Shown: positions 1 to 64,000 of the stretch, piece by piece
Layout: every line of letters begins with the position of its first letter
Numbering within the stretch: position 1 is the stretch's first letter
DNA from: Eledone cirrhosa
Taxonomy: Eukaryota
Direction: 5' to 3'
NCBI GenBank assembly: GCA_964016885.1
Contig: OZ024762.1
Span: forward strand, 24,490,001-24,554,000
DNA: 64,000 nucleotides
Notes under the pieces: model-generated
The model's input: the letters and a program-made list of their open reading frames with translations, nothing else
Databases searched by the model: none
What the model was told of the DNA's origin: nothing
Made by a program: the position numbers and the translations under genes

Positions 1-1124
1 GTAAATGTTATGTGAGATATTATGTGAGGTAAAGACTTTACCATGAACATATAATAGTATATATAGAGTAATGTAGATGTTATGTGAGATATTATGTGAG
101 GTAAAGCCTTTACTGTGACAATACAATAGTATATATAGAGTAATGTAAATGTTATGTGAGATATTATGTGAGGTAAAGCCTTTACTGTGACAATACAATA
201 GTATATATATAGTAATGTAAATTGTATGTGAGATATTATGTGAGGTAAAGCCTTTACTGTGAAAATACAATAGTATATATAGAGTAATGTAAATGTTATG
301 TGAGTTATTATGTGAGGTAAAGACTTTACCATGAAAATATAATAGTATATATAGAGTAATGTAAATGTTATGTGAGGTAAAGCCTTTACTGTGACAATAC
401 AATAGTATATATAGAGTAATGTAAATGTTATGTGAGATATTATGTGAGGTGAAGCCTTTACTGTGAAAATACAATAGTATATATAGAGTAATGTAAATGT
501 TATGTGAGATATTATGTGAGGTAAAGCCTTTACTGTGACAATACAATAGTATATATATAGTAATGTAAATGTTATGTGAGATATTATGTGAGGTAAAGCC
601 TTTACTGTGAAAATACAATAGTATATATATAGTAATGTAAATTGTATGTGAGATATTATGTGAGGTAAAGCCTTTACTGTGACAATACAATAGTATATAT
701 ATAGTAATGTAAATTGTATGTGAGATATTATGTGAGGTAAAGCCTTTACTGTGAAAATACAATAGTATATATAGAGTAATGTAAATGTTATGTGAGATAT
801 TATGTGAGGTAAAGACTTAACTGTGAAAATACAATAGTATATATAGAGTAATGTAAATGTTATGTGAGATATTATGTGAGGTAAAGCCTTTACGATGAAA
901 ATACAATAGTATATATAGAGTAATGTAAATGTTATGTGAGGTAAAGCCTTTACTGTGAAAATACAATAGTATATATAGAGTAATGTAAATGTTATGTGAG
1001 GTAAAGCCTTTACCATGAAAATACAATAGTATATATAGAGTAATGTAAATGTTATGTGAGGTAAAGCCTTTACTGTGACAATACAATAGTATAAATATAG
1101 AGTAATGTAAATGCTAAAGAGTTA
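1..1124. repeat. Tandem array (71-bp unit with 60-bp variant, about 16 copies) derived from the sub-terminal part of a piggyBac-like MITE
   Basis: Unit gtaaatgttatgtgagatattatgtgaggtaaagcctttactgtgacaatacaatagtatatatagagtaat; ends in aaatgctaaagagtta, the MITE terminus. Confidence 0.9.
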
Positions 1125-1590
1125 TACTGGCTATATATGGCCACAATTGTCTCACATCTTTCTGTTCATACCAGTGGTAACTGACCACTCATACTGATGT
1201 TAAGCTATTGTTCTCAAAATAAATAAATATCAATATCTCATAGATTCGATATTATATGATAAATTCTTTATCATAAAAAAAAGTGTGTGTGTATTTGTAT
1301 ATGAATGTATGTTTAGAAAAGATGAGCAGAATTTGAAATTTCTGAGGTAGCTAGAAATTTTATGAAATTATTTGATTAGAGAAAATAATGTAAATGATAG
1401 AGCATAACCGACAAACAATGGACGTTAGCTCCTGGGGGACATAACACAAGTAGGATTAAATAAATATCACATTCTTCTCTCTTTTAACGAAAGAGTATTT
1501 TGACTGGCTTGTTTCATGTATCATAAAACAGCAAAACCTATATATACAATGATATTAAATAAATGGAAACTATATTTATAAAACCATATT

Positions 1591-1651
1591 TATTCTATTA
1601 CATATATTTCAAGGGTACCAAAACTTTGGTATGCTCTCATCAGATAAAATA
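1591..1651 (-). ncRNA. Type I hammerhead ribozyme motif (inverted partner of 1794-1854)
   Basis: Reverse complement reads TATTTTAT-CTGATGA-GAGCATACCAAAGTTTTGGTACCCTT-GAAA-TATATGTA-ATAGAATA. Confidence 0.72.
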
Positions 1652-1793
1652 CAAAGTTTGTTTTATAAATTTTGACATAACACAAGTAGAAAAGATACCT
1701 TAACGGTTCAAGTTTTTCTTGGATATCCAAGAAAAACTTGAACTGTTAAGGTATCTTTTCTTGGTTATGTCAACATTTATAAAACAAACTTTG

Positions 1794-1854
1794 TATTTTA
1801 TCTGATGAGAGCGTACCAAAGTTTTGGTACCCTTGAAATATACGTAATAGAATA
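1794..1854 (+). ncRNA. Type I hammerhead ribozyme motif
   Basis: Stem I TATTTTAT/ATAGAATA; core CTGATGA (1802-08); stem II GAGCGTACCAAA-gt-TTTGGTACCCTT; GAAA (1835-38); short stem III; predicted GUA cleavage after 1846. Confidence 0.75.
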
Positions 1855-1976
1855 AATATAGTTTCCATTTATTTAATATCTTTGCATATTATACTCCAGA
1901 AAATTTGTCGAGTGGTCTGAACCAGTTATAAACATTTATATTTGTTGAATTACCAACAAATTGAATATCCCTTTTG

Positions 1977-2024
<48 letters not shown>

Positions 2025-2084
2025 TATGTACGTACATATATATTTATACACATACATATTTATACACATACATACATACATCCA

Positions 2085-2606
2085 TATCTAAATCTGCCAA
2101 TACTCCACCCTGATTACACCTTCAGATTTATGCCTGTGATTATTGGGGCACTGGGATATGTTAGTAACTGCCTCAATACAAATCTTGGGAAGCTGGGCTT
2201 CACAGGAACAGAAAGAACACAACTAGTTAGGAAATTACAAGTATAATCCATTAATGGAACAGTAAAAATATGTAAAACATTCCAAAAATGTTACATCTAA
2301 TAACTGCATATACACATGTACAGATACAAAGCATGTACACATGCACACATACAACTCAAAACATACACATCCAGACATACAATAACATCCATATCTACAC
2401 ATATCTACTTAGTTGATGTTGTGTAAATTCCAATGAGAGAGTCTTGTGTCTATGTTAGAAGAATAACAATAACATCCATATCTACATACATATCTACTTA
2501 GTTGATGTTGTGTAAATTCCAATGAGAGAGTCTTGTGTCTATGTTAGAAGAAACCGACTCTCTCTCTATTGATGGGGGGTTGTTGTGAAATTATAAAACC
2601 AGAAGA
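2085..2606 (+). mobile_element. 3' end of a second RLE-type non-LTR retrotransposon; 3' UTR has an about 87-bp direct duplication (2381-2550)
   Basis: FMPVIIGALGYV...LVRKLQV*SINGTVKICKTF matches the RLE C-terminus; flanked by (CATA)n. Confidence 0.7.
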
Positions 2607-3651
2607 ACATACATACATACAAACATACATATATACATACATACATATATGCAGACATACATACACACATACATGCAGACATACATGCAGACATACACAC
2701 ATACACACATACACACATACACACATACATGCAGACATACATACATACATGCAGACATACATACATATTTACACGCATATATATATGTACATATATACAT
2801 ACACACATGTGCATACCTACATACATATATGCATATATATTTATGTATATTTGTATATGTATATATATATATTTATATATATATATGTGCGTGTGTGTAT
2901 ATATATATATATACACACACACACTTGCATACACGCACGCATGTAAGCATTTACAGGAAGATGGTTAAATAAAGGCTTCCTTCATATATACACCTTAAAC
3001 AAGCCTCACATCGGCACCACACCCCACCCCAATCTTTACATGTGACCCAGGATCTTCACCGTAGTCCTATAATCACCAATACTCATCCCTATAGCCCTAA
3101 CCTTCTCACAGCTGATCCCCTCACCAGCCATAGCACATCTATCTTACATATACATACACACACTCATACACTCTTCTCTTTGCCCTGTCTTTTTTGAGGA
3201 CATGGTGATGACCAATTTTAGCCCTTTTGATACCTGCCCCCCAAAAAGCTTTTTTTTCGTTTTCTTTTTCTTTTTCTTCACCCACTTATTCCTGGGAGGG
3301 TCGTGGGGGCCAGAGTCCTCAAACACTCCTTCCAGCAGGCCCTGTCAGAAGCAACCATCTCCAACTGATCCAGCTGGATCCCCAAGCGTGACCAGCCAAA
3401 CTCATGGATGTTATCCAACCATCTTGCTCGGGGTCTACCCCTGTTGGTTTTGCCTGTAAAATCTGCCCAGCAATTCTTTCTTAAGACATTCTAACCACAT
3501 GTCCGTGGTATCAGAACTGTGATCTCTCAATTCGGAGAAGTAGCAGCTCTACCTGGAGTGGCTCTCCGATTTACGCACTTTATTGAGTAATGTTACTCCA
3601 AAGAACCTTCGGAGGAACCCCATTTCAGCTGCTTGTATTCGCGATCGTATT

Positions 3652-4315
3652 CTCCACCATCCGCTACCATTCTCTACCATCCTCCACCGTCCTCTACCAT
3701 CCTCCACCGTCCTCTACCATTCTCCACCGTCCTCTACCATTCTCCACCATCCTCCACCATCCTCCACCATCCTCCACCATCCTCTACCATTCCCCCCATC
3801 GTCCTCTACCATCCTCCACCGTCCTCTACCATCCTCCACCGTCCTCCACCATCCTCCACCGTCCTCTACTATCCTCCACCGTCCTCTACCATCCTCCACC
3901 GTCCTCCACCGTCCTCCACCGTCCTCCACCGTCCTCCACCGTCCTCCACCGTCTTCTACCATCCTCCACCGTCCTCCACCGTCCTCTACTATCCTCCACC
4001 GTCCTCTACTATCCTCCACCGTCCTTTACTATCCTCCACCATCGTCCACCGTCTACCATCCTCCACCGTCGTCCACCGTCTACCATCCTCCACCGTCCTC
4101 TACCATCCTCCACCGTCCTCTACCATTCTCCACCGTCCTCTACCATCCTCCACCGTCCTCTACCATCCTCCACCGTCCTCCACCATCCTCCAGCGTCCTC
4201 CACCATCCTCCAACGTCCTCCACCGTCTTCTACCATCCTCCACCGTCCTCTACCATCCTCCACCGTCCTCCACCGTCCTCCACCGTCCTCCACCATCCTC
4301 CACCGTCCTCTACCA
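3652..4315. repeat. 10-bp-unit minisatellite (TCCACCGTCC/TCTACCATCC)
   Basis: Direct tandem periodicity; followed by a 17-bp GA-rich array at 4408-4525. Confidence 0.95.
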
Positions 4316-4812
4316 ATATATTTATTTGCCTTGTGATACAACTGAACAGCCATCGGCTGCAACATAATATTCCAATGGAAATTATTGTCAAGAGGCCTTA
4401 CAAAAAGAGGAGGGAGGGTGTAGAGGAGGGAGGGTGTAGAGGAGGGAGGGTGTAGAGGAGGGAGGGTGTAGAGGAGGGAGGCTGTAGAGGAGGGAGGGTG
4501 TAGAGGAGGGAGGCTGTAGAGGAGGAATACATCTAGAAGTGAGGAATTGGTAATCCTTTGAAATTAGCTCTGTTATAATTAGATCTGCAGAATTATGCTT
4601 TGTTCCTCACAAAATAGTGCCAGCAATCCAACAAAAGCTATCTGTCTACCACTGTCTGTCTGTCTAGTTATCTATCTAACCATCAATCAGTTTATTTAGC
4701 TTTCTATCTATCTTATCTATCTATCAAACCATCCTTATCTATCTATCTATCTCTATCTATTAATTTATTTAGCTTTCTATCTATTTTATCTAAATATCTA
4801 TTCCTCAATACA

Positions 4813-5160
4813 GCCATCTAACCATCCACATATCTGTCTATCTGCCCATCTAACCATCCACATATCTGTCTATCTGCCCATCTAACCATCCACATATCTG
4901 TCTATCTGCCCATCTAACCATCCACATATCTGTCTATCTACCCATCTAACCATCCACATATCATATCTGTCTATCTACCCATCTAACCATCCACATATCT
5001 GTCTATCTACCCATCTAACCATCCACATATCTGTCTATCTGCCCATCTAACCATCCACATATCTGTCTATCTGCCCATCTAACCATCCACATATCTGTCT
5101 ATCTGCCCATCTAACCATCCACAAATCTATCTATCTATCCATCTAACCATCCACATATAT
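4813..5160. repeat. 32-bp minisatellite ccatctaaccatccacatatctgtctatctgc
   Basis: About 10 tandem copies. Confidence 0.92.
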
Positions 5161-5524
5161 ATCTATCTATCTATCTATCTATCTGTCCATCTAACCATCC
5201 ATATATCTATCTATCAATGTATTTATCTTTTTGTATATCTAACCATCCTATCTATCTATAGATGGATCTTTTTATTTATCCTTCTATCTATCTATCTGTC
5301 TACCTGTCTTTTTGATGCCCTGGTGGCAAATAAAAGAAACATATCTATCTACCTGTCTATCTATCTAACCATCCTCATATCATCCATCGTATGTAAATAT
5401 TTATCTGTCTATGTATCTATCTGTCTGACTGTCTATATATAGCCCATATCTATCTATCTTTCTATCCATCCATCCATCCAATTATCCATCTACATATATA
5501 CCTTTTTATCTATCCATCTATCTA

Positions 5525-5748
5525 ACCCCCGCTGTCATCATCATCATCATCATCATTTTTCGTCCGCTTTTCCCTGCTTGCAAGGGTGGGATGGGTCCTC
5601 TTCAGCACAGCACCTCTCCATTCATCACAGTCCTTCGTCATCTCCTCCGTGATCTTCAGCGATCTGAAGTCAGCTCTCACCACCTCCACCCATGATTTTC
5701 CTGGTCTTCCTCTACTACGTCTTGTAATGTCCCATTTCTTGTGCACTC
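5525..5748 (-). mobile_element. RTE-clade LINE 3' end with (GAT)n tail; other RTE-like fragments at about 3470-3650(-), 8545-8720(+), 17210-17350(-)
   Basis: RSRGRPGKSWVEVVRADF..EW motif; tail shared with SINE family B. Confidence 0.8.
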
Positions 5749-5959
5749 TTGTGGCAAATAAAGAAACATATCTATCTATTTATCTCTGTCCATTCATCTT
5801 TGTATCCATCCATCCATCCACCTATATACCTTGCTATCTATCTATCTATCTATCTATAAACTATTGCATCCACCCATAGGTTCAACCATCCACTCAACCA
5901 TTTAATCATTTATATGTATAGATCAATCAATCCATCCAACCACCCAACCATCCAACCAC

Positions 5960-6971
5960 TCATCTCTCCATCTCTCCATCTCTCCATCCCTACATCTCTC
6001 CATCTCTACATTTCTCCATCTCTCCATCTCTCCATCCATCTCTCCATCCATCTCTCCATCTCTCCATCCATCTCTCCATCCATCTCTCCATCTCTCCATC
6101 CCTACATCTCTCCATCTCTACATCTCTCCATCCATCTCTCCATCTCTCCATCCATCTCTCCATCTCTACATCTCTCCATCCCTACATCTCTACATCTCTC
6201 CATCTCTCCATCCATCTCTCCATCCATCTCTCCATCCATCTCTCCATCCATCTCTCCATCCATCTCTCCATCTCTCCATCCATCTCTCCATCTCTCCATC
6301 CATCTCTCCATCCATCTCTCCATCTCTCCATCCATCTCTCCATCTCTCCATCCATCTCTCCACCCATCTCTCCATCTCTCCATCCATCTCTCCATCCCTA
6401 CATCTCTCCATCTCTACATCCATCTCTCCATCCCTACATCTCTCCATCTCTCCATCCATCTCTCCATCTCTCCCTCCATCCCTACATCTCTCCATCTCTC
6501 CATCCATCTCTCCATCCCTACATCTCTCCATCTCTCCATCCATCTCTCCATCCATCTCTCCATCCCTACATCTCTCCATCTCTCCATCCATCTCTCCATC
6601 TCTCTCTCCATCCCTACATCTCTCCATCTCTACATCCATCTCTCCATCCCTACATCTCTCCATCTCTCCATCCATCTCTCCATCCCTACATCTCTCCATC
6701 TCTCCATCCATCTCTCCATCTCTCCATCCATCTTTCCATCCCTACATCTCTCCATCTCTCCATCCATCTCTCCATCTCTCCATCCATCTCTCCATCTCTC
6801 CATCCATCTCTCCATCTCTCCATCCATCTCTCCATCCCTACATCTCTCCATCTCTCCATCCATCTCTCCATCCCTACATCTCTCCATCTCTCCATCCATC
6901 TCTCCATCCCTACATCTCTCCATCTCTACATCCATCTCTCCATCTCTCCCTCTCTCCATCTCTCCATCTCC
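5960..6971. repeat. Compound CCATCTCT/TCCA pyrimidine-rich satellite
   Basis: Direct tandem periodicity over about 1 kb. Confidence 0.95.
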
Positions 6972-7176
6972 AGGTTATTTATATATCATTCATTATCTTG
7001 CTACTTCATTCTTTCACACTCTACCCCCCTCACTTCCCTCTCTTCCCTCCTCTCCCTCATCTCTCAACACCCCCCTCTCTTTCCTCCCTCCCCACCCCTC
7101 TCTTTCCTCCCTCCCCACCATACCCCTGCTGTCTCTCTCACATCACCATTTCTTTAATTTCCTCACCACAGTCAAC

Positions 7177-7214
<38 letters not shown>

Positions 7215-7289
7215 TGTGTCAATCCACACACACACACACACACACAGACACTTGTGTCAATCCACACACACACACAGACATGTGTCAAT

Positions 7290-7340
<51 letters not shown>

Positions 7341-7510
7341 AAGATGCTCCCACCTACACATACCCCACCTCCACACATGTCCCCCTCCCCCAACACATCC
7401 ACCCAGCCACATACACCACACACATACTCTCTTTCTCTCTCTCACACACAACAAATATACCTGCAATCTAATTTCATCAAAATAGACAATGCCTCAGCCA
7501 TTTCCTCATT

Positions 7511-7648
<138 letters not shown>

Positions 7649-7839
7649 CACACCTATCTAGCTATCTTTCTATCTATCTATCTATCTATCTATCTATATA
7701 TCTGTCTGTTTATCTCTCATCGTGTTTAAGTCATTCCATATTTGTAGACAATGAAAAAAAGTATACATATTTGCCTTAAATAAATGCAAGAAGGATATAT
7801 CTATATATATATATATATATCTATATATATATATATATA

Positions 7840-7888
<49 letters not shown>

Positions 7889-7943
7889 AATATAGTAAAT
7901 AAATAATATAATATATATATTTGATATATATATTATATTATTT

Positions 7944-8190
7944 ATTTATGTTCACACACGGAACCAAAGATGCTACCCCAGTTTTCAAGGCCTAAATTTG
8001 AGCATACCTTCAAGATATGTGAAGCATCAAAATATGACCTTTCTTTAGGAACTAATCTGACATCGTATAAACTCTTATTAGCATCTGAAGAAAGGTATCT
8101 GGATGTTTCATATTTATTGGAGGTATGGTCAAATTTGGGCCTTGAATCCTACTTGGGTTAGTGACTGTGGTTCCGTGTATGAACAAATAT
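7944..8190. repeat. Degenerate inverted repeat with hammerhead-like CTGAAGA AAGG...CCTT GAAT
   Basis: gttcacacacggaacca / tggttccgtgtatgaac termini; adjacent to (TA)n; shares attagc..ctgaagaaaggt with 33626-33693. Confidence 0.7.
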
Positions 8191-8735
8191 AATATTTCTG
8201 GTCTCTTCCCGATCAAGCGATCAAGCATGTTTTCCTATTTCCATCTATGGATATATATACACACACATATATATATAAGTATATATATGTTAAAAATAGT
8301 AATAATAATAAATTTGAAGACTAAAATCCAAAGAGGGCTCGATAGGGGTAAATATATATCAAATATATAAGAACCGTAGAGCAAATATTTATTAAATTAA
8401 CAGATTAAAGCAGCGATTCTTTGCTTAAACTTTATTCTGTTCATTTAATAAATATATGTTAAATATATATGCATGCGTGTGTATATATATATGTGCGTGC
8501 GTGTGTGTGTGTATATATATGTATATATATACATGTGTATGAGATCACTGCTGTCCTTTGCACACAATGCCTCCATTGGTATGGACATGTACAGCGAGCC
8601 ACGTCATGCATCGACTCCACCACTCACTTGGCAATCCCTGGCACTAGAGATCGTGGCAGGCCAAGGATGACGTGCTCGGAGTGCGTGAAGAGTGATTTGT
8701 AGAAATGGAACTTGGTGGCCAGCAGTGTAGGAGAG

Positions 8736-8779
8736 ATCATCCTGATGAGAACCAGTTAAGTCCGAAATGGATCGACGAT
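8736..8779 (+). ncRNA. Minimal type I hammerhead ribozyme motif, slightly degenerate
   Basis: ATCATC-CTGATGA-GAAC cagttaa GTCC-GAAA-TGG-ATC-GACGAT; stems I and II each have one A-C mismatch. Confidence 0.65.
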
Positions 8780-8945
8780 TGTCCCCCCTTGCTTCTGCTG
8801 GACACCACCAAAGGCAGTTAGCCCCGGTGTTTTTTGCATAGCTACACCTTTCTAAATGTTTACCTGTAAACATACCGTGTTTCTTTAGAAATACAAAATT
8901 TCTATACATATCTCTATACAGCTATGCCTGAAGCTATATCCTAAG

Positions 8946-9001
<56 letters not shown>

Positions 9002-9617
9002 GACAGTCCTATGCGAGCAAGACAACCACTCTTGCCTCAAGTGGGAAAACTTCCGTCCAAACCCATGCAAGCGTGGAACATGGACGTTAAACGATGATGA
9101 TGATGATGATGATGATGATGATACAAAAATATGGATAGAGAAAGGCGAGGCTGTGTGTTTACTGACAACGAGTGTTAGAAGATAAGGTGACACAAACAAG
9201 AGATGGCAAGTTTCCCTTCGTCAGCTATTTACTATTGGTCATGGATGTTTCAGCACATTTTTATATATTCCTAACGATCGACTTTCGTCAAATCGGACCG
9301 AGGAAACAGTGTTTCCATTGGTCTTTCCAATTGCTAATACTATCTATCGGTCGCAACTCCAGGTAGAAGGAGCAACGTGAAATAAAGTGTCTTGCTCAAG
9401 GACATAACGCATCGCCCTGTCCAGGAATCAAACTCACAACCTTACGATTGCGAATCCAGTTCTCTAACCACTCAGCCACACACCTTTTATATATATATAT
9501 ATATATACCTATATATATATAGGGAATGTAACATCCAGTTACTGTAGGTTCACCAGAGTGACCAGTCAATGTGTAGTTTCCAGTCTGTAATGAGGTGTAG
9601 AACTAGGCAGAGTGTAA

Positions 9618-9774
9618 ATATAATAATAAAAGGACTATTTGTTATGTCTTCATTATGTTTATTGAACAGTGGCACGTGTTCCGCTATTGATTAAGCTGAT
9701 CAATAGCGAAATGCGCGTCACTACTCAATAAATGTAATGAAGACATGACAAATCGTCCTTTTTATTGTTATGTA
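9618..9774. repeat. Inverted repeat (arms about 75 bp) containing GAAATGCGCGTC hammerhead 3' half; related single copy at 27452-27524
   Basis: cgctattgat / atcaatagcg centre; arms complementary; followed by (TA)n. Confidence 0.75.
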
Positions 9775-9886
9775 TCTATATATATATATAGTGACATTAA
9801 AGTTGCAGCTTTTCGTAAACTTTATTTCATATTACAATTGTTTCTGATTCGATCAGTTTGGGTTTGATTATGCGATCGGATCTGGA

Positions 9887-9917
<31 letters not shown>

Positions 9918-10423
9918 AAGAGAGAGAGAGAGATAGAGATAGGTGTGTATGTATGTTTGTATTGTAGAAGCATATTGAGGGCAGTGGATTGGCAGTATCG
10001 GTAGAGGGTCGGACGCCATGCTTTGCAGCATACAGTTATGTCCCTTTATAAGAAACCATTACAGAAGCATAAAGAAAACCATGTTGTCGAAAAACAAGAT
10101 CTTCCTAACTTTGTTGGTTTTCAATGATGGTATAAAAGATTTCCTGTAAAAAAACAAAACAGAAACAACCCCAACCCCTTCCTCTCTCCTTCCCCATCTC
10201 TGCTTCCTCTAGACATCTCCCTATCAGCATCTCCCTCACTACTTCCTCATCATCTTCTGAGAAAAGACAAAGATGTCTTAGAGAAACAAGGAAATGTTTG
10301 TCCTAACAGAAAAACCCAAGAAATATCCTCTTCATTTTCTTCATACAGGCATAATATGTATATATGTTTTCAACTACAATTATGGAACACAATTGTACAC
10401 ATCATATATATATATATATAGTA

Positions 10424-10465
<42 letters not shown>

Positions 10466-10885
10466 GTATACATATATATATATATATATAGTATATATTT
10501 TATATATTTATGCATTAAAGATTTATAAATATATATAATATATATATTTTACATATAATATATATTATATATGTATATATATTATATATGTATATATATT
10601 ATATATGTATATATATTATATATATATATATATTATATATATATAGAGAGAGATAGATGTGTACATATATATATCTGTAATATTAAATGTTTATGTACTT
10701 CATGTATGCTGTCTTGTTATCACCATATGAATGTAACAATCTTTTGCTATCAACAGTTATGACAAAAACTCAAGAACCATTTTATGTTGCTATTGTTTTT
10801 GATGTGTGTTTTAGGGTAGATATGTATAGAAGCTATCAAGTAATACATTGTCTAGCCCCCCCCCCCCTAATTATATATATATAAT

Positions 10886-11354
10886 GGCTTAGTGGTTAGA
10901 GCATTGGCCTTACAATCGAAAGGTTGTGAGTTCAATTCTCAGACCGGGTGATGTGTTGTTTCCTTGAGCAAGACACTTTATTTCACATTGCTCCAGTTTA
11001 CTCAGCTGTAGAAATGAGATGATAGGGACTGGGGTCCCTATCATTCCACTGCAAAGTGGTCGTGGTGGTGCCACGGCAAAAAAGCACCCAGCACTCACTG
11101 TAAATGAGGTTGGTGTTAGGAAGGGCATCCAGCTGTAGAAATGAGATGATAGGGACTGGGGTCCCTATCATTCCACTGTAAAGTGGTCGTGGAGGTGCCA
11201 CGGCAAAAAAGCACCCAGCACTCACTGTAAATGAGGTTTGTGTTAGGAAGGGCATCCAGCTGTAGAAATCACGCCAGAATCAGTTCCCGTCCCACCCTTG
11301 CAAGCAGGGAAAAAGCGGACGTAAAATGATGATGATGATGATGATGATGATGAT
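10886..11354 (+). mobile_element. tRNA-derived SINE family B with RTE-like tail ending in (GAT)n, with internal about 130-bp duplication; other copies at 46130-46472(-), 61165-61472(-); related heads at 9270-9485(-), 25660-25865(-), 42665-42990(+), 63590-63930(-)
   Basis: TGGCTTAGTGG A-box, GAGTTCAATTC B-box, cttgagcaagacactttatttcac core, gttaggaagggcatccagc tail. Confidence 0.88.
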
Positions 11355-11504
11355 ATGTATATATATAACTGAAGGTACCCGTTTACATGTGTTGTATTGA
11401 AGCAAATAACTGTGTGTGTACTCTGGGAGTTTGTTTAACCTTACCTATTGAGTACGCTGATGGATGCGGTCCTAGCAGCGATACCTATGCTACTTCTGTC
11501 AACC

Positions 11505-11536
<32 letters not shown>

Positions 11537-11707
11537 TATAGGAAAAGAGTCAGGACCCCGATGGCAGAGCTCAAGCCGTTTCGGCGGCGTCCTTACTCTT
11601 TTCCTATTACCCACTCTACTACCCAAAGTATTGAGTACTCTGGGGCGTTATGGTCCACCTGGTTCCTTACCACACCTCCTTCGTTTTACATATATATATA
11701 TATATAA

Positions 11708-12742
11708 CAGGCATGTTAAGTGGAGGGTCTTCCGAGGGCACATGGGTCACATATGTGTTGTCTGAGGGCCACATGGGTCACATATGTGTTGTCTGAGGGC
11801 CACATGGGTCACATATGTGTTGCCTGAGGGCCACATGGGTCACATATGTGTTGTCTGAGGGCCACATGGGTCACATGTGTTGTCTGAGGGCCACATGGGT
11901 CACATATGTGTTGTCTGAGGGCCACATGGGTCACATATGTGTTGTCTGAGGGCCACATGGGTCACATATGTGTTGTCTGAGGGCCACATGGGTCACATGT
12001 GTTGTCTGAGGGCCACATGGGTCACATATGTGTTGTCTGAGGGCCACATGGGTCACATATGTGTTGTCTGAGGGCCACATGGGTCATATATGTTATCTGA
12101 GGGCCACACATCACATTTAATTGCGCACATTTTATATTACAAAGATAACACATGCTCCCACTGTAAAAACCTTTGTGTGGGCTGCAGGTGTGTTTGTAAA
12201 GGGCCGTATGCAGCCCGAGGGCCACAGGTGTGTTTGTAAAGGGCTGTATGCAGCCCGCGAGCCACAGGTGTGTTTGTAAAGGGCCGTATGCAGCCCGAGG
12301 GCCACAGGTGTGTTTGTAAAGGGCCGTATGCAGCCCGAGGGCCACAGGTGTGTTTGTAAAGGGCTGTATGCAGCCCGCGAGCCACAGGTGTGTTTGTAAA
12401 GGGCCGTATGCAGCCCGAGGGCCACAGGTGTGTTTGTAAAGGGCTGTATGCAGCCCGCGAGCCACAGGTGGGTTTGTAAAGGGCCGTATGCAGCCCGAGG
12501 GCCACAGGTGTGTTTGTAAAGGGCTGTATGCAGCCCGCGAGCCACAGGTGTGTTTGTAAAGGGCCGTATGCAGCCTGTGGGCTGCAGGTGTGTTTGTAAA
12601 GGGCCGTATGCAGCCCGCGGGTCGCAGGGGTGCTTGTAAAGGGCCGTATGCAGCCCGTGGGTCACAGGGGTGCTTGTAAAGGGCCGTATGCAGCCCGTGG
12701 GCCGCAGGGGTGCTTGTAAAAGCCCTATTTTTGACATGCCTG
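11708..12742. mobile_element. hAT-like MITE expanded by two internal minisatellites (31-bp array about 11735-12107; 40-bp array about 12178-12720)
   Basis: Termini CAGGCATGTTAA / TTGACATGCCTG; gagggccaca motif in both arrays; no clear 8-bp TSD. Confidence 0.65.
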
Positions 12743-12829
12743 GTAACTGTAAATGAGGTTGGTGTTAGGGAGGGCATCCGGGTGTAAAATATCCAGACAT
12801 AGAATATTGATGATGGCACCACTGACCAC

Positions 12830-13159
12830 AACAACAATGATGATGTTGGTGGTGGTGGTGTTGTTGACGATGATGATGATGATGATGATGATGTTGACGA
12901 AAATTGTGATGATGATGATGGTAATGATGACGAGAACGATGATGATGGTGGTGGTGGTGTTGATGGCAATGATGAAAATGATGGTGATGGTGATGATGAA
13001 GAAGAAGACAATGATGGTGACAACATGGCGGCAACATTGATGAAGGTGTTGATGAAAACGATGATGATGATGGTGATGGTGATGACAATGATAAGAATGA
13101 TGAACATGATGACGATGATGATGATGACAATGATAAGAATGATGAACATGATGACGATG

Positions 13160-13190
<31 letters not shown>

Positions 13191-13305
13191 CAATGATAAG
13201 AATGATGAGAACATGATGACAATGATGATGATGATGATGATGATGATGACAATGATGACAATGATAAGAATGATGAACATGATGATGACAATGATGATGA
13301 TGATA
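12830..13305. repeat. Degenerate (GAT)n trinucleotide tract
   Basis: Expanded tail following an RTE/SINE-B tail fragment. Confidence 0.9.
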
Positions 13306-13655
13306 TTAGCAATCCACTCATTAGTGATGGAAGGACCTTTAGCATATTTCATATTTTAACTGTTGGAATGTAAAACTGGGAGGTGGAGGTGGATGGTGTA
13401 GCGGGACAATGGATTGTCTAATTCTGATTGGTTGAAGACAACAGCGTGGAGCTACTGTTGGTCATCAATCATTCCATCCAGGGTGATTATTTATTTATTG
13501 ATTTCGTCATTGATCCTGTATTCTATTCTCAAGGATCATTCATACGTGTATGTATACATACACAGACAGACACCAGACACACTTGTGTGTGTGTGTGTGT
13601 CTGTGTATGTATATATATGTTTGTATGTATGTGTATATATATATATATATATATG

Positions 13656-13686
<31 letters not shown>

Positions 13687-13749
13687 GTAAATATATATAT
13701 GTATATATATGTAAATATATATGTGTATATATATGTATATATATATATG

Positions 13750-13817
<68 letters not shown>

Positions 13818-13843
13818 TGTATGTATATATATATATATGTATG

Positions 13844-13874
<31 letters not shown>

Positions 13875-14185
13875 ATATATATGTATGTATATATGTTTGT
13901 ATGTATATATGTATGTATGTATATATATGCATGTATATGTATGTATATATATATTTGTATATATATATATGTATGTATATGTATGTATATATATATGTAT
14001 GTATATGTATGTATATATATATGTATGTATATATATATATATATGTCTATATATATATATGTATGTATGTATGTCTGTATGTATGTATATATATGTATGT
14101 ATGTATGTCTATATGTATGTATATATTCATATGTATGTATATATGTATATGTATGTATATATAAATATGTGTGTGTATATATATT

Positions 14186-14250
<65 letters not shown>

Positions 14251-14891
14251 ACATGCGTGCATATACACTGAGTTAAATGCTTATCTTGTTTCCAAGAATG
14301 ACAAATTGCTTGTCCACATGGCACCAGTTTTATATAATGATATTAAGTAATAATAATTCTCATCCCAACCATGACCACCACCACCACTACCAACACCGCT
14401 GCAACCGTCATTGTCATGAACATACTCTAACACACACACACACTATACATATACATACTCTAATATATATATATACATATGGTGGCTGCCAACTCGTTTT
14501 CGAGTACGGCCACTACTTTATATCCATGTAGGAGAACCCCTACCGATGCGCTGAACGAGTGTGGCTTTTTAGTCCAGCCAGCGACTTGAAAACTCTGGTA
14601 CAAACACTACACTTGTGACAATTATTGACACATAGTGCTGGGCCCATGGTACCATGTGACGACAAGTGCAGAGAGATCTCCAGATATAAAGCAATGCCTG
14701 TGCCGTGAAGCTTTTATAGTGAGCAAAGGCACTGCACAAAGCCAGTCCCACTCTCTTAACCAAGATGATATTTACCAAAAAGAAGAACAAGTCAACATCA
14801 TTGGATACCATCAGGGTTGCAGGTGTTATATCAGAGTTTTCCTTCTCCTAGAATTCTGCCTTGACAAAGGCTAAGGGGTCATCTCTCCCAG

Positions 14892-14928
<37 letters not shown>

Positions 14929-15774
14929 TGTATAGATGAAAATCACAGTAATACAGAAGACCCGATTTCCCATGGCTACAAGCAGGAGCTGAAGCATGTC
15001 GTCAATATGCACCCACCGCCTCCCACTGCAAAGTGGCTGTGGAGGTGTCACGTCAAAAAAAGCACCCAGTCCACACTGTAAATTGGTCGTGTAGGCGCTA
15101 CAATAAAATAAGCACTCAGCACTCACTGTGAATGAGACTGGTGTTAGGAAGTGCATCCAGCTGTAGAAGTCAAGCCAAAATCAGTTCCCGCTTGAGCAAG
15201 ACAAGGTCAGCTGACCTAGTACTGCCCACAACAGGACAACCCGTCTAACCCATGCTAGCGTCGATGAATGGACGTAAAACGGTGATGATGTGTATCTACT
15301 GTGAGACGGGTTTGGCACAGCCAACTGGCCTGCCCCTCCTCATAACAGAGCCATCTAGTTCCACACTGTAAATGAGGTTAGTGTTAGGAAGGGCATCCAG
15401 CTGTAAAGTACCTGGTCAAATTTACAGTCCTTGTCAGAGCAAAGTATGGCATGGCTAACTCTGGCCAGACTTGCCACCTGATGTGGATGACCGGTCTAAC
15501 CCATGCAAGCATGGAAAAATGGACGCTAAATGGTGGTGATGATGATGGTGATGATGATATACACAGTCATTTATATACAGACGGATGCATACACATTGTT
15601 TGAAATGACTTAGATCGGGCAAGGCAGTAGAATTTATCACCCTTGCTTGATTCTCATCAGTTGAATACCCCTAAAGCTGATCTGCCAACCTGTAAAACCC
15701 CAAATGGGGAGTACCATGGAAAAACGTGCACCAAAACGGGGATAAATGAATCAAAATAGGGATACTGTACATAA

Positions 15775-15964
15775 CTGTTTCTACTTTAGGCACAAGGCCA
15801 GCAATGACCCAGTGCATTACTGGTACTTTATTTTATCGACCCCGTCAGGATGAAAGGCAAAGTAAACCTCGGCGGGATTTGAACTCAGACCGGAAAGGGA
15901 CGTAACTCTATGCATCAAAGCATGGCGTCCAACCCTCTACCGATACTGCCAATCCACCACCCTA
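15775..15964 (-). mobile_element. SINE family A, minus strand
   Basis: 13-bp TSD atactgtacataa at 15762-74 and 15968-80. Confidence 0.88.
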
Positions 15965-16112
15965 TATATACTGTACATAATGAAAGCTATAGCCATTTTC
16001 ACAAGAGAAGACATCTCTCACCCACCCCAAACTGGTGGAGATCTCCCTGTCAGACGGGGAAGAGTTGACAGATCTGCTAAAGAGAGTACCGGTCTCTTAG
16101 GCTGTGAGGCTA

Positions 16113-16179
<67 letters not shown>

Positions 16180-16262
16180 GTGGTAAATTGGTAATGCCAT
16201 TAATATGTTGGATAGAATGTTTGTGGCATTCATTCTTCCAGCCCTCAGCATTCTGAGTTTAA

Positions 16263-16510
16263 CCCTTTTTTTAGCATTTAAACCGGCTATATTTGGCCAG
16301 AATTCTCTGACATCTTTCTGTTCAAATCTGCCACTCATACTGATGTTAAAGTATTATTCTCAAAATAAATTATATCAAAATCTCGTAGATTTGATATTAT
16401 GTAAGATTAAGCCTTTACCACAAAAATACTATAGTATATATAGAATAATGCTTTCTTTATTAACCACAGGGGTTTAGTAGTATATATAGAATAATGTATA
16501 TGCTAAAGGG
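16263..16510. mobile_element. piggyBac-like MITE (about 220-250 bp); other copies at 25937-26145, 35397-35604, 56629-56822, 58402-58570, 61619-62033, 1125-1260
   Basis: TTAA-CCCTTT..AGCATTT ... ATGCTAAAGGG-TTAA termini; TTAA target duplication; shared internal sequence. Confidence 0.8.
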
Positions 16511-16716
16511 TTAAAATGCCCAAGACACATCCTATGTCACTATATTGTTCCTACAACCACATCAGGATTTACAGGTCCAGACACACATATATATATATAT
16601 ATATACATACCCTCGTCCCATCACCCCCACCCCATCCGCACCGCCCTTTTCAATGTAAAGTTATGTTCCAGGCCGAAACAAATGAGATCGTGTAGGTGTC
16701 ACGACAAAAAAACACA

Positions 16717-17150
16717 CAGTCCACGCTGTAATGTGGCCGTGTAGGCAACACGGTAAAAACCTCCCAGCCCCACACTGTAAATGTGGTTGGTGTTAGGAAG
16801 GGCATCCAGCCGTAGAAAACCCGCCAGACAGTCCACGCTGTAATGTGGCCGTGTAGGCAACACGGTAATAGCCTCCCAGCCCCACACTGTAAATGTGGTT
16901 GGTGTTAGGAAGGGCATCCAGCCGTAGAAAACCCGCCAGACAGTCCACGCTGTAATGTGGCGGTGTAGGCAACACGGTAAAAACCTCCCAGTCCCACACT
17001 GTAAATGTGGTTGGTGTTAGGAAGGGCATCCAGCCGTAGAAAACCCGCCAGACAGTCCTATGCGAGCAAGACAACCACTCTTGCCTCAAGTGGGAAAACT
17101 CCCGTCCAGACCCATGCAAGCGTGGAACATGGACATTAAACGATGATGAT
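16717..17150 (+). repeat. Three tandem 112-bp copies of a SINE-B/RTE-tail segment plus terminal tail; related 48-bp x5 array at 55876-56130
   Basis: cagtccacgctg... units start at 16717, 16829 and 16941. Confidence 0.88.
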
Positions 17151-17448
17151 GATATATATATATATACATACATACAGGCACACATGTATATATACATATA
17201 TGTCTAGGACGGGTAAAATTCCAGAGATCCATGGATGAGTTCTCTCCAGCGGTCTCTGTCCCTCATTATCGGTGCCATGTCCTGCGTTGCCAACAGACCA
17301 GTGTCTGTCCTTAGGACATCAACATACGTTAACCTCGGTCTTCCTCTGCCAGTGTGTAATGCACTGGGGTTAACAGAAATAACAACACAATCGAAACAGT
17401 ATATGGAAGGGATATATTAGTTTAACACTTGAAATAGCAGGAAGAGGG

Positions 17449-17484
17449 TCTTAACGTTTCAGACGCTAGTCCTTCATCAGAAGA
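17449..17484 (-). ncRNA. Minimal type I hammerhead ribozyme motif
   Basis: Reverse complement TCTT-CTGATGA-A-GGAC tagc GTCT-GAAA-CG-TT-AAGA; palindromic AACGTT stem III. Confidence 0.72.
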
Positions 17485-17874
17485 AAGAAAGAGAAATTAC
17501 CCCACCATATCTGTATGCGTGTGTATACATCATACACACACATTCAAAACAAAGTATAAATCTCTAACTCTCGTCTGTGACATACACACACACATGTGAC
17601 TAATTCTTGATAGCCAAAATATTGTACCAGTCATAACCTCATATCACCTCTGTCATATATTATTTGTTGTTCGTAAATTGTTATATATTGATACATATTG
17701 ATTGATTTACACTTGTTGATATATTGATTTGTTGTATTAAAAACAAAACAAAACAAAAAAAAACTAAAAACAAAACAATTATATATTTGAGAATCCCTAG
17801 ACAAATTCTTCAGGATTTCTCCCAGAAATGTTCAAAGAAATTGAATCTCAGCTCCTTATCTATTTCATACTTAT

Positions 17875-18420
17875 TCGGTAGAGCGTCAGACACCATGCTT
17901 TGCAGCATAGAGTCGTGGCCCTTTACTTTCTGAGTTTCAAATCCGCCGAGGTTTAACTTTGCCTTTCATCCTTACGGGGTCGATAAAATAAAGTACCAGT
18001 AATGCACTGGTAATTGCTGGCCTTGTGCCAAAAATAGAAACAATTATTATTATTAGGGCAGTGGATTGGCAGTATCAGTAGAGGGTCGGACGCCATGCTT
18101 TGCAGCATATAGTTATGCCCCTTTATGGTCTGAGTTCAAATCCCGCCAAAGTTAACTTTGCCTTTCATCCTTATGGGGTTGATAAAATAAAGTACCAGTA
18201 ATGCACTGGGATAATTTCTGGCCTTGTGCCAAAAGTAGAAACAATTATTATTGTTACGGATGGGAGATTGGCAGTATTGATAGCGTATTGGACAATGTTT
18301 CACGGCATAGAGTTATGGCCCTTTATGTTTTCATTTCAAAACCTGCCAAAGTTAGCTTTGTCTTTCATGCTTACGGGGTCGATAAAATAAAGCACCAGTA
18401 ATGCACTGGGGTCGATTTAC
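17875..18420 (+). mobile_element. Cluster of three head-to-tail SINE family A copies
   Basis: Repeated SINE body separated by short (TTA)n. Confidence 0.85.
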
Positions 18421-19255
18421 TCATTATCAATGACTGAATTGTAATTGAAGATGACTAAATTGACGTTTAATGACAGATTTGACATTTAGTGATTGATAAT
18501 TTGACGAAATGGACATCAATAAGGACTACTGATTTGAAAGGAGGAATTCCCTGTAAATAATCTTGCAGAATCTTTTCCAATTACAAGGCTGAGGGTAATG
18601 AGTTGATGTTCATTTGGGAAATTTCTCTGGGTAATGATTTCTAGTATAGAGACATGGCCACTAATTTGGGGGAGGGGAAAGTCGATTAAATCAACACCAG
18701 TATATTACTGGTACTTTATCATCGGCGGGATTTGAACTTTGAAGATAAAGGGCTGTAACTCTATGCTGCAAAGCATGGCGCCCGACCCTCTAATGATTCT
18801 GCCAATCCACCGTCCTTCTCTGGATAAATAATAAGATCAATGACTGAAATTTCAAATTCATAATTAATTAAAATAATAATTATAATTATCTCCCCTTTCC
18901 CACCATTTTTATTATTTACCCATGTCAATCAAGAGAGTTACGAGACACCAACCAATCGAAATATGTATCAAATGAATATTTCTTTGAAAATTTCTGGGAA
19001 TTCCTGTTAGAATCCAAACATAAATTGCACACCCTTCCCCCACACATTCTTCATTAGGAATGTCATGAAAAAATAAACAATGAAAAAGAAAAAAAAAAGA
19101 AAAAGAAAAGGAAAAGCAAATTAAGGCAATAGAAAACAAACAAAAAATATTTTAATACATCTGTGTGTGGGGTGTGCCATTCTCCCCTCCCTCTCTCTTT
19201 GTCTCTTCCTCTTTCTCTCTCTTTTTCACTTGCTGTCTTACTCTTTCCCTCTCTC

Positions 19256-19353
<98 letters not shown>

Positions 19354-19854
19354 ATCTCTCCCCCCCCCAATCTCTCTCTGGTGTCTATTCTCCCCCACCC
19401 CAGCCCCTTCTATATTGTATATTGGATTTTTCTTTCTACCATTTTTGTTTATCTAAACATTCTAAGTTGAGAATAGCTAGAACAATAACTACCACTAGCG
19501 CCACCATTAGCAATAACACCACCACCAACACCATTAACAATAACACCAACAACAACCACAATAACACCACCACCACCACCATTAACAATAATAATACTAC
19601 CACCAAACACCGTCACCACATCCAACAATAACATTAACTTTAGACTAAACAAGTTTATATCATAAGACCAAAGGCACTTTCAGAGGGGTTTGGTATTGAA
19701 AGGGTTTTAAAAATAAAGGAGCTTTTGGAAAATGTGGACTTGTCTTCCCATTACATTGGTAAAAGATGAGATGCTTGAAATATAAGACTTACCTTTGCAT
19801 AAACAACTTTCATATTTAACTCTTTTGTTACCAAACTACCAGAAACCACTCCTA

Positions 19855-20368
19855 TAAGGGTCCTTATCATTCCCTCCCCCTACCCCAAAAGAAAATCTCC
19901 TATGACATACAAGCTTGTAGAAAGCTAGTTAACCTTTCATAAGTGCGAGCTGTAACTACATGATAGGACTGGGGTCCCTATCATTAAATCACCCAACAGC
20001 CCTCCTATGAAATACAACTTCGTAAGAGGTCAACTAACCTTGCATAAGTGGGAGCTGTAACTACATGATAGGACTGGGGTCCCTATCATTAAATCGCCCA
20101 ACAGCCCTCCTATGAAATAGAACCTCATGGAAGGCCAGCTAACCTTGTATAAAGGGGAGCTGTAACTACATGATAGGACTGAGGGATCTCTATTGTTAAA
20201 TCACCCAACAGCCCTCCTATGAAATAGAACCTCGTGGAAGGCCAGCTAACCTTGTATAAAGTGGAGCTGTAACTAAATGATAGAACTAGTGGGTCCCTAT
20301 CATTAAAACATCCCAGAAACCTCCTATGAAATGCAATCTCATAGGGGGCCCAGTTAACCTTGCATAGT
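19855..20368. repeat. About 105-bp tandem repeat, nearly 5 copies
   Basis: acagccctcctatgaaata recurs at 19996, 20101 and 20208. Confidence 0.85.
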
Positions 20369-20771
20369 TGTAATAACAATAATAATCATGACTGCATTGG
20401 AATTCAACCTCAATAGGCCCCTTCAAACATCCCCTACCACACTAATCGGTACAACCCTGTGCAGATAGCAATTACAGAGGGGTGGCTTGAAATGTAAATT
20501 GACTTGGGACATCACTATGTAATTAAATTAATTTTTAGTTATATAAAATTTTAAATGTTGAATTTGTCAGTTCTCTTAAACACCTACCTCTTTAATCCCA
20601 GTCTCTCTCCCTCTCTCTCTCTCTCTCGTTCGTTCCTTTCTTTCTCTCTCTCTCTCTTTACTCTCTCTCCCGTTCCCAAATCACACCTAAAAACACACAA
20701 ACACACTGACACTCCTGTGTTAATACATATATTAAACTTTATCATCATCATAGGCCTGTTTTTCCATGTTG

Positions 20772-20802
<31 letters not shown>

Positions 20803-20812
20803 TAAATATATA

Positions 20813-20843
<31 letters not shown>

Positions 20844-20899
20844 TTCGTTTCTGAATTTGTTTAGCAAGATTCTTTATCTGAAAACGTGTGTTGAAACCG

Positions 20900-21498
20900 A
20901 TATTGTTATACTTTGGGAGGGTCATGTTGCCAATAAGAAACACACGCACCAGCTGCTTTCACTTCAATTTATTATAAATTAAATTATAAGTTTAAGAAAT
21001 TTATAAATTTCCGGATGGTTGGTTGGTTGGTTCCACAACCGGACGGTTGTTCATATATTGTCCAAGTTCTTTTATCACACATTCTGTGACCTCATCAGTG
21101 ACCGGACATTCATTTCTTTGTTTTGTGCCTCTTTTTTGTTCTGTCCTATGCCATCTTGTTTTTGTGTGCGTTGTGTGCTTAGTTTGCACATCTGTTACAT
21201 CTGGATGTCTGTGTGTGTTTTTATTACACAGACACCCGGATGTAACACATACACACACTAAGCACACAACACACACAAAAACAAGATGGCATAGGACAGA
21301 ACAAAGGAGAGGCACAAAACAAAGAAAAGAATCCCCGGTCACTGATGAGGTCACAGAATGTGTAACGAAAGAACTTTGACAATATATGAACAACCGTCCG
21401 GTTGTGGAACCAACCAACCAACCGGAAATTTATAATAAATTGGAGTGAAACAACTGGTGCATGTGTTTCTTATTGGCAACATAACCCTGCCAAAGTAT

Positions 21499-21506
<8 letters not shown>
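20900..21506. repeat. Long inverted repeat (arms about 300 bp, loop about 11 nt) between (TA)n tracts
   Basis: Mirror-image ORFs 21023+ and 21001- in the ORF track; direct complementarity of arms. Confidence 0.92.
21338..21380 (+). ncRNA. Minimal type I hammerhead ribozyme motif within long inverted repeat
   Basis: GTCA-CTGATGA-GGTCACA gaa TGTGTAAC-GAAA-GAAC-TT-TGAC; the antisense partner near 21060-21102 has GAAA mutated to AAAA. Confidence 0.62.
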
Positions 21507-21574
<68 letters not shown>

Positions 21575-21907
21575 CATATGTACATACCCACACTTACACA
21601 CCCTCTCACATACTCGTGTCTACTTATAAATCATGATATGGCAATATATATGGTGGTGTTATTGATGTTATATATACATATATATATTTTAAACAATTAT
21701 TTTTGTAAAACCACAAATAGGGAAAAAAAAAGGAAAAAAAGAATTATAAAACTAGATAAATTAAAAAAAAAAAAATCTTTTCTGATAAGTATATAAAACC
21801 ATGTGAAACATCCCCTTCTGAAAATTTTCTCTTTAAAACATAAACACCAGCACCACATTTTGCACGATTTTAATGCATGCTTGACTTATTGCTATTATCA
21901 GTATTAC

Positions 21908-21947
<40 letters not shown>

Positions 21948-21967
21948 GTCATCATCATCATCGTATA

Positions 21968-22026
<59 letters not shown>

Positions 22027-22035
22027 TTTACCACA

Positions 22036-22532
22036 TGGCGGTGGATTGGCAGAATCGTTAGGGGGTTGGAAAAGTACATACACGTGTTTTTTTCCCAGCT
22101 CTTTACATTCTGAGGTCAAATGCCGCTGAGGTCAACTTTGCCTTTCATCCCTTCGGGGGTCGATAAAATAAAGTACCAGTAATACACTGGGGTCAATTTA
22201 ATCGATTTTTTTTTTTCCTTTTCCCCTAAAATTGCTGGCCTTTTTTTCCAAAATTAGAAATCATTATATTTATTCTTCTTCTTCTTATTATTATTATAGG
22301 GCGGTGGATTGGTATTAATCGGTAGAGCATCGGACAACATGCTTAGCCACATAGAGTTACGGCCCTTTATGTTCTGTGTTCAAACGCTCGCCTAAGGTTT
22401 ACCTTTACCTTTCATCCTTACATGGTTGATAAAATAAAGTACCAGTAATGCACTGGGGTCGATTTAAATTGACTTTTCCTACCCACTTTTCCCCCTTTCC
22501 AAAATTGCTGGCCTTGTGCCAAATCAAGAAAC

Positions 22533-22574
<42 letters not shown>

Positions 22575-23178
22575 CAAGGGCGGTGAATTAGAGGGTTTTA
22601 CGCCCTGCTTTCTAGCATAGTTACGTCCCTTCACGGTTTGAGTTCAAATCCCGCCGAGGTTAACTTTGCCTTTCATCCTTACGGGGTCGATAAAATAAAG
22701 TACCAGTAATGTACTGGGTAATTGCTGGCCTTGTGCCTAAAGTAGAAACAATTATTATTATTATTATTATGGGCAGCATCAGTAGAGCGTTGGTCACTAT
22801 GCTTTGCAGCATAGAGTTATGGCCCTTTAACGAACTACTGTTCAAACCCCGCTGAGGTTAACTTTGCCACAAAATTTGGTGGCCTTGTGCCCCAAAATGT
22901 AGAAACAATTATTATTATAATTATTATTTGGATTGGCAGTATCGGTAGAGTGTCAGACGCTGTGCTTTGCAGCATAGAGTTACGCCCCTTTACAGTTCTG
23001 TTCTTTAACCCCCCCCCCCCCCCCCCCCCGCCGCCGCCGCTGAGGTTAACTTTGCCTTTTATATGTACATTGGGCGATAAAATAAATCGTCTTTAAATTG
23101 ACTTTCCTTCCCGCCCCCGCCCGCCCGTCCCTCTTTCTTTTCAAAATTGCTGGCCTTGTGCCCCAAAATGTAGAAATA
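22036..23178 (+). mobile_element. Cluster of about 5 head-to-tail SINE family A copies/fragments immediately upstream of the RRM exon
   Basis: Repeated SINE bodies separated by (TTA)n. Confidence 0.88.
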
Positions 23179-23256
23179 TTATTATTATTATCATTATTAT
23201 TATCATTACTATTATTATTACTATTATTATTACTACTATTATTATTATTTTCCTCG

Positions 23257-23262
23257 TGCATG
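23257..23262 (+). promoter_or_regulatory. UGCAUG RBFOX-binding element abutting the 3' splice site of the RRM exon
   Basis: tcgTGCATGcag|GGA: the element ends immediately before the acceptor CAG. Confidence 0.75.
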
Positions 23263-23265
23263 CAG

Positions 23266-23358
23266 GGATTTGGTTTTGTAACTTTCCAAAATAGCGCTGA
23301 TGCAGACCGAGCACGTGAAAAGCTGAACGGAACTGTGGTTGAGGGACGAAAAATTGAG
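23266..23358 (+). CDS. RBFOX: RBFOX/Fox-1 family RNA-binding protein, 93-nt exon encoding second half of RRM ([31 protein letters not shown])
   Basis: AG at 23264-65 and GT at 23359-60; phase 0/0; translation nearly identical to the RBFOX RRM (RNP1 GFGFVTF ... [10 protein letters not shown]); same 93-nt length as the vertebrate exon. Confidence 0.97.
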
Positions 23359-23359
23359 G

Positions 23360-23365
23360 TGCATG
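23360..23365 (+). promoter_or_regulatory. UGCAUG RBFOX-binding element overlapping the 5' splice site of the RRM exon
   Basis: GAG|gTGCATG: the element occupies donor positions +2 to +7. Confidence 0.8.
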
Positions 23366-23757
23366 GTTCGCTTCTCAGCTGTGGTGCTTGCAACTACACT
23401 GAAAGCCATTTTTTTCCTTTCTCTTTTCGTCTTCTTCTTCTTCCTTGTCTTCTTCGTCTTCTTTGTCCTCCTCCTCCTTCTACTACTACTTTTTTTAAAA
23501 AATCCTTCATATATCTTCTTTCTTTCTATGTGTTATTTTTTTTAAAAATCTATCTGTCTGTCTGTTTGTCGTTTTTTTTTTTATCATACATGCACATACA
23601 CACATACACACATGTATATATATATGTATAAATATATATATATATTTATATTTATATATATGCAAGTATATATATGTATAAATATATATATATATATATA
23701 TATAGATATATGCAAATATATCTATATATATATATATATATATGCAAATATATCTAT

Positions 23758-23813
<56 letters not shown>

Positions 23814-23836
23814 GAATATCTATGTATATGTATATA

Positions 23837-23941
23837 CAGGGTGTCCCCCCCCAAAAAAAAATATATACATACTTTGATTACCTGTACAGGCAATATTTAT
23901 TAGACTGCTGTTGAAGTGTGTATACATTTTTGGGGACACTG
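23837..23941. mobile_element. Tc1/mariner-like MITE (about 100 bp); second copy 46017-46107
   Basis: TA-CAGGGTGTCCCC ... GGGGACACTG-TA; shared core actttgattacctgt. Confidence 0.7.
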
Positions 23942-24007
23942 TATATATAATTATATATATATATATATATATTCATAATTATCATTGCTATTAATAATAT
24001 ATGTATA

Positions 24008-24049
<42 letters not shown>

Positions 24050-24377
24050 GTGTGTGTATGAATGTATACATATGTATACATAAACATAAACTTTACACAT
24101 ACTATATGCACAGTGATATGTATTTATGTGTGTGTATTTATATGTATATATATATACACATATATATACACATATATATACACATCTCTATATCCGTACA
24201 TATAAATATTTCAATGTGGATATGTGTGTGTATGTATATGTGTTTGTATATATACACGTGTGTTATGTATATATATGTGTGTCTATCCAAAATTTTTTCT
24301 AATTGTTGTATAAAGTTGTACCCTTTTAATTTTTTATTTAAATATTTATTCTCTAGAATAACATTAGCAAAAATAAC

Positions 24378-24540
24378 TGTTTCTACTTTAGGCACAAGGC
24401 CAGCAATTACCCAGTGCATTACTGGTACTTTATTTTATCGACCCCGTAAGGATGAAAGGCAAAGTCAACCTCGGCGACATTTGAACTCAGATCATAAAGG
24501 GACGTAACTATGCTGGAAAGCATGGCGTCCGACCCTCTAA
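24378..24540 (-). mobile_element. SINE family A, minus strand
   Basis: Near-perfect reverse complement of the copy at 22589-22750. Confidence 0.9.
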
Positions 24541-24663
24541 ATAATTAAAAACCAGTAATATTCTGGGGTACAATCTCCTCTAGTAGAAAATTCTGACCTT
24601 GTGTCACAGGGGTTAACCATGATCAGCTAGGTTGTTCTCCCAGAGTGTGGCCCTTCCATTGCA

Positions 24664-25112
24664 AGGGCCGTGGATTGGCAGAATCGGTAGAGCGTCAGAC
24701 ACCATGCTTTGCAGCATAGAGTTATGGCTCTTTACATTCTGAGTTAAAATCCTGCCGGTTAGCTTTGCCTTTCATCCTTACGGGGATGATAAAATAAAGT
24801 ACCAGTCATACACTGGGGTTGACTTAATCGACTTTCTCCTCCTCCCCATCAGAATGTTGGCCTTGTGCCTAAAGTAAAAACTATTATTAGAAAAGGTTGA
24901 TTGGCAGAATTGGTAGATCGTCGGACATGCTTTGTAGCATAGAGTTGTGTCTCTTTACACTCTGAGTTCAAATGCTGTCGAGTTTAGATTTGCTTTTCCT
25001 CCTTACAGGATCAATAATATAAAGTACCAGTCACACACTGGGGTCGATTTAATCGACCCCCCCCCCCCCCAAAAAAAAAAATTGCTGGCCTTGTGCCTAA
25101 GATAGAACAATT
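24664..25112 (+). mobile_element. Two tandem SINE family A copies
   Basis: A/B boxes and core motif repeated. Confidence 0.85.
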
Positions 25113-26863
25113 GTTTAAAAATAAAAAGGAAGTAGGATGAGGCAGAACCAGCTTTGTCCGGTTCGATACAATATGTCTCATACCTTATATGGTATGCTTT
25201 TACCTCCCCACCTCCTTTGGTTGACATTGATCATTTCACTCTTTCATGGGAAGAGTTTGAAAAAATAAGTACCAGTAATGTACTGGTGTCAACATAATCG
25301 ACTATAATCCCTCATCTTATCTCATACATAGACAAAAAGGAATTGAATTATAAATCATTGCCTATACTCTTTTACCTGTACCAGCCATCTGGCTGAGGCC
25401 ATTTTGGGGCACTTGATCCTTGTGTGTCTGATAGACTTAACCCATTACGTAGTCTAACACTACCACTTGAACTTTGTTATCCAATAGACTTAATTCATCA
25501 CTTAGTCTAACATCACTTGATCATTGAGCATCTGATAGGCTTAATCCAGCACTCAGTCTAACACCACCAGTTGATCCTTGAGTGTCTGATACACTTAATC
25601 CGTCGCTCAATCTAACACCACCACTTTATCGTTGTGTGTCTGATCGATCAACAAAATCCCTGGACTTTGTCAAATCAGACCAAGGAACTTTTGTTTACAA
25701 TGGTCCTTCATTGCTGATACTATCTACTGGTTGCAACTCCTGGCAGAAGGAGCAATGTGAAATAAAGTGTCTTGCTCATAGACACAACGTATCACCCAGT
25801 CTGAGAATTGAACTAGCAATCTCATGATTGTGTGAATTCAACTGTCTAACCACTAAGCCATGAGTGTTCAGCAATATTTATCTCCACCCTATGCTCAATA
25901 TATACAGCATTGTTCTTCTTATGTTGAAAATCTTAACTCTTTAGCATTTACATTATTCTATATATAGTATTGTATTTTCACAGTAAAGGCTTTACCTTAC
26001 ATAAATATCTCACATAATATCGAATCTATGAGATTTTGATATTATTTATTTTGAGAACAATACCTTAACATAAGTATGAGTAGCCAGGTACAGCCAGTTT
26101 GTACAGAAAGAGGTGAGAGAATTCTGGCTAGTTGTGACTAAAGGGTTAGATAAAATAATACTTTTTTTACGGGTACAATTTTATACATGTTTATATATGT
26201 CTGTCTGTCTCATTTCTTCCCTATCTCTCCTCTCTCTTTCCCTTTTCGTCTCTCTTTCTCTTTCTTCCTATCATTTGATATTTAAAAAAAAATGTTTTTC
26301 TTATAATAATTGTTGTGCAGTCTTAAAGAATTTTTGCCAATGATATTAAATTATTAGTTTGTGTTGTTGTTATTGTTGTTATGCATTGCTCTTTAATAGT
26401 ATACATATCTAGAGAGTTTAAAGTTTAAGGGTATATATATTTAAAAAATATTCATGTATGTGTAATTATTATTATTTTTCTAAGTCTTTTCACTTTTAAC
26501 TTACACAAATTATTTTGCTCTGCTCTAAATATGTAAAAAAAGAAAAAAAAATCAACAACAATAAAAAACAACGAACCAAAAACCCCCACATAATTTAAAC
26601 AATGCTTAATTATGTTTCGTTAACACTAATTATGTCATCGTTAACAATATGCTTGAGATATAAATTATGAATGTGATTATACATATATATAGTGTTGTAA
26701 TATTGTCTCCCCTTTAAAATTTAAGTAACTCCAATTAAACTCGTTAAAACTAAACCAAAATTTAGGATTAGGTGAAAATCTTTATTTTCGTATTTGCGTT
26801 TGTCGTGTGTGTTTGTGTGTACACACATACACACACCAATTTATATTTACATATATGTATGTA

Positions 26864-26915
<52 letters not shown>

Positions 26916-26934
26916 CATATATGTATGTGTGTGA

Positions 26935-26982
<48 letters not shown>

Positions 26983-27826
26983 GCATACACACAAACATGT
27001 TTGTGTACATGTATATATGTATATACACACATACACATCACATATGTCTGTGTATACATATAGAAAGATGCCTACACAGACCTACTTAAACCCTCTACTG
27101 TCCCAATGTTAAATGGTCACAGACGTGGTGAAATGGTTAATAACTTTGCTTCAAAATCATTAAGTTAAGGGTTTGACGTTGCTCCATTTACCTTGAGGAC
27201 CCTTCACAAATTCTCCCTGCTTAACCCTCTTGCTGGGGTATTTTTTATGAAATATACTGCATTTGAATTAGATTAAATGGCAGCTTTGTCATAATATTAA
27301 TATGTTTGTCTCCATTTTGGTTATGTCAAACTTACAATTGATTGTGGAATACTCGGCCGCATAGACTCGAATATGATATAGGTTAGGTTAACATTGTGTG
27401 TGCTTTTGATTCCAGAGTTGGGCCTGATCGATACAGATCAAACCATGGGCTAATCAATGGAGAAATGCGCGTCACTACTCAATAAACGTAATGAAGACAT
27501 AACAAATCGTCCTTTTATTATTATATAGGTATATTATCTCTCTCTCACTATATATATATATATATATCTATATATATAATGATGATTTATAGATAGATTT
27601 CTTTATTAGCCACAAGGGCGCAACAAGAAAGGGGACAATACAAAGACATGCCGGGGATTTTACATACAGTCGTGTAAAAAATATAAAAACAAACAATTTC
27701 AATAATCGAAATCCCCAATAGGGGGGAGGCGCCACAAATGGGTTGTTTAATACCCCGTCGATAGAATGATGATTTATAGATAGATAGATAGATAGATATG
27801 TGTAAATGTGTGTATAAATATATGCA

Positions 27827-27857
<31 letters not shown>

Positions 27858-28039
27858 GTATATATATGTATATATAATAAGTTGATGGAACTAGCATAGG
27901 TAACAGTGCTAGGAGCGGTTGCATCTCAGCGTACTCAATAGGTAATGTTAAATAAACTCCCAGAGTACACACATAGTTATTCGCTTTGATACAGTGCACA
28001 TAAATGGGTACCTTCAATATATATATGTGTGTGTGTATA

Positions 28040-28081
<42 letters not shown>

Positions 28082-28215
28082 CATATATAAAATGTTGATT
28101 GGTTTGCTTACTTTTTATTTGGTATATATATATTTGGTATATATATATATATATATTTGGTATATATATATATATTTGATATATATATATATATTTGGTA
28201 TATATATATATATTT

Positions 28216-28251
<36 letters not shown>

Positions 28252-28288
28252 GTATATATATATATATTTGGTATATATATATATATTT

Positions 28289-28338
<50 letters not shown>

Positions 28339-28873
28339 GTATATATATATATATATATTTATTTAAAACTGTTACATATTCACATGCATAGTCATATATA
28401 TACACATCTAGATATGTCATCCATATCTAGGGATGCAAGTCTTACTTTACCATATATTCAAGATTTACTGTCCTTAGATTTATTGCACTCAACACATGCA
28501 GTGCTGCATTACTCTTTATGCATCAGCTGCATGTGCACATGGATGAATAAGTATTTTATGTTCATGTTTATGCATGCATGACATACATTCATATCCAGAT
28601 ACTTTTGTATGAATATTAATGTATATGTGTATATGTATCTGTGCGTGTGCGTGTATATATGTGTGTGTGTGTCTATGAGATTAGCTATAATTTTGGGAGT
28701 ATTAGCTATAATTTTGTATACACAGACATATTCATGTGTAGAAAGAAATGCCCTGGTTTATATATATATATATATATATATATAAAGTTTCAGTAAACAC
28801 GACAACCTCCCTAGTGTTGGTGAACTTTATGATAAATGCACCCAGTACACTCTGTAAAGCAGCTGGTGTAATG

Positions 28874-28905
<32 letters not shown>

Positions 28906-29048
28906 GTTCTTTGCTTTTGCTGAAGCTAGGTATGTGACTTTAGTCACTACATTAAATTCATAGCCAAAGGCGTTCAAAATGTTTTAAAATAAACTATTAT
29001 TAAATACACAATACATACATTCATATATATATATATATATATATATAT

Positions 29049-29150
29049 AAATGACTTCTACAGGATTAGAACTGTTTCATTTTTATGAAATCTTTAGGAA
29101 AGTCCTGATCTCATTCAAATGAAACAGTTCTAGTCCTGTAGAAGTTATTT
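29049..29150. repeat. Inverted-repeat element; related copy at 45737-45882
   Basis: aaatgacttctacagga...tcctgtagaagttattt; both copies lie next to (TA)n and are followed by ttaacagtggtcac. Confidence 0.75.
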
Positions 29151-29522
29151 CTATATAGAGTAAAGATGCCTTTACTCTACTAACTTATTGAGTACTTTTA
29201 TTAACAGTGGTCACCTCACAATATTCATTGGGAATCCACCTATTCTATAAATATATTCCACAGTCAGGTGTTTCTATAATGTAGGTCTCAAATGCTATTT
29301 GGGTGACCCAATGTGACAGCTTCATCTTTCAGTTAGAAGTATAGTCCATCTTGAATGCTGCCCATGTATCCAAATTCACTCACAAGGATTATGTTAATCC
29401 AAACCTATGGTAAAGATAATTGCTCAAGGTGCCATGAAGTGGGATTGAACCTGTGACTTTTTGTAAATTTTGAAATGAAATTCTTAACCACACAACCATG
29501 TCTTCGTCCTTAATACATCGAC

Positions 29523-29566
<44 letters not shown>

Positions 29567-29645
29567 GTAATGTATATATTTGTGTATATACATATATATA
29601 TATCTATGTATATTATATATAATATATATATATATATCTGTGTGT

Positions 29646-29676
<31 letters not shown>

Positions 29677-29680
29677 TATA

Positions 29681-29718
<38 letters not shown>

Positions 29719-30459
29719 TGCTTAGTAAAAAAAAAAAGATATTGTGAACCTGTCCTTGAATATACAAATACACCTTTGAAATTATGCAATTATGCAAGCA
29801 AGCAAGAAATCTATAGCATCTGTAGATATGGCTTTGGTGATGCTGAGATTTATATATATACATATATAGTCATATGTATATATATATGTATTTCTCTCTT
29901 CTTTTTTTTTAATATGTATATAATTTCACTCAATTTGCAGTGTTTGCACGTCTACACTTTGATATGCACAGTAAGATAGCATGGGCATTTTTTTATTTGA
30001 ATTTTTGATTTTGGAAAGAAAACAAAAAAAAAAATCTCTCTAAACCTTCCCGCCCCCTTCCTCTTTTTTAACAGTTATTTTTTATCTATCTATACATAGA
30101 ATATAAATAATATAATATAATCTCATATAATATACATAGAATATACAATACAATATAATATGATATATAATATGATATATATAATATGATATATAATATG
30201 GAATTACTTCAATGATATATAATATACATAAAATATATAATATATGATATATAATATACATAGAAAATAAAAAATATGATATTATATAATAAACATAGAA
30301 TATATAATATGGTATGATATAATATTGTATAATAGGTGAATTAGTAAAGAGAAGTTGCGAATTAATCACTGCTTTTAAAATTCATAGCTAGGCTAGGCTA
30401 CAAAAATGTTTATTTACATGAAGAATATTTTGTATATAATTTAATATACAACCAGAAAA

Positions 30460-30522
<63 letters not shown>

Positions 30523-30601
30523 AGAATATAAGTATATATATATATATATAAGAATATAAGTATATATATATATATAAATATATATATATATGAATATAAG
30601 A

Positions 30602-30664
<63 letters not shown>

Positions 30665-30989
30665 TATAAGTAAATGTATATATATATATATATATATATA
30701 GTATAGATATATAAATATAAATATATTTATATATATATAAATATATATATGAATATATATATATAAAACAAAAATTGTAGAAATTATATCAAACATATAC
30801 CCAGGTAAAAATAGCAATTTTCAAATGTCTATATATGGTATGTATGTTAAATGTAAAAATAGATAAACAAAAATTTAATTAATTATATAAATAAATTAGA
30901 AGTCTGTTATATTGTAAATCTCTAGGTATATCTCTAAAATCTTACATTTTTTTCATATTATAATTTTATTGATTGTATATATCTATATA

Positions 30990-31026
<37 letters not shown>

Positions 31027-31146
31027 ATATAATATAATTCGAAAATACAGGGAAAGAATTCATATATAAATAGATGGAAAATTTGGAAAAAAAAACATTT
31101 ATATATAACCTATTCTTATTTAATTAGGTCTGTATCTGTGAGTGAG

Positions 31147-31182
<36 letters not shown>

Positions 31183-32310
31183 GTGATAAAATTAATGAAT
31201 AAAAAAAAAATACCCCAAAATGCAAGAAATGTTGTGGTATTATAACAATAACTTGATTAATAATATCTTAGTTAGTATTAATAGAGATAATATTTGTGAT
31301 AATAATAATACTAATTATTATTATTTATTATTATTTACATATGATTATTATTATCATTATTGTTATTATTATTATTGCCAGATTTGTTAGATCATTTGGC
31401 GTTATTCCTTCTAGCACTTTGCATTCTGAGCTCAATTTACCTCTGTATCCCTCCAGGGTCAGTAAAATAGAATACCAGTCATGTAGTGGGGTTAATATGA
31501 TTGACTTTCCCCTTCTCTTAAAATATGTGGCTCAGTGGCTAAATTAGAAACCATTATTATATTTTTCTCCATATTATTTAATATAATATTACCTGTTATT
31601 TATCAAGCGTATAATGTATTAGGCTTTCTTCATACATTTATCCACTATTTCGGCCCTGTCTGACATGTGCTTGCTGTCTTCGAGAAGAAAATAAGATAAT
31701 TAAAATTATCATATACAGTGCTTGGGTGCACTACAACTTATCAAAGGTGCATGTATAGTATATAGAATAATATACAACTCTTCTGCACCCCTGGTCTACA
31801 AATTTTCTGAACCAGTGAAGCTCTTTAACTGTAGCCACTTAACATAATCTCCTTGTAAGAAAACAATAATGCTATGACACCATTCCATAATAATATTTTT
31901 CAAGAATTGTGAAGTAAAAAAAATTACAAATTAAATTATTACAATTGGAACTAAGAGCAACTGAAACCTCTGCAGCTATTTTGAATCTATTTTTCTAAGG
32001 AATAGATTGATGGTGTTTCAAGATATTTCGTGAAATCTAGAAACAAGAATCCAGTTGTAGTGGCTTTCTTAATTTCTAACTTTATATACTGGTATAAAAT
32101 ATGTTGAAACAACTGAAATCTCAGGCTTGAACGGCTCTTCCAGTGCATCTCCTTCACCATTCTCTGGGTAAACGCCATCTCTATTCCGTCCACTGGGGCT
32201 GCAGGGAGGTCAGTCTGCCAAGGCTGCTTGGCAACCAGCACGTGGGCCTCCATTGGTCACTATAGTGAGAGATGGAGGCTATGACAGTGATTCTTTTCTG
32301 TTCGGACCTG

Positions 32311-32352
<42 letters not shown>

Positions 32353-33110
32353 TTCACACACACACACACATAAGGTACATTAGCTGTTCTTCAACAACAG
32401 TTACAACAACAATAGCAACTATAACAATAGTTATAATGTTATCACTGCCATTGTAACTTAACCCTTCCATTACCATATTTCTAATGAATTACACTGTATT
32501 TCAATTAATTCATTAAGAATTTGGGGGCATTTACTAAAGTTATTAATTATTTCATTACAATGGGATTTGTAAGATGGCTAATGTGTCTTATACGGAATTA
32601 TATAAGAAAGGTTTCATTTAATTAGGAACTCTTGAAAATAGGTTTCTTAGAGCCAGAATTGGTTTGGGGAATATTGATATTTCAATAAAGAAATATTAGT
32701 TGGGTAATTGGGGGTGGGTTTGTATTTGAAAAGGGGTTTGAAATACATTCATTTTCAATAGATTTTCATTTTTCTCTAACAAATTATTGTAAGCATTATA
32801 TCTTTGATGTTAGTTATGAGGTTGGGGGATTTTTTTTTCTCTTAAGAACAAAAATTTAGATGATAGAAAATAGCAGAATACAGGGACCTTTCATGTTACT
32901 CTACTTTGCATTTTCAAAATTCAATCACCATTAATATTCTTTTCTTTACCTGAGGTACGAGATCTAAAAAAAAAAATTAAAAAATAGGTTTTCATTTCTT
33001 ATTAAACCAATGAATAAACATAAGATATTGTTTTTGTTTTTGAACTCCCCAATCTTATCAGTATTAATGTATTGTATTCAAAAGAATTCCTAGCTTTATA
33101 AAAGAAACGA

Positions 33111-33162
<52 letters not shown>

Positions 33163-33243
33163 GTGTGTTTAATGGTAGCTATGGTGCTTCCATAGGCGGT
33201 ATGCCAAAATTAGCACTCAATATTCATACAGAGCAGAGTGTGG

Positions 33244-33546
33244 ATAGTATAAATAAACGAAAAATCAGTGATTCGTCTGGACCCAGTTTATTGCGTGTTA
33301 CAATTGTTTCACCGGCAGGTAGCTCGAGACATGGCCCCTGTATGGATCTGGCTGATTCTACGGCTGCAGATTCCTTTGGACACAAAGAAAATTTGCTCCG
33401 AACGAATTGCATGTGTCTGAAGGAATCTGCAGCCGTAGAATCAGCCAGATCCATACAGGGGCCATGTCTCGAGCTACCTGCCGGCGAAACAATTGTAATA
33501 CGCAATAAACTGAGTCCAGATGCATCACTGATTTTTCGTTTTTTTA

Positions 33547-33552
<6 letters not shown>
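33244..33552. repeat. Inverted repeat (arms about 140 bp, loop about 27 nt) between (TA)n tracts
   Basis: Mirror ORFs 33165+ / 33224-; near-perfect arm complementarity. Confidence 0.92.
33406..33506 (+). ncRNA. Hammerhead-like motif with variant core (CTGAAGG) and extended stem II
   Basis: Stem I ATTGC..GTGT/ATACGCAAT; CTGAAGG at 33417; GAAA at 33486; perfect palindrome ACAATTGT as stem III; GUA triplet. Confidence 0.5.
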
Positions 33553-33606
<54 letters not shown>

Positions 33607-33993
33607 GCATACACAACACACACATTAAAAAAGTGACCTTTCTTAGACATTAATAAGAGGTCATTAGCGCCTGAAGAAAGGTCACATTTTTTATGCCTAT
33701 TGTTATATATATATATATGTATGTATATATATATATATATATATGTATATACATGTATGTATATACATGTGTGTGTATATATATGTATGTGTATATATAT
33801 ATATGTATGTGTATCTATATTTATATATATATGTATCTATCTATCTATATATATATATATAGATAGATACATATATATATTTGTGTATATATATATATAC
33901 ATTACTCCGGAGTAACCAAACCAACCTGCGCACTTCGTCGAGTGCTCCAGCCTGCATACTGAGGTGTTGGTATACAACCAACATATACTCAAA

Positions 33994-34035
<42 letters not shown>

Positions 34036-34276
34036 TATATTTATAAATATACATATATATATGTGTGTGTATATATATATATATATATGAAGTACAGGTG
34101 GCCCAGATAGATTATATAACTGGATAGTCTTTTATCATATACAAAAAAAAAAACAAAGCAAAATCATTACAACAAAAATCAGAAGTATTTAGATATATAG
34201 ATATCCCGTTTTCCTGTCCTATTAAAAAAAGAAGTCAACTTTATATAAATAATGTTTTTTTAATAGAAATATTGCA

Positions 34277-34315
<39 letters not shown>

Positions 34316-34640
34316 TCATACAGAGAGAGAGAGAAAGAGATGTTGATATTAAAATAGACATAGAAAAGTAGACTGTTTCAGGATGAAAAATAATAGAAGC
34401 AATTTTAATATACCTCATGTTTCAGTTGGCTTCTGTCTTTCTAGAAAGTATTTTAATTGAAACACACATGCATACAAAAATAATATTAAAAAGGTGATAT
34501 CAAAAACTGAATATTTTACTAAAAGTGAAAGCATTATAATGGTAGATAGAGAGTTTATTGTGCACAGCAGGGGATATTTACTGTCTGAAGGTTTTTACCT
34601 TAAATATCCCTAAATGGCTTGAACTATACATTAACATATG

Positions 34641-34695
<55 letters not shown>

Positions 34696-36497
34696 ATGTG
34701 TATGTATACATGTGTACATATATCTATATATATATATATATATAAATGTGTGTGTATGTATGTATATATGTATGCATATGTATATATACATGTGTACATA
34801 TATATGTATGCATATTTATATATAAATATATATATATATAATTACATTGTATATATAATTACATTAATAGTAAATCAGAATGTGAATAATTAAACACTAT
34901 ATTGTAGAAAAGTAAGTAATGAATTAAAATAATTTATTATTATTGTTATTATTATTATTATTATTATTATAAATTTTCAGTGCAGTCCTTGCCTTATTGT
35001 GTGTTGTTTGGATGTTTGAGTGCAATGTAAAGATTAAAAATATGTAACGTTTTAAATCCAATAAGTTTACTTCTTATTCTTAACATTACAAGATAACTAC
35101 AAAATTGAAAAATTTTGGACAAAATTTAGTTCCAGAATTTAGTTTGGCAGAATCTTTAGGCCATCTGGTTGTATGCTTCAGGACTTTATTTACCTAATGG
35201 CTCTATGAGTTCAAATTTGAATGAGGCCAAACTTACCGTAGGACTTAATTTGGGTAATGGTACTCTGAGTTCAAATTTTACCTTTCATCTTTTTGAAGTT
35301 GATAAATGAAGTTACACATTAGAGCATGGACGGGGTGCTTTTTACTGTGATCCCAAGTACATGTACTAATAGCTGATAGTATGGTCCCAAGTTTAACCCT
35401 ATACCATTTACATTACTCTATATTTACTATTGTATTTTCATAGTAAACACTTTATCTCACATAATATTGAATCTATGAGATTTTGATATTATTTATTTTG
35501 AGAACAATACCTTAACATCAGTGTGAGCGGCCAGTTACAGCCAGTTTGAACAGAAAGAGGTTAGAGAATACTGGCCGGATACGGCCCATTTAAATGCTAA
35601 AGGGTGAAAGTAGCACTAGGTCTATTTCATTGTTTGATCTGTAGATTATTGTTGCTATTGAATATCCATCAATATCTACCTTTGATCAAGGGGACTTGTA
35701 CCTAGTTTGACCTACTATAAATAGCAGCTAAATATTTCTCTCTTAAATTGCAATCTTTCTAAATATACAAAGCCACTGGTTAGTTATGGCTGAAATATCT
35801 TAAATCCTTTGGAGACGACAGGGCTGATTTATTGGCCTTATAATACAAGCCTTGAGATTAGCTGGCTGGTCTTCGTACCTGCCAATCAGATTGCTTCTTG
35901 CACATCTGGGCCTTTCAATGGCAGCTTCCATGATAGATTGGTGTGTTCTGTGATTTATCTATCATGCACTTTATTTTTTTATAATGTTTCTTTGAAAATA
36001 AGTGCATGCCCTCTGTAGGGCTTGTGAAAAGGGTTCCGTCTCTAAAGGATTATAAAAGGGTTGATGTGGGACTAATCTGTAGTACTTTGTTCTGCAAACA
36101 AACGAGAGCTTTTACAGTATTGTTTGTTTGATCTGCTATCAATAGCAGTAAAATCTCTCTCACTTTCTCTCAAATTCACTAGGTGGTCATGTGTGAATTG
36201 TTGATTCAAGTCTGAACTGGGGTTAAAAAAAAAACAAGACAAACGACCACACTAAGTCAAGCCATGTCTGCACTGAATTTCTTCATTCATTCTCTTGGTT
36301 ATTATTTTAGTGAAATAGTGAAATGTATATAATAGATTAAGGTACTGTTAGTTTACGTGGGGTTTGGTTTATTAATGCTGCAGTGTTTTATGAGTTTCAT
36401 GAATTATAGTCGTCAGGCCTGCTAAGACTCGAAATTCACTACATTCATCTGTTTATATCTATATATATAAATATATATATATAAAAACACATGTTCA

Positions 36498-36578
<81 letters not shown>

Positions 36579-36913
36579 AGATAAAAATCTTTTTGAATAA
36601 TCCCAACAGCTTTTATAAAAAATCCAGTTAAAAAATTTAGAAGTAGACTTAGGAATGATGAAAATAAATAAAATAGGTTTAAATCTGAAAAATAATGAAG
36701 CAATAGTCTTTAAAAATCTTACTTTAAATACTTAAAATAAATTTTTAACTATTTCTTACAAATCAATTTTCTTTCCTCTTTTTTTTTTACCATATATATA
36801 TATATATATGCATATATATATGTGTATATATATATATATATAATATATATATTAAATTTTTTTTTTTTTTTTGAATGTGTGTCTTCTAAAACTGCTGTGA
36901 TTTCTAAACTTAG

Positions 36914-36974
36914 GTGAACAATGCCACTGCCCGTGTTATGACCAAAAAAGCCGTTAACCCCGCAATTCCAAATG
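36914..36974 (+). CDS. RBFOX: RBFOX exon, end of RRM (VNNATARVMTKKAVNPAIPN+G)
   Basis: ttag acceptor, gtaagg donor; VNNATARVMT is the conserved RBFOX continuation after RKIE; phase 0 in, phase 1 out. Confidence 0.96.
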
Positions 36975-37989
36975 GTAAGGTACCGTTTTGTTCTTGTCTC
37001 TTTGACGAGCAGAACAGAACAGCACATAAAGCAAGCAGCAATTTTTAATAAGAAAGAAAACGCAAACAAACAAAAAAAATACAAAAACAACAACTACAAA
37101 AATATTTGGAAAAATTGGAGGTGGGATGGAATACAAAAAAAAAACAACAAACAATTAATTATTTCATTATACAAAATCCCAAAACACAATTATTTCCAAC
37201 TCTTCCCCTTACCTACCCCCTACACAAATGAAAAATTCATGGGGCCGAACAACCAGTCAACAAATCCTTATTTGAGTTTTAATAACCCCGACCCTTTTTT
37301 TCACCCTCCTTGGTTTTCAATTTTTTCCCCCCCATACCTGTATTTTTCACTCGATCCCACTCCAAACTTTTTAAAAACACACAAACGACGACCTATTCTT
37401 ATGAAACCATTCCATTCACTAATATCAATTTCTTCTCCTCCCGACCCAATTCTTGCTGAATCTTTTAAATATAATTCTATTTATATTTATCATATACTTT
37501 TTATTTTTAATTAAGTACTTATTTTTTTCTTCCCATTAGTATATATTTCCTTTTAAGGTCATGTAGTCAAATATTTAAACTATTCGAGTTGTCTTGGAAA
37601 CATTCTAATTAATATTCTATTTATTAATTAAACAATAATTTTATTTATTAATTAAACAACAATTACTGAATTCCTATTTAGTAATTTTTTGCTAATTGTA
37701 ACTAAAATCCGTAGGGTTTAATAAACCTAAAACTATTTTTACTTTGCAAATTAAATCTTACTGCAAAATCTTTTAATATGAATGTAATGTGTTTGATAAC
37801 ATTCCTGTTTCAAATTAATAAGAGTCATAAGCCAAAAGAATAATTATAATAGGACAAAGGGAGCAGATATGTCAGGGGGTCTTTGAATTTCTAGTATATC
37901 TATAAACAAACAATAACTGCACAGGCACCAACTCCTTGAATCACATCTGATCCAGCTCACTAGTTTAGGAATGTAATATATATATATGT

Positions 37990-38090
<101 letters not shown>

Positions 38091-38331
38091 TATGTATGCA
38101 TATATATATATGCATATGTATGCGTATATATGCATATGTATGCGTATATATATGTATGCATACGTACGCATATATATGTATGTATACATATATATATATA
38201 TGTATGTGTGTATTTATGCATATATAAGTATGTATGTATATACATATATATATATATGTGTATATATATATATATTTTATGTATATGTATGCATATATAT
38301 GTATTTATACATATGTATATGTATGCACACA

Positions 38332-38365
<34 letters not shown>

Positions 38366-38817
38366 GTCAGAATCAAGGAGTGTACAACTAGTATATAATT
38401 GTTTCTACTTTTGGCACAAGGCCAGCAATTCACCAGTAGGTTACTGGTACTTTATACAACTAGTACATAATAAACACTTAGTTTATAACTTCTAGTCAAA
38501 CTTATCTATTTAGTATTTAAAGTCAGGCATTACATAAGCACCTGAGAATCTCTCTTAGTATATTTTATTGTGTATTGATATGTGTGTGTTTGTGTATGTA
38601 TAAATATATGCTTGATTAAAATTCTTGACTATACAAACTTTCAGCTAATTAATTAATTGAGAAATTAATTAATTAATTTTAAAAAATATTTTCATTGCAT
38701 CAAATATCTTTTGTAGCTTTTCATTTTCGTTACTAAATTGAAAATTATCCTTTCTTTTTGTTTGTGTTTGTTTGTGCTTGTGACCATATATGGCATATAT
38801 ATTCAATATATGTGTGC

Positions 38818-38895
<78 letters not shown>

Positions 38896-38900
38896 TTATA

Positions 38901-38986
<86 letters not shown>

Positions 38987-40614
38987 TATTTATTTATATA
39001 TATATATTTATATATATATATTTATTTATATATATATATATATATATTTATTTATATATATATTTATTTATATATATATTTATTTATATATATATATATA
39101 TATTTATTTATATATATATTTATTTATATATATATTTATATATATATATATACATGTATATTTGTATGTATATATATGGCATATAAATTATACAATATGT
39201 ATACGCACATATGTTTGTATGTATGTATATACTTTTGTATGTCCTCAGCAACCCAAGTGATATTTGGTGCTATCGAAAAGTTTTACTGTATTAAATTGCA
39301 TGTTTGTATAGTTATGAATTGAATGCTGCATATTTATATACATATCTTCATAATATACACACTACATACACACAAACATATACACACCTGCCTTATTTAG
39401 TTATTAATCATGCTCAATGGCTGAAAAATATAGCTAAATTTTTGAATTGTAATGTCTAATTTTTCTACCAATTTAAAAATCATTCTTTTTTTTTTTAACA
39501 TAAATATTATAATTATTATTATTTTATCATTGTGAATTGGCATTTATCAGTAGTGTGTCAGACAACATGCTTTGTGGCATAGAGTTACTTCACTTTACTT
39601 TCTGAGTTCAAATCCTGTCAAGGTTAGCTTTGCCTTTCATTCTTCTGATGTTGATAAAATAATGTACCAGTAAAATAGTCAATTAACGCTTCCTCCTTAA
39701 TTGCTGGCTGTGTGTCAAATTTAGAAAACAATATTATTGTATTACCAAAGAAGTGTTTATCAAGTCACTATAGCAACCAGCTTTCCTTTGCATTTAGCTT
39801 CTACCTTCAATTTCAAATGGAAAGTTTTTGCAACTTAGATCTGTTTATATCCAACTAAGTTGGTAATGTAAGGTCCCGTAACTCTTGATAGAATCGTAGG
39901 GGTACCATATTGACATACAGCAATTCTTGGCCATTTTAAGCCTGGCAAAGGCCATCCATCTTCAGGCCTGGGGACTGCAGATTTCTTCCAGAGAAAGAGA
40001 GGAAATGAGAAAGCGTTATAGAGGAAAAATTGGCCTCAGTACTAAACTGGTATTTTTTTATTGACCTCGAAAGGATGAAAGGCAATGTTGACTTTGGTGG
40101 GATTTGAACTCAGTGAGCAGAGAGCCGGAACGAATACCGCAAAGCATTCTATCCAATGTTCTAATGACTCTACCAATTAACTGCCTATTATATGTGTATA
40201 TTATATTCTATAACCACATAACACATGGCTAATGCTCATATGATTAGATTGGACAAAGAAAACAATGTTTCCATTGGTCTTTTCATTGTTGATTCTTTAT
40301 GCCAGTCGCAATTCTTGGCGTTTATGCATGTGTGTATTGCCAATTGCATAACTATAGCAATGATTAATTTTTCATAACTTTTGCAGAAATTTAAATCAAA
40401 CATCATAGGGTTAAAACGGCATGTACCTTTTAATTTTCTCTTAAATAAAATATCTATCATATGTGAAAAGAAAAGAGTGGTGCTCTTCCTAAAGCTAAGT
40501 GCTATTTAAAACCCATACATAAATACATATATATATAGTCCAAGGAAACACAAATAGAAGTACAAAAAGTCTTGTTACTTTCACACTTTATATGGGAAAG
40601 GGAAAATAAAGTTT

Positions 40615-40642
40615 GACGTTTCGGTCTTTAGCCCTTCTTCAG
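40615..40642 (-). ncRNA. Degenerate minimal hammerhead core, related to 17449-17484
   Basis: Reverse complement CTGAAGA-A-GGGC taaa GACC-GAAA-CG-TC; stem I does not pair. Confidence 0.5.
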
Positions 40643-41274
40643 GAGTAAAAAAATAGAGACAGGATCACAAAGGATTGATACAGAAAATAAAAGGTAGACT
40701 AAGTATATATATATATTTATATATATATACCCTCAAGGCACACACATACATATATACATATGTGTGTGTTATTAGAATGGCACTTGACTAGATAAATATA
40801 TAGATACTCATATAAAATAAGCAAAAATTGTAATATTAAATTTACATTAACTAAGTTCATTTTTAACTTAAAAAAAAAACAACGAAGAATTAAAGTAAAT
40901 TATTTCAAAATTTTCATTTTTAATACTCCTAAATGAAGTGGGTATACCAGGTGGTTGTGGCAGTTAGATTTTAGCTTTTATATATAATAAAATACAATAT
41001 AGTATATGGTATTTCATAATACATAGAAAGAAGATCTATAAGATAAAATCAATAAAATTAAATTATAAATATAATTTTTTTTTCTAAATTTGTTTATTCT
41101 TTTAATTAATTATTAATATTTATTATATTTATCTGAATGATTTTTTTTTTTTTTGCTAATCTGACAAAACTATGTAAATGTATTTATCTCTCTGACTAAC
41201 AAAATTTTATTTAATATTCTACCGACCAATTTTATATATATATATATGGTGTATATGTATGTATATATATATAT

Positions 41275-41322
<48 letters not shown>

Positions 41323-41346
41323 TTATATATATATATATAAATTTAT

Positions 41347-41383
<37 letters not shown>

Positions 41384-41410
41384 AATTTATATATATATAT
41401 ATAAATTTAT

Positions 41411-41472
<62 letters not shown>

Positions 41473-55601: not shown

Positions 55602-55792
55602 AGGGCGGTGGGTTGGCAGTATCGGTAGAGGGTCGGACGCCATGCTTTCCAGCATAGAGTTACGTCCCTTTACGATCTGAGTTCAAATCCCGCCGAGGTT
55701 GACTTTGCCTTTCATCCTTACGGGGTCGATAAAATAAAGTACCAGTAATGCACTGGGTAATTGCTGGCCTTGTGCCTAAAGTAGAAACAATT
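55602..55792 (+). mobile_element. tRNA-derived SINE family A, full-length with about 21-bp TSD
   Basis: A-box TGGCAGTATCGG, B-box GAGTTCAAATCC, core gcctttcatccttacggggtcgataaaataaagtaccag (Meta-domain-like, from recall); TSD 55581-55601 / 55793-55813 with 2 mismatches. Confidence 0.9.
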
Positions 55793-55821
55793 ATCTCTTT
55801 TAACTTTTTACCATTCACATT

Positions 55822-55873
<52 letters not shown>

Positions 55874-57039
55874 CACAGTCCACACTGTAATATGGTTGTG
55901 TAGTTAACACAGCAAAAAGCCCCCAGTCCACACTGTAATATGGTTGTGTAGGTAACACAGCAAAAAGCCCCCAGTCCACACTGTAATGTGGTTGTGTAGG
56001 TAACACAGCAACAAGCTCCCAGTCCACACTGTAATGTGGTTGTGTAGGTAACACAGCAAAAAGCCCCCAGTCCACACTGTAATGTGGTTGTGTAGGTAAC
56101 ACAGCAAAAACCTCCCAGCCCCACACCGTAAATGTGGTTGGTGTTAGGAAGGGCTTCCAGCTGTAGAAAACCTGCCAATTAGTCCTATACTAACGAGACA
56201 CGGTCACCCGACTAATCTTGCCTCAAATGGGACAATTCCCGCCTAACCCATGCTAGCGTGGAAGATATATGTTAAACAATGATGATGATGATACTATCTA
56301 GGTGGTGAATTAGCAGAGATGTTAGAACGTCAGATTGAATGCTTTACAGTATTCATTCAGACTCTCTGCTCTCTGAGTTCAAATTCCGCCGAGGTCAACT
56401 TTGCCTTTCATCCTTTCGATGTCATTAAAAAAAGTACCAGTCTTGTACTGGGGTCGATTCTTCCTCTATATCTCTTTCTATCTTTCTCTGGAAGAAATCT
56501 GCTGTACTCAGGCCTGGAGAGGGATGGGCTCTGCTAGGCTTAGAAATGGCCAAGAAATGCCGTATGACAATATGTGCTTCTTCGTCTCTACCAAGAGTTA
56601 CAGACCATACATATATACATACATACATATATACTATTGTATTTTCACGGTACAGGCTTTAACTTAGATAATGTCTCACATAATTGAGAATCTATGAGAT
56701 TTCGATATTATTTATTTTGAGAACAATACCTTAACATAAATATGAGTGGCCAGTTACTGCTGGTTTGAATTGAAAGAAGTGAGACAATTCTGCCCAGATG
56801 TGGCCAGGTTAAATGCTAAAGGTTAAAAAAACAAACAATCAAAAACATACTGTAATAATTTAGCAGAGAAATATCTAAAAGCAGGTTTGTCCCTCCAAAT
56901 GTTTTTAATGTCTTTCTTAATGGACAGATCATTGTGAAAATTTGATGCAGTCATTAGTGCTGTTTTGTGTCTATCAAGGAATATTTTGTTAATGCATTTT
57001 CGTGTGGTACAGGATATAATAAATTAAATAGAGTAAACA

Positions 57040-57400
57040 CACACATACACCAAAGAAGACGTCACTGTGTGGTGCCAAAGGTCCCGTCTTTCATATCTAG
57101 AATAAGGAGCAAATATTGCAATAGCCTGGGTTTCAAAGGCCCTCAACTCTTCAACAACCTCCCAAGAAATTTGAGAGATCCACATGGTGTGAACGTGGAT
57201 GTTTTCAAGAAACCCTGTTATCCAGGATTGTAGATGAGCCCACAGCACAGAATAAAGGTAACCTAAGGCCAGCAGCAATGAACTATCTCTTACGCTAATG
57301 GCCAGCCAACAGTGTCTGGATATAGAATATGTAGCAACAAGGGCAGTGCCCCTGCATGGCTTCAGCTGGATGGCTGGAGCAGGTAAACGAATAAAAGAGT
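57040..57400 (+). mobile_element. CR1/L2-like LINE 3' fragment
   Basis: SLGFKGPQLFNNLPRNLR...VDVFKK typical of the RT C-terminal region. Confidence 0.7.
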
Positions 57401-58783
57401 ATACGCGATGTGTATCTAGTTTAGGACGTATATTTCTGACATACATTTACAAATATAGATACATACATGCTCACACAGAAGACTATAAATGTTTGATGAT
57501 ATGTAATTAACAATATATATTCTAGATTTCTGGAGATTAATTGAAAGCGACAGTGAAGAGTAGAAATATATAGAACTGTTTGAAGTCTCTGTGTTTTAGT
57601 TATTTTATTCTCTATCTGTTTGAAGTATAGCTTAACATTGATGTATGTTAACTTCGTTTCATCTAGAGGTTATGTGTTTGTGTCTGCGATTACATATTTG
57701 TGTGTGTACATGTGTCTGCATGTGTGTGTGTGTGTACATGTCTGCATGTGTGTGTGTGTGTGTACATGTGTCTGCATGTGTGTGTGTGTGTGAGTGTGTA
57801 CATGTGTCTGCATGTGTGTCTGTGTGTACATGTGTCTGCATGTGTGTCTGTGTGAGTGTGTACATGTGTGTATCAGTTAACTGGTTGACAAAAGAAGTAC
57901 CAGGTTTATGTGTTAGATCTGTTTTTAAAATGATTTACATCTGAGTGGTAAAAGATAAGGCCACATGCCAGTCATTTGAATCACCAAGATACTTACTTAA
58001 CAATGACTTTGTGTGTGTGTGTTTGTGTGTGTTTGTTTGTGTGTGTGTTTGTGTGTGTGTGTGTGTATATATGTATGCTAGAAGGTAACAACTTGGCAGA
58101 ATGGTTAGAACATCAGATAGAATGTTTTGCAGTATTCATTTCAGCTCTCTGCTCTCAAATCTCACTAAGGTCATCTTTGCCTTTCATCCATTTGAAGTCA
58201 ATATAAAAAGTACCAGTCTAATACTGGGGTCGATTCTTCCTCTATAGCTCTTTCTCACTTTCTATCCTTCTCTGGAAGAATTCTGCTGTATTCTGACCTG
58301 GCGAGGGATGGGACCTGCAAGGTTTTAAAATGTAGATGAAACCCTGTAGATGAATGTGGTGCCCCTATGACTTAACCAGGAGCTGCGGGACTATACATAC
58401 ATATATACTATTGTATTTTCGTGGTACAGGCTTTATCTTACGTAATATAGAATCTATGAGATTTTAATATTATTTAATTTGAAAACAATACCTTAACATA
58501 AGTATGAGTGGCCAGTTATGGCCAGTTTGTACTGAAAGAGTTGACAGAAATCTGGCTGGATATGGCTGGAAGAAATCTACTGTAGTCAGATTTGGTGCGG
58601 GGATGGGCTCTGCCAGATTTTAAAATGCCCTAGATATGTTGTGTGTCTATACAGAGGCCCTATGACTCCCTCAACTGTTATAGGGCCATGGAGGCATACA
58701 TGTATGTGTGTGTGTGTGTGCCCTTTACGGCTAATCCCTCAAAACTTGTTTCGTTGATCTGACTTGTATTGTTCTATTTTCAG

Positions 58784-58844
58784 TGGAGTGTATCACCAAG
58801 ACCCCTTCTTAGCAGCGACATATGCAGCAGCTGATCGATATCAA
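58784..58844 (+). CDS. RBFOX: RBFOX exon (GVYHQDPFLAATYAAADRYQ)
   Basis: ttttcag acceptor with upstream ctgac branch-like site, gtaagt donor; phase 2 in, 0 out; resembles the VYQD/YDPFLAA segment of the Fox-1 C-terminal domain. Confidence 0.9.
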
Positions 58845-59861
58845 GTAAGTGAACCCCTAATTCTCTCCTCTTTGTGTTGTTAATGTTTAACTCTAACGTT
58901 AGCTCTGATCCCTAATCAATTCTACCCCTCCCCTACTTTCCTCCCTGATGTTTTTACTGATATTTAACCCCAAATTTTCCTTAATTTGGCAGATCCCTAA
59001 TCAATTCTAATCCTGCCCTTTTTTCATTTCTGTTACTTTTCCCTTATCTAGCAGATCCCTAATTCAGTCTTCTCTGGCCCTATTTTACTTTATATTTTTG
59101 TCCTTATTTAGCCCCTGATTGGCTCTCATCCAATAGATCCCTAATCCAGTCTACTGTAGCCCTATTTTCCTCTATGATAATTTTGTTGTTGTTGAACCCT
59201 AGGTCTGCTGTGATCCAGGAGTCCCACCCCTATATATAATATATGACATTCCAGGCCATAACTATCCCCTACCTTTTAATAGTTCTAGAAGCAACCCAAG
59301 ATGTGGTTCTGGTTCTCAGCCCCATCTAGTTAAGGGCCGCCTGTGCCGAGATGGTGGTGGTGGTGGTGGTGGTGGGGAGGGTGCATCTGACTCATGCCAC
59401 CATAGAAAAATAGATGCAGGATGATGATGTTCATCATCATCAGTGGTGCAGTGCTGGTGGGGGAGGGGGGGGGGGGGTGTGCATATGCACTACACCCCCT
59501 AAAAAAATATTGAGTTTGGCGCGCCCATTTGGCCTGTCCCTCCTTATAACGGAGCCATCCAGTTCCACACTGTAAATGTTGGTGTTAGGAAGGGCATCCA
59601 GCTGTAGAATACCCAGCTAAATTTAGTCTTTGTCGGAGCAAGGCACAGTGTGGCCAATTCTGGTCAAATTTGCCTCCCAGCATGGACAACCTGTTTAACC
59701 CTTGCAAGCATGGGAAATGGAAGCTAAATGGATATGATGATGATAATGATAATGATGTTGGAAAATCATGAACGTTTGCAGCCCATAAAAATGATAGGAG
59801 CAATATATTTATCTTGTGATGATGATGGTGGGGGCGATGAACATGTGTATATTTTTGTTTG

Positions 59862-60400
59862 CTGGATTGGCAGTATTGTTATTGCCCTTTACTTTCTGAG
59901 TTCAAATCCCACCGAGGTCAGCTTTGCCTTTCATCCTTATGGCGTTGATAAAATAAAGCACCAGTAACACACTGGGGGCAAATTTAATCGAATTTCCCCT
60001 CCCCCAAAATTGCTATAAAATTGCCATGTGCCTATAGTAGAAACAATTATTATTATTATCATTATTATAAGTAGCAGAGAGATTAGCAGTATCGGTAGAG
60101 GGTCGGACGCCATGCTTTGCAGCATAGAGTTATGCCCCTTTACGGTCTGAGTTCAAATCCCGCCGAGGTTAACTTTGCCTTTCATCCTTACGAGGTCGAT
60201 AAAATAATGCAAAGGTCACGTACTGGGGTCTATTTAATCGACTTTCACCTCCCCCAAAAATTGCTGGCCTTGTGACTATACTAGAAATCATTATTTATAA
60301 GTACGAGTAATGCACTGGGGTCGATTTAATCAAATCTCCCCCCTCCCTCCCCGCCCCCAAAAAAACTTTGCTGGCCTTGTGCCTAAATCAGAAACCATAA
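59862..60400 (+). mobile_element. SINE family A cluster ending about 25 nt before the 60425 exon acceptor
   Basis: Three SINE bodies/fragments in tandem. Confidence 0.82.
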
Positions 60401-60424
60401 TTTTTATTTTTCTCTATTTTGCAG

Positions 60425-60522
60425 CTTGTTACAACCCAGCCATATGCAGCTGCAGGTTACGCAGCCGCGACACGCTATGCAATTCCCACAGTAGCAGCAA
60501 CAGCAGCCACGTATGCTGCTGG
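60425..60522 (+). CDS. RBFOX: RBFOX exon (LVTTQPYAAAGYAAATRYAIPTVAATAATYAAG); gene continues beyond window
   Basis: tttgcag acceptor, gtaagt donor; phase 0 in, 2 out; Ala/Tyr-rich like the Fox-1 C-terminal domain. Confidence 0.88.
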
Positions 60523-60843
60523 GTAAGTTCCCCTTTTTTTTATTTTTTATTACCAGCCCCTGTTCCCCCCTGTATTTTTTTTTTCATTTACGTTTTGTTT
60601 TTGTTGATTATGCCAAAAAGATACGTTGTTCTTCCTACCACCACTACCACCAACACCACCGCCTCCATCATCGAATTTACCCCATCCCTTAACCTCAACC
60701 CGCCACCTCGAAGAAGTATAAACCTCTTGCTAGATGTCAATGTTTTCCATATATATTCTAATCAATTAACTCAAAGAAATTCTTTGATCTTTAATCAACC
60801 AGTCAGGTAACCAACACACACATATATATATTTATCCATATGT

Positions 60844-60924
60844 ATTTCGCCTGATGATATAACTGATAAATATGGATTGCACTTATGTAAGATTGTCAGT
60901 CCATGAAACCTGTGGTTGCACAAT
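60844..60924 (+). ncRNA. Degenerate hammerhead motif with long stem II
   Basis: CTGATGA at 60851; ACTGATAA/TTGTCAGT stem II; GAAA at 60905; CC-tgt-GG-TT stem III; weak stem I. Confidence 0.5.
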
Positions 60925-61646
60925 GAATTATTGTGTGTATAGATCTAATAATGGTAATGATATATGTGTATAAATAAAGATGGATACAGTAAGAAACTGG
61001 TTCGACCTTTACTCACCAGAGTACTCAATACTTGGGGTAGTAGAGTGTGGTTATATGCTAGTTCCATTCAGTCTGCAACTAGCTTTTGAAAGGGTGGCAA
61101 AAGTTCAGCTGTCGGGGTCCTGACTTTTTCATATATATTTTATATCTATATATATATATATAAATCATCATCATCATCATCATCATTTCATTTTACGTCC
61201 GCTTTTTCCCTGCTTGCAAGGGTGGGACAGGAACTGATTCTGGCTTGGTTTCTACAGCTGGATGCCCTTCCTAACACCAACCTCATTTACAGTGAGTGCT
61301 TGGTGCTTTTTTGCCGTGGCACCTCCACGACCACTTTACAGTGGAATGATAGGGACCCCAGTCCCTATCATCTCATTTCTACAGCTGAGTAAACTGGAGC
61401 AATGTGAAATAAAGTGTCTTGTTCAAGGAAACAACACATCACCCGGTCTGAGAATTGAACTCACAACCTTTTGATATATATATATATATATACCTTGAAA
61501 TATATATATATATATATATATACCTTGCGATCATTGAAAAAGATTGTGAGAGTGATAATGATACAGCGCTTCAGGACTGACATGTCCAATTCTTGCTAGC
61601 AGAGAAAGTGGACATTAACCCTTTAGCATTTACATTACTTTATATA

Positions 61647-61832
61647 GGCGGTGGATTGGCAGTATTGGTAGATTGTCGGATGCCATGCTTTGGCGCATAG
61701 AGTTACGGCCCTTGCCATTCTGAGTTCAAATCCCGCCGAGGTTAACTTTGCCTTTCATCCTTACGGGGTCGATAAAATAAAGTACCAGTAATACACTGGG
61801 TAATTGCTGGCCTTGTGCCTAGCGTAGAAACA
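61647..61832 (+). mobile_element. SINE family A nested in piggyBac-like MITE
   Basis: 13-bp TSD attactttatata at 61634-46 and 61833-45. Confidence 0.9.
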
Positions 61833-62210
61833 ATTACTTTATATATACTATTGTATTTTCACGGTAAAGACTTTATTTCCCATAATTATCTCATTAATGT
61901 CGAATCTCCGAGATTTTGATATCATTTATTTTGAGAACAATACTTCAATGTTGGAAGAGTGGCTGGTTACGGCCAGTTTGAACAGAAAGTGTTGAAAGAA
62001 TTCTGGCCAGATTCAGCCAGTTTAAATGCTAAAGATGACAATGATGATACTCTGCTTCAGAACTGACATGGTCTCTGTAGACATGTCGAACCCATGCTAG
62101 CAGGGAAAATCGACATTAAGCCATGATGATGATGATAATGATATATATCGACCATCTGCATTATGTAATTATTCGGATATCATTATTCTCATTATCATCT
62201 AATGCCACAA

Positions 62211-62640
62211 GGGTGGTGGATTGGCAGTATCGGTAGAGGGTCTGACTCCATGGGTGGGGGATTGGCAGTATCGGTAGAGGGTCTGACTTCATGAGTGGGG
62301 GATTGGCAGTATCGGTAGAGGGTCTGACTCCATGGGTGGGGGATTGGCAGTATCGGTAGAGGGTCTGACACCATGGGTGGGGGATTGGCAGTATCGGTAG
62401 AGGGTCTGACACCATGGGTGGGGGATTGGCAGTATCGGTAGAGGGTCTGACACCATGGGTGGGGGATTGGCAGTATCGGTAGAGGGTCTGACACCAGGCT
62501 TTGCAAGCAAAGAGTTACAGTCCTTTATGATCTGAGTTCAAATCCCCTCGAGGTTCACTTTCATCCTTATGGGGTCGATAAAATAAAGTACCGGTAATAC
62601 ACTGGGATAATTTCTGGCCTTGTGCCAAAAGTTAAAATAA
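62211..62640 (+). mobile_element. SINE family A with its 41-bp head amplified 7 times
   Basis: gggtgggggattggcagtatcggtagagggtctgacaccat x7 followed by the remainder of the SINE. Confidence 0.88.
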
Positions 62641-64000
62641 TTATCATCTTATGCCACATTTTAAAGTTAAACATATTAGAATATATAAAAAAAAACATAA
62701 TGAGCCAGTTTGGGAATTTCCCCATGGGGAGAGGGGCAGGGTCACTCTTATTATTTTAGATGTTTCTTTGTTTTTATCTGCTCTCTCCCCTGATTTAAGC
62801 CCCTCCCCTCTGTCCCAAGCCCCTCTGCCTCAAGCCCCTCCACTCATCTTAGAGCTCTCTTCTCCCTGCCGCATTATGTATTTGTGGTGGTGGTGGTGGT
62901 GGTGCTTGTGGTAGTATTGGTGGTGGTGGTGGTGTTGGTGATGTTGGTGGTGCTGAAGTGTATGTAGTCTTATCAAAGTTTACAAACACACCTCCTCCTC
63001 TACCTACTTCTCTTAAATTTGTTTTTGTTGTTGTTGCTGTTACCCCACCCCCCTCCCCATGGATTCGTCTGTCTGTCTGTTTGTCTGTTTATCTGGAAGG
63101 TTTTTTTTATTTTTTTTTATTTTTTTTTTACTCTTTACCCCAACTTTGTAATATTCCCTATTTCTGAGTTGTCAACTGTGTTTATGTGTGTGTATGTACA
63201 TGTGTATGCACATATATATATATGTGTCATACTTGCACACATGGCTAAATATGTTCGTCTGTAACTAGATAGGTGTGTGTGTGTGTGTGTGTATATATAC
63301 ATATATATGATATATATGATATATATATATTATATTATATATATATATATTTTGCTGGCTCGTGTTGCTTGCATCTAGAAACTACACATTGACCACTTTA
63401 TTTGTTAACCTTTCCTTCTTACTTGTGGCTTTTTATTCCAGTAACTCTCTCCCACTGCTACTTTCTCTCTTACTCTTACTCTCCACAACACTACAACTTT
63501 ACACACTGCCCGCCCACCCATCCCTTGCAGTCACATACATGCACATACTTCACTGACCTACAAACACTCCATGCATTCACATAGTAAAAACCCCTTCGGT
63601 CTCGAATGACCATGGAGATTTGCACTGAGAAAGTTCCCTGCCGAGGCACAAGTCCTGGCAAGGTGCAAGGTTGTTTGCGGAAGACTAGCTTCGCCTAGTC
63701 ATACCAGTCTCCCCTCTCCACACCACTGCTGTTGTCCAAGGGAAAGCAATGGTTGATACAGCTTGGCACCAGTGACATCACAACTCATTTCTACAGCTGA
63801 GTAAAGTGTGGAGCAACATCGAATAAAGTGTCTTGCTCAAGAACACAACGCAAAGCTTGGTCCGAGAATAGAACTCACAACCTCAGGATTTTAAGCCCGA
63901 TTCTCTAACCATTAAGCCACGTGCCTTCACATACACATAGATACATCAATACACACATACACAGACATACACATAATTACACATAAACACACACATAGAT

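Follow-up and report, generated by a model that had tools for sequence, protein, structure and literature searches.

RBFOX proteins are master regulators of splicing in nerve and muscle. Autoregulation through exon 6 of mammalian RBFOX2 (Fox-2/RBM9) was reportedly described by Baraniak (2006) and by Damianov and Black (2010), and an overlap of the binding motif with the splice sites may already be found there. In mammalian Fox-2, three UGCAUG precede exon 6 and one follows it, and overexpression results in skipping of the exon (PMC2777236). Rbfox3 lowers inclusion of Rbfox2 exon 6 from 92% to 39–48%, and the corresponding exon of Drosophila is likewise alternative (PMC3126832). A hint of feedback comes from work in the fly (bioRxiv 2021.05.09.443278), and similar autoregulation of C. 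elegans asd-1 is cited as an unpublished observation (PMC2777236). Of all splicing events, that of the RBFOX RRM exon is cited as one of the most ancestral (PMC3140891). Two further observations concern the sites themselves: at calcitonin exon 4, Fox bound to UGCAUG at -34 blocks SF1 at the branch point (PMC2777236), and FOX-1 uses GCACG besides GCAUG (PMC7787662). The fate of the skipped product varies. It is stable and dominant negative for mouse Rbfox1/2 in some contexts, and in chicken Rbfox3, where the downstream sites are predicted activators of the 93-nt exon, the skipped protein Rbfox3-d31 is unstable and rapidly degraded (PMC3575530). In rat, the -93 isoform has been linked to RBFOX3 (PMC5577181). 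bioRxiv 2025.10.28.685214 deals with different exons, and the fly Fox orthologue is no more than cited in PMC3245913. Given the published self-repression in mammals and the alternative status of this exon in Drosophila, the core idea is not new. Our literature search, whose coverage lay outside most subscription journals, returned nothing on the repeat array described below or on the molluscan RBFOX RRM exon.

The window, the 64,000-nt stretch of the Eledone cirrhosa genome analysed here, contains all but the first of the features collected in Table 1. The preliminary description had recognized a 93-nt frame-preserving exon encoding part of an RBFOX RRM, and this identification is upheld: the exon has phase 0/0, its peptide matches Pfam RRM_1, 29 of its 31 residues are identical to those of the RBFOX1/RBM9 RRM in the PDB, and no more than one residue sets it apart from named Octopus RBFOX proteins. 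The peptide of the 61-nt exon is 100% identical to the same Octopus proteins, which also map to exons near 55.4, 58.8 and 60.4 kb. The gene has the hallmark of the family, a single RRM nearly identical to that of RBFOX1/2 followed by VNNATAR, and the exon layout of autoregulation, in which a 93-nt in-frame exon is flanked by a 54-nt exon and the VNNATAR exon. These three exons together cover 41 kb. The donor of the 61-nt exon (36974–36980) reads ATG/GTAAGGTACC, and a second GT five bases further is a possible alternative donor. Upon searching the genome with RBFOX proteins, strong matches were confined to this one locus and matches elsewhere were 23–40% identical; hence, we treat it as the only RBFOX gene. 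With a single gene there would be no cross-regulation by paralogues, unlike the situation in mammals.

Table 1 Features of the RBFOX locus. Positions are those of the window unless a contig is given; negative and positive offsets are relative to the acceptor and donor of the RRM exon.
Feature	Position	Strand	Remark
Preceding exon	C23:24485836-24485889		54 nt; 4.1 kb ahead of window start
Displaced RBFOX site 1, UGCACG	21861..21866	+	-1405 here; about -44..-39 in relatives
Branch-point-like UUAAU	21870..21874	+	candidate A 21873; about -32 in relatives; overlaps site 2
Displaced RBFOX site 2, UGCAUG	21874..21879	+	-1392 here; about -31..-26 in relatives
Tandem SINE-like copies with (TTA)n	21884..23244	+	1,361 nt; lies in the conserved cassette; ends known to within a few bases
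CAG, possible cryptic acceptor	21899..21901	+	first AG past the branch motif, 28 nt after candidate A; candidate from sequence only
Last (TTA)n tract	23176..23244	+	likely present branch-point region; only degenerate nUnAy
Short pyrimidine tract	23245..23256	+	as in relatives (LFSS/LFSL codons of read-through ORFs)
RBFOX site 3, UGCAUG	23257..23262	+	-9..-4; between pyrimidine tract and acceptor CAG 23263-23265
RBFOX RRM exon	23266..23358	+	93 nt, phase 0/0, 31 residues; most of RNP1 to RRM end
Conserved start of downstream intron	23359..23415	+	57 nt; contig of run X9
RBFOX site 4, UGCAUG	23360..23365	+	+2..+7; shares T of donor GT; weak donor GAG/GTGCAT
Next exon	36914..36974	+	61 nt, begins VNNATAR; joins the 54-nt exon on skipping

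It had also been claimed that one UGCAUG adjoins the acceptor of the RRM exon and another overlaps its donor, and both are indeed there (sites 3 and 4). TGCATG is not enriched in the window as a whole, with 51 matches versus 46.45 ± 8.12 and 24 of 100 shuffles reaching 51. GT is followed by GCATG at 5 of the 3629 plus-strand GT dinucleotides in the window, and the only one of its 1379 YAG trinucleotides to be directly preceded by TGCATG is the acceptor of this exon. No such motif is found at the exon ends of the six other exons of the gene that were viewed. Scored against the donor consensus at positions +3 to +6, GAG/GTGCAT matches at one of four, whereas the other six donors reach three or four. 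The donor is thereby the weak element of this exon and the weakest of the seven compared. The acceptor is ordinary in comparison: 12 of the 17 positions from -20 to -4 are pyrimidines and the six other acceptors have 10–15. The earlier statement that (TTA)n has replaced the polypyrimidine tract must therefore be withdrawn, the (TTA)n being the tail of a repeat array. A separate element, UGUGGU(A)GC, recurs 20–35 nt into the downstream intron, at 23379–23390 in the window, at 725–745 of metagenome locus L007 and, as CGST or VVAH, in numerous read-through peptides. The copy in the window contains UGCUUG, a low-affinity FOX motif according to PMC7787662.

The preliminary description had proposed a comparison of orthologous splice sites across bilaterians. 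Protein searches gave read-through ORFs, which continue from this exon into its introns, for other animals, and we used the best 120 of 1862 matches from one search and the best 120 of 149 from another, dropping from the counts spliced forms, duplicates and ORFs with fewer than three residues past the exon. Comparison was at the peptide level and mostly in unnamed related records, the signatures compatible with UGCAUG being VH[VADEG] (motif at +2), VCM (+4) and VPA (+6). The motifs proved to be conserved. Among the best 120 of 1862 matches, obtained with a query that stopped at the exon end, 33 of 35 distinct read-through ORFs have a donor-side signature, versus a null of 67 of 3629 GT positions (1.8%), and upon pooling the best 120 of 1862 with the best 120 of 149 the count became 83 of 86. 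The motif of these 86 ORFs is at +2 in 48, +4 in 28 and +6 in 7. The location of the site differs among lineages but never extends beyond intron base 11, as would be expected if position at the donor were under selection. All 25 ORFs of a subtype labelled vertebrate RBFOX3/1L-like, after its one named member, lack the donor signature in the pooled best-match searches. At the acceptor, CMQ ends 39 of 69 distinct upstream strings, a count biased by both queries having held those residues, and vertebrate-type read-through ORFs have CMQ directly before and VH directly after the exon, as does the window.

At the DNA level we viewed 34 of 80 metagenome loci, and discarding 5 that were spliced, 5 that were not RBFOX and 2 near-duplicates left 22 RBFOX-like loci. 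GCATG is near the acceptor in eight of these, at the donor in six and at both in four. As both sites are present in just 4 of 22 loci and in none of the 25 RBFOX3/1L-like ORFs, the design is not universal. These comparisons indicate that the two-splice-site layout is ancient and widespread, though not universal. The X9 contig, which is from another organism, aligns to 23338–23415 with three substitutions and one gap before it diverges, and donor site 4 is intact in it. Three of the metagenome loci have GC donors at the RBFOX exon (L010:694-699, L011:507-512 and L008:694-699), and in L010 and L011 the donor itself is GCATG, such that the RBFOX motif is the splice site. Others fall into three groups, each of mutually related loci, having different RBFOX exon peptides (L012, L015 and L016; L020, L027, L032 and L055; L018, L021, L023, L024 and L026). 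One group has both sites, one has upstream sites only and one has none at the splice sites. The groups may be paralogues that differ in autoregulation.

Upstream of the exon the window departs from its relatives. In the latter the intron ends in codons of the form [LM]H[DE]FNAC-x-LFS-x-CMQ (for example P0002, P0004 and P0007), and the LHD, MHD or LHE portion encodes site 1 in these three records and in P0292, P0293 and P0408. The latter three have the exon peptide of the window and, as read from their translations, a cassette contiguous with the acceptor; judged by exon peptide and intron start, P0292 and P0408 appear to be from close relatives. A scorpion RefSeq model, P0021, reads ILNACFLFVSCMQ at the intron end, and its cassette is likewise contiguous. 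Codon counting in relatives puts UGCACG or UGCAUG at -44, UUAAU at about -32 and UGCAUG at -31, and UUAAU is a candidate branch point. DNA locus L007 has a U-rich UUAA and then UGCAUG at -26, and its second site is contiguous with the acceptor. A compatible second signature is present in 33 of 62 distinct upstream strings ending in MQ versus 1 of 19 others. In the window LFSSCMQ is at the acceptor and LHDFNAC is away from it at 21860–21880, which puts sites 1 and 2 and the branch-point-like motif 1.36 kb further upstream than in relatives. That match to [LM]H[DE]FNAC is the only one in the 27,376-nt intron (1.6e-5 expected), and the 21-mer containing both sites occurs once in the 3.0-Gb genome. 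Two of the four RBFOX sites are left close to the exon, only one of them upstream, unlike the three upstream of mammalian Fox-2.

The array between the displaced motifs and the acceptor consists of five TTA tracts and four repeat-core copies and contains three B-box-like GTTCAAA motifs. For one repeat copy, 39 further genomic copies with 94–98% identity were found among 40 scored of 727 candidates, and many copies of the unit are present elsewhere in the window. The unit is short, interspersed, in high copy number and has a simple-repeat tail, as expected of a SINE; a target-site duplication is unreadable within the (TTA)n. Other tandem arrays of the unit are present at 17871–18422, 24664–25056 and 59872–60411, which suggests insertion of newer copies into the (TTA)n tails of pre-existing ones. 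We read the 1,361-nt array as an insertion into the conserved RBFOX cassette. Assembly error is unlikely because the repeat copies have diverged from one another and similar arrays lie elsewhere in the window, although the assembly may itself derive from the two sequencing runs that contained every sampled word. No strict yUnAy branch-point motif is found in the 150 nt before the acceptor. All 19 nUnAy matches from -95 to -17 are in the last TTA tract, the nearest upstream AG is at 23172 and the AG-free zone is about 90 nt. The displaced branch point is unlikely to serve the real acceptor, given the 50 AG dinucleotides in between.

Evidence for skipping came from a protein search with the C-terminal part of Octopus RBFOX. 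Among the 118 proteins found, 103 include the exon, 14 join NERGSK straight to VNNAT and 1 lacks the junction. Twelve of the 14 are named isoforms having exactly the 31-residue skip and come from seven species, the bivalves Ostrea edulis, Magallana gigas, Crassostrea virginica and Ruditapes philippinarum and the gastropods Pomacea canaliculata, Babylonia areolata and Littorina saxatilis. One XP_ accession of the skipped isoform was found per species, and XP_ isoform models are usually based on RNA-seq. The skipped proteins of Potamilus and Pinctada were not counted as isoforms, being GenBank gene predictions in which the exon was perhaps missed. None of the 11 named cephalopod proteins that span the junction is of the skipped form, few cephalopod models being in existence, and the form is also absent from the Haliotis, scallop, Saccostrea and Lineus proteins seen. 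Cluster-member lists gave 68 further proteins, 66 with the exon, none skipping it and 2 without the junction, but we give these little weight because skipped forms cluster apart and are under-sampled there. Of 20 sequencing runs listed, 3 had at least half of 15 sampled words and 1 was recorded as RNA. Contigs of runs X17, X9, X3 and X2 gave one match to the 93-nt exon, in X9, and this was unspliced and may be DNA or pre-mRNA; runs X17, X9, X7 and X10 gave no contig on the 54-nt exon. Neither comparison gave an exon junction, and such blanks say nothing about skipping. The RefSeq models of the scorpion Centruroides vittatus (P0021 and P0402–P0404) have about 22 additional residues between the 54-nt exon and the RRM exon; these resemble the intron end, ILNACFLFVSCMQ, and could be a retained short intron, use of an upstream acceptor or a model artefact.

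The reading we consider probable is that abundant RBFOX binds both remaining sites and blocks the acceptor and the weak donor, giving in-frame skipping and a protein unable to bind RNA; the competition and its outcome are what we infer from the layout. When RBFOX is abundant it would occupy sites 3 and 4, competing with U2AF at -9 to -4 and with U1/U6 pairing at +2 to +7. The exon would then be skipped in frame with loss of most of RNP1, yielding an RNA-binding-dead RBFOX. At the ancestral -31 site RBFOX would have competed with SF1 for the branch point. Three of the four sites coincide with the branch-point motif, the pyrimidine tract and AG, and the donor, the pattern predicted by direct competition, and steric blocking at the splice sites of the exon is the presumed mode of action. 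Since chicken Rbfox3-d31 is rapidly degraded (PMC3575530), skipping need not yield a dominant negative. Following the insertion, branching would take place at one of the degenerate motifs of the (TTA)n tract, covered by no RBFOX site, and the feedback loop would now operate on two of four sites and probably need more RBFOX as trigger. FOX-1 repression is proportional to site number (PMC7787662), and therefore a two-site version would need more protein. A broader proposal, which we advance only tentatively, is that a four-site cassette common to vertebrates, molluscs and arthropods was cut by the SINE array, that branching in the (TTA)n weakens the feedback and raises the level of active RBFOX, and that the stranded branch point may serve an RBFOX-controlled cryptic acceptor.

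The same scaling of repression with site number (PMC7787662), together with the removal of two of four sites and the branch-point motif to 1.36 kb from their position in relatives, could instead mean that the two remaining sites are relics and that the exon became effectively constitutive in the octopus lineage after the array was inserted, with feedback off. The lack of skipping in the 11 named cephalopod proteins agrees with this, but cephalopod annotation is shallow and other mollusc proteins seen also lack the skipped form. Moreover, neither remaining UGCAUG deviates from the motif, another organism (X9) has kept the donor together with 57 bases of the intron, and the donor remains the weakest of seven. 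We think loss of the feedback unlikely. Skipping with competition at the splice sites is also preferred to regulation through cofactors or the flanking introns, in which RBFOX would cause intron retention or cryptic exons followed by decay and no dominant negative would arise. Rbfox3 is known to induce also cryptic NMD exons around Rbfox2 exon 6 (PMC3126832) and Fox-1 can repress an exon via the downstream intron (PMC2777236). The +6 variant covers the U1 site only partly, and the X9 contig, which may be DNA or pre-mRNA, runs unspliced across the donor. Against these points, three of four sites sit on core splicing signals and an in-frame skipped product is annotated in seven molluscs, and we judge such a non-steric route to be quite improbable.

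The displaced 21-mer is intact and an AG lies at the usual distance, 28 nt, past its candidate A; hence, one could suppose that the displaced branch point is still used with the CAG at 21899–21901 to give a cryptic repeat-derived exon or decoy controlled through sites 1 and 2. The pyrimidine tract of this candidate acceptor is weak, however, the candidate derives from inspection of the bases, and intactness could simply mean that insertion was recent (matches elsewhere are 94–98% identical), all of which makes this a long shot. Finally, RNA structure as the agent, either by pairing of the acceptor CAUGCA with the donor UGCAUG or by a 9-bp helix (21849–21857 with 23380–23388) looping the exon out, is scarcely credible: both complements are present and the helix has a probability near 1 in one 1.57-kb fold, but this is an edge effect of a probably chance complement (probability 0.005 in a 2.0-kb fold, rank 252 of 2323 tiles), the acceptor–donor pairing probability is 0.0, folding of the exon region does not surpass that of shuffled sequence (z 0.22), and no matching upstream arm is seen in L007 or the read-through peptides.

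The locus can be set beside the described systems. It shares with mammalian RBFOX2 exon 6 a homologous 93-nt in-frame RRM exon and an ancestral layout of three upstream motifs and one downstream, but two of the upstream sites and the branch-point motif are here behind the 1,361-nt array. Drosophila Rbfox1 and C. elegans asd-1 are likewise invertebrate Fox genes with an equivalent alternative exon or reported autoregulation; however, in the ORFs we take as arthropod-type the donor site is at +4 (VCM; L007) rather than +2, and L007, which is of this type, keeps at -26 the UUAAU-UGCAUG element that is displaced in the window. Calcitonin/CGRP exon 4 has UGCAUG beside the branch point in the geometry of the ancestral -31 site, although that exon belongs to a target gene and is no case of autoregulation, and the corresponding site is displaced in the window. 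Chicken Rbfox3 has the same 93-nt exon and a skipped product without RNP1, but its three downstream UGCAUG are predicted activators of inclusion, the protein without the exon is unstable, and ORFs of its type lack the donor-overlapping site present here (0 of 25 in the pooled best-match searches).

The self-limiting RBFOX switch is thus likely to operate in Eledone cirrhosa too. The switch itself is already known, invertebrates included; what is new is the cassette split by a repeat array. Sequence and annotation evidence now extends the switch to molluscs, and direct competition is favoured as the mechanism by the placement of motifs, across bilaterians, on the core signals for splicing. The array provides a natural mutant, an octopus-like genome in which half of the cassette is parted from the exon. 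Comparison with relatives having the whole cassette could reveal how site number and branch-point coverage set the feedback threshold, and bears on whether a transposon retuned a neural splicing regulator in octopus.
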